In this document: one piece after another, positions 1-64,000 of the stretch
How the letters are laid out: each line of letters begins with the position of its first letter
Position numbering within the stretch: position 1 is the stretch's first letter
Source: Centroscyllium fabricii
Taxonomy: Eukaryota
Length of the DNA: 64,000 nucleotides
NCBI GenBank assembly: GCA_051313645.2
Contig: JBNRSN020000020.1
Span: forward strand, 75,640,001 to 75,704,000
Direction of reading: 5' to 3'
Notes under the pieces: generated by a model
What the model saw: the letters and a program-made list of their open reading frames with translations, nothing else
What the model was told of the DNA's origin: nothing
Databases searched by the model: none
Position numbers and translations under genes: made by a program

Positions 1-528
1 ACGGCTGCTTTTTTAATGTGCAAAGGTTTGTTTTAAGAAGGTAAGTGGTGAATTAATTCGAATTAAAACTTTTTTTCCACAGGTTTATTATTTTTAAATA
101 CTTTAAAGAGTTTATTTTTAGCCCCGTGCAAAACTGTAACTAATTTTTTCAAAAATGTAAATTATTGTTTAAAATAGTTATTTAATGTAATTGATAGTTA
201 TTTAAAAAAATGTGATCTTTCTTTAAAATTTATTTGAAGATTTACTGAGGTTTTGGGGCTTGTAGTTTTCATACTTTTGACAGGTCTTCCTGTCAAACTT
301 ATGAATGGAGCATTCTGTGCTCCGATTGGCTCTCCATGGCCCACGTGATCCTGCGCGATCCCTCGCACTATCTGCGGCGCTCGGATATGTGAGCGCGGCG
401 CGCTGGCAGTTGAGGAAGGCCCCACATCGGAATTCCACGCGGGCCCACAGCTCAACGGCCGGCGCGCTAGGTAAGTGCAGGTTGGAGGCTTACACACGCG
501 GGAAGCCTCCAACCCGAATTCCTGGGCC
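1..528. mobile_element. Partial PIF/Harbinger-like MITE (same family as 59918-60675)
   Basis: Ends in TIR-like AATTCCTGGGCC. The AT-rich body, GGTAAG sites and ATTGG/CACGTG block are shared with the copies at 33670, 43882 and 59918. Confidence 0.55.
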
Positions 529-534
529 ATTAAT

Positions 535-800
535 ATAAAATAGTTACTAATAAATCCAATTGGGAATTCAGGAAAAACATCTTTACCCAGAGAGTGGTTA
601 GAATGTGGAACTCACTACCACAAGGAGTAGTTGAGGCAAATAGTATAGATGCATTCAAGGGGAAGCTGGATAAGCACATGAGGGAGAAAGGAATAGAAGG
701 GTATGCTGATAGGGTGAGATGAAGACGGGTGGGCGGAGGCTCATGTGGAGCATAAAGACTGGAATGGACCAGTTGGGCCGAATGGCCCGTTTCTGTGTAT
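535..800 (+). mobile_element. CR1 LINE 3' end fragment
   Basis: Decayed 'FTQRVVRMWNSLPQ' ORF2 C-terminus followed by a CR1-type 3' stem (GGGCCGAATGGCC). Confidence 0.7.
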
Positions 801-977
801 TAATACTTTGTAATATACCAGTCATGAACTGTATTGTTACTCGGGTTGAGACATTGCATCTATTATATCTGTGTTCAGCTGGGGTGCTGGGTTACCACAG
901 GGATGTCATGAGCCTTGGCTGCAGAGGGTCTTCTATGAGCCTTAAACTTGCTTTGCTCTGTCAAATAATGGTGGCCA

Positions 978-1103
978 TGATGTGGAGGTGCCGGTGTCAG
1001 ACTGGGATGGACAAATGCAAGAAGTCACACAACACCAGGTTATAGTCCAACAGTTTTATTTTAAATCACAAGCTTTTGGAGCTTCTGCCCCTTCGTCAGG
1101 TGA
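978..1103 (-). mobile_element. Penelope-like pseudo-LTR fragment with a degenerate hammerhead motif
   Basis: Homologous to 37748-37872. The minus strand reads TCAC-CTGACGA...AAAAGCTT-GTGA, with the GAAA core mutated. Confidence 0.6.
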
Positions 1104-1784
1104 AAGAGAAGAGAAAATAATGGTGGCACTGTGGATCGCCTTAAAATGAAGGGACCATGACGGTTGCCTGGGAAGTGAGCTTTTACTTGCATAGCACAGT
1201 GCTGATGAGAGAAAAGAAAGAACGACTTGCATTTATTTACCACCTTTCAGGACCTCAGGGCGTCCGAAAAGCACTTTACAGACAGTAAAGTACTTTTGAA
1301 GTGTGGTCATGTTGTAATGATGGTTGCAGACAAGTTAAGCAGAGAGTGGGAGTTTCTCTGATTCATGCAGATCGCGGCGTTGTACAATGGAGAACCCAGG
1401 GATGATTGGATGCAATCTGTAAACCCCTGCACCTTCAGGAGCCCTGCCACTCTATAAAATTACAAAGATCCTCTTATGTTGCTTTTGGTTGCCTTTGAGG
1501 AAGTAGATGAACTGTGATGCCGAAACAAATAAGGCATCTGTGTCTTGCTTCACATCCCAATGCACAGCTGATTGTCTGGTATTCACAATGTCCCAAGAGG
1601 CAGTTTCAAATGACCCCAACACGTAAACAGCAGTGCAGTTCCACCCACTGGCAGTGCCGTGCCAGGCCTGCGTCGAAGTTTGGCTGAGGGCCTGCCTGCA
1701 CCCTGTGGCGTAACTCCATCATGCCTTCTCTGATAAATCAAAGTTTCCACAGGCACTGCTCCCTGAACAAGTGAACGTATATGT

Positions 1785-2534
1785 GCCAAAGAGCTATACA
1801 GCCCTTTGGCCCATCGTGTCCGCGCTGGCCATCAAGCCCAGTCTATTCTAATCCCATTTTCTAGCACTTGGTCCGTAGCCTAGTATGCTATGGCATTTCA
1901 AGTGCTCATCTGAATGCTTCTTGAATGTTGTGAGGGTTACATAGAAACATAGAAACATAGAAGATAGGAGCAGGAGTAGGCCATTCGGCCCTTCGAGCCT
2001 GCTCCGCCATTCAATGAGATCATGGCTGATCATCCAAACCCAGTACCCTGTCCCTGCCTTATCCCCTTATCCCTCGATCCCTATCGAGCCTGCATCGACA
2101 CATATCCCACTCTATCCCCGTAACCCCACATATTTAATCCCCCTAACACTAAGGGTCAATTTATCATGGCCAATCAACCTAACCCGCACATCTTTGGACA
2201 GTGGGAGGAAACCGGAGCACCCGGAGGGAACCCACGCAGACACGGGGAGAATGTGCAAACTCCACACAGATAGTACCCAAGGCTGGATTTGAACCCGGGT
2301 CTCTAGTGCTGTGAGGCAACAGTGCTAACCACTATGCCACCGTCCTGCCTCTACCATCCTTTCAGGCAGCGAGTTCCAGATTCCAACCACCCTCTGGGTG
2401 AAAAAGCTTTTCCTCAAATTCCCTCTAAACCTCCTGCCCCTTACCTTGAAACTATGCCCCCTTGTTATTGACCCCTCTACTAAGGGGAAAAGTTTCTTTC
2501 TATCTACGCTATCCATGCCCCTCATAATTTTGTA
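1785..2534 (-). mobile_element. CR1 LINE 3' fragment interrupted by a SINE
   Basis: Minus-strand 'YKIMRGMDSVDRKKLFPLVEGSITRGHSFKVRGRRFRGNLRKSFFTQRVVGIWNSLP'. Homologous to 48085-48460. Confidence 0.75.
1940..2343 (-). mobile_element. HE1-like V-SINE (tRNA head, V core, CR1/HER1 tail)
   Basis: Pol III A/B boxes (GGTGGCATAGTGG...GGTTCAAATCC), V core GTGTGGAGTTTGCACATTCTCCCCGTG, CR1-type tail ending in (TTCTATGT)n. Confidence 0.85.
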
Positions 2535-3001
2535 GCGCCACTGCCTGGGGTACTTGTGGTTGGCTGCAGAATACCTCAATTGCAGCTTGACCTGCAGAAG
2601 ATCCCCCTGTTGGGCCTCCTTTTCTTCTTCCAAAAAGCAAAGATAAAGGGGCATTCATATCAGAAATTTATTGTGTCACCATGGCAACAAGAGTTTTAAA
2701 AAAAAGGCAGCACTAGAGCAATAACCACAGGCTCTTCAAATGTCTCAGTGGCAACTGGAAAACAACAAAAATCACAAGAGAAACATTTCAACAATAGCCT
2801 AACAATCTGGCAGTCTCACTACTGATCTAAAGAGTACCATGTGAAAATGGAAAGGAGCTTTAAAAGGCTATTTCTGTATTTTATTCCTTGTTTTGTCCCC
2901 CCTCTTCCCGCTTTGGTGGATGCATCCTTAGGCCCCCTCCTCTTCCTCATCCACACATAGCTCTTTGGCAGCATCATCTATAGACAGAGTCAGGAGCCTT
3001 T

Positions 3002-4002
3002 GGGAGGAAAATTCAGTATGGCCCCGTTTGGGGCGCATAATCGGCCGTGCGCATATTTAGCATTTACTGCTAATTATCGCCTCCAACAGCAAACATGGGT
3101 TTTCTCGCCCCGGGAGGTGATTGGAGCGCTAAATCAGGCGCTACACACCTCTGTTAAGATGCAAAGGCCGAGGAGTGAGGCGTTACCTCAGAGCGCTGGC
3201 AAAGCTCATGTGATGTCGGTCAGCAATGGAACACAGACACACTGGCACCGTCCAATTCTTAAAGGGGAGTTCTGACGAATGGTCATCGACCTGAAACGTT
3301 AACTCTGTTTCTCTCGTCACAGATGCAGCTTGACCTGCTGAGTTTCTCCAGCCTTTTCTGTTTTTATCTTAAAGGGGAGAGTTGATCTTGCTCTCCATCC
3401 ACATCCTGCTCATTGCAGCCTTGAATCTCGGCCTGGAGAGACAAGTACATCAAATCTGCTGGGAAGAACAATGGAGAGACCCAGGGAAAGAGTTGAGAGT
3501 GCAGCCCCCACATTCTCTTCTAAATCGATACAAGGAAGGTCAAATCAAAATGAATCTGCAAAGTGCTGCTCAGTACCCAAAACTCCTTCACACAGCGTTG
3601 AATCTCTCCAGAGGTCTCTCTCTCTCTCTCTCAGAATGCGTGGTGCAAAAGTGTCACCAACAGAAAAAGGCAGAAAGCAGTCACCTTTAAATAGCGCTCC
3701 CCCAGTCCCTTCCTGACTGCAAAATGCTCCCCTCAACCTGTTGTTGTTAGCGGCATGTGGTAAGGCGGGGGCGCCACTTAAAATCCGGTCTGGGGTGCTA
3801 CCGGGGCATTGCGCATACCAATGATGTCACAATCTGCCAGCGCAGGAGATCGTGGCGGTGGTCTTTAGCGCCACCGCAAAATGTCTAGTCAATTTCGCGA
3901 GCGGTACAAACATCGCTGCGACCCGACCGCTAGTGGCTTTGCGCCCCATTAGTGCCCTCTTACGGCGTGAACAGGAGGTGCAAACAACTGAATTTTCCCC
4001 CC
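3002..4002. mobile_element. Harbinger-derived non-autonomous element
   Basis: 16-bp TIRs GGGAGGAAAATTCAGT / ACTGAATTTTCCCCCC and a 3-bp TSD (TTT). Internal sequence resembles the 5' ends of Harbinger genes. Confidence 0.65.
3266..3366 (+). ncRNA. Penelope-type solo repeat with a minimal type I hammerhead ribozyme
   Basis: Reads AGTT-CTGACGA-(GGTC atc GACC)-TGAAA-CGTT-AACT. Flanked by the direct repeat TCTTAAAGGGGAG at 3257-3269 and 3367-3379. Confidence 0.65.
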
Positions 4003-4708
4003 TTTGTGTTAACTGTTGTGGAACTACCAATTGGTTTTTGCATTGACCATAATGGGTATCCCCATTGGAGTTCTCCTTTACTTGTGCCTTTTGGAGGAAG
4101 AGGCCGACCAATGGCAGGATAACAGGCTCCACCAGATGCGCTCAGTACCCACCAGTGCTCTCATGCCTGCATCCACAGCTAAGTTGCACATACCTTGATT
4201 TGTCAGAGGAGCAGCACATGCCGAGGCTGCAATTCACGGGGGAAATCATGCTGTGCCACATGGAAGTACCTTCGCTATACGGACTGCAGCTGTTCAAGAA
4301 GGCGGCTCACCACCACCTTCTCAATGGCACCTGGGGGTGGGCAATAAATGCCAGCCTTGCTAATGACGCCTGTATCACAAGAATGAATAAAAAAATGTTC
4401 TGCTCCTGCACCAACGAACCAGAAAATCTATGATGTGTTATTATTCTAATATACTGCTTTGGGTTTCCTACAGATCATAGTTTTCAGGCAGTGATTTGGG
4501 CACATTAGGGTGAATTTTTAGTCATTTGTACCAATTGTACAGGAAAATTAGGAGTGACATGATTTGTGATTCCTTCAGCTCACAATTATATGCTAGAGTG
4601 CACAGTTCATATCACCATCACTGCGAGGTCCCAGTAGCACCGCATTTCTGAACTTCGCAAAGTACAAGGGTTTTCTGATGACGTCCATGTTACTGCTCCT
4701 TTGTTACA

Positions 4709-5380
4709 GTATCAGCTGTGACTCACTCGCCTCTGAGTCAGAAGGTTGTGGATTCAAGTCCCACTCCAGGGACCTGAGCACAAAATCTAGGCTGACACTC
4801 CAGTGCAGTGCTGAGGGAGTGCTGCGCTGTTGGAGGTGCCGTCTTTCGGATGAGACGTTAAACCGAGGCCCCGTCTGCTCTCTCAGGTGGACGTAAAAGA
4901 TCCCATAGCACTATTTTGAAGAAACACAGAAGATAGGAGCAGGAGTAGGCCATTCGGCCCTTCGAGCCTGCTCCGCCATTTTGACGAGATCATGGCTGAT
5001 CATCCAAACCAAGCACCCCCCTCCTACCCTCTCCCCATATCCCCCTACACCCCTAACTCTAAGAACTATATCTCACACACATGCTCATGGGCAATTTTTA
5101 GTATCTCCAATTCACCTAACCTGCATGTCTTTGGGTGGTGGGAGGAAACCCACACGAACACAGGGAGAACATGCAAACTCCACGCAGAGAGGACCCGGGC
5201 CAAGCAGGATTTGAACCCAGAAGCTCCTTATTGCGAGGCAGCAGTGCTAACCACTGCGCCACCATGTTGTCCGAAGAGTAGGGGAGTTATCCCTGGTGTC
5301 CTGGGCCAATATTTATCCCTCAACCAACGTAACAAAAACAGATTATCTGGTCATTAACTCATTGCTGTTTGTGGGAGCTT
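4709..5380 (+). mobile_element. SacSINE1-like Deu-SINE with a V-SINE variant inserted at about 4924-5270 (-)
   Basis: tRNA-like head and core GAGGTGCCGTCTTTCGGATGAGACGTTAAACCGAGG...GTAAAAGATCCCA. The SINE resumes after the insert with GAAGAGTAGGGGAG. Confidence 0.75.
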
Positions 5381-5812
5381 GTTTTAAATATTTAATTAAA
5401 TGCCATTTTAATTAATTTTAGATATGTAATGGCTTTTTTTATTTATTTGATGTGTAGATGTATTTTTTGGGGTATTCGCATTCATACTTATGGGGTTTCC
5501 GTACATCTGGATTCCCCATAAGCACGAATGGGGATCCCCCTTGCGAACCGTCTGCGCGCCTGAGATACATGGGCCTCTACCCGCAGGTACCCGGGTAGCC
5601 CCAGGACCGCGAGTCTCCGTACCTCTTGGGCCCCCAGGTAGGCGCGGATTTTATTTGCGGATCGGAAGCTATTCCCCACAGGAAGCCCCCGCCCGCAAAT
5701 TCAGGGCCAATGTATAAGGTGCTGAAGACACAAACAAGGTCAACATCTGGAACAAGAAGATATACAAGGCCACAGATCAGGAAAAGTCAGTAAAAATATA
5801 AAATCATTACCT

Positions 5813-6056
5813 TGTAGCGCCTCAGGCCTAGAAACCACGCGGAGCCAGAGCTTAGAGAAAACACATCTTTACTCAACAACTATAATACAAGGAAGAGGCA
5901 GAACCACTCAGGACAGGCTTATTTAAACGGTCCCGCGGTTGGTGACGTCATCGCGTCGGCCGACGTGATGACGTAGTCGCGTCACCCGGATGAGCGGAGA
6001 TTTGCTCCGCGGAGCCCCGTTGGCGGATTCGATATCCCCGTGGGTGTACCGCCACA
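5813..6056 (-). mobile_element. Probable solo LTR (CpG-rich)
   Basis: Termini TGTAGCG...CGCCACA, TATA-like and AGTAAA motifs on the minus strand, and a CRE palindrome TGACGTCA. No clean TSD. Confidence 0.5.
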
Positions 6057-6750
6057 CACTGTGCTTTCATTGGATAGACCAAGTCAGATTCAAAAACAAA
6101 TACTTTCAACTGTAATTTCTCATTCAACATCAACAAGTATTATTATTAGATCACAGTGGCCCTTCTTCTGGGCCTTATGCTGAAATCTTCAAATAACTTT
6201 AAATTCTCTCCTGTTTGATTTGCAATTATTTCAAACCTACTATACAGCCATCAGAACTTAATGCGATATATTCAAAGACACTTTTTTGACAAACAAAACA
6301 AACTGAAAAAATCTCTTGCAATGTCGATGTGAAAAAGCAACTCAGTAAATCTTCACATATACTTGGTGTGAGAGACACCTATAGGCCAGAGGAAAAAATG
6401 TGTGTGTTCTTCGCAGTCCCTCTCCTTCAGCCCCGCACAGCCTTGTAATGTTGGATGAATGAAGGATATTTTGTGCTTGGGGTTGAAATTAGTGATAGTC
6501 AGCTGAACAGGGTTTAACCTTTTGAGGCCAACAGCAGTTTACTTAGTTTACATCTAAATGTACAGAGCTAGAGCCTTCCATTGTCTTTAGTGTGGCCTGC
6601 ATCTTCTTAAGGCTAAGGGGATCAAGGGATATGGGGAGAGGGCAGCGACAGGGTACTGAATTTGAATGATCAGCCATGATCGCATTGAATGGCGGAGCAG
6701 GACCGAGGGCCCGAATGGCCTACTCCTGCTCCTATCTTCTATGTTTCCAT

Positions 6751-7629
6751 GGATGAAAAATTCGTCAGCGCACAAAATTAGCGCCGACAGGTCCGAAATT
6801 GGCGCTAGCGGCGGCCTTGATGATTTCGGCGCAAATTCCCGCCTTGCACGAGAGTCAGGCAGCTAATATCCCGGCGCTAATGGCCGTTTCCGGGTGCAGT
6901 GCTCCCTCACTAACTGCTTGCTTCCCCTTCGCCTCTGCAGCCAATGAGGCATTAAAGGGGGAGCAGCAGCTGTTCTCCATGCTGTCTGAGCAGTTGCGTC
7001 TCGGAGAGAGTGGGGAGGGGGGCCGGCTCTCTAATCAGTGGCGTCTCGGAGAGAGCGGGGAGGTGGGGCGGCTCTCTGATCATTTGCGTCTTGGTGGGAC
7101 GTGGCGACCCACCAAGACGCCACTGATCAGAGAGCCGCCCCCCCTCCCCGCTCTCTCCGAGACGCCACTGATCAGAGAGCCAGACTCCCTCCCCGCTCTC
7201 TCCGAGACGCCACTGATCAGAGAGCCGGACTCCCTCCCTGCTCTCTCATCAATTGACCGCAAAGGCCGACTCCCCCCATCAGCTGGCCGCACTTGGGCCG
7301 AAGAGGGAGGGTGGCCCTTTTACCAGCGCTGAAGCAGCCACTCAAAGCCGCTGCAGCGCTTGCAAAAGCTGTCGCTAATAGTGCGGGTGGCGCTGCGAAG
7401 GCGCTAAGGCCAATAACGGGCGCAGCCCGCCGGCGGCCGTTGCACACGCATTGCCAGTACGATTGTTGATCATCAGGCGGCGCAGCGCTAGCGTTTGGCG
7501 ATGCAGCGCTAGCGTTTAGCGCCGGCGCTAACCACCATGCCAATTTAGCACCCGTCGCTAATTTGGGCGCTACGTCGGCGCTACCCAATTAGCGCCGATT
7601 TTCGGCGCTAAGGCGCCAATTTTTCGCCC
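6751..7629. mobile_element. GC-rich MITE-like element with internal tandem repeats
   Basis: Imperfect TIRs GGATGAAAAATT / AATTTTTCGCCC, many TAGCGC/GCGCTA words, and 45-bp repeats at about 7113-7250 that mirror 6990-7090. Confidence 0.55.
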
Positions 7630-7741
7630 TGTGAGTTCTGTGGAGGCTTTGTGATTTAAATTGTTTCATAAAATGATGATTAAAATCAGTCTAAATTTTA
7701 TATTCCACACTGGGCTTGTTGAAACCTCTAAAACGATTTAA

Positions 7742-9210
7742 AAATAGAAAATGCTGGAAATGCGAAGCAGGTCAGTCAGCATCTGTGGAGAGAAAAACAG
7801 AGTTAACATTTAAGGTCGACGACCTTTCTTTATAACTAGAAAAAGTTAGAGATGGAACAGATTTTTAAGCAAGTGCAGAAGCAGGGAAAGGGGGAGGGGA
7901 GGAAAGAACAAAAAGGGACAGTCGGTGATAGGGTGGAAGGCAGGAGAGATTAAATGACGAAAGGGATGATGGTGCAAGGCAAAAGGAGATGGTAATGGGA
8001 CAAGTAAAGAAACAAAAGATGTGGCTAGAGGAGGTGTAAATGGGAATATCGGAATCGCCAGCAACAGCTGCCGTCTGAAACATTGGGGGCAGCGGTTATA
8101 ATCTGAGATTGTTGAACTCAGTGTTGAGTCTGCCAGGCTGTAAAGTGCCCAATCGCAAGGTGAGGTGCTGTTCCTCGAGCTTACGTTGAGCTTCATTGGA
8201 AGAGTGTAAGAGGCTAAGGACAGGGAGGTCAGAGTGGGAGTGGAGCGGAGAATTAAAGTGACAATCGGGAGCTCAGGGTCACGCTTGCAGGCTGAACGGA
8301 GGTGTTCCGCAAAGAGGTCACCCAATCTGCATTTGGTCTCCCCAATGTAGAGGAGACTGCATCGTGAGCAGCAAATATAGTATACTAAATTGAAAGAAGT
8401 ACAAATAAATCACTGTTTCACCTGGAAGGAGTGTTTGGGGCCCTGGATGGTGGAAATGGGTGTTGCATATCCTGCACTTGCATGGGAAGGTGCTGTTGGA
8501 AAGGGAGTGGGTGTTGGGGGTGATGGAGGAGTGGACCAGAGTGCCGCGGAGTGAACGGTCCCTTCGGAATGCTGAAAGACGGGGAAATGGGAAGATGCGT
8601 TTGGTGTTGGGATCACGCTGGAGGTGGCAGAAATGACAGAGGATGATCCATTGAATTTGAGGGCGGGTGGGGTGGCTGGTGAGGACAAGGCCTATTGTGG
8701 TTCAGGGAGGGAGGGGCGGGGTGAGAACAGAAGTGCAGGAAATGGAACGGACACGGTCGAGGGCCGTGTCAACCATGGTAGAGGGGAATCCTCGGTTGGG
8801 GATAAAGGAAAGCATATCGGAAGCACTGGTATGGAAAGTGGCATCGCCAGAGCAGATGCAACAGAGATGGAAAAACTGGGAGAATGGAATAGAGTCCTGA
8901 TACACTATCAATAACTGCAAAGACTAGAAGTTATGCGAAGAACAGATAGGCTTTTATTCGCTAAGAAGGAAGCATGCCTTTCTGCTGAGTGACTGGTCCA
9001 AGACTGAAGGGGGGTTGGGGAACAGTCACCTTTATACCTGGGTCCGGGGGAGGAGCCACAGGTGGGGCCAGCAGAGGGCATGTCCAGACAGGTTACATGC
9101 AGTGAGCTATCACACAGTATATACAGTACAGTGGTAATACAGTAGTTTACCACACGTCCTTACAGGAAGCTGGGTGGGAGGAAGTGTGGTCAAGATAGCT
9201 GTGGGAGTCA
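7742..9210 (-). mobile_element. Penelope-like element 3' part (GIY-YIG endonuclease remnant plus pLTR)
   Basis: Minus-strand 'NLVYYICCSRCSLLYIGETKCRLGDLFAEHLRS', with the pLTR at about 7742-7830. Interrupted by a solo LTR. Confidence 0.8.
8898..9154 (-). mobile_element. Gypsy solo LTR related to elements 1, A and B
   Basis: Minus strand TGTGGTAAAC...CA, 5-bp TSD AGTCC/CGTCC (one mismatch), TATAAA and TTAGCGAATAAAAGCC motifs. Confidence 0.8.
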
Positions 9211-9865
9211 AATCTAAAATGAGACAAGCGATTTTGTTTTTTATTCAGTTCTCCGTAATACACTGAACTGTAAATGTCTCCTGTGTTAGAAAGGTTCATT
9301 TTGGAAAACATAATCATGAAATATTCATTTGCACGACTTCCTCAAGCATTTTTTTCATTAGATCGTCTCAATTTACAATATCACAAATTCAAATGCAGAA
9401 ATACTCTGGAGTATATCTACCAAAAGAGTGGGGAAATCCAGCAGAGCAGATAAAAGGAAAGAAATCCATGCAAGATCATAAAAAGAGGCACAGAGAAAGC
9501 ATTGTTGAGTTACAATCCAAACTTGCTGTGTTGGACTGATGTATTCAGCGAGCTTTCAGGAAGGTTTAACTTTCTGTCAGTGTAGATTGGGCTTCTGGCA
9601 CTTTCTGCAGTTTTAGGTTTAATTTATTAAGTGAACATACACAACATAATGGGTCTTGTCTATTCTTTGACTTTGAAGGGGATTGTGGTATGCGTAGCTG
9701 AACCATCAGCTACTCAAATACTGACAGGCACGTGAATCCGACATCTTTTCTACTGGGCCATTTTGAATTTTCTGCAGCACCACGGAACTATACAAGCATA
9801 CAGCACACAAAGAAGCCACTCAGTCCATCATGTTTGCGCCAATGTTCCCCCTGGCTTCCTAATGC

Positions 9866-10320
9866 CAACTGTGACTCAATGGGTAGCACCCTTGCCTCTG
9901 GGTCAGAAGGTTGTGGGTTCAAGTCCCATTCCAGAGACTTGAGCACATAAATCTAGGCTGACACTCCCAGTGCAGTGCCGAGGGAGTGCTGCACTGTCGG
10001 AGGTGCCGTCTTTCAGATGAGACGTTAAATCGAGCCCCCCCCGCCTTCTCTCTCAGGTGGACGTAAAAGATTCCATGGCATCATTTTGAAAAAGAGCAGG
10101 GGAGTTCTCCCCAGTGTCCTGGCCAATATTTATCTTTCCAGCAACAGCACTAAAACAGATTATCTGCTCATTATCGCGTTGCTGTTTGTGGGATCTTGCT
10201 GTGCACAAATTGGCTGCCGCGTTTCCTGCAAAACAACAGTGACTACACTTCAAAAGTACTTCATTGGCCGTAAAGCGCTTTGGGACATCCTGAGAATGTG
10301 CAAGATGCAAGTCTTGCTTT
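9866..10320 (+). mobile_element. SacSINE1-like Deu-SINE, near full length
   Basis: A/B boxes, Deu-type core, and L2-like tail GTAAAGCGCTTTGGGAC. Confidence 0.8.
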
Positions 10321-10682
10321 TTTTGCTAAGGTGTGTGGCTGTGCACCAGTCAGGGGATCCCGTGCGGGACACTTACCAGCTGCTGCCATTGGAAAAGAAA
10401 CGGCGCATGCATGGCGGCACAGCAAATTTAAAGGCCGTGATTTCCCCTACCTTGATGGGTACGGCGTGGCCGGTCTTGGTGGCGGGTCCCAGCCTCACTG
10501 TTGGCTCCAAAGTGATCTTAAGTGATCCTGCCGCGGTCGTTTAAATATCTGGGTAAAACTGTTTTAGGACAGAGATGAGGAGGAATTTCTTCACCCAGAG
10601 AGTGGTGAACCTGTGGAATTCTCTACCACAGAAGGCCGTAGAGGTCAATTCATTAAATATATTCAAGAAGGAGTTGGATATA

Positions 10683-11399
10683 CAGGTTGCGCACCGGAAA
10701 TCCGGCACGGGCGGGACCAGGCCCGTGCCGGGAAAGTGAAAAAACCGGCAGAATGAAGTCGGTCAATGCGCGCACCATTCAAAATGGCCACGCACATGCG
10801 CACATTGGAAATGGCCGCCGAACACCAAACATTCAAAATATTAGATCATCTCATCCAGAACTCTGCTGTTTGCATCCTTGTTTGTCCATGGCTGACCTGC
10901 ATTGGCACCAAGTTCCCCAATGCTCACACTTAAAATTCTAACCTCCGTGTTTAAATCTCTTCGGGCTCACCCCTCCCTATCTCGGTAATCTCCACCAACC
11001 CCACAACCACCCACTTCTGTCCCATAACTGTCGGTTCCTTTGACTGTGGGCATTTGTGCATGTTCACCTCCGTTCCCCTTCATTTAAGGGTTTCAGGGAT
11101 GGTAGTCGAGCTGCCGCGCCCTGACGCCACGGAAGGCCCGGCTCGTCCGGCGGCCGTTTTGAATCATCTGCGCATGCGCTAGCCGTCCGGCGACGCATGC
11201 GCAGATCATTCAAAACACCCAGCAGCCATTTTGAATGATCTGCGCATGTGCTCGCCGTTCAGCGGCACATGCACAGATCATTCGCCGAAGCCGCGATCGT
11301 GGCTGCCATCTTGCGCATGCGCAGTGCAGTCGGGGCAATTTGTTCCGGCAGACTGAAGCTGCCGGCGTTTCGGGTCACGGATTTTCGGTGCACAACCTG
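10683..11399. mobile_element. Tc1/mariner (Tigger-like) MITE inserted in a CR1 3' end
   Basis: TIRs CAGGTTGCGCACCGGAAATCCG / CGGATTTTCGGTGCACAACCTG and a TA TSD. CR1 sequence continues on both sides (about 10560-11550). Confidence 0.8.
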
Positions 11400-11739
11400 T
11401 ATTTCTTTAGGCTAAAGCGATCAATGGATATGGGGAAAAAGCAGGGACAGGGTACTGAATTTGGCTGATCAGCCATGATCGCATTGAATGATGGGGCAGG
11501 CTCGAGGGGCCAAATGGCCTACTCCTGCTCCTATCTTCTATGTTTCTATGTTACCCTGATTGGGCTTGTTAAGCCCGCCCAGCACATTTCCCGGCCAATT
11601 GAAGGAAGCAGGTCTGATTATATCATTTGATGACGCGCCATCAGCCAGTTTCCTTAAAGGGACCATGTGCAAATTGATTTTGATGTTTGTGCTGTCAGTG
11701 TTCGACAGCATTCAGGTGCTGCAAATATTGACAAGCACT

Positions 11740-11970
11740 GCACAAAGGTGCACAGCTGCACCCAGGTTCTCCCATGACTCCCTCCATCTGCTTATGGAGG
11801 GAGTCACAGCACGCAGGGAGGTTCTCTTCCCTTTCCATAGGCGGAAAAGACCTCCACAGGGTACCAATGCAACCTGGTTGCACATTTCACAGGAGGACAC
11901 AAGCAGGGATGTCGTTACGCGGACCAGGCTGCAGTGGCACAAACCTTTCAATAATCTCAGTAGATTACAA
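11740..11970 (+). pseudogene. Harbinger Myb/SANT-like gene remnant
   Basis: 'APRFSHDSLHLLMEGVTARREVLFP...W...RTRLQWHKPFNNL' matches the Myb/SANT trihelix pattern. Confidence 0.65.
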
Positions 11971-12463
11971 AATGTTACTGCAAAGCCACACTCAACCTCA
12001 TCCTGCTGTGCCACTCATCACATCGCCAATCACTCTGCCTTCCCTACCCTACTCCTGCACATCCTTACTCACACCGAGAACTTGCACGGGACCACGTGAT
12101 CTGCAGGGAGCCAATCAATGGAAGCAGTCCTCCATTCATAACTTACACGGAGAAATCTGTGTAAGTTATGAAAAGGAAGAGCTTCAAAAACACATCTAAA
12201 CACAAAAATAAAATTTAAAAAAACACCACATTTTTTCACAATACTCTAACTAACATAAATTACCTATTTTAATGAAAAAATTAAAATTTAGAAAAAAAAT
12301 GGAAAGTTTTTAACTGGCCTAAAGCAATAATTACCTGTCTTTAAAGTTAAAAAAAATTAAAAACCTGTTAAAACAATACTTAACTTCTATCAAATAAAGA
12401 CTTACCTGCTAAAAACGGCTGGTTACGGCTGATATTTTTAAGTATAAAATCTTCCATACTTAC

Positions 12464-15400
12464 CGTGGTAAACCACTCTTTATGTATATATCTGTATATT
12501 ACTGTAACCCACTGTAACCACCCTTAAACCATGTTGTATTATAGTTCTCTGTGTGTGATCACCTGGACATGCCCATGCTGGCCCCGCCTGTGACTCCTCC
12601 CTCCCAGGACCAGGTACATAAGCGGCCGTCTCCCATCCCCGGCCATTCCTGGGGATGGTCGACTAGCTGGTGCATGTCCACATTTAGCTAATAAAAGCCT
12701 ATAGTTTTCACCTCTTAATAACTCGTCTCCGAGGTCGTTAATTCGGTAACAATTTTATTAGCTAAATTTGACGATGGAATCGATGCTCAAACCAGCAACG
12801 TTCGAGCTGGACCCCCGGACACCAGGCGCATCAAATATCTTTACGCACTGGTTCGACTGCTTTGATGCGTTCATCAAGGCAAACGCGGCGGTCGTCACGA
12901 CCGAGGAGGACAAACGGCGTCTCCTCAATGCCCGGGTGGGCCCTCAGGTATACTCCATGATCGTAGACGCATCATCGTACCAAGATGCAATCCGGATCCT
13001 CAAAGTGGAGTACAACCGGCCACCCAACATCGTCCACGCCAGACACCTCCTGGCTACCAGAAGACAGCAACCCAGTGAGTCCAGCGTGGAGTTCCTACGC
13101 GCGCTGAGAGTACTCTCCCGGGCCTGTAACTGCAGATCGCAGTCGGCCCAGGTCCACGTGGACAGCCTGATCAGGGACGCGTATGTGACTGGCCTCAGGT
13201 CGGACTATATTCGCCAAAGGCTATTAGAACAGAACGGCCTTGACCTGCAGGCGACAGCGGACCTGGGCAACGCGCTGGATGTGGCATCGCTGAATCTGTC
13301 ATCATATTCCGGCAACTATGCGGGCCCAGCCCCGACAGCTTGGACATCGCCGGCGCCGCGACCGGCGGAAGAGATGACTGCGGCCGCTCATTCTAAGACG
13401 GCCAAATGTTACTTCTGCGGGCAGTCTCAGCACCCGAGACGGAACTGCCCGGCAAAAGACGCGGCCTGCTCGAAATGCGGCAAGAAAGGACACTATGCCA
13501 AAGTCTGCAGAGCAACTGCAACGCTGCAATCGAAACCGGGCAGTGCCGCGTGTGGGCAATGGGGGCAGCCATCTTGGACACAGCCATCTTCAACACAGCC
13601 CACCGCGTGGCAGCAGACGCCATCTTGGTCTCAGCCACCCCCTCCGCAGTACACCACATGGCGGCAGCCATCTTGGGACCAGGCCCCAGACGACTTCTCA
13701 ACGGATCAAAACGACTCGACCGACCCGACACTGGCATCCATCACCTTGGATCAGAACAAGGCACAACCACTCAGCAGGTCGATGATGACGGTGGAAGTGA
13801 ACGGGCGGAGCATCGAGTGCTTCTTCGACAGCGGGAGTACGGCAAGTTTTGTCCACCCAGAAACGATAAGGCGCCTCTCCCTTAAGGTTACGCCGGCAAG
13901 CCAAAAGATCTCTATGGTATCAAAGTCGGAATCCGCGGACGTCTCCGGACGTTGCGCGGTGACTCTAACGGTACGGGGCGTGCACTTTAGCAATTTCAAA
14001 CTATTCGTGCTGCCGCAGCTCTGCACTCCATTATTACTGGGCCTGGACTTCCAGTGCCACCTCCAGAGCGTTACCATGGCATACGGTGGGCCCCTTCCCC
14101 CGCTCACGGTCTGCAACCAGCGCTCCTCGCAGCATCCTCAGCGCGCTACCTGTGGCCTCTCGACCCTTAAGGTCGCCCCTCCCTCGCTCTTTGCTAACCT
14201 CACCCCGGACTGCAAGCCCGTCGCCACCAAAAGTAGGCGCTACAGTACCGGGGACATGGACTTCATCAAGTCCGAGGTGAAGCGCCTCCTGAGGGAGGGG
14301 GTCATCGAGGCCAGTAACAGCCCTTGGAGGGCGCAGGTAGTGGTGGTGAAGACCGGAGCTAAGAACCGAATGGTAGTGGACTATAGCCAGACCATTAACC
14401 GGTTCACCCAGTTAGACGCGTACCCCCTTCCCCGGATAGCGGACATGGTAAATCAGATCGCGCAGTTTCGGGTCTTCTCAACTATAGATCTGAAGTCCGC
14501 ATATCACCAGCTTCCCATCCGTCCAGAGGACCGTCTCTATACGGTCTTCGAGGCCGACGGCTGCCTCTATCACTTCCTCAGGGTCCCGTTTGGCGTCACG
14601 AATGGTGTCTCGGTCTTCCAAAGGGAGATGGACCGAATGGTCGATCAGTACGGGCTGCAGGCCACCTTTCCGTATCTCGATAACATGACCATCTGCGGCC
14701 ACGACCTGCAGGACCATGACGCCAACCTCCAGAAATTTCTCCACACCGCCAAAACACTGAACCTGACATATAACACGGAAAAATGTGTGTTCAGGACCAC
14801 CCGCCTCACCATCCTCGGCAGTGTTGTGGAGAATGGGGTCATCGGTCCCGACCCGGACCGCATGCGCCCCCTCCTGGAGCTTCCCCTCCCCCACTCCCTC
14901 AAGGCCCTCAAAAGGTGCCTGGGGTTCTTCGCCTATTATGCCCAGTGGGTCCCCAACTATGCGGACAAAGCCCGCCCACTACTTAAATCGACCTCATTCC
15001 CCCTGTCAGCAGATGCCCGCGCGGCGTTCTGCGGCATTAAGGATGACATTGCAAAGGCAACGATGCACGCTGTGGATGAGTCCGTCCCGTTCCAGGTCGA
15101 GAGCGATGCATCGGACTTTGCCCTGGCCACCACCCTTAACCAGGCGGGCAGACCCGTGGCCTTCTTCTCACGTACCCTCCAGGGCCCCGAGACCCGCCAC
15201 TCTTCAGTCGAGAAGGAGGCCCAGGCCATTGTTGAAGCAGTGCGACACTGGAAGCACTACCTGGCCGGCAAACGATTTACCCTGCTGACTGACCAACGCT
15301 CAGTCGCTTTTATGTTCAACAACAAAGAGCGGGGTAAAATCAAGAACGACAAGATACTGAGGTGGAGAATTGAGCTCTCCGCTTTCAACTGTGATATCTT

Positions 15401-17122
15401 GTACTGGCCCGGGAAATTCAATGAGCCCCCAGATGCCCTATCATGCGGTACATGTGCCAGCGCACAAGTGGACCATCTCCAAACCCTGCACAACGACCTC
15501 TGCCACCCGGGGGTCACCAGGTTGGTCCACTTTGTTAAGTCCCGCAACCTCCCCTACTCCATCGAGGAGGTCAAGACCATGACCAGGAACTGCCAGGTCT
15601 GTGCGGAGTGCAAGCCGCACTTCTTTCGGCCAGACCGGGCGCACCTGATCAAGGCCACCTGCCCCTTTGAGCGACTCAGTGTCGATTTTAAAGGGCCCCT
15701 TCCCTCGTCAAACAGAAACGTGTACTTTCTGAATGTCATCGACGAGTACTCGCGTTTCCCCTTCGCCATCCCCTGCCCGGACATGACCTCTGCCACCGTC
15801 ATTAAGGCCCTCCACAGCATTTTCTCCCTGTTCGGCTACCCCAGCTACATTCATAGCGACCGGGGGGCCTCTTTCATGAGTGACGAGCTGCGTCAGTTCC
15901 TGCTAGCCAAAGGCATCACTACTAGCAGGACTACCAGCTACAACCCCCGGGGGAACGGACAGGTAGAGAGGGAGAACGCCACGGTCTGGAAGGCCATCCT
16001 GTTGGCCCTACGGTCTAAAGGCCTCACAGTCTCCCGCTGGCAGGACGTCCTCCCCGAAGCGCTCCACTCCATCCGGTCACTCCTTTGTACGGCCACTAAC
16101 ACCACCCCTCACGAGCGACTTTTTGCCTTCCCTAGGAAGTCGGCTTCCGGGACCTCGCTGCCGTCATGGCTATCATCCCCGGGACCAGTTCTACTCAGGA
16201 AGCACATGAGGGGCCACAAGTCAGACCCCCTGGTCGAACGGGTCCACCTCCTGCATGCCAATCCCCAGTACGCCTGGCGTACCCCGACGGGAGGGAGGAC
16301 ACAGTGTCCATCAAGGACCTGGCACCAGCGGGTGCCCCCGAGACCAGCCCTGCCCAACAGCCCGCGCCCCCGCGCCTGCCAGCCACCCCCCCCCCCCCCC
16401 CCGGGCCACCGGCACCAAGGTACGCCGCCCAGTACAAGACTCCAGCACCACAGTACGTCCACCCGGCACCTGTAGGCAGCACGGCATGGCCCCCGGCATG
16501 GCTCCACAGTGCACGCGCCCAAGAGTCAGACGACGAGGGGGAGAGCGCGCCGCCAACCGTCACCGCAAGGGCACCGACGAGGAACCGAACGCCCCCGCCG
16601 ATCTCGCTACGACCAACTCAACCGGCTATTTTACATCCACCGACACCACCACCAGCGGTGCGCCTGCCGATCTCACTATGACCAACTCAACCGGCTATCT
16701 TACGTCCACCGACACCACCACCAGCGGTGCGCCGATCAACCAGGCTAACCAGGCCACCCGAAAGACTGAACCTGTAATTTAAAAGAACTGTCGCATTCAC
16801 CCCACCGGACTTTCGTTTTAAAGAAGGGGTGAATGTGGTAAACCACTCTTTATGTATATATCTGTATATTATTGTAACCTACTGTAACCACCCTTAAACC
16901 ATGTTGTATTATAGTTCTTTGTGTGTGATCACCTGGACATGCCCATGCTGGCCCCACCTGTGACTCCTCCCTCCTAGGACCAGGTACATAAGCGGCCGTC
17001 ACCCTCTCCCCGGCCATTCCTGGGGACGGTCGACTAGCTGGTGCATGTCCACCTTTAGCTAATAAAAGCCTATAGTTTTCACCTCTTAATAACTCGTCTC
17101 CGAGGTCGTTAATTCGGTAACA
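12464..17122 (+). mobile_element. Full-length Gypsy/Ty3 LTR retrotransposon (element 1)
   Basis: LTRs at 12464-12751 and 16834-17122, 5-bp TSD CTTAC, PPT AAGAAGGGGTGAA, and PR-RT-RH-IN domain order. Confidence 0.97.
12774..16475 (+). CDS. Gag-Pol polyprotein (single ORF; a frameshift near 16272 moves the integrase tail to the frame ending at 16681)
   Basis: Two CCHC knuckles, protease FDSGS, RT IDLKSAYHQ and YLDN, RNase H SDAS...EKE, integrase HHCC plus D-D-E (VDFKGP, SDRG, GQVER). Confidence 0.92.
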   Translation: MESMLKPATFELDPRTPGASNIFTHWFDCFDAFIKANAAVVTTEEDKRRLLNARVGPQVYSMIVDASSYQDAIRILKVEYNRPPNIVHARHLLATRRQQPSESSVEFLRALRVLSRACNCRSQSAQVHVDSLIRDAYVTGLRSDYIRQRLLEQNGLDLQATADLGNALDVASLNLSSYSGNYAGPAPTAWTSPAPRPAEEMTAAAHSKTAKCYFCGQSQHPRRNCPAKDAACSKCGKKGHYAKVCRATATLQSKPGSAACGQWGQPSWTQPSSTQPTAWQQTPSWSQPPPPQYTTWRQPSWDQAPDDFSTDQNDSTDPTLASITLDQNKAQPLSRSMMTVEVNGRSIECFFDSGSTASFVHPETIRRLSLKVTPASQKISMVSKSESADVSGRCAVTLTVRGVHFSNFKLFVLPQLCTPLLLGLDFQCHLQSVTMAYGGPLPPLTVCNQRSSQHPQRATCGLSTLKVAPPSLFANLTPDCKPVATKSRRYSTGDMDFIKSEVKRLLREGVIEASNSPWRAQVVVVKTGAKNRMVVDYSQTINRFTQLDAYPLPRIADMVNQIAQFRVFSTIDLKSAYHQLPIRPEDRLYTVFEADGCLYHFLRVPFGVTNGVSVFQREMDRMVDQYGLQATFPYLDNMTICGHDLQDHDANLQKFLHTAKTLNLTYNTEKCVFRTTRLTILGSVVENGVIGPDPDRMRPLLELPLPHSLKALKRCLGFFAYYAQWVPNYADKARPLLKSTSFPLSADARAAFCGIKDDIAKATMHAVDESVPFQVESDASDFALATTLNQAGRPVAFFSRTLQGPETRHSSVEKEAQAIVEAVRHWKHYLAGKRFTLLTDQRSVAFMFNNKERGKIKNDKILRWRIELSAFNCDILYWPGKFNEPPDALSCGTCASAQVDHLQTLHNDLCHPGVTRLVHFVKSRNLPYSIEEVKTMTRNCQVCAECKPHFFRPDRAHLIKATCPFERLSVDFKGPLPSSNRNVYFLNVIDEYSRFPFAIPCPDMTSATVIKALHSIFSLFGYPSYIHSDRGASFMSDELRQFLLAKGITTSRTTSYNPRGNGQVERENATVWKAILLALRSKGLTVSRWQDVLPEALHSIRSLLCTATNTTPHERLFAFPRKSASGTSLPSWLSSPGPVLLRKHMRGHKSDPLVERVHLLHANPQYAWRTPTGGRTQCPSRTWHQRVPPRPALPNSPRPRACQPPPPPPPGHRHQGTPPSTRLQHHSTSTRHL

Positions 17123-17341
17123 CTTACCCTGATAAAAAACTCAGAAAAAAATCGGATGTCCACTGCGCACCTCCTGATGCGCAGGCGAACGCGATCCAGC
17201 CAGCTGCAGCTTGTGATCCCCCGCTGGACGCCATTGGAATTATAGGTAGCAGTGGGAAACGGCTGCTCCCTGCAATTCGGAGCTCGGGTGCGTGAGCACC
17301 CAGCTCAAAAACCTCCCGCGCTCATCGGGATTTCTGGCCCA

Positions 17342-17500
17342 TTAGGACAGATTACCTAAAGCTTGGTCAAAGAGACAGGCTTTAAGGAGCATCTTAAAGG
17401 TGGAGAGAGAGGTAGAAAGGTGGAGACGTTCAAGGAGAGAATTCCAGAACTTAGAGCCGAGGCAGCTGAAGGCACGGCCGCCAATGGTGGAGCGATTGAA
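17342..17500 (-). mobile_element. L2 LINE 3' fragment
   Basis: 'TIGGRAFSCLGSKFWNSL...STFKMLLKACLF' is the L2 ORF2 C-terminus. Confidence 0.7.
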
Positions 17501-18449
17501 AAAATGCAATGGTCTCCATCTCAATCACTCCTTGTGCCAAAACATTTCATGCTCCAACAGCCAATGTGTGAAGAACTTTCTCCTAATTCAGCTCCACACT
17601 CTCTTAACCAGCATTTTAAGTTGACATCATCCTACATGTCAAATTTCTTGATAAAAACCCCTATTAGATCTCTTAGCCACCCAGTGGAAATAATCCTAGT
17701 ATCTCAAGTCTCTCCTTGTGACTATAGTTGGCCATCCCTGGCATCATTTACAATGAGATGATTACAGAGGATTTTCTGCAACACAAGGGAAGCTGGGTAC
17801 ATTTCACCCCCATTAGTGCCAAATCATCACCTGATATGCAACAGGGATGCAGTGTAATGGTCTGCGATTTGCAGAATAATTGGATGCTGTGGGTAATGGA
17901 AGCAAATGAGAGATGGTTTGGAATTCGACCATACACGTGTGCCAGAACGATACGGCTCAGATTATGGTTTATAGTTGGCTTTCAATCCCTCCTGGAATTA
18001 AATGAGAGGTTTGAAGAAAGAGCTCAGGCTGAAGAATTCAGAAGTTCTGCCGCAGGGAAGGAGCTGCAGGCAGTTCTTGTTGCAGCAATATCGCAGAAGA
18101 AAAAAATACCATGAAAGGAAAACCCAGACTGCAGCAAGAACAGCTGGAAGAAAGCAGCGACGTGACAGAGAAAAGAAAAACAATACAAGTGAACAGTGAG
18201 TTTATCATTAGATTATGGTGGATTTAAGCTGCAAATTTAGCCTTGCTGCAAAGTGGTTTTCACTTCACTGTGATACTAAAATTACAGGATAAATTCAGAA
18301 TCCTGATTCTGGTAAGAAGTGATGTGAGATTCCCTAGAGGGGGCAGCCTCAAGGTATTTGGGTTTGACGCCGCATGGTGTACAACTCCATGGAATATAAC
18401 CTATCCCGGCTTAATTAAAATGTTTGCAAAGAGCAGATGCTCGATCCTA

Positions 18450-18850
18450 CGCTGTACGAACATTTAAATTTAAACTGCTGGGGTGAACAACCTCCGTGTC
18501 TTGTTTAATCTTGTGCTGAGATTCAAAATATACATTTGCGGCACTAGCTGGACTGCCTATTTTCACCTCCACACCACCCTCCTCTCCCTTTACCTCACGC
18601 TCAGACCCACTGCAACCATTAACCATGCCTTCATCATCTCTAGGCTCCAATACTCCAAGGCCCTCTCGCCAGCCTCCCAAGCTCCACCCTCTCTGAAACT
18701 GTCACACCTCTGCCACCCACACCTTATCCAACATTAATTCCCGTTTCCCCATCACCATCTCCATTGGCTTCCCACCCTCCAGTGCATCAAATTCAAAAGG
18801 CTTGTCCTTGTCTACACCCCTCCATCTTTCCCTAACTCTATGGCCTCAAT
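18450..18850 (+). mobile_element. Decayed L2 LINE RT C-terminal fragment
   Basis: 'TAYFHL...INHAFIISRLQYSKAL' pattern. Confidence 0.55.
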
Positions 18851-18878
18851 CTTCTCTCAGGTGTGGAGAATTGGTGGG

Positions 18879-19212
18879 TGTGGTAACCGTAATTACCAGT
18901 GTATATATATATGGATGTGTTCACCTTCAACTCTGTACATTGTGTGTATATATATGGATGTGTTCACCTTCAACTCTGTACATTGTGTGTATATATATGG
19001 ATGTGTTCACCTTCAACTCTGTACATTGTATGCAAGGCCAGGTCAGCCACACCTCTAACCCCTCCCCTCAGGTGGGAGCATATAGGTGAGGGCCACCCTG
19101 CCCCCGCTCATTCTCGCCTTGAACTCGACAGGAGACTAGCTCCATTGTAAGTGAATAAAAGGCTGTAGTTTGGGTAACTACTCGTCTTTCGTGTTTGATT
19201 GACGATACGTCA
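18879..19212 (+). mobile_element. Gypsy solo LTR with three ~43-bp tandem repeats in U3
   Basis: TGTGGTAACC...CA termini, perfect 5-bp TSD GTGGG, and TAGCTCCATT...AATAAAAGGC and ACTCGTC motifs shared with elements 1, A and B. Confidence 0.85.
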
Positions 19213-22200
19213 GTGGGTTTCCAGCGGGTCAGGTTTCCCACATGAATCCTCAAGGGCCTAGGAGCCCCACGCAATTTTGGCTTAAATGGCCAATTGAGTT
19301 CCAGCATGTGGGAAGCCTTGGCACTTGAGTGTTTCCAGTCAGAAAGTCGCACAATATGATGTCATCGTTGCTGGTGCATTTCAGGTCCACAGCGAGCCTT
19401 GCTTCTGCTGCAGACTGCCAACCTTGTGCCCTTTCATGCCAGAGGGACCTGGAGGCAGAATGACCATCGAGACCCCTAGGTCTGCTTCCAGGTTTGATGA
19501 TCTGGCCCTGCAAGCTTTAGTTGAGGGAGCAAGAGCTCATAAAGAGGTGCTCGTTCATTCTTCAGGGAGGAAGAAGTCTCCCCAGCAGGCTGTGTGGATC
19601 CAGGTGGCAGAGGAGGGCAACTCATTATCAGTAACCCGCAGAACCTGGCTTCAGTGCAGGAAGAGGTTTCATGACTTTCTGCGCACTGGAAAAGTGAGGA
19701 TGGAATTCCCCACACCCTCAATCTGATCCCCATTGCCTTTCCTCACCAGCATTCAGCTTCAGCAATCTCTTCCTCCACATCCCACTTGACACTCACATCC
19801 ATGCACCCTTACCCATTCCCTCTCTCTCTATGGTCACATTCACATAACTATTCTACCATGCAGCCCTCACACTCCCTATCACTCTGATGCTTTGGACACA
19901 AATGACAACACACAGGGAGGGCCCTTGGCCTTGCGACCTCACTCCATCTTTGTCCCCTTCTAAGTATCTATGCTATGGAATCTCTACACTCACTCCTTCA
20001 TTCTCACTCAACCTCCACTTGTCTCCCTCATTGCAGGAAAAGAGAGCTCACAATAAGTGAGAACGAGCGAGGACAGGAGGAGTGTCACCCTCACTAGCCC
20101 ACCTCACCCCCTGGGAGGAGGCGGTCCTGGAGATCGTAGGAGTGGAGGAAGATGCGCAAGTGGGAGATGGACAGATGGGTGTATCACAGCAAGCTGGTGC
20201 CAGATTAGTTTTCCATCTCTCTCATGGACATTGCATGAGTCGCTGATAATGATTCTAAAGTTCTGCAATATGAGGAACTGAAAGAAATCTGTATTTGCAG
20301 GGAAATGGTGTTAGGGAAATTGATGGGATTAAAGGCCGATAAATCCCCAGGGCCTGATAATCTACATCTTAGGGTACTTAAGGAAGTGGCTCTAGAAATA
20401 GTGGACGCATTACTGATTATCTTCCAGCAATCGATGGAATCTGGAATTGTACCCATGGATTGGAGGGTGGCTAATGTTACCACACTATTCAAAAAGGGTG
20501 GTAGGGAGAAAGCGGGAAATTACAGACCAGTAAGCCTGACATCGGTAGTGGGGAAGATGCTGGAGTCCATAGAAACATAGAAGATAGGAGCATGAGTAGG
20601 CCATTTGGCCCTTCGAGCCTGCGCCGCCATTCAATGAGATCATGGCTGATCATCCAAACCCAGTATCCTGTCCCTGCCTTGTCCCCAAATCCCTTGATCC
20701 CTATCGAGCCTGCACCGACACACATCCCACCCTATCCCCGTAACCCCACATATTCAATCCCCCTAACACTAAGTGTCAATTTATCATGGCCAATCAACCT
20801 AACCCGCACATCTTTGGACTGTGGGAGGAAACCGGAGCACCCGGACGAAACCCACGCAGACACGGGGAGAATGTGCAAACTCCACACAGATAGTACCCGA
20901 GGCTGGATTTGAACCCGGGTCTCTAGTGCTGTAAGGCAACAGTACTAACCACTATGTCACCGTGCCGCCCTCTGGAGTTTAGAAGATTGAGCGGGGATCT
21001 CATCGAAACGTATAAAATTCTAACTGGTCTGGACAAACTTGATACAGGAAGAATGTTCCCAATGATCGGAGAGTCCAGAACCAGGGGTCATAGTCTAAGG
21101 ATAAGGGGTATCTCATTTAGGACAGAGATGAGGAGGAATTTCTTCACCCAGAGAGTGGTGAACCTGTGGAATTCTCTGCCACAGAGGGCGGTGGAGGCTA
21201 GTTCATTGAATATATTCAAGAAGGAGCTGGATCTATTTCTTAAGGCTAGAGGGATCAAGGGATACGGGGAGAAGGCAGGGACAGGGTACTGAGTTTGGAT
21301 GATTAGCCATGATCATTGAATGGCGGAGCAGGCTCGAGGGGCCGAATGGTCTACTCCTGCTCCTATCTTCTATGTTTCTATGCAAGGTGCATGTAACTTT
21401 GGCATCACATCTCTAACTCTTTCCTTTACTCCCCGACAGGACCATCGCAAGCAGCCGTTCCCACTAGATAGGAGGAACAGCCTGAGCATCTAGACCCCTC
21501 AGAGGAAGCTGCAACCTCTGAGGGCGCAGCGTCAGCAGAATTCAGCGCACCCAGCACCAGCGCAGACACTCACATTTCGGGGGGACCTTCGGGACATAGA
21601 GTAGTGTTGTCACCTTGTGTCACAGCTCACAAGTATGCATCAGCAGATTGTGGAGGCAGGGGCAGCAGTGGAGAGTCCTAGTCAGAGGGCGCAGGACTCT
21701 GCCAGCTCGACTCAGCTGCATGTCAACCCTGTGCCTCTGGGTCCATCCATAAGATCGGCGGTGCTGGAACTCCAGGAACAGATGTAGGAGTGGATGGGTG
21801 AGCAGCAGCCTGGCGCTCCTGTTGCTGCTGCTGTTGTTCCTGGTTCTGCTGGTGCCGCGGCTGGTGTGGGAGCTCATCTAATGCCCAGAAAGGAATTAAA
21901 TAAATGGCTTTCACGCTTCTGGCATATGCTTCCGCTGAAGAAGCGCTGAGTGAAGGTGCCGAGAGGGGTTTCCCAGGAGTTCACACTGGAGGTGTGTGTG
22001 AGGCTCCAACCTTCCACAGGTGTGCTTAAGACTTCTAAAAGTTGCCCCAATCCTGACATAATAAGGTCCTGCCACCTGCATATGATGGCTGATTCAATCT
22101 CATACTTTATGATGGACTTGCAGCTGAGAATCAGCAAGCCAATTGTGTCCCCGCCAGGCTTCACCGGCGGTGTTTCCAGCTGCCAGGTTTTGTGTGGGAA

Positions 22201-22446
22201 AAGGCTGAAAATTGCAAGGGCCTCCTAAAATGGCATTATAGATGCTAATTAATGGTGATTAAGGTGCCTAAAGACCATTCCCGCCGGTCACGGGCAGGAC
22301 TAAAGCGGGCTGACCAGACACGGCAGGGGGAAAATCGCAACACCTGGGGAAACCGGGTGTGGGAGGGGTCGCGACCCCCCAGTTTTGCAATTTTGCGGCC
22401 CGACCTGCCGAAAAGCCCGCCTGACGGCTCAAGGTAAACTGACCCC
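19213..22446. mobile_element. Internally deleted Harbinger element: intron-containing Myb/SANT gene (+) and transposase N-terminal remnant (-)
   Basis: Exon 19460-19693 'SASRFDDLALQALVE...WIQVAEE...RRTWLQCRKRFHDF' with a GT donor, AG acceptors near 20036 and 21439, and transposase-like sequence at about 21950-21780 (-). Confidence 0.6.
20268..21382 (+). mobile_element. CR1 LINE fragments flanking an HE1-like SINE (20568-20969, -)
   Basis: 'KSPGPDNLHLRVLKE...NYRPVSLTSVVGKMLES', then the SINE, then the CR1 C-terminus and 3' UTR. Confidence 0.85.
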
Positions 22447-22899
22447 TACAGGTTCCTGCAGTGCTATGTGAAAGTGTGCCGCCCTACTCTTCCAACTCTA
22501 GCCTCCTTTGCCTCCCCTCCATCTCCACTCTAACTGAACTGTTTTTTTCTCCCAATTTCATCTTTGTTACAAATCCCATTTAACTCCCACAACCCCCTGT
22601 AGCGTAGTCGCTAGCTCAATTAAAAGGTGACAAGTAAGTACCGAAATACAAGGCTTTTAATTGCTAAAGAATGGAGCTACTCTCCTCCACGAGTTACAAT
22701 ACAGGAATGAATGAACTTGGGTCAGACCACACCAATACCGGGGCCTCACCTGGGGGAGGAGTCGGGGGTGTGGCTGACCTGGTTCTCGGCAGTGTCATAA
22801 CAAACAGGGCTGTGCCTAACAGTTGCACAGCCCATTATTAGCAGTGGTTATACAGTGGTAATATAGTGGTAATATAATGGTTACCACATTCACCCCTTC

Positions 22900-25261
22900 T
22901 TAAAAACTTTGAGTCTGGGGGGGGGGTGAATGGATGGAACAGTTCATAATGAGTCTGTCTGGCGGTCGTGTCTTTCTGGCGGACCGCTGGAGCTCCGGTG
23001 TTGGTGGTGATGCCTCCACGGTCGAATAGCCCGCATCTGTCGGCGCTGTGGCTTCTGGACGTGGTGGGCTTGGCTGGGCCTCGGCGTCTGGGGCGTAGTC
23101 AGGGAAACTCGGGGTCCATCTGTCAGTTGGTTGGTCATCCTGCTGGCCAGCAGGAGGCGCTGTGGTGGTGTTTCCGGCCGGGGCCAGGTCCCTGATGGAC
23201 ACGGTGTCCTCACGCCCGTCTGGGAACTGCACAAAGGTGTAGTGCAGGTTGGCGTGTAGGAGCTGTACCTTGTCCACCAGGGGGTCCGTCTTGTGGTTCC
23301 GGACGTGCCTTTTAAGGAAAACCGGCCCCGGAGTCGTCAGCCATGGGGGGAGTGCCGTCCCCGAAGTCGACTTCCTGTTAAAGGAAAAAATAAGATCGTG
23401 CGGGGTGGCGTTAGTAGCAGTACATAACAGTGATCGGATAGAGTGCAGCGCATCTGGGAGGACTGCCTGCCAATGGGACACTGAAAGGTCTCTGGACTTG
23501 AGAGCCAGGGTGACCGCCTTCCAAATGATCCCATTCTCCCTTTCTACCTGGCCGTTCCCCCGGGGGTTATAACTGGTCGTTCTGCTCGTGGCAACCCCTT
23601 TCTGGAGCAGAAACTGGCGCAGTTCATCGCTCATGAACGACGACCCCCGGTCGCTATGGATGTAGCTGGGGAGACCGAAAATGGTGAACAGCGTGGTGAA
23701 GTGTTTTATCACCGTGGCGCTCATCATATCTGGGCAGGGGAAGGCGAAGGGGAAGCGGGAGAACTCATCCACTACCGTGAGGAAGTATGAGTTGCGGTCG
23801 GTGGAAGGAAGGGGGCCTTTGAAGTCTACGCTGAGACGTGCAAAGGGGCGGGTGGCCTTGATGAGGCGCGCCGTGTCTGGCCGGAAAAAGTGGGGTTTGC
23901 ACTCGGCACAGACAGGGCACCCTTGGGTCATAGCCTTGATCTCCGTGATGGAGTAGGGGAGGCTACGGGATTTGACGAAATGGGCGAGTCTGGTGACACC
24001 CGGGTGGCAAAGGCGGTCGTGGAGGTCCTTCAGCCGGTCGAGCTGGGCACTGGCGCACGTTCCCCTGGACAGTGCGTCCGGGGGTTCGTTGAGTTTGCCT
24101 GGTCGGTAAAGAATGTCATACTCGTAAGTCGAGAGTTCGATCCGCCACTGCAGGATCTTATCATTCTTGATTTTACCCCGTAGTTTATTATTAAACATAA
24201 ACGCTACCGACCGTTGGTCGGTGAGCAGGGTAAAACGCTTACCGGCCAGGTAATGACGCCAGTAGCGCACGGCCTCCACAATGGCCTGGGCCTCCTTTTC
24301 CACTGCTGAGTGGCGAGTTTCGGGTCCCTGTAAGGTGCGGGAGAAAAACGCTACGGGCCTGCCTGCCTGATTCAGGGTGGCGGCAAGGGCAAAGACCGAA
24401 GCGTCGCTCTCCACCTGGAAGGGGATGGATTCATCAACAGCGAGCATGGTCGCCTTGATAATATCTTCCTTTATCCTTGCGAATGCCTTTTGGGCTTCTA
24501 CCGAAAGGGGGAAGACGGCAGCCTTGAGGAGTGGTCTAGCCTTATCTGCAAACTGTGGGACCCATTGTGCATAATAGGAGAAAAATCCTAGGCATCTCCT
24601 CAAGGCTTTGGGATTGTGAGGTAGGGGCAGTTCTAGCAGGGGTCGCATACGCTGTGGGTCGGGGCCGAGGAGCCCGTTCTCCACCACGTATCCGAGGATG
24701 GCGAGCCGGTCTGTATTAAAGACACATTTGTCTTTGTTATACGTAAGGTCCAGCTTAGCCGCCGTGTCGAGGAATTTGGCCAGATTGGCATCGTGGTCCT
24801 GCTGGTCGTGGCTGCAGATGGTCACGTTGTCCAGGTAGGGGAAAGTGGCCTGCAAGTCATTCTGGTCAATCATGCGGTCCATCTCCCATTGGAACACGGA
24901 CACTCCATTGGTCACGCCAAAGGGGACCCGGAGGAAGTGGTAGAGCCGACCGTTCGCCTCGAAGGCGGTGTAGGGGCGGTCAGCTTTCCGAATCGGGAGC
25001 TGGTGATACGCCGATTTAAGGTCGATTGTGGAGAAAACCTTGTACTGGGCGATCTGGTTGACCATTTCCGAGATGCGGGGAAGGGGGTAGGCGTCGAGCC
25101 CGGTGTAGCGGTTGATAGTCTGGCTGTAGTCGATAACCAGCCGCTGTTTCTCCCCAGACTTCACCACTACAACTTGGGCGCGCCAGGGGCTGGTGCTGGC
25201 TTCAATAATCCCCTCCTTCAGCATCCGCCCGACCTCCGACCTGATAAACGTGCGGTCCCCC
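22900..25261 (-). CDS. Element A pol, RT-RNase H-integrase part (separated from gag-PR by element B)
   Basis: IDLKSAYHQ, YLDN, ESDAS, HHCC and DDE motifs. Rejoins 'RRYSEG|DRTFIRSEV' across the insertion. Confidence 0.9.
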
Positions 25262-25543
25262 TGTAGTGAACCCAATTAAAGAGGCTACGAGTTTGTACCG
25301 AACAATAAGGCTTTTAATTACTAAATAATGGAGCTACACTCCAGGCAACAATCATAACAGAACTGGGTGGAGCCCCGGTCAGACCACACCTATATAGAGC
25401 CCCACAAGGGGAGGAGTCGGGGGTGTGGCTGATCTGGCTCCCAACAAGATCACAGTAAAACAGGGCTGTGCCTAACATCAGCACAGCCCACAATCAATCC
25501 CGGCAACACAGCAGTGGGATACAGTACAATACGATTACCACAT

Positions 25544-28500
25544 TCACCCCTTGTTAAAAACTTTGAGTCCAGGGGGGGGCGAATGGATGGAACAGTTCAT
25601 AATCAACCATTCCGGCGGTCGTCTCTTCCTGGAGGACTGTCGGCGCACCAGTGTAGAAGGTGATGCCTCCCTGGTGGAATGGTCCGCCTCTGCCGGCACT
25701 GTGACTTCCGGTGGCGGAGTGCTCGTTGGATCGCAGTCAGGGGAACTCGGGGGCAATCCTGTGTCTGGTGGGTGAACAACTTGGTGGCCGGCGGGGGGTG
25801 CTGTCGTGGTGTTTCCGGCCGGGGCCAGGTCCCTGATGGACACGGTGTCCTCACGCCCGTCTGGGAACTGCACGAAGGCGTAGTGCGGGTTGGCGTGAAG
25901 TAGCTGTACCTTGTCCACCAGGGGGTCCGTTTTGTGGCTCCGGACGTGCCTCCTAAGCAAAACCGGCCCTGGAGTCGTCAGCCATGGGGGAAGGGCTGTT
26001 CCAGAAGTGGACCTCCTGTGGAAGGAAAAAACGAGATCATGCGGAGTGGCGTTAGTAGCTGTACACAACAGTGACCGGATAGCGTGCAGCGCATCTGGGA
26101 GGACTGCCTGCCAATGGGATACTGGACGGCCTCTGGACTTGAGAGCCAGGGTGACCGCCTTCCAAATGATCCCATTCTCCCTTTCTACCTGGCCGTTCCC
26201 CCGGGGGTTATAACTGGTCGTTCTGCTCGTGGCAACCCCTCTCTGGAGCAGATACTGGCGCAGTTCATCGCTCATGAACGATGACCCCCGGTCGCTATGG
26301 ATGTAGCCGGGGAGACCGAAAATGGCGAACAGCGTGGTGAAGTGTTTGATCACCGTTGCGCTCGTCATATCTGGGCAGGGGAAAGCGAAGGGGAAGCGGG
26401 AGAACTCATCCACTACCGTGAGGAAGTATGAGTTGCGGTCGGTGGAGGGAAGGGGGCCTTTGAAATCAACGCTGAGACGTTCAAAGGGGCGGGTGGCCTT
26501 GATGAGGTGCGCCGTGTCTGGCCGGAAAAAGTGTGGTTTGCACTCAGCACAGACAGGGCACTCTCGGGTTATATCCTTTATCTCCGTGATGGAGTAGGGG
26601 AGACTACGAGATTTAACGAAGTGGGCGAGTCTGGTGACACCCGGGTGGCAAAGGCGATCGTGGAGATCCTTCAGCCGGTCTAGCTGGGCACTGGCGCACG
26701 TTCCCCTGGACAGTGCGTCCGGGGGTTCATTGAGTTTACCTGGTCGGTAAAGAATGTCATACTCGTAAGTCGAGAGTTCGATCCGCCACCGCATGATCTT
26801 ATCATTCTTGATCTTACCCCGTAGTTTATTATTAAACATAAACGCCACCGACCGTTGGTCAGTGAGCAGGGTAAAACGCTTACCGGCCAGGTAATGACGC
26901 CAGTAGCGCACGGCCTCCACGATGGCCTGGGCCTCCTTTTCCACTGCGGAGTGGCGAGTTTCGGGTCCCTGTAAGGTGCGGGAGAAAAACGCTACGGGCC
27001 TGCCTGCCTGATTCAGGGTGGCAGCAAGGGCAAAGTCCGAAGCGTCACTCTCCACCTGGAAAGGGATGGATTCATCAACAGCGAGCATGGTCGCCTTGGC
27101 GATGTCTTCCTTAATCCTTGCAAAAGCTGTCTGTGCTTCTGCAGAAAGGGGGAAGGCGACAGCCTTGAGGAGTGGTCTAGCCTTATCTGCGAACTGTGGG
27201 ACCCATTGTGCATAATAGGAGAAAAATCCTAGACATCTCCTCAAGGCTTTGGGGTTGTGAGGTAGGGGCAGTTCTTGCAGGGGTCGCATACGCTGTGGGT
27301 CGGGGCCGAGGACCCCGTTCTCCACCACGTATCCGAGAATGGCGAGCCGGGCTGTATTAAAGACACATTTGTCTTTGTTATACGTGAGGTCCAGTTTAGC
27401 CGCCGTGTCGAGGAATTTGGCCAGATTGGCATCGTGGTCCTGCTGGTCGTGGCCGCAGATGGTCACGTTGTCCAGGTAAGGGAAGGTGGCCTGCAAGTCA
27501 TGGTGATCAACCATACGGTCCATCTCCCGTTGGAACACGGACACTCCATTGGTCACGCCAAAGGGGACCCGGAGGAAATGGTAGAGCCGACCGTTCGCCT
27601 CGAAGGCGGTGTAGGGGCGGTCGGCTTTCCTGATCGGGAGCTGGTGATACGCCGATTTAAGGTCGATCGTAGAGAACACCTTATACTGGGCGATCTGATT
27701 GACCATTTCCGAGATGCGGGGGAGGGGGTAGGCGTCGAGCCCGGTGTAGCGGTTGATAGTCTGGCTGTAATCGATAACCAGCCGCTGTTTCTCGCCAGAC
27801 TTCACCACCACAACTTGGGCGCGCCAGGGGCTGGTGCTGGCTTCAATTATCCCCTCCTTCAGCATACGCCCGACCTCCGACCTGATAAACGTGCGATCCC
27901 CCTCACTGTACCGCCGACTCTTAGTGGCAATGGGCTTGCACTTCGGATCGAGGTTGGCGAACAGCGAGGGGGAGTCGATTCTCAGGGTGGAGAGGCCGCA
28001 GGCCGGGCTCCGCTTTGGGGTGGAATTGTCCCGGCTACTGACGGTGAGGGAGGGTAAGGTCCCGCCGAACTCCACTGTCACACTCTGGAAGTGGCACTGG
28101 AAATCCAAGCCTAGCAAGGCTGGGGCACACAACTGTCGGAGGGTATACAATTTAAAATTATGGTACACGCGTCCCTTGACGGTGAGCGTGACGGAGCAGT
28201 AGCCGGTAACGTCCGCGGTGTGGGACTGTGAAGCTAGGGAGATTTGGTAGTTAGTGGGCAGGATCTGCAGTCCACAGCGCCGTACGGTATCCGGGTGGAC
28301 GAAACTCTCCGTGCTGCCTGTGTCAAAAAGACAGTCAACATTAAAGTTATTAATTTTTACCGGAATAATCGAGTTGGACAGGGTATGAGGCCTGTCCTGG
28401 TTAACTGTAATTTTGGCTGCAGCAGCCCCTGCTGGCCGGGGCTGTGCACAAGATGATTTTTCCTGAAAACAAAATGGCGCCGTCCCTGCCCCGCACTGTG

Positions 28501-29998
28501 AGGGGCACTGGACCGGAAATAGCATCGCCCCTGCCCCGCACTGTGAGGGGCACTGGACCGGAAATAGCGTCGCCCCTGCCCCGCGCTGTGAGGAGCACTG
28601 GACCGGAAATAGCGTCGCCCCTGCCCCGCACTGTGAGGGGCACTGGACCGGAAATAGCGTCGCCCCTGCCCCGCACTGTGAGGGGCACTGGACCGGAAAT
28701 AGCATCGCCCCTGCCCCGCGCTGTGAGGAGCACTGGACCGGAAATAGCGTCGCCCCTGCCCCGCACTGTGAGGGGCACTGGACCGGAAATAGCGGCGCCC
28801 CTGCTCCGCGCTGTGAGGGGAAACCCCGTACATCAAATGGCGCCATTTCTGACTGTGAGGGGAAACCCCGTACATCGGATGGCTTTGTCTCTGCACCGCA
28901 TGTGGTCGGGCCTCTGGTGCTAAGAGATGTCTCTGGCCCGCCCGTGGAGGGACTCTGGCCCTGTGAACGCGCTGGCGGCGCCCGTGGTTCGCACGCAGCG
29001 GACCGCGGTGATCGGGTTGGCGGTGCCCGTGGTTCGCACGCAGCCGGCCGCGTTGAGGGGTCACGCTTGGCCGGCCTTCTCTGCATCAGGTAAGAAGGGG
29101 TGGGGGGTGGGGGCGCTCGTTGTCTACCCCCGTACCGTCGCTGAATCGCGCTGCCAATGCATCTTACCTGGTCGGTGCTCTCACAGGCTGCACTTTTATA
29201 CCTTCGGTTAGGCGCTGGTGGAGATGTTGTTGGACCTGACTTACAGGCTTTAGCGAAGTGCCCCTTCTTTAAGCATTTGATACAGGTCGCTGTCCTGGCT
29301 GGGCATTTCGCTCTCGGGTGCAGTCCTTGGCCGCAGAAGTAGCAGTGCTAGGCTCTAGTGTCTTTAGTGGCCGTCGCGGCCATCGTGGGGCTCTCGGCCC
29401 GTGGCGCCCAGGCTTGGGCCTGTTGTGGCGCGGCCCATACACTGTAGGCTTGCGGGTTTGTGCCGCCATACGCCTGTAGTTTATTATGGGCCCCCTCTAC
29501 CGATCTGGCTAACATGGTCGCCTCCTCGAGGGTCAAATTATCTCTTTCCAGCAGCCTCTGACGGGCCTCTACGCATCGCAGTCCCGTAACATAAGCGTCC
29601 CGAACGAGGAGTTCTTCCTCCTGCGCAATAGTTGTGCCTTTGCAGCCACAGGCCCGCACCAGGGCCAGGAGCGCTTGCTCAAACTCCTCGTTTGACTCAC
29701 CCGGTAGCTGGGATCGGGTCGCTAGCACATGTCGGACGAAGACGGAATGGACCGGGCGCTCGTAGCATTTCTTGAGGATCGCTACGGTGTCCACATAGGT
29801 TGAAGCGTTCATGACGAGGGTGAAAACCCTGCTGGAGATCCTTGATCTCAGGACCTGTAGCTTGTCCCCGTCCGTAGTAGCCTTGGCAGCTGCTGTATAG
29901 GCCTGTAGTAGGCCGAACCAGTGTATGAAGGTAGCCGGTGCAGCGGCATCCTGGGGACTAATGTCCAGCTTCTCAGGCTTCACCGTGCTGCTATCCAT
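25544..29998 (-). CDS. Element B Gag-Pol, one reading frame with a single in-frame TAG at 29348-29350
   Basis: Gag 29998-29348. The frame continues HCYFCGQG...CIKCLKKGHFAKAC into the 1180-aa ORF with FDTGS, YLDN, RH and IN. Confidence 0.9.
28470..28880 (-). repeat. In-frame 42-bp tandem repeat (about 8 full copies plus degenerate ones)
   Basis: Encodes (GAGATLFPVQCPSQC)-like 14-aa units between the zinc knuckles and the protease. Confidence 0.9.
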
Positions 29999-30299
29999 TT
30001 TAAACTAGTAATTAAAATTGTAGTGAACCCAATTAAAGAGGCTACGAGTTTGTACCGAACAATAAGGCTTTTAATTACTAAATAATGGAGCTACACTCCA
30101 GGCAACAATCATAACAGAACTGGGTGGAGCCCCGGTCAGACCACACCTATATAGAGCCCCACAAGGGGAGGAGTCGGGGGTGTGGCTGATCTGGCTCCCA
30201 ACAAGATCACAGTAAAACAGGGCTGTGCCTAACATCAGCACAGCCCACAATCAATCCCGGCAACACAGCAGTGGGATACAGTACAATACGATTACCACA

Positions 30300-32268
30300 C
30301 CCCCTCACTGTATCGCCGACTCTTAGTGGCGATAGGTTTGCACTTTGGGTCGAGGTTGGCGAACAGCGAGGGGGGATCGATTTTCAGGGTGGAGAGGCCG
30401 CAGGCCGGGGTCCGCTTCGGGGGGAGATTGTCCCGGCTACTGAGGGTGAGGGGGGGTAAGGTCCCACCGAACTCCATTGTCACGCTCCTGAAGTGGCACT
30501 GGAAATCCAAGCCTAGTAAGGCTGGGGCACACAACTGTTTGAGGGTATACAACTTAAAGTTATGGTACACGCGTCCCTGGACGGTGAGCGTGACGGAGCA
30601 GTAGCCGGTGACGTCCGCGGTGTGGGACTGTGAAGCTAGGGACACTTGGTAGTTGGTGGGCAGGACCTGCAGTCCGCAGCGCCGCACTGTATCAGGGTGA
30701 ATAAAGCTCTCGGTACTGCCCGTGTCAAGAAGGCAGTCGACAGTATGGCTATTAATAGCGATCGATATTATTGAATTAGACAGGTGATGGGGCCTGCTTT
30801 GACTAACTCTGGTTCTGGCTGCAGCAGTCCCTGCTGATAGGGACTGTGCACAAAATGGCGGCGCCCCTGGCTCGCACATGGAGGGGCCCTGGATGCAAGA
30901 TGGCGTCACCCCTGGCCCGCAGCTGGTGGGACCCCGTATACAAAATGGCGCCGCCCCTGGCTCGCAGATGGAGGGGCCCTGGATGCAAGATGGCGTCGCC
31001 CCTGGCCCGCAGCTGATGGGACCCCGTATACAAAATGGCGCCGCCCCTGGCTCGCACATGGAGGGGTCTAGGTTGTGGAGCGGCGTTTCTGAGGGGCCCT
31101 GACGCACTGGCGGCGCCCGTGATTCGCACGCAGCGAACCGCGGTGAACTCACTGGCGGTACGTTGTGGAGCGGCGTTTCTGAGGGGCCCTGACGCACTGG
31201 TGGCGCCCGTGATTCGCACGCAGCGAACCGCGGTGAACGCGCTGGCGGCGCCCGTGATTTGCACGCAGCGAACCGCGGTGAACGCGCTGGCGGCGCCCGT
31301 GATTCGCACGCAGCGAACCGCGGTGGTCTGGTTGGCGGTGCCCGTGATTCGCACGCAGCCGGCCGCGTTGTAGGGTCGCGCTTGGCCGGTCGCCGCTGCA
31401 TCGGGATGCGGGAAGGGGGGGCTTGCCGTCGCTGGATTGCACTGCAATTGTAGCTTACCTGCTGGTTGCTCTCACAGGCTGCACTGTTGTACCTTTTTGG
31501 AACTGCTGCTGGAGCCGATCTGCAGGCCTTGGCAAAGTGTCCTTTCTTAGCGCATTTTTCGCAGGTCGCAATCCTGGCCGGGCATTTTGCTCTGGGATGC
31601 AATCCTTGGCCGCAGAAGTAACAATGTTTGTGTTTAGTGTCCGTGGTGGCCGTCGCGGCCATCGTGGGGCTCTCGGTCCGTGACGCCTATTGTGGCGCGG
31701 CCCATACATTGTAGACTTGTTGATTTGTGCCACCGTATGTCTGTGATTTGTTACGGGCCCCTTCCACCGATTTAGCTAACATGGTTGCCTCCTCAAGGGT
31801 CAGGTTATCCTTCTCCAGTAACCTCTGACGGGCTACTCCGCATCTTAGTCCAGAAACATAAGCGTCCCTGAGGAGGAGGTCTTCCTCCTGTGCAACAGTC
31901 AATCCGCCCTTGCAGCCACAGGCCCGCACCAGGCCCCGGAGCGCTTGCTCGAACTCATCGTTCGACTCACTGGGTAGCTGAGATCGGGTCGCTACTATGT
32001 GTTGAGCGTAGACGGAATGGACCGGGCGCTCATAGCACTTCTTGAGGGTCGCCACAGTTTCCTCGTAGGTTGTAAGATCCTGGACAAGGGTGAAGACCCT
32101 GCTGGAGATCCTGGATCTCAGGACTTGTAGTTTGTCCTCGTCCTTAGTAGCCTTGGCGGCTGCTGTATAGACCTGTAGTAGGCCGAACCAGTGCTTGAAG
32201 GTAGCTGGTGCCGCGGCATCCTGGGGGCTAACGTCCAGCTCCCTAGGCTTTACCGAGTTGCTCTCCAT
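30300..32268 (-). CDS. Element A gag-protease part with an in-frame TAG at 31687-31689
   Basis: MESNSVKP...WAAPQ*ASRTESPTMAAT...CYFC...LDTGS. Tandem repeats at about 30850-31370. Confidence 0.85.
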
Positions 32269-33049
32269 TTTTAAGTTTAGCAATTAAAATTGTAGCGTAG
32301 TCGCTAGCTCAATTAAAAGGCGACAAGTAAGTACCGAAATACAAGGCTTTTAATTGCTAAAGAATGGAGCTACTCTCCTCCACGAGTTACAGTACAGGAA
32401 TGAATGAACTTGGGTCAGACCACACCTATACCGGGGCCTCACCTGGGGGAGGAGTCGGGGGTGTGGCTGACCTGGTTCTCGGCAGTGTCATAACAAACAG
32501 GGCTGTGCCTAACAGTTGCACAGCCCATTATTAGCAGTGGTTATACAGTGGTAATATAGTGGTAATATAATGGTTACCACACCCCCCACACCCACAACTA
32601 AATTCCATCACAAATGGTACAATGGGCAAAAAAAATGTTGGGGGGAGAAGTGCATGATTTTGTTTAATTGTACAAAAAATCAACCACTGCATTATTGGTT
32701 AAAATGCACAGCTGGCATTAGTTTCAAAATTCAAATTTCAAAATGTCCTCGCCAATATCAAATGTCCTGGCCAATATTTATCCCTCAATCAATACCATTT
32801 AAAAAAACCCAGATCATCTAGTCATTATCACAATGCTATTTGTGGGAGCTTGCTGTGCGCAAATTGGCTGCCGCATTTCCCAAATTACAACAATGACTAC
32901 ACTTCAAAAGTAGTTAATTGACTGTAAAGCACTTTAGGACATCCCGAGGCCGTGAAAGGCGCTATATAAATGCAAGTCTTTCTTTCTTTACCTCTGGTCA
33001 CAGAATCTTCATTCCTCTTAATCTCGGTGGGACCTCAAATATTTTTAGT

Positions 33050-33665
33050 GTCAGTTGTGGCTCAGTGGGTAGCACCCTCGCCTCTGAGTCAGAAGGTTAT
33101 GGGGTCAAGTCCCAGTCCAGATGACACGGTGGTTAGCGCTGCTGCCTCGCAATAAGGAGCTCCTGGGTTTGAATCCTGCTTGGCCCGGGACCTCTCTGCG
33201 TGGAGTTTGCATGTTCTCCCCGTGTTCATGTGGGTTTCCTCCGGGTACTCCGGTTTCTTCCCACCACCCAAAGACATGCAGGTTAGGTGAATTGGAGATA
33301 CTCAAAAAAAAAATTGACCATAAGTATGTGTGTGAGATATCGTTCTTAGAGTTGGGGGTGTCGGGGGATATGGGGAGGGGGGGGTGCTGGGTTTGGATGA
33401 TCAGCCATGATCTCATCAAAATGGCAGAGCAGGCTCGAAGGGCCAAATGGCCTACTCCTGCTCCTATCTTCTGTGTTTCTGTGCAGTGCTGAGAGAGTGC
33501 TGCACTGTCAGAGGTGCCGTCTTTCAGATGAAACATTAAACCGAGGCCCCGTCTGCTCTCTCAGGTGGACATAAAAGATCCCATGGCACTATTTCAAAGA
33601 AGAGCAGGGGAGTTATCCCCGGTGTCCTGGCCAATATTTATCCTTCAACCAACATAACAAAAACA
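33050..33665 (+). mobile_element. SacSINE1-like SINE containing a V-SINE variant (33121-33481, +)
   Basis: The Deu-SINE head and core are interrupted by a tRNA/V/CR1-tail SINE. Confidence 0.75.
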
Positions 33666-33669
33666 TATT

Positions 33670-34442
33670 GGCCCAGAAATTGCAGTGGAGCCTTCGTGCG
33701 GGTGCAGTACCTGCTAGTTGCACTTGCACTGCCCATAATCCGGTTTGCTTTTTTGCACTCAGAAATTGCAGTTAGCCCAGCTTGTCAGAGCTCCGTGCGA
33801 GCTTCATGGGCACCTGAAGGGCGTAATTAGTGCGAGATGGCTTTTGAGACCACCTGATTGGCAGGGAGCTAATCAGTGGAACTAATCCTCCGTTCAAAAC
33901 TTCCACTGAGAAATCTGTGCAAGTTTTCAATGGAGAGATTACCCAAAAGACATCTAAACTCAAAACTAAAATTTTAAAAACACCACATTTTTTTAACATT
34001 ACCCCAACTAACACAAATAACCTATTTTAAAGGAAAAAGAAAAATTTACAGACAAATTTTCAACTTCTAACAGGTCTAACAAAATACTTACCTGTCTTTA
34101 AAGTTATCAACAATTAAAAACCTGAAAAAACAATTAAAATCAATAAAATACACACTTACCAGATAAAAACGGCTACTTACGACTCCTTTTTTCCAGCGTA
34201 GAATCTCCTGGTCTTGGTCCGTGGAAAAAGTTAAAAAAAACACCGGAATGACTGGACGCACCCCGTAGTTCGATGGTTCCTGCGCTAGCCCTCGCAGGAA
34301 CTCTACCCCCCCACCCCCCCCCACCGCTGGCCGGCACAGGAATGACTGAAGCAGCGCAAACGGCTGCTTCCTGCGGGTTTAAGCTCTGGTGCACTCGCAC
34401 CAGAGCTTAAACCCGATACGGGCAGACTGGAATTTCTGGCCC
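33670..34442. mobile_element. PIF/Harbinger-like MITE
   Basis: TIRs GGCCCAGAAATT / AATTTCTGGCCC and a 3-bp TSD (ATT). Near-identical to 43882-44643. Confidence 0.8.
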
Positions 34443-34924
34443 ATTATCTGGTCATTATTATCTTGTTTTGCACACTTTGTGCAAAAATAATATATTGCAG
34501 GACAACGGAGTGTTATAAATTAATTCTTTTATTACAGCATAAGGTCTGATTTACTTCTAGCTGCTCCACTGGGAAAGTGTGGCTTTAGGACCCCATGTTC
34601 CGGAACTTTCCAAACAGTAGCTGTCCTTGCAGAATGCCTGCAGCCAATGACAATTCAGTATGCGAATATTACAATTATCACATTGCTGTTTGTGGGAGCT
34701 TGCTGTGTGCAAATTGGCTGCTGCATTTCCCACATTACAACAGTGATTCCACTCCAAAAGTACTTCATTGACTGTAAAGTGCTTTGAAACGTCCGGCGGT
34801 TGCAAAAGGTGCTATATAAATGCAAGTCTTTCTTTCTTTCTTTAATCCTGTACTCTAGAAGGCTTCCCTTTAACACTGAAGTCTAACTATCTCTTTCCCC
34901 TCCTTCAAGAGCCTCCTCAAACAC

Positions 34925-35340
34925 GGAGCGGCACGGTGGCACAGTGGATAGCACTGTTATCTCACAGCACTGGAGACCCGGGTTCAAATCCAGCCTCGGG
35001 TACTATCTGTGTGGAGTTTGCACATTCTCCCCGTGTCTGCGTGGGTTTCTTCCGGGTGCTCCGGTTTCCTCCCACAGTCCAAAGATGTGCGGGTTAGGTT
35101 GATTGGCCAGGATAAATTGACCCTTAGTGTTAGGGGGATTGAATGTGTGGGGTTACGGGGATAGGGTGGGATATGTGTCGATGCAGGCTCGATGGGGATC
35201 GAGCGATATGGGGAGAGGGCAGGGGCGGGTTACTGGGTTTGGATGATCAGCCATGATCTCATTGAATGGCGGAGCAGGCTCGAAGGGCCGAATGGCCTAC
35301 TCCTGCTCCTAGTTTCTATGTTTCTATGTTTCTATGTTTC
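34925..35340 (+). mobile_element. HE1-like V-SINE
   Basis: Full head, core and tail with a (TTTCTATG)n end. Confidence 0.85.
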
Positions 35341-35789
35341 TACCACTTTCACCACGCCTTTGGTCATCCACCACCACACACCCCCATCCGATTCTCCTGC
35401 TCAGTGTTCATTTTCACCTCTGTGGCATGCCTTTGGACATTTCATGATGTCAAGACGCTATATCAATGCAAGTTGTTTGGAAGGGGTGTTGAGTTTGTAA
35501 CCATATGCAGAACTCTCTCCTGGGCAGATGACTTGGATTTCTAACCAGGCAGTAATTAAGCTGTGCGAACAGGTTACTGTCTGCTGCAGGCTAGATTCCA
35601 TAATGCAGCCACCAGTCTCCGACATTAGATTATTTTCTTTTTAAACAGAAAGAAAAAGATTTGGATTGATAACAAGTAAAAACACAAAGGAAACAGTTTG
35701 GAAATGTTTCTATTGCACTTTATTTCCCCTGCATCATTTGCATGTATAGGTGTTCAGAAAGCTGTATCTCGTCAAAAAAAGCAAACATA

Positions 35790-36238
35790 CAGGTTGAAGT
35801 TCGTTAATCCGGCACGGGCGGGACCAGGCCCGTACCGGACAAGTGAAAATCTCGAACGATTGAAGTTTTGGCGAGCGCATGCACAGACCATTCAAAATGG
35901 CCGCCGTGAAAGGCCGGCGGCCATTTTGAGTGATCTGCGCATGCGCTGATCGTTCGGGGAGACCCGGCTCGGGGAGGCTCGCAGCGGCCAGGCTCGGGGA
36001 GGCTCGCAGCGGCCAGGCTCGGGGAAGCTCGCAATGGCCAGGCTCGGCTCGGGTTCAGCTCGGCCATTGTGAATGATCTGCGCATGCGCTCACCGTTCGG
36101 CGGCGCATGCACGGATCATTCACCGAAGCATCGATCGCGGTGGCCATTTTGCGCATGCGCAAGGCAGTCGGGGAAAATTATTGCCGGACGTTCGAAGTTG
36201 CCGGTTTTTCGGGTGCCGGATTAACGAACTTCAACCTG
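35790..36238. mobile_element. Tc1/mariner-like MITE
   Basis: Perfect TIRs CAGGTTGAAGTTCGTTAATCCGGCAC and a TA TSD. Confidence 0.85.
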
Positions 36239-36689
36239 TACAAGAAAATTGCAGATATTAAATGGCACCGATAGGAAAGATATAGTCGACAATGTAAAGC
36301 TGCACCATTGCCATTCTGATAGAATTTTGAACGATAAGTGAGTCAAGGGTTATGGGGAGCGGGTAGGAAAGTGGAGTTGAGGCCAAGATCAGGTCAGCCA
36401 TGATCTTATTGAATGGCGGAGCAGGCTCGAGGGGCCGAAAGGCCGACTCCTGCTCCTACGTCTTATGTTCTTATGTACCTGGGACAACCTGTGCAGCATC
36501 TGCAGGAGCAACAGACAAATGAACATTCCCGGTATGAGGCTTCATCAGAACTGGAAAACAAAATTAAAGTTGAACAGCATTTAAGAAGCTGTAAGATAAC
36601 AGACACAAGCTCAGCTTAGCTGTTTAGATGCTAACTTTGCGCATAGGCCTGAGATTATAAAACAGCTGAAGCTGGTAATTGTAATAACA

Positions 36690-37297
36690 ACAGAAAACGC
36701 TGGAAAAACTCAGCAGGCCAGGCAGCATCGGTGGAGAGAGAAACAGAGCTAACGTTTCGGGTCGATGACCTTTCTTCAAAACTGGAGAAACTGGGGGAGG
36801 GGATAGATTTTAAAGCTGGTAGGGGCTGGGGAAAGGGGGAGGGGCTGAAAGAACAAAGGGAAGGTCAGCGACAGGATAGAAGGCGGGGAGATTAAGAGAC
36901 ATTAAGAGAAATCCAATGAACACAGGATGGCTCTGGAGGAGGTGTGAACGGCTCTGGCAGAGAGAAGAAAAAAGAACAAAGCCCAGACGAAAGTATGGAT
37001 TGAAAAAAGAGAGAAAATATATATATATAAAAAAGTGTGGTAGGGGCCGAGGTTATGATCTAAAATTGTTGAACTCTATGTTTAGTCCAGAGGGCTGTAA
37101 AGTGCCTAATCGAAAGATGAGGTGCTGTTCCTCGAGTTTACGCTGAGCTTCCGTGGAACAATGCAAGAGGCCACAGACAGTGAGGTCTGAATGGGAGTGG
37201 AGTGGAGAATTAAAGTGACAGGCCATCGGGAGCTCGGGGTCCCCCTTACAGACTGAACAGAGGTGTTCCACAAAGCGGTCACCCAGTCTGCGTTTGG
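36690..37297 (-). mobile_element. Penelope-like 3' fragment
   Basis: 'EHLCSVCKGDPELPMACHFNS...RKLEEQHLIFRLGTLQPSGLNIEF' is the GIY-YIG C-terminus, followed by a pLTR. Confidence 0.75.
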
Positions 37298-37657
37298 GTA
37301 ATTGTAACCCATGCTTTGTGCATGATCACTTGCATCAGATGTCTGCCAGGCTCCGATCAGGATCCCTTGGTTTTGACCACAAAATCTGGAACACAAATAT
37401 GTTTTTCCAAAAGCCAATTGCAAGATTGAAGTGCTAACTAGTCGGCCTAATTTTTTAATGGATTTGTTTATTGGAATGTGGGTGATGCTGGCAAAGCGGC
37501 TTTAATTGCCCATCATGAGTTGCCAAGAGAAGGTGGTTGGTGAGGCTTTCTTGGGCTGTTGCAGTCCTTGGGACGGCACTGCTCCTGTGATTGTGTTAGG
37601 TAGAGAATTCCAATTTTGGCCCAGTTTTGAATGAAGAAAAGTGCCTGTTTCAAAATA

Positions 37658-37872
37658 GGTGGACAAATGCAAGAAGTCACACAACACCAGGTTATAGTCC
37701 AACAGTTTTATTTTAAATCACAAGCTTTCGGAGCGTCTGCCCCTTTGTCACCTGACGAAGGGGCAGAAGCTCTGAAAGCTTGTGATTTAAAATATAACTG
37801 TTGGACTATATCCTGGTGTTGTGTGACTTCTTGCATTTGTCCACCCCAGTCCAACACCGGCACCTCCACATC
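37658..37872 (+). mobile_element. Fold-back Penelope pLTR insertion with a hammerhead ribozyme at 37748-37785
   Basis: About 90-bp inverted arms, the motif TCAC-CTGACGA-stem II-GAAAGCTT-GTGA, and the direct repeat TCAAAATAGGTGG at both ends. Confidence 0.7.
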
Positions 37873-38659
37873 AAAATAGGTGGGTGTGCTTTATACCTCC
37901 ACAAGGGGGTGCAAGTGCACCAGTAACGGTTACTCGTGCAATTTCCAGCTGGCCCCTTTTTCACATTTCAGCTATTGCACATTCTAGTTAGGAGTCAGTC
38001 CCAGGTAGCATTGGAATGAATGTTCGTGCCCTAATGTCAAATGATGATAGGTCCTGTACTGAAATCTATACCCTATTATGCAGTGCCCCCCCCACCCCTC
38101 CACCCACCCACCCCTAACCTGCAAGAACACAAGATAGCCAAAAAAGGTTACCTCTAACCAAATCGCTTTGATGGTCGAATACAAAGTACCCTAAGAATCA
38201 GGGGAAGAAACTTGCATCCTATAGGAACTTACATATATCAGAATTCAGATGCATATCTAAATCCATGCTATCTGCCACCTATGCAGATGAGTAAATAAAT
38301 ATATGATGAAATAAAAAAAGAAATATATCAGCATCTGAAAACGAGCAAGGATCAAGTTAACATTTTAGGTGCAGAGTATTTATTTCTGCCTGCAGGGAAA
38401 TAAAATTGAATTATTTTAGCCTATTATGAACTTTTTTTTAAATTTGAAAGTTCTTCCACAACTGAGGATGAAAACAATCATACTAGACTCACTTTTTCAT
38501 GAACTTAAATACAAAGCATATCATGACACTGCTCTGCACAGAAGTGTAATTGGCCTAGAAATTCGGGAGGTGCCCCCGACATTGGGCCTCGACCCTCATT
38601 CCCATCGAGCTGGCAAACTGTGGACAGTAACAGGCAGCTCACCGGCAAAGAGGGATTGA

Positions 38660-39412
38660 AGATTACTTGGTTAATCCCGGGGATGAGGGGGCTGACATAT
38701 GAGGAGAGGTTGAGTAGATTGGGCCTCTACTCATTGGAGTTCAGAAGAATGAGAGGTGATCTTATCGAAACATATAAGATTGTGAGAGGGCTTGATCGGG
38801 TGGATGCGGGGAGGATGTTCCCAATGGTGGGCAAAACTAGGACTAGGGGGCATAATCTTAGAATAAGGGGCTGCCCTTTCAAAACTGAGATGAGGAGAAA
38901 CTTCTTCGCTCAGAGGGTGGTAGGTCTGTGGAATTCGCTGCTCCAGAGAGCTGTGGAAGCTACAACAATGAAGAAATTTAAAACAGAGATAGACAGTTTC
39001 CTAGAAGTAAAGGGAATTAGGGGTTACGGTGAGTGGGCAGGTAAGTGGACGTGAGTCTAGGTTCAGATCGGCCATGGTGGCAGAGCGGGCCCGGGTGCCG
39101 TGTGGCTGGTCACCTCTTACAGAAGGTAGGTTCTGCAGGAAATTCAGGGCCAGAGTGATCTTCTGGACAAGTTTCGATCTCCTAGATGGGTCGGAGAGGA
39201 ATTTCCCAGATTTTTTCTCCCAAATTGGCCACTGGGTTTTTTTATCTGGTTTTTCGCCTCTCCCGGGAGATCACATGGGTTCGGGCGGGATGGAGAGTAA
39301 AAGTAGATTTGAGGTTAGGATCAGATCAGCCATGATCTTATTGAATGGCGGAGCAGGCTCGAGGGGCCGATTGGCCTACTCCTGCTCCTATTTCTTATGT
39401 TCTTATGTTCTT
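38660..39412 (+). mobile_element. CR1 LINE 3' end with an extended 3' UTR
   Basis: 'YEERLSRLGLYSLEFRRMRGDLIETYK...WNSL' and a (TTCTTATG)n tail. Confidence 0.85.
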
Positions 39413-40182
39413 AAGATCGTACCTGCTGCATTGGGAGCAGTAGCCCTCGGGTAAGTGAGGAAGGTGGGTGGCCGGATCATGAATGGGTCCGGAGGTGGCC
39501 GGGGATGGGGGGAGCAGCAGCAGCAGCAGCAGCAGCAATCGCAGTGGGGGGGGGGTATGTGGTCAGCAACAGCAGCATTCTTTCAAGGTGGGATCGGGAG
39601 GTTCGTTTGTTGCCGCCTCTTAAGCCTCATGTAGATCTGGTTTTCCTGCCTCACAGCAAACCTCCAGTCTTGCAGAGGGGGCCTCAAACAGGCATATGCA
39701 AAGTCCGAACGCCTGATTCAGGCGCTGCGCGCTGACCTTTTCGCCTTTACCAATATGGCGGGCGCCGCACTTCTGGCTCGCAATGCGCATGCGCTTTCTG
39801 GCCTCCATAATCGGGGCGTAGGAGGCCGTGTCTTCCTAGACTATTGAGTTGATCCTAAAGTGTTCGAAGTGTGGAAATTGTCCCACAATCTTTCAAACAA
39901 AAGAAATAGATTGTTTTGAAAAAATACAAATCATATAAAAAGGAGATTGATGGTTATTTTAAATCCACGTCCAATGAGAGTTTCAGAAACTTGGAGGTTT
40001 TAATGCAGCAGGTTAATATTTAAATTGAAACTGTCAGGCGCAATTAATAATTTCCAGTATAAAGTCTGTACTTCATGCTTAATTATTTGAGTGGAGATGT
40101 TGAGAATGGTTACACAGAAACATAGAAGATAGGAGCAGGAGTAGGCCATTCGGCCCCTTGAGCCTGCGCCACCATTTAACAG

Positions 40183-40589
40183 AGAAACATAGAAACTAGA
40201 AGCAGGAGTAGGCCATTCGGCCCTTCGAGCCTGCTCCGCCATTCAATGAGATCATGGCTGATCATCCAAACCCAGTACCCCGCCCCTGCCCTCTCCCCGT
40301 ATCCCTAGATCCCTCGATCCCTATCGAACCTGCATCAACACATATCCCACCCTATCCTCGTAACCCCACATATTCAATCCCCCTAACACTAAGGGTCAAT
40401 TTATCCTGGCCAATCAACCTAACCCGCATATCTTTGGACTGTGGGAGGAAACTGGAGCACCCGGAGGAAACCCACGCAGACATGGGGAGAATGTGCAAAC
40501 TCCACACAGATAGTACCCGAGGCTGGATTTGAACCCGGGTCTCCAGTGCTGTGAGACAACACTGCTAATCACTGTGCCACCGTGCCGCC
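40183..40589 (-). mobile_element. HE1-like V-SINE inserted in a CR1 3' end (about 40112-40820, -)
   Basis: Same structure as the other copies. CR1 3' UTR sequence on both sides. Confidence 0.8.
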
Positions 40590-41512
40590 ATTTATTGAGA
40601 TCATGGTTGATCATCCAAATTCAGTATCCTGTCCCTGCTTTCTCCCCATATCCCTCGATTCCTTTAGCCTTAAGAAATATATCTAACTCCTTCTTGAATA
40701 TATTTAATGATTTGGCCTCCACCGCCTTCTGTGGTAGAGAATTCCACAGGTTCACCACTCTCTGGGTGAGGAAATTCCTACTCAGCTCTGTCCTAAATGG
40801 CTTACCCCTGATCCTTAGAAAATGATAACATCATTGAACTTTGAAATAATTCACTAGATGTGAAATGCTGAGAAATGTGATTAGGTTCTTTGATATTGAT
40901 TACGTGATTTACTTGCTTTAATTTGGCTCAGGGTAGATCTGTTGAACCTAACCGGGTCAGTGAACAATACTGAAATGAACATCTTACATTGAAAGCACCA
41001 TCTGATTTACAGTGCTTTGAAAACGTGCACATCAGCCGTAAAGCTGTCAGGTGGCTGAGATATTCCCCTGTCTTCCGCCATATTCACTTCATTTGAAAAA
41101 GAGCTAAGTTTTCTGTGTCAACAGTTCAGTTCTGGCCCTGTGAGCCTGAACAGGACTTGGTTGCGTTACAGCCCCCCTGACCCAGGGCACCAGGAGTATA
41201 TTGTATCGTCTGGCTGCAAGGAGTATATCATCAAACTCAAGGTCTCGTTTCCTCGGATAAAAGCCAAATTAAATATTGGCTCCGCAAATGAACAGCATTT
41301 CTCAAGTAAACACCTGCAGGATAAAAGCTGCAGTGGCTACTCTGCACTGAATTAGTGGAAATGGTGGAGGCGCTGCCAGTAGAAGCAGGTTCAGTACCAT
41401 CAGATTAATTATTTTTTCAGTTGTTTTTTCAATCTTTTGCACAGGTTTTCATATTAGAGTCAGTCATCTACATTTTGTTAACATGATATTTGGTGAGAGT
41501 GGGAGAGAATAT

Positions 41513-41798
41513 TGTGGCGTAGCCACTCAAGAGAGACATCCGATCTCTCTAGGACTCAGAATCCACCTTTCCCGAATGGGCCTGCCCCCGTTTCCCCATT
41601 GGTCAAGTTAGGTCAACGGTTACGGTCCCTGACTGGTCCGAAGGGCTGTCACTCAAGAGCCCCACAGTGCTTTGCGTTTTTGCGCCGTTTTCCAGCAGTT
41701 CTGCGTGGTTCTCCTTGAATAAAGACTTGTTTGATTTTGCTCCACTGTTTTCCTCCATTTCTCGATAATTAAAGAGTGGAAAACTACTGCTCCCCACA
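41513..41798 (+). mobile_element. Solo LTR of a different family (4-bp TSD)
   Basis: TGTGGCG...CCCCACA termini, AATAAA near 41718, and a perfect TSD ATAT. Confidence 0.75.
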
Positions 41799-42197
41799 AT
41801 ATTAACCGCTAGTGGGTTTCAGTGGGGTGAGCGTCAGGCACGCCTGGCGTCATCAGTTTGAGGCCTGGGCTATCTTAACTCCCAGGCCTCACTTACATTC
41901 TGCCGGCCCGCTGCCCGCCCAAATTGGGCAGAAAGAGACCACTGGACAGGGGTCGGTTGGTTAAAATTGCTCGGCCCGAAGGCGGCTCACTAACTGGCCG
42001 CTCAGTCAATGACTTCATCATAGGAAGAGAGGGGAGAAAATTGTCAAGAACATAAACAGTCCTGTTTTCATAGTTACGATAGCAAAATATTGCAGATGCT
42101 GGAGATCTGAAGTAACAACAGAACATGCTGGAAACACTCAGCAGGTCAGTCAGCATCAAGGAGAGAGAAACAGTCAGAGGACCTCGACCTGAAACGT

Positions 42198-43041
42198 TGG
42201 TCTGGATTTTCATTCAAGAGTCGGGTAGGAGGCGGGCCGACAACTTTTGGGGTTGTAGTCCCACCTCCATCGAGTTCTAGCCAACCCACGTGATTTTGAC
42301 TTGATTGACCTTGTTGAGCCCGCCCAGCAGGCTCAGCAGGCCAATTAAGGGCCACCCGGCAACAGGTGATGTCACAGAATGAAATTTCATCTGTCAAGAG
42401 GTTTTGACAGATGAAATATCCGTGTTTCACAGCTGTTTGAAGCTGTCAAACACTGACAGTCTTACTTCTAACATGAGTCCTTCTCCACAGACTCAGTTAG
42501 AAATCTCTCCTGCACAGAAAGCTGCAGGCTGTCACTTTTGACAGTTTGCAGCCAGTCTGCTTTCTGTGCCGGTGAGATGAGGGACTCCCGAGACCTAAAG
42601 GAAGGAAGGCTGAAAAGGTAAGTACATGTAAGTAAAACTTCTTTAAACACTTTAGACATACCAAACACACTTACCTTTGCACTCATGCACACATCACTCA
42701 CCTGAACACCGACATCTCGACCCCTCCAAGTCTTTAACCTGACGGCCCGACTCGCAAACTTGGTGTGGTTTGGAGCCGTCGGGAAACCAACACTACAGCA
42801 TTAAAAATAGGCATTAGGCCAAAAACTGCCTGTTAACTACCTGTTAACAGGCAGTTCATTGGCACTAATCCCTTCCCGCCTCGGGTAGGTGGGTCCCAGT
42901 GCGGGGCGGGTACCCGCCTGCTTTGAAACTGGCATGGAGGCGGGGTTGGGTGCAGGATAGTGTCGGGACACCCGAATTCGGGATTTTAAACCCTCGCACG
43001 CCTCCAATCCCGACTACATGGCCCAATGAAAATCCTGGCCC
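42198..43041. mobile_element. Harbinger-like MITE (CTGTCA/TGACAG-palindrome family)
   Basis: Imperfect TIRs ...GGATTTTCATT / AATGAAAATCC.... Homologous to 48462-50103 and 47321-48060. Confidence 0.65.
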
Positions 43042-43881
43042 AGAACTCTCCGCAGCCTGGGCGCCAACAGGTAGTTTTGGAATTGTTTTGTGGGTCGGAG
43101 ACGTACTCCGGAGGTACGCCTCTGACCGCAATTTCTACCCCAATGCTTTAAACCTCACTTGGTTCTGAGACTGTTGATTATACAGTACTGGAATTTCCAT
43201 TTAATTCCTGAAACTTTTCCATAACTCCTTTCCTGGGTGGCTCTATGAACAATGGTGTGATTAATCTCTCTAAATAAACTGGAGTGTTTTGATGTTGTAG
43301 GTTGTAATTACATTATTTGATAAGGTGGATCCCTTCTACTGTAACCTCTAATTAAATATCTTTCTTGTTCCATTTAATCAAAATTACAATGCATTATTCT
43401 GATGGAATTGTATGTTTATTACCATTCTCTCTACATTAATTTTTCATTTGTCAGAATTGAATTCCAGTGGAAGGGGGTCTGGATATCAGTGGAAAAATAC
43501 ACATTAAATAAATCTAAAAGATAACAGCTATATCTAGCTCTTTTAGTCTGTAATATTTCCCCACACATATACCTCTAACCACAAGTGTAATCAGCAGGGG
43601 GGCGAGGGGGCAAGAATATTTAATTCTCAGATCTTCAAAAGTTTGAGAAAATAAATCCAACAACTTTTCAAGAATTTTCTGTAAGTGTGAAGAGGTGTAC
43701 CAGACTCTAAACCTTGTAAGATGGCTTTCTTGCCTTAACAGTTCATCTTTATCAAATAAGAATGCTCGGGGACATTAGCTTCTCTCTGCCACCAAGTCTG
43801 AATTCCTTGATATGCTCGATCACTGGGGGCACTAACTTAAGCACCAGAAGATAAATATCGTTTTTAATGAATGAAATGGAT

Positions 43882-44643
43882 GGCCCAGAAATTGCAGTGG
43901 AGCCTTCGTGCGGGTGCAGTGCTGCTAGTTGCACTTACCCAGCGCATCTGCCGGTTTGCTTTTTTGCACTCAGTTTTGATTAGCCCAGCTTGTCAGAGCT
44001 CTGTGCGAGCTTCATGGGCAACTGAACGGCGTAATTAGTGCGAGATGGCTTTTGAGACCACGTGATTGGCAGGGAGCCAATCAGTGGAAGCAATCCTCCG
44101 TTCAAAACTTCCACTGAGAAATCTGTGCAAGTTTTGAAAGGAGAGATTACCCAAAGGACATCGAAACTCAAAAATAAAATTTTAAAAACACCACATTTTT
44201 TTAACATTACCCCAACTAACATAAATAACCTATTTTAAAGAAAAAATAAAAATTTACAGAAATTTTTTTCATCTTCTAACTGGCCTAAAAAATACTTACC
44301 TGTCTTTAAAGTTAACAACAATTAAAAACCTGAAAAAACAACACATAAAATCAATAAAATACACACTTACCAGATAAAAACAGGTACTTACAACTCCTTT
44401 TTTCCAGCGTACAATCTTCTGCTCTTGGTCCGTAGAAAAACGTTAAAAAAAACAGAATGACTGAACGCACCCCGTAGTTCGATGGTTCCTGCGAGAGCCA
44501 TCGCAGGAACTCTGCCCAAACCCCACGCTGGCCGCCACAGGAAAACCTGAAGCAGCGCAAATGGCTGCTTCCTGCGCGTTTGAGCTCTGGTGCGCTCGCA
44601 CCAGAGCTCAAACGCGATATGGGCAGACTGCAATTTCTGGCCC
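43882..44643. mobile_element. PIF/Harbinger-like MITE
   Basis: TIRs GGCCCAGAAATTGCAGT / ACTGCAATTTCTGGCCC and a 3-bp TSD (GAT). Confidence 0.8.
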
Positions 44644-44861
44644 GATGAAAAGTAACTGGCAACTTAGCAAGGCGACACTTGTGGCTAAGACCCTCTTCTT
44701 GCGTTTAGTGTGACTCAGTTTATCTCACTGTTATGCCAGGGAGTTCCTGAGTATGGTCCTTGACATTTTAATTTGCTAATATATCTTGTGAATAGCAGGT
44801 GCAGTGCTCTAAGGTGATTCTGCGTGTGTAGCAGATAATCTTCTTATGCAGCATTGTTGTA

Positions 44862-45231
44862 CAGGTCCGGCACCGTTAATCCGGACACCGATAATCTGGA
44901 AACTTCAATCGTCCGGAACGAATCCGGCCGACTGGTCTGCGCATGCGCAAAATGGCCACTGCACTTGGCTGCGCATGCGCAAAATGACCACCATGCTTGG
45001 CTGCTAATGCGTAAAATGGCCACCGCATTTAGCTGCGCATGCCTGGGCCTCTCCCCGAATGATTGATGCTTCAGCGAGCGCATGCGCAGACCATTTAAAA
45101 TGGCCACCGGCCTTCGCGGTGGCCATTTTGAATGGTCTGTGCATGCGCTCGCCGAAGCTTCAATCGTTCGGACTTTTCACTAATCCGGCGCCCCTGGGCC
45201 CGACAGTGCCGGATTAATGGTGTCGGACCTG
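44862..45231. mobile_element. Tc1/mariner-like MITE
   Basis: TIRs CAGGTCCGGCACCGTTAATCCGG / CCGGATTAATGGTGTCGGACCTG and a TA TSD. Confidence 0.8.
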
Positions 45232-45280
45232 TAATAAAATGTACTGTGTAGAGCATTACATTGAGTAAAGGATCATAATC

Positions 45281-45381
45281 AGTTCCGACGAAGGGTCATC
45301 GACCTGAAACGTTAACTCTGTTTCACTCTCCACAGATGCTGCCTGGCCTGCTGAGTGTTTCCAGCATTTTCTCTTTTTATT
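45281..45381 (+). mobile_element. Penelope-type solo repeat with a mutated hammerhead core (CCGACGA)
   Basis: Homologous to 3266-3366. Flanking direct repeat TCATAATCA. Confidence 0.65.
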
Positions 45382-45934
45382 TCATAATCATTGGTTGTTT
45401 ATCTAAAAATAGGATGACCATAACTATTGCAGCTGAATGCAGTCGAGCAGTATTTCACAAATAAATGTTTTAAGAATATAAGTAGACTTACCTGTCCTCT
45501 TAAAAGTAACTTGGATTCTGCTTGAAGTGCTGCATTTTACTTTTTAGGTTTTTTTTGTTATATTGTGCGGTATTTGTTTTTCTTTTTTAATCAAATGTTA
45601 GCTTTAATAGAAAGCTCAGCTGTTTTCTACTGTGGTATTACTTTAACACCATATAGAACTAGTTAGGATAATTAGTAGCATGCGGGCTTGAGCAGGTAAC
45701 AATACTGTGCAACTGATCCAATTTGAATAATGACTGACATTTCCTTTTTTGAAATCTGAATAGTCAGGTATTCAAAATCCAGGAAGTTCCAGTAACTCTT
45801 TTCTCATTGATCAAATGAGCCGTTGTGTTTGAATCTGGGAGTTAGTGTGAAAATCTCTTAGCGAAGGGAAATAAATTTTAAAAACTCTGAAAAAAGCAAA
45901 TGGTCAATTTGAAACAACTCCCAGAGGGGGAAAA

Positions 45935-47005
45935 CATAGAAACATAGAAACATAGAAGATAGGAGCAGCAGTAGGCCATTCGGCCCCTCGAGCCTGCTCC
46001 GCCATTCAATGAGATCACGGCTGATCATCCAAATTCAGTACCCTGTCCCTGCCTTCTCCCCATATCCCTTGATCCCTTCAGCCGTAAGAAATATATCCAA
46101 CACCTTGAATATATTTAATGAATTAGCCTCTACCGCCTTCTGTGGTAGAGAATTCCACAGGTTCACCACTCTCTGGGTGAAGAAATTCCTCCTCATCTCT
46201 GTCCTAAATGGTTTACCCCTTATCCTTAGACTGTGACCCCGGTTCTGGACTCCCCCACCATCGGGAACATCATTCCTGCATCTAGTGCAGAGGGTTGTGA
46301 GGACGGCAGAAAAAATCATTGGGTGCACACTCCCAGCCATTGAAGAGATTTTCCAGACTAGATGTCGGAACAAGGCCGGTGCTATTATTAAAGACCCCAA
46401 CCACCCTGGGCACGATCTGTTTTCCCTCCTGCGATCTGGCCGTCGGTACCGTAGCATTCAAACCAGGACCAGCAGATTTAAAAACAGTTTTTATCCGCAG
46501 GCAGTGCGCCTACTGAACGGCTAACGGCAACTGTTATTATCTGTTATTAATTGTTTTTTTTATACTTACACTTGTTCTACTTTTACTCGTGCTTTTTTCT
46601 TTATAAGTGTGGGAGTGAACGGGGAGTAAGCATTCCATTGTACTTGTTACATATGGCAAATAAAGGATCTTGTATCTTGGATCTTGTATCTTGTATCTTG
46701 TAGTCTGTCCAGTCCTGTTAGAATTTTATAAGTTTCAACGAGATCCCCTCTCATTCTTCTAAACTCCAGCGAGTACAAGCCCAATCGACCCAATCTCTCC
46801 TCATACATCATTCCTGCCATCCCAGGTATCAGCCTGGTGAATCTTCACTGCACTCCTTCCATGGCAAGAACATCCTTCCTTAGATAAGGCGACCAAAACT
46901 GTACTCAATACTCAAGATGTGGTCTCACCAAGGCCCTGTACAACTGCAGCAAGACATCCTTGCTCCTGTACTCAAACCCTCTCGCTACGAAGGCCAACAT
47001 ACCAT
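45935..47005 (-). mobile_element. CR1 LINE 3' part interrupted by a Rex1-like insertion
   Basis: Reverse complement of the CR1 at 58500-59145, with a (CATAGAAA)n tail at the left. Confidence 0.85.
46287..46700 (+). mobile_element. Rex1/Babar-like LINE 3' fragment
   Basis: 'QRVVRTAEKIIG...IIKDPNHPGHDLFSLLRSGRRYRS...RFKNSFYPQAVRLLN', AATAAA, a (TCTTGTA)n tail, and TAGT on both sides. Confidence 0.75.
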
Positions 47006-48084
47006 CTCCGGGAGATTGTTTGTGTCCTCCTTTGTGAAGACAGAACCAAGTCTGCCATTTCTTTGTTACCCATTATAAATTCCCCTTATTCTGACTGCAA
47101 GGGAACTATTTATATCACATCTCCTTGGATCTTATGTTATCTCCAATTTCACTTGTTAGCCACGGTTGAGTCACCTTTTTCGTTTTATTTTTATGCCAAA
47201 AAAAAGGAAACTTCCAGCAAATAGTTTTGATTAATAAAGCCTCCCACAGTGGTATGATATTTAAGAAAAGAAACATTATGCTGTATAAAAATGATTTACA
47301 AAGCCTTATGCTGACACTTGGGGGCGATTTTACCAGCCCTGGGGAGGTGGGTATAGAGGTGGGACTGCCGGGACAATAGCAGAATCTGGGGGCAGGTACC
47401 CCTCCCGCCCTCAACCCGCCTCCGTGCCATCTTCCCAGGAGGCGGGCAGCTAACACGCGCTGGGTCCCGTCTCCTCGAGGCGGGAAGGGGATTACAGCCA
47501 CTTAACTGCCAGTTAACAGCTAGTTAACAGGTAGTTAACAGGTAGTTAACAGGCAGTCAAGAAGATTATCCCCATTTTTACAATGGAGGCATGGGCTTCC
47601 CGACGTGGGGAATCCCCACCAGGGTCACCATGGCAAGCAGTGGGCCCGCGGCGGTCGGAGGGTTGCAAAAGTGCGCTGTGGAAGTGAGTGATGGGTGCAA
47701 GTGTGGAGAGGTAAGTATATGAGGTGAGTGGAAAGTGATAGAAAAAGATTTCTTACCTTTGTTTCTTCCTGCAGGCTTCAATCGTTGGAGATGCGGAGGC
47801 TCCGACATCTCAATGGCAGAGATGACAGAATGACTGCTGTATTCTCCGATGCAACAGCCACCTGATTTCTGCTCAGGAAATAGGTTTGATGAGCCTTTGA
47901 GTACAAGAACTCACCAAACAACAGAGAATGTCAGTGTTTGACAGCTTCTCAAAGCTGTCAAATGATGACAATTCATCTGTCAAACATTTTTGACAGATGA
48001 AACGTCATACGTTGACGTTCTCTGTCACTGTCTTTCCCTTAATTGGCCTGCTAAGTCCACTTGGCCAGATATCGATGAAGGCGG

Positions 48085-48460
48085 GACTGAAACAGGCTGG
48101 GGTTGTTTTCCTTACAGCAGAGAAGGCTGAGGGGGGACCTGATTGAGGTGTACAAAATTATGAGGGGCATAGATAGGGTAGATAGAAAGGAACCTTGCCC
48201 CTTAGTAGAAGGGTCAATAACCAGGGGGCATAGTTTCAAGATCAGGGGCAGGAGGTTTAGAGGGGATTTGAGGAAAAATCTTTACAACCAGAGGGTGGTT
48301 GGAATCTCGAACTCTGAAAGGGTGGTAGAGGCAGGAACCCTCACAACATTCAAGAAGCAGTTAGATGGGCACTTGAAACGCCATAGCATACAAGGCTACG
48401 AACCAAGTGTTGGAAAATGGGATTAGAATAGACAGGGCTTGATGGCCGTTGCGGATACGA
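48085..48460 (+). mobile_element. CR1 LINE 3' fragment
   Basis: 'FSLQQRRLRGDLIEVYKIMRG...TRGH'. Confidence 0.8.
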
Positions 48461-48461
48461 T

Positions 48462-50103
48462 GGGATCGAATTTATCAATGGGGATGTGATGGAGGCGAAA
48501 CACCCACATTTTGGGTTGTAGTCCCGCCTTCATCGACTTGTGCCCAACCCACTTTATTTTCCCTTGATTGACCTTGTTAAGCCCGCCCAGTGGGCTCAGC
48601 AGGCCAATTAAGGGTCACCTGGTTACTGGCAACATCAGCGATTGACATTTCATCTGTCAAGAGCTTTTGACAGATGAAAAATCAACATTTGACAGCTCTG
48701 CGAAGCTGTCAAACACTTACAATCTGTCTGCTAACTTGAGTCCTTCTACTCAGACTCAGTTAGAGAGCTCTCCAGACCAGAAAGCAGAATGCTGCAGCTT
48801 TTGACAGTTCAGTGGCCATTTTGCTTTCTGTGCCGGTGAGCTGAGGGACTCCCAAGAACTGAAGGAAGGAAGCCTGCAGGAGAAAGTAAAGGTAAGTAAA
48901 ACTTAGAAAAACACTTTACACTTACCTCACACACTTACCTCGGCACGCATGCACCCATCACTCACTTGCACAACGGACATGTCGACCCCTCCAACCCCTT
49001 CAGACTGACGATCCACATCGCTAACTTGGCGTGGGTCGGCGCCGTCGGGAAGCCCACACTTCAGGGCTAAAAATAGGTACAGGTTGTGCACCATTAATCC
49101 GTTACCCGATAAGCCGGCAGCTTCAGTCTTCCGGAAAAAATTGTCCCGACTGCCCTGTGCATGCACAAATTTGCCGCCACGATTAATGCTTCAGTGAATG
49201 ATCTGCGCATGCGCCGCCGAATGGCGAGCGCATGCACAGATCATTTACAATGGGCGCCGCAAAGTTTTTAATGAGCTGCGCATGCGCTGCCGAACGATCC
49301 CGAGCCGGGCCTTCCCGAGCCTCGCCTTACCGAGCCGAGGCTTAGCGAGCGTTCCTGAGCCGGGCCTCGCCTTACCAAACCGGGGCCTCCCGAGCCGGGC
49401 CTTACAGAGTCTTCCCGAGCCGGGCCGGGGCTTCCCGAGCCGGGCCTCGCCTCGCCTCACTGAGCCTTCCCGAGCCGGGCGGGGGCTTCCCGAGCCGGGC
49501 CTCACCTCGCCTCACTGAGCCTTCCCGAGCCGGGCCGGGGCTTCCCGAGCCGGGCCTCGCCTCGCCTCACTGAGCCTTCCCGAGCCGGGCGGGGGCTTCC
49601 CGAGCTGGTGCTTCCCGAGCTGGGCCAAGGCTTCCTGAGCCAGGCCTCACCTCGACTTACCGAGCCGGGCCGGGGCTTCCTGAGATGGCCCTCGCCTTAC
49701 CGAGCCAGGCCATACCGAACGATAAACGCTTGCACAGACCACTCAAAATGGCCGCTGACCTTTCGCGGCCACCACTTTGAATGGTCTGCGCATGCGCTCG
49801 CCGAAGCTTCAATCATTCGGGATTTTCCCGGCACGGGCCTGGTCCCACCCATGCCGGATTAACAGTGCTCAACCTGTATTAGGCAAAAAACTGCCTGTTA
49901 ACTACCTGTTAACAGGCAGTTAATTGGCACTAATCCCCTTCCCGCCTCGGGGAGGCGGCTCCCAGCTCAGGTCGGGTATCCGCCTCCTGGGACATTGGCA
50001 CGGAGGCAGGTTGGGGCGGGATGGGTTACTGCTCCCCGATTCTGCAATTTTCCAGCACACCCGCCTCCAAACCCATTTCCTCGGGGCTTGGAAATTCAAG
50101 CCC
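48462..50103. mobile_element. Harbinger-like MITE containing a nested Tc1/mariner-like MITE (49080-49876)
   Basis: Outer TIRs GGGATCGAATTT / AAATTCAAGCCC. Inner TIRs CAGGTTG..CAC / GTG..CAACCTG with a TA TSD and an expanded CCCGAGCCGGGC repeat at about 49280-49710. Confidence 0.7.
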
Positions 50104-51053
50104 TATGACTCTATGAAACCCAACAAGCAGCAGTTCCGCCTCCAATGCGCCTCCATTGGGAAAATCACCCCCTTAGAATTGAGATCCTTTATGATTTTAT
50201 TTCACTTGAGTTAAGTGGAATGATTTCCACTATAAGAACCTAACTATAAGAATCTGTTACTCAGTTCACTTTTTTTTCTGTTTTAATAAATTCACTTTAT
50301 GGTTTTAAACTAAAAATTATCCAATTATGCTCTATTTGCTCACAGAAGACAAGACAGATCTTATGAAGGCATAGTGTGGCGTTGCCACATTGGGGAAGCA
50401 CTGTGTGTACGTAGATAAACCTGTAGAATCCCCTTTTAACTGCTGTATTCCCCTCCCCCCGCAAGACAGTTGCAAGCTGAGTGGAATAAGGCATGTTCAG
50501 ACTTGCTGCTGCTGCTGAGAGAAGGAAAACCAATCGGATTCCAGCAGGTGACCAACCCGTGAATCATCACAGGTTCGCGGGCTTCTCAGATTCAGTACTG
50601 TAATGTGAGAGTTGGAGTAAAGACCTATTTCTTGTAGCTCGCTGTGTTGACTATTTCTTTACACGGGAGACCGTAGCCTCCCACAATAGATAGGATAAAT
50701 CTAGCAACTAAAATTATTTAACTGATGGGGTTTTCTCTCTTGTTGTTTCTAGCATGTCGCAAGAAGCTTACCTGGATCTCAAGGGCAGGATAAAGACTCT
50801 GGAAAGTACGGGTATTCGGACCCCACCCATGAGAGTGATCTAAGGTATGGGAGCCAAAATGATTTAGAGTGGCGAGGCTGAAAAAGACCCGCGAACTTTA
50901 CGAGGGATATGTTTTACTGAACATCACAAGGTAGTTGTGTTTATGGGTAAGCTGAAAGAATGGCAGATTTGTACCTTTATTTATTGATCAGGAAAGCCAG
51001 TTTTAGTAAATTACTAAACTCTTTCTATTTTTTTTAAAAAACAGGGAGACGAT

Positions 51054-51213
51054 ATACTCAGCAGGTCAGGCAGCATCTGTGGAGAGAGAAACAGAGTTAA
51101 CGTTTCAGGTCAGTTCTGACGAAAGGTCATCGACCTGAAACGTTAACTCTGTTTCTCTCTCCACAGATGCTGCCTGACCTGCTGAGTATGTCCAGCATTT
51201 TCTGTTTTTATTT
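51054..51213 (+). mobile_element. Fold-back Penelope pLTR insertion with a hammerhead ribozyme at 51112-51148
   Basis: About 58-bp inverted arms, intact CTGACGA and GAAA cores, and a direct repeat GAGAC/TGATATACT at 51046 and 51214. Confidence 0.7.
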
Positions 51214-52059
51214 GAGATGATATACTGATGATTCCAGGTGACAAATTGAGTGAATATTGTTGATCCGAATTATAGAAAGAACAAACGCATCGAATGGCTG
51301 AGGAGTTACGAACAGATGACAGCTACATGAAAAGATCAAAACAAAACCCATGCATTGCAGGACCCGATTGTTTTGCAATCGGTGTCCAGTTCGAATCCTA
51401 AAGAATAGTGCTTGGCCTGAACATGTTTTTTAAGCTGACAATGTTGTTCATGACAGCAACAGCTGCAAACGTTGACGAGTGCTGTTTCCATTTCAGGGAG
51501 TTGTAACAGAGGCTTGGTCCACAGGAGCACCCTGCCCCGAGAGCTCAGGCTCAGCTGCCATGTTGGCTGTCGTGCATGGTTTCCGCCACAGCAGATGTTG
51601 GATCTGATGGGGCTCTCTTAAATGCAGTTGACGTCTTCTTGTCTCCACCTTGAGAAGAAACATGCAACATCATTTTCAGCAACAAGGGGTTTGCCACGCA
51701 TTTGATTTTTCTAACTTTTTAAACAGACAAGTAACAGGGCAGGTTATATTGCGCGGTTCATGTTCCCCTGACGCAGTTTGGTTCCACAGTCACACAAATT
51801 ACAGTGTGACTTAGGCTTAAGTCATCCAAGGTGCACTTAGATAAGAGGTAGATTCACACCATTTGGCTTCAACCCAGCTCCAGGATAACTGCATTCCAGT
51901 GCAAAGCAAAGTTCACAACATTCCTGGCAGTCCAATGGAACAGCTCGGAACTTTTTCGACTTCATATTAAGGTGTATATTTTCCTCAGTTCATTGGTGCT
52001 GATTTTAAAAGTTGCAGGAAAATCTTCATACTCATGTAAACTGAAACAAGTGCATTGCT

Positions 52060-53150
52060 GAATCTTTTCAATGCTAGGGGAGAACCAATAACCTGTTGAC
52101 TCTCTGTTAGTAAAAGGCTTTTGCACAGACCAGTTGCTCCCAGACTTGGGTGGACTAGTAGGCCTTCTCCTTGGCATTGAGCATGACTGGGAGAATAAAG
52201 AGAGGCCACGTAGAGCAGGACAAGCTGCTAGAAGAGGGAGGAGGAGGAGGGGGAGGAGGGCGCACAGCAGAAAGCTATATATGCAGAGGGTGTTTACAGA
52301 GCAATTCTCCTACCTGAACTTCAGCAATGACCAATGTTTGAGACGTCTGTGCGTCACTAAAGAGGTCGTCACTGAAATCTGCCACCTGCTGCAGCCACAA
52401 CTCCAACCTCAAAGCAGGACAAGGACCACATTGCCTGTGGCTGTCAAGGTCATCATGGCTCTGAGCGTCTACGCATCTGGTTCCTTCTAAGCTGCTACTG
52501 GAGATATAATCCGCATCTCTCAGTTTGCAGTGCACAATTTGGAGGTCACTGAGGCTCTCTATACAAATAGGGACAACTTCATCTCATTCCCTCTTGCCAG
52601 ATAGAAGCAGACAGAGCGAGCACAAGGGTTTGCATGGATCACAGGCATCCCCATGTTGCAGGGTGCCATTGACTGCGCACACTTTGCTTTGCGTGCGCCT
52701 CATGTCAACTCTGCGATGTACTTGAACTGAAAGGGATTCCATTCCTTCAGTGTGCCGCTGGTGTGTGACCACAGGCAGCACATCATGCAGGTCAATGCCC
52801 GGGATCCTGACAGTAATCAAAGAATGCATTAATTCTGCAACAGTCCTCTGTACCAGCTGTAGTTCAACCACCCCAGCAAACCAAAGGGTGGCTCCTGGGC
52901 AACAAGGGTTATCCACTGATGACATGGCTCATGACTCCGGTCTGCAACCTACGCAAACCCGTGCACAGCAGGCATACACCGAGAGCCACGCTACCACAAG
53001 AAATCTTATAGAGCAGACCATTGGCATTCTAAAGCAATGATCCCACTGCCTGTACCGCTCTGGAGGAGCCCTGCAGCACTCAGCTAGCAGGTTTCAAGAT
53101 TTGTGGTGGTATGGTGCATGCTGCACAACCTTGCCATCATGAGGGAACAG
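52060..53150 (+). pseudogene. Harbinger (HARBI1-like) DDE transposase remnant
   Basis: 'LPVAVKVIMALSVYASGSF', 'QGAIDCAH', 'KGFHS', 'LLGNKGYPL' and '[13 protein letters not shown]', with stops and frameshifts. Confidence 0.85.
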
Positions 53151-53261
53151 CCCTTGCCACCACCTATCAAGTGGAGGTGGTGGTTCGGAGGGGAGGCTGC
53201 AACTTAGACACCCCCTTTCTACATGAACAAATAATTAATGAGCAATCCCAGTTACTTCAAC

Positions 53262-53652
53262 CCCAAAACTGCCCAACGAATTACCGGTACACAGCTACCG
53301 TCAATGGAAAGCATCTACCTCAAACGCTGCTTACGGAGGTCTATGAACATTATTAAAGACCCCACACACCCCAGCCACAGTCTGTTCACCCCTCTGCCCT
53401 CCGGGAGACACCACAGAGCAATTTGCACCCGCACGACTAGATTTCAGAACAGCTTCTTCCCCAGGGCTGTCAGCCTCCTGAACTCTAAAAAGAAACTCCG
53501 GTACCTGCACGACTGATAATGAACTTTACTGTATGCAATTTTCATGTAATTTATTTATTTTGTTTGCACTACTCTCGGGAGAGTCGAGTCTTCGTCTCGT
53601 TGTATTGTACTAGTACTCTGCAATGACAATAAAACTTGAATTGAATTGAATT
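53262..53652 (+). mobile_element. Rex1/Babar-like LINE 3' fragment
   Basis: 'IIKDPTHPSHSLFTPLPSGRH...TTRFQNSFFPRAVSLLN' and a (TTGAA)n tail. Confidence 0.75.
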
Positions 53653-53829
53653 GCCCATTCAGCAACAGTCCCACACTCCTTACCTTTCCTTTGTCACTGA
53701 CCATCACATCATCCTCTTTCCCACAATGCAAAAATATAAGCCAATGCAAAATAGACATTCCAATCCAAATTTATAAATTAAATCATGTCATAGTGCATAC
53801 AAAAATAAATAAATCAGCCTTGTACATTC

Positions 53830-56045
53830 CCTTAGTGCCTCTTCTGTGTGCCTTTGCCTGGCCTAGTGCTCCTACGAGGTGCTTCCCCAATGGCTACAGC
53901 ATGGCTGGTGGAAGACTGCAGATGCCCTTGGAGGATGACCTCGAGCAGCTCTGGGTCTAGAAGGCCCGGCTGCGGACTGCACCATCTCAGCCTGGGCGGC
54001 AGCAGTCTGGGCTGGCTAGCTGACAGGCAACGGCAAGGTCATTGGCGGAGTGGCAGTGGTGGGAGCACGAATGCTGTCATCCTGAGAGGACAGCAGGTTC
54101 GTGCTCCATGGAGCCGCTGCCACTTTCCTGGGGCGGCAGCTCAGCAGTCCTAGTACTCTGATGGAGAGCAGATTGCCGGTGTGCTGTGACACCCTCTAAG
54201 CCCCTTGGAACAGAGGTTTCCAGAGCGATGATGGCAGCAAGCTGAGATTGTATGGCAGCAGTCTGAGCTTCCTCTGCAGCACCCAGACACTGGGTGGAAA
54301 CTGCTTGTGCTGCAATGGAAGCTGAGACATCGGCCATCAGATGCTGCATCATGATTGGTTCCACAGGTGTGCTGCTGGAGGGAGCACCTATTCCGTGGAA
54401 AGGATGGGCTCCAAGCTCTGCACAAAACCCTGTGCCAAGTTGGTACCAGACTCCTTGACATTGAACGCAGGCTTTCCAGTGCTCCAGTGCACCAAGCATT
54501 TTGGTGTTAGAAACATAGAAACATAGAAACTAGGAGCAGGAGTAGGCCATTCGGCCCTTCGAGCCTGCTCCGCCATTCAATGAGATCATGGCTGATCATC
54601 CAAACCTAGTACCCTGCCCCTGCCCTCTCCCCATATCCCTCGATCCCTATCGAGCCTGCACCAACACCCTATCCCCGTAACCCCACATATTTAATCCCCC
54701 TAACACTAAGGGTCAATTTATCCTGGCCAATCAACCTAACCCGCACATCTTTGGCCTGTGGGAGGAAACCGGAGCACCCGGAGGAAACCCACGCAGACAC
54801 GGGGAGAATGTGCAACCTCCACACAGATAGTCACCCGAGGCCAGATTCGAACCCGGGTCTCCAGTGCTGTGAGACAACAGTGCTAACCACTGTGCCACTG
54901 TGCCGCCCTGTTTACGCGCACCAGCCTTCTTCTGTACCCTCGCCCATTGAACAAGTATGTGACCTCGCCCTCCAGCAAGCTGGCGCCTGCGCTACCCTTT
55001 CCTCCTACTCTGGCTGAAGTGGACTTGTGCCTGACGTCTCACCATGCGCAGATCCCACCTCTACACTATCCTCTAATTACGTGCAGTGTCAGTATCTGAG
55101 CTGGTGGCTGCGACTGTGAAATCAAGTGACAGTGTGTCTTCATCGTCACCATCTTCTTGCACTCCCCCCCCCACTGCCTGGGCCGGTTGCAGTTCTTGCG
55201 TATCTGAAAGGAAAAAGGGACAATGGTAAGGTGGTGGTGAGGGGAGAGGAGAAAGTAAGAAGTGTATGCTTACGCAATCAGCCGCTTCTCAGTCAGAAGA
55301 GATTGTGGAATGAGCAATATGTGGGATGAGAGAAGGAGGATTAGGTATGCAGATACCCTCATCTTCAATCATTTCAGCTTCGCCGCTGGCCACGACCTCA
55401 GCAATGGCCCTTCCCATAATGCCCAGCACCGTCTCCTCCATGGGGGTTAGAAAATGCAGGTGCGCCTCTCCCCCTCTGGTTAGGTCCTGTTGCCTCCAGT
55501 TCCACGTTACCCTCTCCTGCAAGAGAGAGGGAAGTGTGTCAGTGAGTGTCGTGCAATGTGTTTGGGTGATGTGGCCATCATGGTTGAATAGCTGGCTGTG
55601 TGTGCAAGTTACGAGATGGGGGTTTGAGGCATGCAACAGTGCCAAGTGTGTGAGGGTGAGGTGAAGCATATGAATGTTAGGTCTAAATCCTGATTGATAG
55701 AGATTGTTGGTAGGTGAGTGATGGTGGTGTGGTGTGGTGAATTGAGCAGTGGCTGAGGCCAGTGATGCAGTTGGTAGGATATGGCATTAGAAGATTCATT
55801 CCCTGACCATGACCATTCGTGTCAGATCATTAAACGTCTGTCTGCATGGAATCCATCTTCTAGGAGTTATACTTCTGGGATTGGCTATCTTGCCACAGCC
55901 TTCTGAGCAAGTACTTGGAGGGCCTCCTGCCTGTACCCCTCCCCCCACCCCCAAGGATACAAGACACCTCGCCTCCATTCCATCTCTTCAACCAAGGCCT
56001 CCAGTGCAGTGTCTGAAAACTTTGGTGCACGCTCTCTCCCATGGT
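53830..56045 (-). pseudogene. Harbinger Myb/SANT partner gene remnant with introns, convergent with the transposase
   Basis: 'MADHGRERAPKFSDTALEALVEEM...RRWIPCRQTFNDL', then acceptors CTTGCAG (about 55518) and TTTCAG (about 55204), and a coiled-coil-like last exon. Confidence 0.7.
54508..54908 (-). mobile_element. HE1-like V-SINE
   Basis: Same head, core and tail as the other copies. Confidence 0.85.
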
Positions 56046-57057
56046 CAGCCATTGTTGATTGTTGCACATTATTCCAAATGATGTCGGCATCTTCAGCAGC
56101 CACAATGCACCTCCCCTTTAAGAGGTGCAGGCTAGCTTTAAGTAGTGCTTGGCACTCAAGATATTGGGCCCCGTGATGATGTGTGTAGCCAATGAACAAC
56201 GCGGGGAGCACTGGCTGCACACAGAAATCATGGTAAAGAGCAGGCAGCAGGCAGTTGGCATCCTGCATCTCAAACAACAGTTAATCACGCATCATGACCC
56301 CGTGCCCATTTTCAGGGGTTATCCAATTGTAATTTGGACTGAGATGGGGCAGAAGTTCAATAAAGTTGTCTTGGTGATGGGTCGGATGTGGAGTTCACAG
56401 CGCAGCTTAGCTTAGAACAGGATGCCAAAGTTGTGAATGGACTGAGGAGAATGAGCCAGTGACAAATGGACAATTTGAGGCAGGGTCCAGTGACAATAGC
56501 TGATAATGTTCAGTGCAAGAATATTCTTTATTGTAACTGTTAAATATGCTGAAGAATAGAGATGTATTTTTGAAAAGTAAAAAAAGACAGGCAGCGTTCT
56601 AAGGGCTAAAGTCTAGAACATGACCTATTAATGGAATGTTTTCACTTCTGCTGAGCATGGCCAATTGGCCCTGTGATCAAGGGAATAATCTCTCTTGTTT
56701 CAATCAGTTATTATATTGGAGAGACTGTACTCCCATTAGAAAAATGAGCACGAAAGTCAATAGTCCCTTTAGCTTTATAATATAAGAGCAAATACGCATC
56801 ATTGAACACAAGGTTGGAATCTACCAATGAGTCGATTTTTCTTTTAGTTTATTAAATCCTACATGGTGTTTGATTCTTGATTAATCGGGGTTCGCAGATT
56901 ACAAAAAATTACAATTATCCCTGCTAAACTTAATCCATTCAAAACCAACCGGCAACTCTGTTTCTCTCTCCACCGATGCTGCCTGGCCTGCTGAGTTTCT
57001 CCAGCGTTTTCTGTTGTTAATCCATTCAAACTTGTGTCGAAGGGGAGTGTCATTTGT

Positions 57058-57472
57058 TAAACATAGAAACATAGAAACATAGAAGATAGGAGCAGGAGTA
57101 GGCCATTCGGCCCTTCGAGCCTGCTCCACCATTCAATGAGATCATGGCTGATCATCCAAACCCAGTACCCTGTCCCTGCCTTCTCCCCATATCCCTCGAT
57201 CCCTAGCGAGCCTGCACCAACACATATCCCACCCTATCCCCGTAACTCCACATATTTAATCCCCCTAACACTAAGGGTCAATTTATCCTGGCCAATCAAC
57301 CTAACCCGCACATCTTTGGACTGTGGGAGGAAACCGGAGCACCCGGAGGAAACCCACGCAGACACGGGGAGAATGTGCAAACTCCACACAGATAGTACCC
57401 GAGGCTGGATTTGAACCCGGGTCTCTAGTGCTGTGAGACAACAGTGCTAACCACTGTGCCACCGTGCCGCCC
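57058..57472 (-). mobile_element. HE1-like V-SINE
   Basis: Same head, core and tail as the other copies. Confidence 0.85.
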
Positions 57473-57904
57473 TGCGTGCCATGGACAATACTACTGTATT
57501 CCTAAATGTAAGTGCGTGAGCCGCCATTGGTATATAATTATTTCTAAGTGTGTGATACAGTTTTTCCCCCTGACATGGGCTGGGGAATGAATTCACCAAT
57601 GCCAGCAGCGTTGCACTATCTCGCCCAAGTTGCTTTTCATCGAGAGACAGTGGGGTAGATTATCATCATTCCCCACTTGCGCTTTAAGCATTGACTGAGG
57701 TAACACATGGCAGCAACGTTCAGGCACCCATCACACAACCAGCCCAATTTTATGTCCGTTAAAATGAACAGAGTGATTGCCACTGACGACCGGAAGCTGC
57801 ACAGAAGCATTCTGTGCAAAAAAAACTGTGGTGGTTTAAGTATTAATGTATTATAATATTGTAATATCGCATAAATCTGTGGAACTCCGGGTTGGTTTTT
57901 CCAG

Positions 57905-59145
57905 GTTGTAATTTTTTGAGGATGTAACTGGTAAAATAGATAAGGGAGAACCAGTGGATGTGGTGTATTTGGACTTTCAAAAGGCTTTCGATAAGGTCCC
58001 ACATAAGAGATTAGCGTGTAAAGTTAAAGCACATGGGATTGGGGGCAAGGTATTGACTTGGAGAGAGAACTGGTTGGCAGACAGAAAGCAAAGCGTTGGA
58101 ATAAACGACTCTTTTTCCGAGTGGCAGGCAGTGGCTAATGGGGTACCGCAGGGATCAGTGCTAGGACCCCAGCTATTCACAACATATATTAATGATTTGG
58201 ACGAGGGAACTAGATGTAATATCTCCAAGTTTGCAGATGACACAAAGCTGGGTGGGCATGTGTGCTGTGAGGAGGATGACAAGAAACTCCAGTATGATTT
58301 GGACAGGTTGGGTGATTGGGCAGAAGCAGGGCAGATGCAATATAATGAGGATAAATGCGAGGTTATCCACTTTGGTGTCAAAAACAAGATGGCAGATTAT
58401 TATCTGAATGGCAATAGATTGGGAGAAGGGGAAGTGCAATGAGACCTAGGCGTCCTTGTGCACCAGTCGCTGAAGGTAAGCATGCAGGCACAGCAGGTGG
58501 TTAAGAAGGCAAATGGTATGTTGGCCTTCATAGCGAGAGGGTTTGAGTTCAGGAACAAGGATGTCTTGCTGCAGTTGTGCAGGGCGTTTGTGAGACCACA
58601 CCTTGAATATTGTGTGCAGTTTTGGTCGCTTTATCTAAGGAAAGAGTACAGCGAAGATTCACCAGGCTGATACCTGGGATGGCAGGAATGACGTATGAGG
58701 AGAGATTGGGCCGATTGGGCTTGTACTCGCTGGAGTTTAGAAGAATGAGAGGGGATCTCATTGAAACTTATAAAATTCTAACAGGACTGGACAGACTAGA
58801 TGCAGGAAGGATGTTCCCGATGGTGGAAGAGCCCTGAATCAGGGGTCACAGTCTAAGGATAAGGGGTAAGCCATTTAGGACAGAGATGAGGAGGAATCTC
58901 TTCACCCAGAGAGTGGTGAATCTGTGGAATTCTCTACCACAGAAGGCCGTAGAGGTCAATTCATTAAATATATTCAAGAAGGAGTTGGATATATTTCTTA
59001 AGGCTAATGGTATCAAGGGATACGGGGAGAAGGCAGGTACGGGGTACTGAATTTGGATGATCAGCCATGATCACATTGAATGGCGGAGAAGGCTCAAGCG
59101 GCCGAATGGCCTACTCCTGCTCCTATCTTCTATGTTTCTATGTTT
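57905..59145 (+). mobile_element. CR1 (HER1-like) LINE, 5'-truncated RT remnant
   Basis: 'YLDFQKAFDKVPH', 'GVPQGSVLGP', 'KFADDTK' and 'RPHLEYCVQFW'. Its 3' tail is shared with the SINEs. Confidence 0.9.
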
Positions 59146-59764
59146 AATAATAATATCGTGGGTGGATTAAATATTAATGTCTAATAATTTTGTAGGGGGA
59201 GAGTTGCGGAGATTTACTTGTTTGGTGCGTGAGCTCAGTGTGAAGGGAAAGGAGAAGAAACGTAATAAAAATGGATGTTTGCTGATGCAGATTTTCTTTT
59301 CCTGATGTGGCTGTGTTCGGCAGTAGCGATCTCTTTTCACCACCCACTCCCCTCCGCTCCTTTCTCTCTGGAAATATTTTCTTTGTGATGCCGACAATAT
59401 TTTCTTTTCAGTTAGCGAACAGCCAAAAAAACGCATACTGCGCGCGCAACAACTGCAACTTTTTTGCAAGTAGTCGCTGCCTAACATGAATGCCCAGGGG
59501 ATAAAGATGAAAATCTACCCCATTGAGTGCTGTCAGGCTATTCAACATGCACCCACTTTGTTGCGTCGCCTTCAAGCTCATGCTGAACTTGGAAAACCTC
59601 CACAATGTCACACCATCAGTGACGGAAGAATTTACTAAAAACTTGATGCAATAATCACAAGATCCCCTTTCGAAAATGATCTTGAATAATGTTCCTGGTT
59701 ACTTATTCAACAATGCTGAAGGAAGAAACCTCTGCCTCAGATTACCTAGTTTATGCCCACCAGC

Positions 59765-60962
59765 GGCTTTGTGGGCAGCACCCTCGCCTCTGAATCAGAA
59801 GGTTGTGGGTTCTAGTCCCACTCCAGAGACTTGAGCACACAAATCTAGGCTGACACTCCAGTGCAGTGCTGAGGGAGTGCCGTACTGTCGGAGGTGCCGT
59901 CTTTCGAATGAGACATTGGGCCAGAAATTCCGATGAGCGCAGGAGGTTTTTGAGCCGGGTGTTAGCGCACCCGAGCTCCGAATTGCAGGGAGCAGCCGTT
60001 TCCAGCTGCTACCTGCAATTCCGAAGGTGGCCAGTGGGGAGTCGCGAGCTGCTGTGAGCTGGATTGCATTTGCCTGCGCACCAGGAGGTGCGCAGTGCAG
60101 TTCCTATTTTTTTCCGAGTTTTTTATCGGGGTAAGTATTGAAGATTTTACACTTAAAAATATCAGACGTAAGCACCCGTTTTTAGCAGGTAAGTCTTTAT
60201 TTTATAGAATTTAAGTATTGTTTTTACAGGTTTTTAAATTTTTTAAACTTTAAAGACAGGTAAGTATTCTCTTAAACCAGTTAAAGACTTTAAATGTTTT
60301 TCAAAATTTTAATTTTTTCTTTAAAATAGGTAATTTATGTTAGAGTATTGTTAAAAAAAGTGGTGTTTTTAAATTTTATTTTTGTGTTTAGATGTGTTTT
60401 TGAAGCTCTTCCTTTTCAAAACTTACACAGATTTCTCCGTGTAAGTTATGAATGGAGGATTGCTTCCATTGATTGGCTCCCTGCCAATCACGTGGTCTCG
60501 TGTGATATCTCGGACTAACTGCGTCGTTGAGTTGCACCAGCAGGGCGCTTAGAACTTTCAGCAGTTGTACAACTCAGGAGTTCACATCATAGAATTTCAA
60601 AACGGCAAAAGTGCAGGGTAAGTGTACCTTGGAGCCTTGCACTCGCAGGAAGGCTCCAAGGCTAATTTCTGGGCCATTAAAACCGAGGCCCCCGTCTGCT
60701 CTCTCAGGTGGACGTAAAAGATCCCATGGCAGTATTTCGAAGAAGAGTAGGGGAGTTATCCCTGGTGTCGTGGGCAATATTTATCCCTCAAATCAACATA
60801 AAAACAGATTATCTGATCATTATTACATTGTTATTTGTGGGAGCTTGCTGTGCACAAATTGGCTGCCGCATTTCCCACATTACAACAGTGACTACACTTC
60901 GTAAGTACTTCATTGTCCAGTGGTCGTGAAAGGGGCTACAGAAATGTAAGTCTTTCTTTCTT
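59765..60962 (+). mobile_element. SacSINE1-like SINE split by a Harbinger-like MITE (59918-60675, TSD ATT)
   Basis: SINE core GAGAC-ATT|MITE|ATT-AAAACCGAGG, with MITE TIRs GGGCCAGAAATT / AATTTCTGGGCC. Confidence 0.8.
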
Positions 60963-61540
60963 TAGATTAGATTAGATTAGATTAGATTCAAATTTATTGT
61001 CATTGTACAGTGAAACACAATACAACGAAATGTATACTTGCAAACCACCCAAAAAACGATGCAGATGTTAAAATGTCCATTGCTACAAGTCCCAGACTGT
61101 TCAACTCCATGTTGGCCCTGGTGCTCCGACCACGCAGGCTCTGGCGCTCCGAACTCGCCGACCCCCGACGCTACGACCACCTCGGTGACCACGCAGGCAC
61201 CGACACTCCGACTCTGCAGGCCCCAGTGCTCTGAACTCGCCGACCTCGGCGCTCCGAACTCGCTGACCTCCGACGCTCCGACCACCTCGGTGACCACGCC
61301 GGCACCGGTGCTCCGACTCTCCAGGCACCGGTGCTCCGAACCCGCCGACCTCGGGCGCTCCGACCCCGGAGACCACACAAGCACTGGCGCTCCTCAGAGC
61401 TCCAGAAAGTCCGTTGTTCCAACACGCCGGCCCCCGCCGAGCGAACAAACCCAGAACCGCCAGCGGACAGCACCGTCCCGGGAGACGCAGAGCCGCTGCG
61501 TGTACACGCGCCGCCATCTTGGTCCCGCTCCCGGAAGTTT
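60962..61540 (-). mobile_element. Probable non-autonomous non-LTR element with a (CTAAT)n tail
   Basis: Minus strand: head CAAGATGGCGGC, GC-rich tandem repeats, then ACAATGACAATAAA and a microsatellite tail like the Rex1 3' end near 53620. Confidence 0.45.
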
Positions 61541-61556
61541 TATGCTTTGGATGGCA

Positions 61557-61892
61557 CAGGTACACAACCCCTCACCCGCAACTCCAAAAACCGAAAAGTT
61601 CCAAAAACCGAACTCCAGGGTTGCGCCAAAATAACCATTTTTTTTCTTAAGCTGCAGCAGAAAAAATATGTTTTTACCTTGATTTCGTGCTGTTGATGCC
61701 GTGCTGAGGAAAAAAATGGCCGATCTCCCATTCCAAACGGCCGATACGCCGTTCCCCGACTGCGAGCTGGGCCGCAAACACGCCAATGCGCATGCGATCT
61801 GCGCATGCGCAATGGGCCAACTCTAAAAACCGAAATCCGAAAACCGAGACCCGCCCGATCCCGAGGTATTCGGATAAAGGGTTGTGTACCTG
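61557..61892. mobile_element. Tc1/mariner-like MITE (distinct family)
   Basis: TIRs CAGGTACACAACCC / GGGTTGTGTACCTG, with TA on the right and CA on the left. Confidence 0.7.
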
Positions 61893-62941
61893 TACAAGTG
61901 CTTGGCTTCAATTGGCTTCTGCATTTCCTACATTACAACAGTGACTACACTCCAAAAAGCACTTCATTGGCTGTAAAGCATTTTGGGATGTCCGATGGTT
62001 GTGATAGGCGCTATATAAATGCACATCTTTCTTTGTAATTTGCAGGCTTATTTGCATCACTTCTATCTTGTTTTTATTAGCAGAGCGAAACCTGAGCGAC
62101 CCTTCCCAGGATAAAATCCGATTTAGCAGCTGCCTCTTCCCCAGCAAGTGAAAATTGATCTTAAAGGAGCTGCATTCTGCTGGAAAACATGACTCATTGG
62201 GTGTGTCTGAAATAATTTAACGTTGTCTAAGCATTTAGAACTTCAATCTTAAAACACCCAGATTGTGCAAGATATATGAGCTCAGCTCGCAAATGTGTCA
62301 AGTGACATCATTCCACTCCAACATCTGGTGCGTGTGCGTAGCTTTGAAAAGCATTTCTATCCAGCAAGCCAATAGTATGTTTGTAATGGTGCCACATTCA
62401 CAGTGGTTAGGTTAGGATGAAAGGGATAGGATGTTTTAGAATCTCTTGCTGTCTCCAACACATGACTGTAATATTAGAACATAAGAATTAGGAGCAGGAG
62501 TAGGCCATACGGCCCCTTCGAGCCTGCTCCACCATTCAATGAGATCATGGCTGATCTTCTACCCCAACTCCAAAGGGCTGTGGATGCTGAATCATTGAAT
62601 ATATTCGAGGCTGAGATGGAGAGAGTTTTGGACTCTGGGGGAATCAAGGGATATGGGGGATTGGGTGGGAAAGTGGCGTTGAGGTCGAAGATCAGCCATG
62701 ATTTATTGAATGGTGGCGCAGGCTTGAGGGGCCCTATGGCCCACTCCTGATCCCAATTCTTATGTTCCACTTTCCCACCCTATCCCAATGATTCTCTTCG
62801 TGTCCAAAATTTTATTGAGAATTGAATTTTCTTCAAAAATTCTGTTCAGCCAATACATAGTTGCCAACCATCCTCGATTCTTTGCAATTGTTCAGGAATT
62901 GGTTCCTTGTATTCTGGGTCCAGAAAGGCTTATGCCAGTAC

Positions 62942-63150
62942 TTGCAGGTTAGGTGAATTGGAGATACTAAAAATTGCCCATGAATATGTGTGTGAGATAT
63001 AGTTCTTAGAGTTGGGGGTGTCGGGGGATATGGGGAGAGGGTAGGAGGGGGTTGCTGGGTTTGGATGATCAGCCATGATCTCGTCAAAATGGCGGAGCAG
63101 GCTCGAAGGGCCGAATGGCCTACTCCTGCTCCTATCTTCTGTGTTTCTGT
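62942..63150 (+). mobile_element. V-SINE variant, 5'-truncated
   Basis: Matches 33280-33481 and the reverse complement of 4924-5125. Confidence 0.75.
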
Positions 63151-64000
63151 GTTACTTAATTTGCATAAAGGTGCTTTGCAGGTCAGGTATGCCTCTGCCA
63201 AATGTGGTCTAAAGCTACCTTCACTCATTCAAGCAATGTGTCTCAGCACGAACTTTAGAAGAGCACCTTGCCACCACACCCCCCCCCCCCCCCCACACCC
63301 CCCGCTGCCCTTCCCCCCAATCAGGGCTGGCCTTAGCAATTGCGGGGCCCAATTTGGACCAAGAAGTGAAGTACTGCGAGCAGGGTGTAACCAAAGCACT
63401 ATGATATTACACATCACACAGGGCTGGCTAAACTTAAGTCAGCGCCCAGTATGATACCTTAGCATCATTGTGAAAGTAAAGTGATCCAGATCTCCTTCAA
63501 GGTTGCTATAATTAGTCATGTTGTGCATGACTGCTCCATGCCTGCATTTCTACCCTAGATTAATTATTGATTGGTGCCTTTTTGCAGCTCAAAAGAATAA
63601 GACACAGGTTTGGTTTGAAGGTGTTAGAGTTTTGAGTATGGACTTTCAAGTAATGAGTGCGGGGCCCCTTGTGGGCGCGGGGCCCCATTGGGTCAAATAG
63701 GTTCAATTGGCCTAAGGCCGGCCCTGCCCCCAATGTTGATCTTTTCACTTCCCAAACCAGCAATCCTTACACTCTGCCTTAAGGCCCTTTTGTAGTGCAG
63801 AGTGTTTAATGTTGATAAAATACAAAAGTGTTCTGTTCACTAATCTTCCTCCCGAGATTAGGACAAAAAATGCCATCTCATTTGGAGTACAACATGAGCA
63901 TGTCAGTCATCTTCAGGTGACCCTATACTAACCACAAGCAACAAAATATTATGTTTAAGCACATTAAATGCTATCTTTGGGGAACATGGCCTAAGAATGT

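Follow-up and report, generated by a model that had tools for sequence, protein, structure and literature searches.

Self-complementary primer sites in Ty3/Gypsy elements of Centroscyllium fabricii point to priming by the capped 5′ end of the element's own transcript

The question raised by this locus is which RNA primes reverse transcription in three LTR retrotransposons that carry no TGG-starting site matching a tRNA 3′ end. The elements, termed here 1, A and B, lie in a 64,000-nucleotide stretch of the C. fabricii genome (the window; coordinates count from its first letter). The initial annotation had proposed that the site downstream of each 5′ LTR is complementary to a segment of the element's own LTR, and the three complementarities proved exact at the positions given below. 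The single spacer base, an A, that follows the CA end of each 5′ LTR and the lack of TGG at the site were likewise confirmed for all three elements. The features of interest are the following.

12464..12751, plus strand: 5′ LTR of element 1, defined by its 3′ partner
12615..12622, plus strand: TATA-like box of element 1, 30 nt upstream of the Inr A
12644..12696, plus strand: putative primer of element 1, a capped 5′ transcript fragment of 52–53 nt, placed by run-off ends and the Inr position
C12644 or A12645, plus strand: candidate first bases of this primer, within the Inr-like CCATTCC
12682..12696, plus strand: LTR arm of the priming helix of element 1 and presumed primer 3′ end, containing AATAAA at 12690-12695
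12697..12751, plus strand: rest of R and U5 of element 1, beginning with GCC
12752, plus strand: spacer A, the single base after the 5′ LTR of element 1
12753-12767, plus strand: primer-binding site of element 1, complementary to its own LTR arm
12774, plus strand: gag ATG of element 1, downstream of the primer site
12762..16475, plus strand: Gag-Pol frame of element 1, with CCHC knuckle, protease, RT, RNase H and integrase
16820-16833, plus strand: polypurine tract of element 1, adjoining the 3′ LTR
16834-17122, plus strand: 3′ LTR of element 1, with an unmasked AATAAA at 17061-17066
12459-12463 and 17123-17127, plus strand: target duplication CTTAC of element 1
32581-32291, minus strand: 5′ LTR of element A, part of 32276..32581
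32430, minus strand: TATA-like box of element A, with the predicted start at about 32401
32361-32348 and 32289-32276, minus strand: helix arm and primer site of element A
22888-22598, minus strand: 3′ LTR of element A; target duplication GGGGG
30299-30019, minus strand: 5′ LTR of element B, part of 30006..30299, nested in A
about 30121, minus strand: predicted start of element B
30080-30069 and 30017-30006, minus strand: helix arm and primer site of element B
25542-25262, minus strand: 3′ LTR of element B; target duplication GGGGG

Paired TG...CA LTRs, target duplications and a polypurine tract, together with the order protease–RT–RNase H–integrase recognized by Pfam, identify the elements as Ty3/Gypsy (Metaviridae); the CCHC knuckle of element 1 was read from its translation. 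By self-comparison, the two LTRs are 96% identical in element 1, whose 5′ LTR begins with C where its 3′ LTR has T, 99% identical in A and 100% identical in B. The description of the elements as three families held insofar as all three show the pairing, but not as to their independence: A and B are close subfamilies, with RTs 97% identical as against 76% for the LTRs, and B is nested inside A, so that the window holds two lineages. Neither a chromodomain nor an env match was found in the six frames scanned with Pfam, a set comprising two frames that reach the integrase end (from A and B) but not the shifted C-terminal frame of element 1. The best PDB matches were 4ol8_A (RT/RNase H, E 4e-44) and the Ty3-G Gag-Pol chain 7q5b_A (E 1e-43). 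Among the best 120 of 1581 protein matches, the nearest were from rays and catsharks (75–85% identity), and relatives at about 60% identity came from a sea anemone, Trichuris, Trichinella and many unnamed assemblies. No relative was found among viral contigs, and the Atlas protein clusters returned only generic Gag/CCHC matches. The named Gypsy clades of metazoans include Mag, CsRn1, Gmr1, Saci2, MolGy and Barthez. The RT motif of our elements was found neither in full texts nor in the searched supplement files of PMC6238403 and PMC8556966, as far as the available parts of these sources extend. Taken as a whole, the comparisons make it likely that we are dealing with a non-chromovirus Ty3/Gypsy lineage of cartilaginous fishes which, to judge from its protein relatives, would also be present in sea anemones and nematodes.

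The pairing between primer site and LTR extends well beyond the window. For element 1 a helix of 15 bp had been described, and this is correct for the copy at hand; the 15th pair, however, is a variant of this 5′ LTR that is absent from its own 3′ LTR, and the helix of the family is 14 bp long. Among 60 element-1 loci (L001–L060), all 14 pairs are present in 49 and 13 of 14 in four, while one locus retains 5 of 14 and six were unscored. A search of the 7.2 Gb of the genome for the junction pattern WTAAAAGCC-N25-55-CAATTTTAW returned 231,006 matches; the reversed pattern, used as a control, gave 11. Of 100 listed matches, 99 had complementary bases at the two W positions, as judged by eye. Covariation was followed in 32 junctions, namely L061–L089 and the three of the window, the palindromic locus L090 being left out. 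At positions 7–13, which the search pattern does not fix, 26/32 junctions show complete pairing (7/7) with their own LTR, versus 64/992 cross-pairings, and on average 6.75 of the 7 positions are paired with the own LTR, compared with 4.77 when other LTRs are substituted. The observed pairing sum was reached by 0/10,000 permutations, in which the kinship of the copies is not corrected for. Four pair types occur at position 8 and two or more at positions 6, 9, 12 and 13, and the covariation fades past position 13–14. Across the 32 junctions the primer site takes the form of 18 different 13-mers, each matching its own LTR.

The same arrangement is found in distant relatives. From metagenomes, 80 loci (best of 297) were picked by RT homology alone, a choice that avoids selection for the helix; 31 were too short upstream, leaving 49 that could be tested. 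A motif-anchored helix with at least 8 of 10 free positions paired is present in 30/49. In the 20 distinct groups that these represent, a mean of 9.7 of 10 positions pair with the own LTR versus a cross mean of 5.3, and the spacer, which the anchor fixes, is one base in 20/20; control inverted repeats within pol reach 6–10 bp. The motif-anchored helix was not found in the remaining 19/49 loci. In three of these (L109, L119 and L167, which are near-copies) the anchor motif is mutated and the helix or remnants of it are visible. In an RT tree of 59 rows without outgroup, in which 34 metagenome rows are labelled helix-bearing, the helix-less loci are scattered, several of them beside helix-bearing near-copies; some may have lost the helix. 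The earlier claim that the sequences differ while the pairing is kept is thus borne out by the 32 junctions as well as by the metagenome relatives. The claim that the helix always ends at AAAA|GCC stands for the window but needs widening for the distant groups, which have AAA|RCC or a close variant, in one case a compensated AGA/TCT. The pattern is real and lineage-wide. With sites that lack TGG and that are complementary to, and co-vary with, the LTR of the same element, we regard tRNA-independent self-priming in these elements as very highly probable.

The length of such a primer may be approached from the position of the transcription start. An Inr-like A lies 49–54 nt upstream of the presumed cut in 30/32 junctions, and a TATA-like box precedes it by 28–33 nt in 29/32 (two junctions had no Inr call and one no TATA call). 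The initial annotation had placed the paired segment some 35–40 nt downstream of the TATA-predicted start; the distance is 37–38 nt, and this start is backed by the run-off ends of aberrant copies described below. The motifs alone could not exclude a start at the paired segment, since element A has a second Inr-like motif directly before the helix, 19 nt before the cut. Only 2/20 distant groups show a similarly spaced TATA box, and the long primer is therefore supported for this genome only.

Aberrant copies offer a second line of evidence. In A/B-type families, 334 loci were found in which the LTR is followed, past the primer site, by an inverted copy of LTR sequence (0 in the control). These searches catch only inverted copies of at least 25–31 nt, so that short primers are invisible to them, and read-through loci amount to a few per thousand junctions. 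The ends were classified by eye from 80-letter match listings, taking the first 100 rows per family group (which come from the first contigs), and the number expected at the Inr was computed with the early ends as background; only L090 and L171–L173 were inspected with their flanks. The element-1-type listing held 74 loci, reduced to 69 by the removal of four non-LTR chance matches and one duplicate. In 35/69 the inverted copy ends in a 4-nt interval at the Inr, where 3.1 would be expected; seven end 3–6 nt short of it, 16 earlier and one at +5, and ten run into U3. Among the A/B-type loci (57, or 55 once a chance match and a duplicate had been dropped), 8/55 end in the Inr interval (2.1 expected, P about 1e-3), two just past it and 13 earlier, while 32 run on into U3. 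Copies that extend to the base before the Inr A continue with C in 14/16 cases, at a position where the LTR itself has G or A (P about 1e-5 under a one-in-three null); genome-wide, the element-1-type pattern yields 69 loci with an extra C at the end. Reverse transcriptases add an extra C opposite the cap G, and the extra C fits copying of this base. Several extra Cs also match the sequence jumped into, and microhomology may contribute to some of these cases.

The individually inspected loci illustrate the range of products. In L171 and L173 the inverted LTR stretch measures 41 and 43 nt, after which the sequence switches to the U5 end or into gag. L090, which has a 5-bp target duplication, consists of a whole LTR, one A and a perfect inverted LTR copy that extends over 242 bp to the beginning of U3. 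L172 was rejected as a read-through, as it is an inversion of U5 between the arms, and for this reason the run-on cases are treated as a mixed class. This class (32/55 A/B-type and 10/69 element-1-type loci) needs an added fold-back or template switch.

Since inverted copies end at the transcription start, the primer would be a capped 5′ fragment, 52–53 nt long in element 1. The same ends indicate, indirectly, that the cut-off 5′ end of the transcript serves as primer and is copied into the plus strand, and they favour the 5′ over the 3′ copy of R as its source, a choice that had been left open. We consider it probable that the primer is the capped 5′ fragment of about 52 nt, only the last 14 nt or so being paired. 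Hundreds of faulty genomic copies most likely record both its sequence and its start point.

Alternatively, the primer may be short, of the size known from Tf1, either because a second start is used at the Inr-like CCATT before the helix or because a second cut trims it to about 14–18 nt; the 52-nt inverted copies would then result from the plus strand switching, via its copy of the 14-nt site, onto a capped and uncut second RNA. The downstream motif in element A, the similar motifs before the helix in some distant groups, the fading of covariation beyond the 14th position and the scarcity of read-through loci would all agree with such a primer. Yet the downstream motif has no TATA-like box, whereas the upstream Inr has one at the usual distance in 29/32 junctions, and the long run-off ends demand an extra switching step; we hold both the short primer and the switching that it calls for to be unlikely.

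It is quite unlikely, too, that the primer is supplied by the 3′ copy of R, in which case an end created by cleavage or trimming of the genomic RNA at AAAA, close to its 3′ terminus, would pair with the site while still joined to U3. The inverted copies that continue into U3, the complete palindrome of L090 and the oligo-A at the primer end in nearly all groups could be read in this way. However, neither the pile-up of ends at the start nor the extra C would be expected from a primer still attached to U3, and the local helix of the 5′ region, about 50–60 nt long, is predicted to form almost fully. The run-on class could be accounted for by fold-back of the 52-nt inverted repeat, and as fold-back yields the same product, the L090 palindrome was dropped as proof of 3′-end priming.

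Besides its part in the capped-fragment priming favoured here, the paired segment holds the poly(A) signal. AATAAA or ATTAAA lies within the helix in 32/32 junctions (the pattern fixes WTAAA and leaves the first A free). In folding predictions, the mean unpaired probability of the hexamer is 0.04 when the primer site follows, versus 0.61 without it, the hexamer staying paired either way in A and three others. A first search for poly(A) junctions gave eight distinct loci, one clearly LTR-derived (control, five rows), and a second gave five, two of them clearly running from LTR into an A run and one common to the first search. Two LTR copies run into an A tract 11–13 and 16–18 nt past the hexamer, which weakly suggests that this is a working poly(A) signal leaving about 10–17 nt of R after the cut. 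Four contig sets contained no ends, poly(A) loose ends or joints informative on priming. The proposal that the helix masks the 5′ poly(A) signal agrees with the hexamer of all 32 junctions, which is buried only where the primer site follows, but extends less well to the distant groups: the hexamer is canonical in 11/20 of these, and the helix is kept without it in 9/20, which argues that priming rather than masking is the conserved role. For the present genome, the chances that the helix helps to suppress premature polyadenylation appear about even. That the helix merely masks the signal or shapes the leader, while a tRNA fragment or another small host RNA primes, would sit well with a canonical and helix-buried hexamer in every junction examined here, but is very improbable, given that mature tRNAs end in CCA and their 3′ end cannot fit a site without TGG, that each of the 18 13-mers follows its own LTR, that the site keeps a fixed distance of one base from the LTR end, that it persists in the nine groups without canonical hexamer, and that the sequence beyond the site is LTR and not tRNA (LTR sequence being required by the search patterns).

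Self-priming by the capped fragment might proceed as follows. RNA polymerase II would start some 52 nt upstream of AAAA|GCC, at the TATA/Inr promoter, as the motifs and run-off ends suggest, and transcript bases 38 to 52 or so would pair with the primer site one base past the LTR, as indicated by covariation. This priming helix would be stacked on a second helix beginning at GCC: the GCC after the cut is predicted to pair with GGY inside U5, the second helix starting at 12696|12697 in element 1. Its pairing probability exceeds 0.5 in 19/32 junctions and it is predicted in most distant groups; the folding z-scores of whole leaders are modest (−1.0, −3.0 and −0.9 for three leaders). Cleavage at AAA(A)|RCC would follow, the probable nuclease being the element's own RNase H, as in Tf1; a comparison with Rfam revealed no ribozyme, only sub-threshold hairpin matches in five loci. 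The capped fragment of about 52 nt would prime minus-strand DNA from its 3′ OH, and the first strand transfer may use only about 10–17 nt of R, if the two poly(A) junctions are representative. Plus-strand synthesis would normally regenerate some 13–14 nt of the primer site from the primer, so that LTR and primer site change together. Occasionally the plus strand would read on to the cap and leave the inverted LTR copy seen in the genome, and a 52-nt inverted end folding back on its own strand could give rise to the run-on copies and to L090. In this genome the paired segment, with its poly(A) signal, would be hidden within the helix at the 5′ LTR and accessible at the 3′ LTR. It is tempting to generalize this scheme to a metazoan-wide form of self-priming in non-chromovirus Gypsy elements, with a capped primer of about 52 nt, a helix coupling priming to poly(A) silencing, a strand transfer over 10–17 nt of R and genomic read-throughs that record primer and start at the level of the base; this generalization is tentative, somewhat short of an even chance.

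Several of these traits are reminiscent of known systems. As in Tf1 and Tf2 of Schizosaccharomyces pombe, Tj1 and the Tf1/sushi group, there is no tRNA site and the site beside the 5′ LTR base-pairs with R of the same element, and as in Tf1 the primer would be cut from the transcript and copied into the cDNA's 3′ end (PMC7175516, PMC11042837, PMC4600332, in their available text). In Tf1, RNase H cleaves between bases 11 and 12 of a structured leader, which the second helix at our cut recalls (PMC7175516); the primer stays in place and is copied at the cDNA 3′ end, and a single-stranded copy of the primer site is kept by about half of the cDNA (PMC11042837). The Tf1 primer is, however, 11 nt long, fully paired and taken from the extreme 5′ end, whereas here the paired stretch begins 37–38 nt after the presumed start and the putative primer of 52–53 nt has an unpaired 5′ part and includes the poly(A) signal. 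Moreover, Tf1/sushi elements are chromoviruses; the elements described here have neither the pairing segment at the extreme 5′ end nor, in the frames scanned, the C-terminal chromodomain of the integrase that mark this group.

Primer sites complementary to the LTR have also been predicted in plants, for Tcn1 (Gypsy) and for TAR, Houba and Osr-1 (Copia) (PMC6317226). Of these, Tcn1 belongs to the chromoviruses and is related to Tf1/sushi, TAR belongs to Copia, and the parts of that account available to us describe neither a long primer nor poly(A) overlap nor run-off evidence. Dictyostelid Skipper is likewise a Gypsy element without TGG for which unconventional priming has been proposed; contrary to our elements, the Skipper elements are chromoviruses with a pyrimidine tract and, in the text available, no complementarity to their own LTR (PMC5006619). 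As regards polyadenylation, HIV-1 must repress the AAUAAA in its 5′ R, with RNA structure, proximity to the cap and U1 being cited (PMC5961354), and this signal offers a functional precedent for masking by a strand present at the 5′ LTR only. HIV-1 differs in having a tRNA primer and a local hairpin in both copies of R, whereas here the masking strand is the primer site, which follows the 5′ LTR only. No account of priming in the present lineage was found in the literature searched, which comprised few subscription papers and no Repbase Reports, nor in the available parts of PMC3601003, PMC12471100, PMC5341516, PMC2836005, PMC6934838 and PMC9873768. It is quite possible that self-complementary primer sites in these families have been remarked upon in Repbase; that the long primer and its evidence are already in print is less likely.

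In the accounts compared, as far as their available text goes, self-priming is an established fact for Tf1 and a prediction for a few lineages, and the primer is in every instance short and drawn from the extreme 5′ end. If the present reading is true, tRNA-independent priming would exist in a second design, possibly of separate origin: the primer would be long, capped and paired over part of its length only, would overlap the poly(A) signal and would belong to a chromodomain-less lineage with more than 230,000 junctions in one vertebrate genome. This raises the questions of which activity cleaves the RNA, what normally halts plus-strand synthesis after about 14 nt and how so short an R suffices. 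Such elements would escape control by tRNA fragments, and annotation tools that require a tRNA site would miss or mislabel them. Read-through copies can reveal the primer and the start site without RNA data, in any high-copy element whose primer is unknown.

Two metagenome relatives belonging to one family, L107 and L114, differ by a single change within the helix arm of the LTR, and this change is matched by a complementary change in the primer site, as would be expected if the primer site were re-copied from the primer. A primer ending in AAA and one ending in AAAA are indistinguishable from the DNA. The 3′ end of the polypurine tract reads GAA, TAA or AAA ahead of TG in nearly all LTR pairs (window 16820-16833; L091-L119). 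Judging from these sequences, the linear DNA may therefore carry two extra bases at both ends.

Aberrant copies from the genome that holds the window (G000) include two loci:

G000:C1:731148-734210, minus strand, palindromic integrant (L090)
G000:C1:84174215-84174775, rearranged element (L172)

The palindromic integrant consists of a complete family-B LTR, one A and a perfect inverted copy of 242 bp that reaches the start of U3; it is bounded by a 5-bp target duplication, with a U3 end at either side. In the rearranged element, U5 is inverted between both helix arms, after which the sequence jumps into pol. The same kind of U5 inversion may apply to several A/B-type run-on loci, that is, inverted copies reaching into U3, that are missing from the 334-locus inverted-copy search set. 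Among the element-1-type inverted copies listed, the one at G000:C2:25064567 begins as an element-1-type LTR and goes on as an A/B-type inverted LTR, which suggests template switching across families.

Both A and B are flanked by GGGGG target duplications, and B has inserted into the pol region of A, to which it is closely related. A target preference is possible. The saccharopine dehydrogenase Pfam match in the first frame of B is probably spurious. These duplications and other repeats in the window are as follows:

22593-22597 and 32582-32586, target duplication, element A
25257-25261 and 30300-30304, target duplication, element B
28427-29090, 45-nt tandem repeats, gag-protease linker of B
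30853-31405, 45-nt tandem repeats, gag-protease linker of A
49264-49708, short-period tandem array, outside LTR elements
1939-2238, 20559-20858, 57061-57360 and others, several dispersed repeat families, outside LTR elements

In predicted folds of the leaders, the LTR bases immediately 5′ of the helix have two alternative partners, namely an upstream GGAG or the region of the gag start codon:

32255-32401, minus strand, leader of element A
12644-12790, plus strand, leader of element 1

Pairing with GGAG forms a local hairpin and is present in the predicted fold of B, while pairing with the gag start codon is predicted for A and, in part, for element 1. Such alternative pairing might act as a stop for plus-strand synthesis, and it might also serve as a switch between translation and priming.

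Follow-up and report, generated by a model that had tools for sequence, protein, structure and literature searches.

Asparagine at the last position of the YxDD motif of reverse transcriptase (RT) is known both from engineered enzymes and from natural lineages. Ty1 D211N can still polymerise in vitro, at a kpol that is 223-fold lower and with a preference for Mn, but cannot transpose, as the first-pass annotation of this locus had stated; RNase H suppressors restore its transposition to 5-10% (PMC2148107). Ty3 D214N remains active but is less processive, and the mutation is lethal in vivo; D151N and D213N are polymerase dead, and the Ty3 RT is an asymmetric dimer in which the polymerase site of one subunit is occluded (PMC5371799). 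Among natural cases, Cer7-Cer12 of C. elegans carry YVDN, for which retained activity with Asn was said to remain "to be determined" (PMC554778), and YVDN distinguishes nematode belpaoviruses, including the intact Atlas virus with identical LTRs (PMC9094657). Bacterial G2L5 RTs have changed DD to DN (PMC2602772), and the RdRps (RNA-dependent RNA polymerases) of Mononegavirales (GDN) and birnaviruses naturally carry Asn at the same motif C position, a slower Asn polymerase having been suggested to favour birnavirus spread (PMC4634563). Given these natural YVDN and DN motifs and the in vitro polymerisation of the Ty1 and Ty3 mutants, the description of the second Asp as nearly invariant was overstated. 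No report of YxDN in Ty3/Gypsy elements was found in the open-access literature. The Asp-to-Asn swap is known from another LTR superfamily; here it represents the usual condition, and not damage, in a broad lineage of animal Gypsy elements.

The window, that is, the whole 64,000-nucleotide stretch of Centroscyllium fabricii DNA analysed here, contains three Gypsy LTR retrotransposons, elements 1, A and B (Table 1), each with a 5-bp TSD, a PPT before the 3' LTR and LTRs ending in TG...CA. The two LTRs differ at about 10 positions in 290 nt in element 1 and at 3/291 in element A, and those of element B are identical (0/281), as first described. Element 1 has a single gag-pol frame (12762-16475), the C-terminal end of which diverges from that of B. 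All three copies carry lesions. Since B is nested in the pol of A, and since in-frame stops interrupt gag in both (codon 194 in A; codon 217, at 29348-29350, in B), neither A nor B is itself intact. The TSD GGGGG occurs at both A and the nested B (for B, at 25257-25261/30300-30304), and varied TSDs are found in 19 other B copies with paired LTRs. In-frame 45-nt tandem repeats, encoding 15-residue Cys/Gln/Pro-rich units, lie between the Gag knuckles and the protease in B (28427-28910) and A (30853-31405) and do not occur in element 1. The N-terminus of B Gag (29351-30004) gave a Pfam saccharopine dehydrogenase match of 25.8 bits against a cut-off of 25.1, which is probably spurious. Elsewhere in the window are a LINE-type FADD motif (58230-58241) and a short-period tandem array with a spacing of 5-20 nt (49264-49708), and the remainder is full of SINE/LINE-like dispersed repeats (D2-D14).

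Table 1. Elements, primer-site positions and RT motifs in the window, with the loci of the YLDD family found elsewhere in the genome
Feature	Position	Strand	Details
Element 1, Gypsy LTR retrotransposon	12464-17122	+	LTRs 12464-12751 and 16834-17122; TSD CTTAC (5 bp)
Element A, whose pol holds the nested element B	22598-32581	-	LTRs 32291-32581 and 22598-22888; TSD GGGGG
Element B	25262-30299	-	LTRs 30019-30299 and 25262-25542; TSD GGGGG
Element 1 primer-site position	12753-12767	+	15 nt complementary to LTR 12682-12696, holding AATAAA
Element A primer-site position	32276-32289	-	14 nt complementary to LTR 32348-32361
Element B primer-site position	30006-30017	-	12 nt complementary to LTR 30069-30080
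Element 1 RT motif A Asp (first catalytic Asp), intact	14487-14489	+	
Element B RT motif A Asp (D562 of P0002)	27662-27664	-	candidate permissive Thr560 two codons upstream
Element 1 RT motif C, YLDN	14673-14684	+	TAT CTC GAT AAC; Asp 14679-14681, Asn 14682-14684
Element A RT motif C, YLDN	24826-24837	-	TAC CTG GAC AAC
Element B RT motif C, YLDN	27467-27478	-	TAC CTG GAC AAC; Asn627 of P0002 at 27467-27469
YLDD family loci, this genome	L168, L179, L182-L185, L187, L189, L191-L200		

The Pol domains of element 1 and B follow the order protease-RT-RNase H-integrase (Pfam), as expected of Ty3/Gypsy (Metaviridae), and their translations contain two Gag knuckles and the D(35)E integrase spacing. 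The RT is closest to Ty3/Gypsy, the best PDB match being Ty3 RT (E 1e-49) and the nearest outgroup rows carrying the Gypsy-type DYRxLN/NAP; Ty3 RT is also the best fold match of an AlphaFold model of the B RT-RNase H (pLDDT 86.7). No env was detected in these elements, and none of the 6 proteins scanned matched a chromodomain family (Pfam). A canonical YxDD and a tRNA primer site, which are typical but not defining traits of Ty3/Gypsy, are absent here. A double zinc knuckle is present in element 1; together with an RT phylogeny that includes named Mag, SURL and Cigr references, it would bear on membership of the Mag clade of Ty3/Gypsy. The name "Selgy", considered for the clade, was dropped because it was found only in plant-classification papers, and passages of PMC2774666, PMC3601003 and PMC13524379 do not name the clade.

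These elements share with nematode BEL/Pao (Belpaoviridae) a natural Asp-to-Asn change at the last YxDD position of an LTR retrotransposon, the nematode set including an intact element with identical LTRs. However, BEL/Pao elements have a triple Cys-His Gag box and an integrase D-E spacing of 45-53 (PMC554778), and they differ further from the present lineage, which has a Ty3-like RT, extends over many groups of animals, toggles between D and N, and reaches >200,000 sites in a single genome. Fold and motif register are those of Ty3 RT (PDB 4ol8) and Ty1, enzymes that still polymerise in vitro with this Asp-to-Asn change; Ty3 D214N and Ty1 D211N are engineered and transposition-dead, whereas the present family, in which palm and fingers are remodelled, has Asn at fixation and has been expanding recently. 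G2L5 RTs likewise have a clade-wide DN at motif C, but they are bacterial and non-mobile and, in their authors' view, have lost polymerase activity (PMC2602772), whereas the present family shows evidence of recent replication. The Mononegavirales and birnavirus enzymes are also right-hand polymerases with Asn at the motif C position; however, they are not RTs, and Asn is reported to be essential in Mononegavirales, whereas D and N interchange here (PMC4634563).

Codon reading confirmed that all three elements have YLDN at the RT active site. Each motif is in frame within the RVT_1 domain of the Gag-Pol ORF (Pfam) and stands column-for-column opposite the YLDD of Ty3 RT in the alignment to PDB 4ol8/7q5b, and the motif A Asp is kept in elements 1, A and B. 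The codons flanking YLDN differ synonymously among the elements, as had been claimed. In the longer motif recorded as FPYLDN(M/V), the Met, found in element 1, probably arose from a Val codon through CpG decay and is probably not a lineage variant.

Asn also predominates across the genome. In the 7.2-Gb assembly, an exact 10-codon pattern, the counts of which are lower bounds, matched YLDN at 221,056 sites in many synonymous contexts, against 0 for the reversed-pattern control, which excludes a chance match. The same pattern with Asp matched only 298 sites, and two control A-to-G mutants of the motif gave 475 (YLDS) and 855 (YLGN, without an essential Asp), so that in-family YLDD is no commoner than dead point mutants. 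Among the first 30 of the 298 YLDD loci, the reading frame is broken by a stop inside the 3-kb locus in 29, and no two are closer than 97% identity; no amplified D sub-lineage is therefore seen. Because the GAC-GAC junction is a CpG, D mutants would tend to revert to N, a caveat that applies in both directions. Scored matches to the B RT were 99-100% identical in 150/150 cases. A comparison of the YLDD copies with their nearest N and nearest D relatives was rejected as a test, the N set being almost wholly of the B family. Unlike the matches of the other patterns, those to YLDD favour one strand (171 forward, 127 reverse), which may reflect local duplication.

Both LTRs were detected in 19 of 20 sisters of B, differing at 0-4 of 265-293 nt, and each of these 19 has a distinct TSD and the Asn codon AAC. 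In 13 of the 20, which were picked as the best RT matches and are skewed to young copies, the frame that crosses the motif is free of stops over at least 1400 codons. Between B and element 1, dN/dS is 0.073 for RT (dS ~1.9), 0.126 for integrase and 0.02 for RNase H, where synonymous sites are close to saturation, and it is 0.098 for RT between B and A. Purifying selection acts on both RT and RNase H. The check proposed in the first-pass annotation, on fixation of N and dN/dS across the family, thus gave predominant Asn (221,056 vs 298) and an RT under such selection, and two of its inferences are borne out: Asn is a lineage trait and not decay, given the genomic YLDN sites, the sisters with near-identical LTRs and the low dN/dS; and the lineage has transposed recently and on a huge scale with a two-aspartate RT. 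Judged from these sequences, YLDN is the normal, selected state of a very large, recently active Gypsy family and of a good part of a clade found across animals.

The trait extends well beyond this shark. The nearest named homologues (75-82% identity) are from rays and catsharks, and the best 120 homologues together with the three window proteins comprise 96 YxDN and 27 YxDD. Named N carriers include rays, catsharks, the sea anemone Actinostola and the ascidian Styela, and named D carriers include Trichuris, Ischnura and Cyamophila. After addition of 150 representatives from a 50% library, the rows that covered the motif and reached 40% identity, taken as in-clade, numbered 230, with N in 151, D in 78 and Y in 1 at the third position, and YxDD was found in 41/41 outgroup rows (<40% identity); 16/272 rows, poorly covered or in other states, were excluded. 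The restriction to D or N indicates that the third site is constrained and not free. N members retain the motif A Asp in 148/151 rows, the first motif C Asp in 149/151 and the motif D Lys in 137/~142; their RT and RNase H catalytic residues, including the four RNase H carboxylates, are as conserved as those of D members, and the primer-grip Gly is conserved, as in active RTs. All 15 rows of the shark/ray branch have N.

In a FastTree phylogeny computed with the trait column removed, rooted mapping placed D at the base of the monophyletic clade (support 100), with N marking a 182-row subclade (support 93). Parsimony gave 2-6 D>N gains and 20-24 N>D reversions, on a tree with many weakly supported inner nodes and with rows collected by means of an N query. 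An early origin of N followed by some 20-24 reversions is probable. The excess of reversions over gains could mean, with the N-query sample in mind, that N carries a slight cost except in hosts that are large and prone to drift.

Relative to other Gypsy RTs, the whole clade shows SPWRAQ, DYSxT(I/V)N for DYRxLN, NGV for NAP, and Gly at +5. This remodelling lies around the template and dNTP sites and is common to D and N members; within residues 509-531 and 599-602 of P0002 a conserved Arg is lost, one residue is inserted and NGV replaces NAP. Thr629 (Asn+2) and Thr/Ser560 (motif A Asp -2) occur together in 122/137 N rows vs 30/76 D rows, and Thr629 is present in no outgroup row. By equivalence to HIV-1 RT V108 and Y188, both positions would lie on that face of the palm sheet which carries the third carboxylate, and the two threonines are good candidates for compensation, but they share a single origin with N. 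The compensatory residues envisaged in the first-pass annotation are putative: no column among those listed followed N/D in 7 supported independent pairs, an underpowered comparison with significance out of reach, and 8 close N/D pairs showed no recurrent co-change save weak Ile/Val swaps at positions 749 and 846 (3/8). Fisher tests of columns against N/D are inflated by relatedness.

We consider it very probable that the YLDN enzyme is a competent RT with two essential carboxylates, in which the third position would need only a carbonyl, set in a permissive background. An autonomous Ty3/Gypsy element would thus use YLDN as a functional active site, its RT being able to catalyse in cis. The metal-binding pair essential in Ty1 and Ty3, made up of the motif A Asp and the first Asp of motif C, is kept, and the side-chain carbonyl of Asn, although uncharged, may still help to position metal A or the primer end. 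Against this reading stand the excess of reversions to D, the presence of a same-clade YLDD family in the genome, and the yeast mutants: the same swap stops Ty1 and Ty3 transposition and slows Ty1 kpol strongly, so that competence with Asn would need a permissive background. The remodelled palm and fingers, probably with the two threonines beside the site, would make both D and N viable. N probably appeared early in one large subclade and reverted many times, and it is fixed in the shark/ray branch.

The alternative that fares best, although we regard it as improbable, is that Asn is adaptive: a polymerase slowed, or retuned in its handling of metal or pyrophosphate, would suit RNase H-dependent self-priming or spare the host, and D would be selected against. 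In all three elements, 12-15 nt starting one base past the 5' LTR pair with the poly(A)-signal segment of the LTR, the primer position beginning with ATTT. Leader folding gave an LTR/primer-site helix in element A (z -1.8) and element 1 (z -3.5) and none in B (z -1.2). Among 80 metagenome loci, of which 25 are without upstream cover and 2 have a broken motif, the signature occurs in 28/38 covered N loci vs 4-5/15 covered D loci, but many share assemblies, several D loci are decayed, and shuffle controls reach 6-11 nt. Complementarity ranges over 11-19 nt across the clade (window and loci L062-L136), with matched changes between families.

Tf1/sushi elements of Ty3/Gypsy self-prime, their primer site pairing with the element's own sequence and not with a tRNA. 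The present elements resemble them in that the primer site pairs with the element's own LTR over 12-15 nt in the right geometry, although self-priming is putative here; unlike the Tf1/sushi chromoviruses, they have no chromodomain among the proteins scanned, and the paired segment holds the poly(A) signal. Tf1 is not known to carry YxDN. The LTR-pairing primer site is a candidate self-priming signature across the clade.

An adaptive role would accord with the restriction of N to this putatively self-priming clade (the outgroup rows are 41/41 DD), with the lack of any amplified D sub-lineage among 221,056 N sites and with the 15/15 N rows of sharks and rays. The partial rescue of Ty1 D211N by RNase H suppressors (PMC2148107) and the suggested benefit of a slower Asn polymerase to birnavirus spread (PMC4634563) point the same way. 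However, YLDD members have the same LTR-pairing primer site (4-5/15 metagenome loci and 2/10 copies of an in-genome YLDD family), so the signature is a clade trait that does not require Asn, and the one-to-one link between Asn and unusual priming proposed earlier does not hold; a weaker association may exist, several D loci being decayed. In addition, some 20-24 N>D reversions were fixed elsewhere, and methylation-driven mutation of the CpG at GAC-GAC would alone bias D towards N in a vertebrate.

Less probable still is trans-mobilisation, in which the YLDN RT would be polymerase-dead, a YxDD helper would copy the RNAs, and the RT would be kept for a structural or RNase H role. A broader YxDD pattern, with 485 genome matches, revealed a second, YLDD family of the same clade, with a DYSQTIN motif, about 57% amino-acid identity to B, 134 motif sites and the same priming signature, and the asymmetric Ty3 RT dimer with one occluded polymerase site (PMC5371799) also speaks for such a model. 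The first-pass annotation had named intact YLDD relatives, able to mobilise these copies in trans, as a finding that would refute its own inference; a same-clade relative does exist, but the sampled copies are neither intact nor young. The N family outnumbers this one about 1,650-fold, the copies of the YLDD family are 88-95% identical to each other (8 loci), and 10/10 sampled larger regions are broken, with LTR pairs in 3/10 that are 95-97% identical, against 0-4 differences in N copies, indicating that it is the older family. The YLDD family is thus an unlikely helper for the N copies, in a search that covered YxDD sites of the clade. Nor does a helper emerge within the N family, where YLDD (298) is rarer than the control mutants (475 and 855) and 29/30 sampled loci have stops. 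A dead polymerase would, moreover, not hold the Asp of motif A, the first Asp of motif C and the motif D Lys almost constant, or a third site confined to D or N. Having the same LTR-pairing primer site, the YLDD family offers an in-genome control for the N family.

Decay of dead copies from D to N, whether through deamination at a CpG or through a faulty assembly, can be set aside, for although deamination of GAC GAC gives GAC AAC and all three window copies are lesioned, element 1 has GAT AAC with no CpG route, the 221,056 N sites show a variety of synonymous contexts, N occurs in copies whose LTRs are identical and in cartilaginous fish, a cnidarian and an ascidian, and only 4 among the 100 sites listed (of 134) in the old YLDD family have decayed to N.

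A bolder form of the competent-RT reading, which we put forward only tentatively and think rather doubtful, holds that the remodelled site, with the DYR Arg lost, the NGV loop and the flanking threonines, may form a fully efficient Mg-dependent two-carboxylate RT, that Asn may be preferred in the shark/ray branch, and that this enzyme may have built a large share of the genome, which would be ~1 Gb of 7 Gb if each of the 221,056 sites marked a 5-kb element. If this is true, natural N/D pairs of 75-87% identity would define the role of the third carboxylate in all RTs.

The >200,000 YLDN sites, near-identical LTRs and purifying selection provide strong natural evidence that Asn can replace the last Asp of the motif. 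Because the clade has switched so often between D and N in nature and offers close pairs at 75-87% identity, among them P0027/P0055 and P0102/P0118 at 81-87%, what the third carboxylate does can be tested without engineered enzymes. Annotation rules that score an RT as dead when it does not have YxDD would misclassify one of the largest repeat families of this genome.
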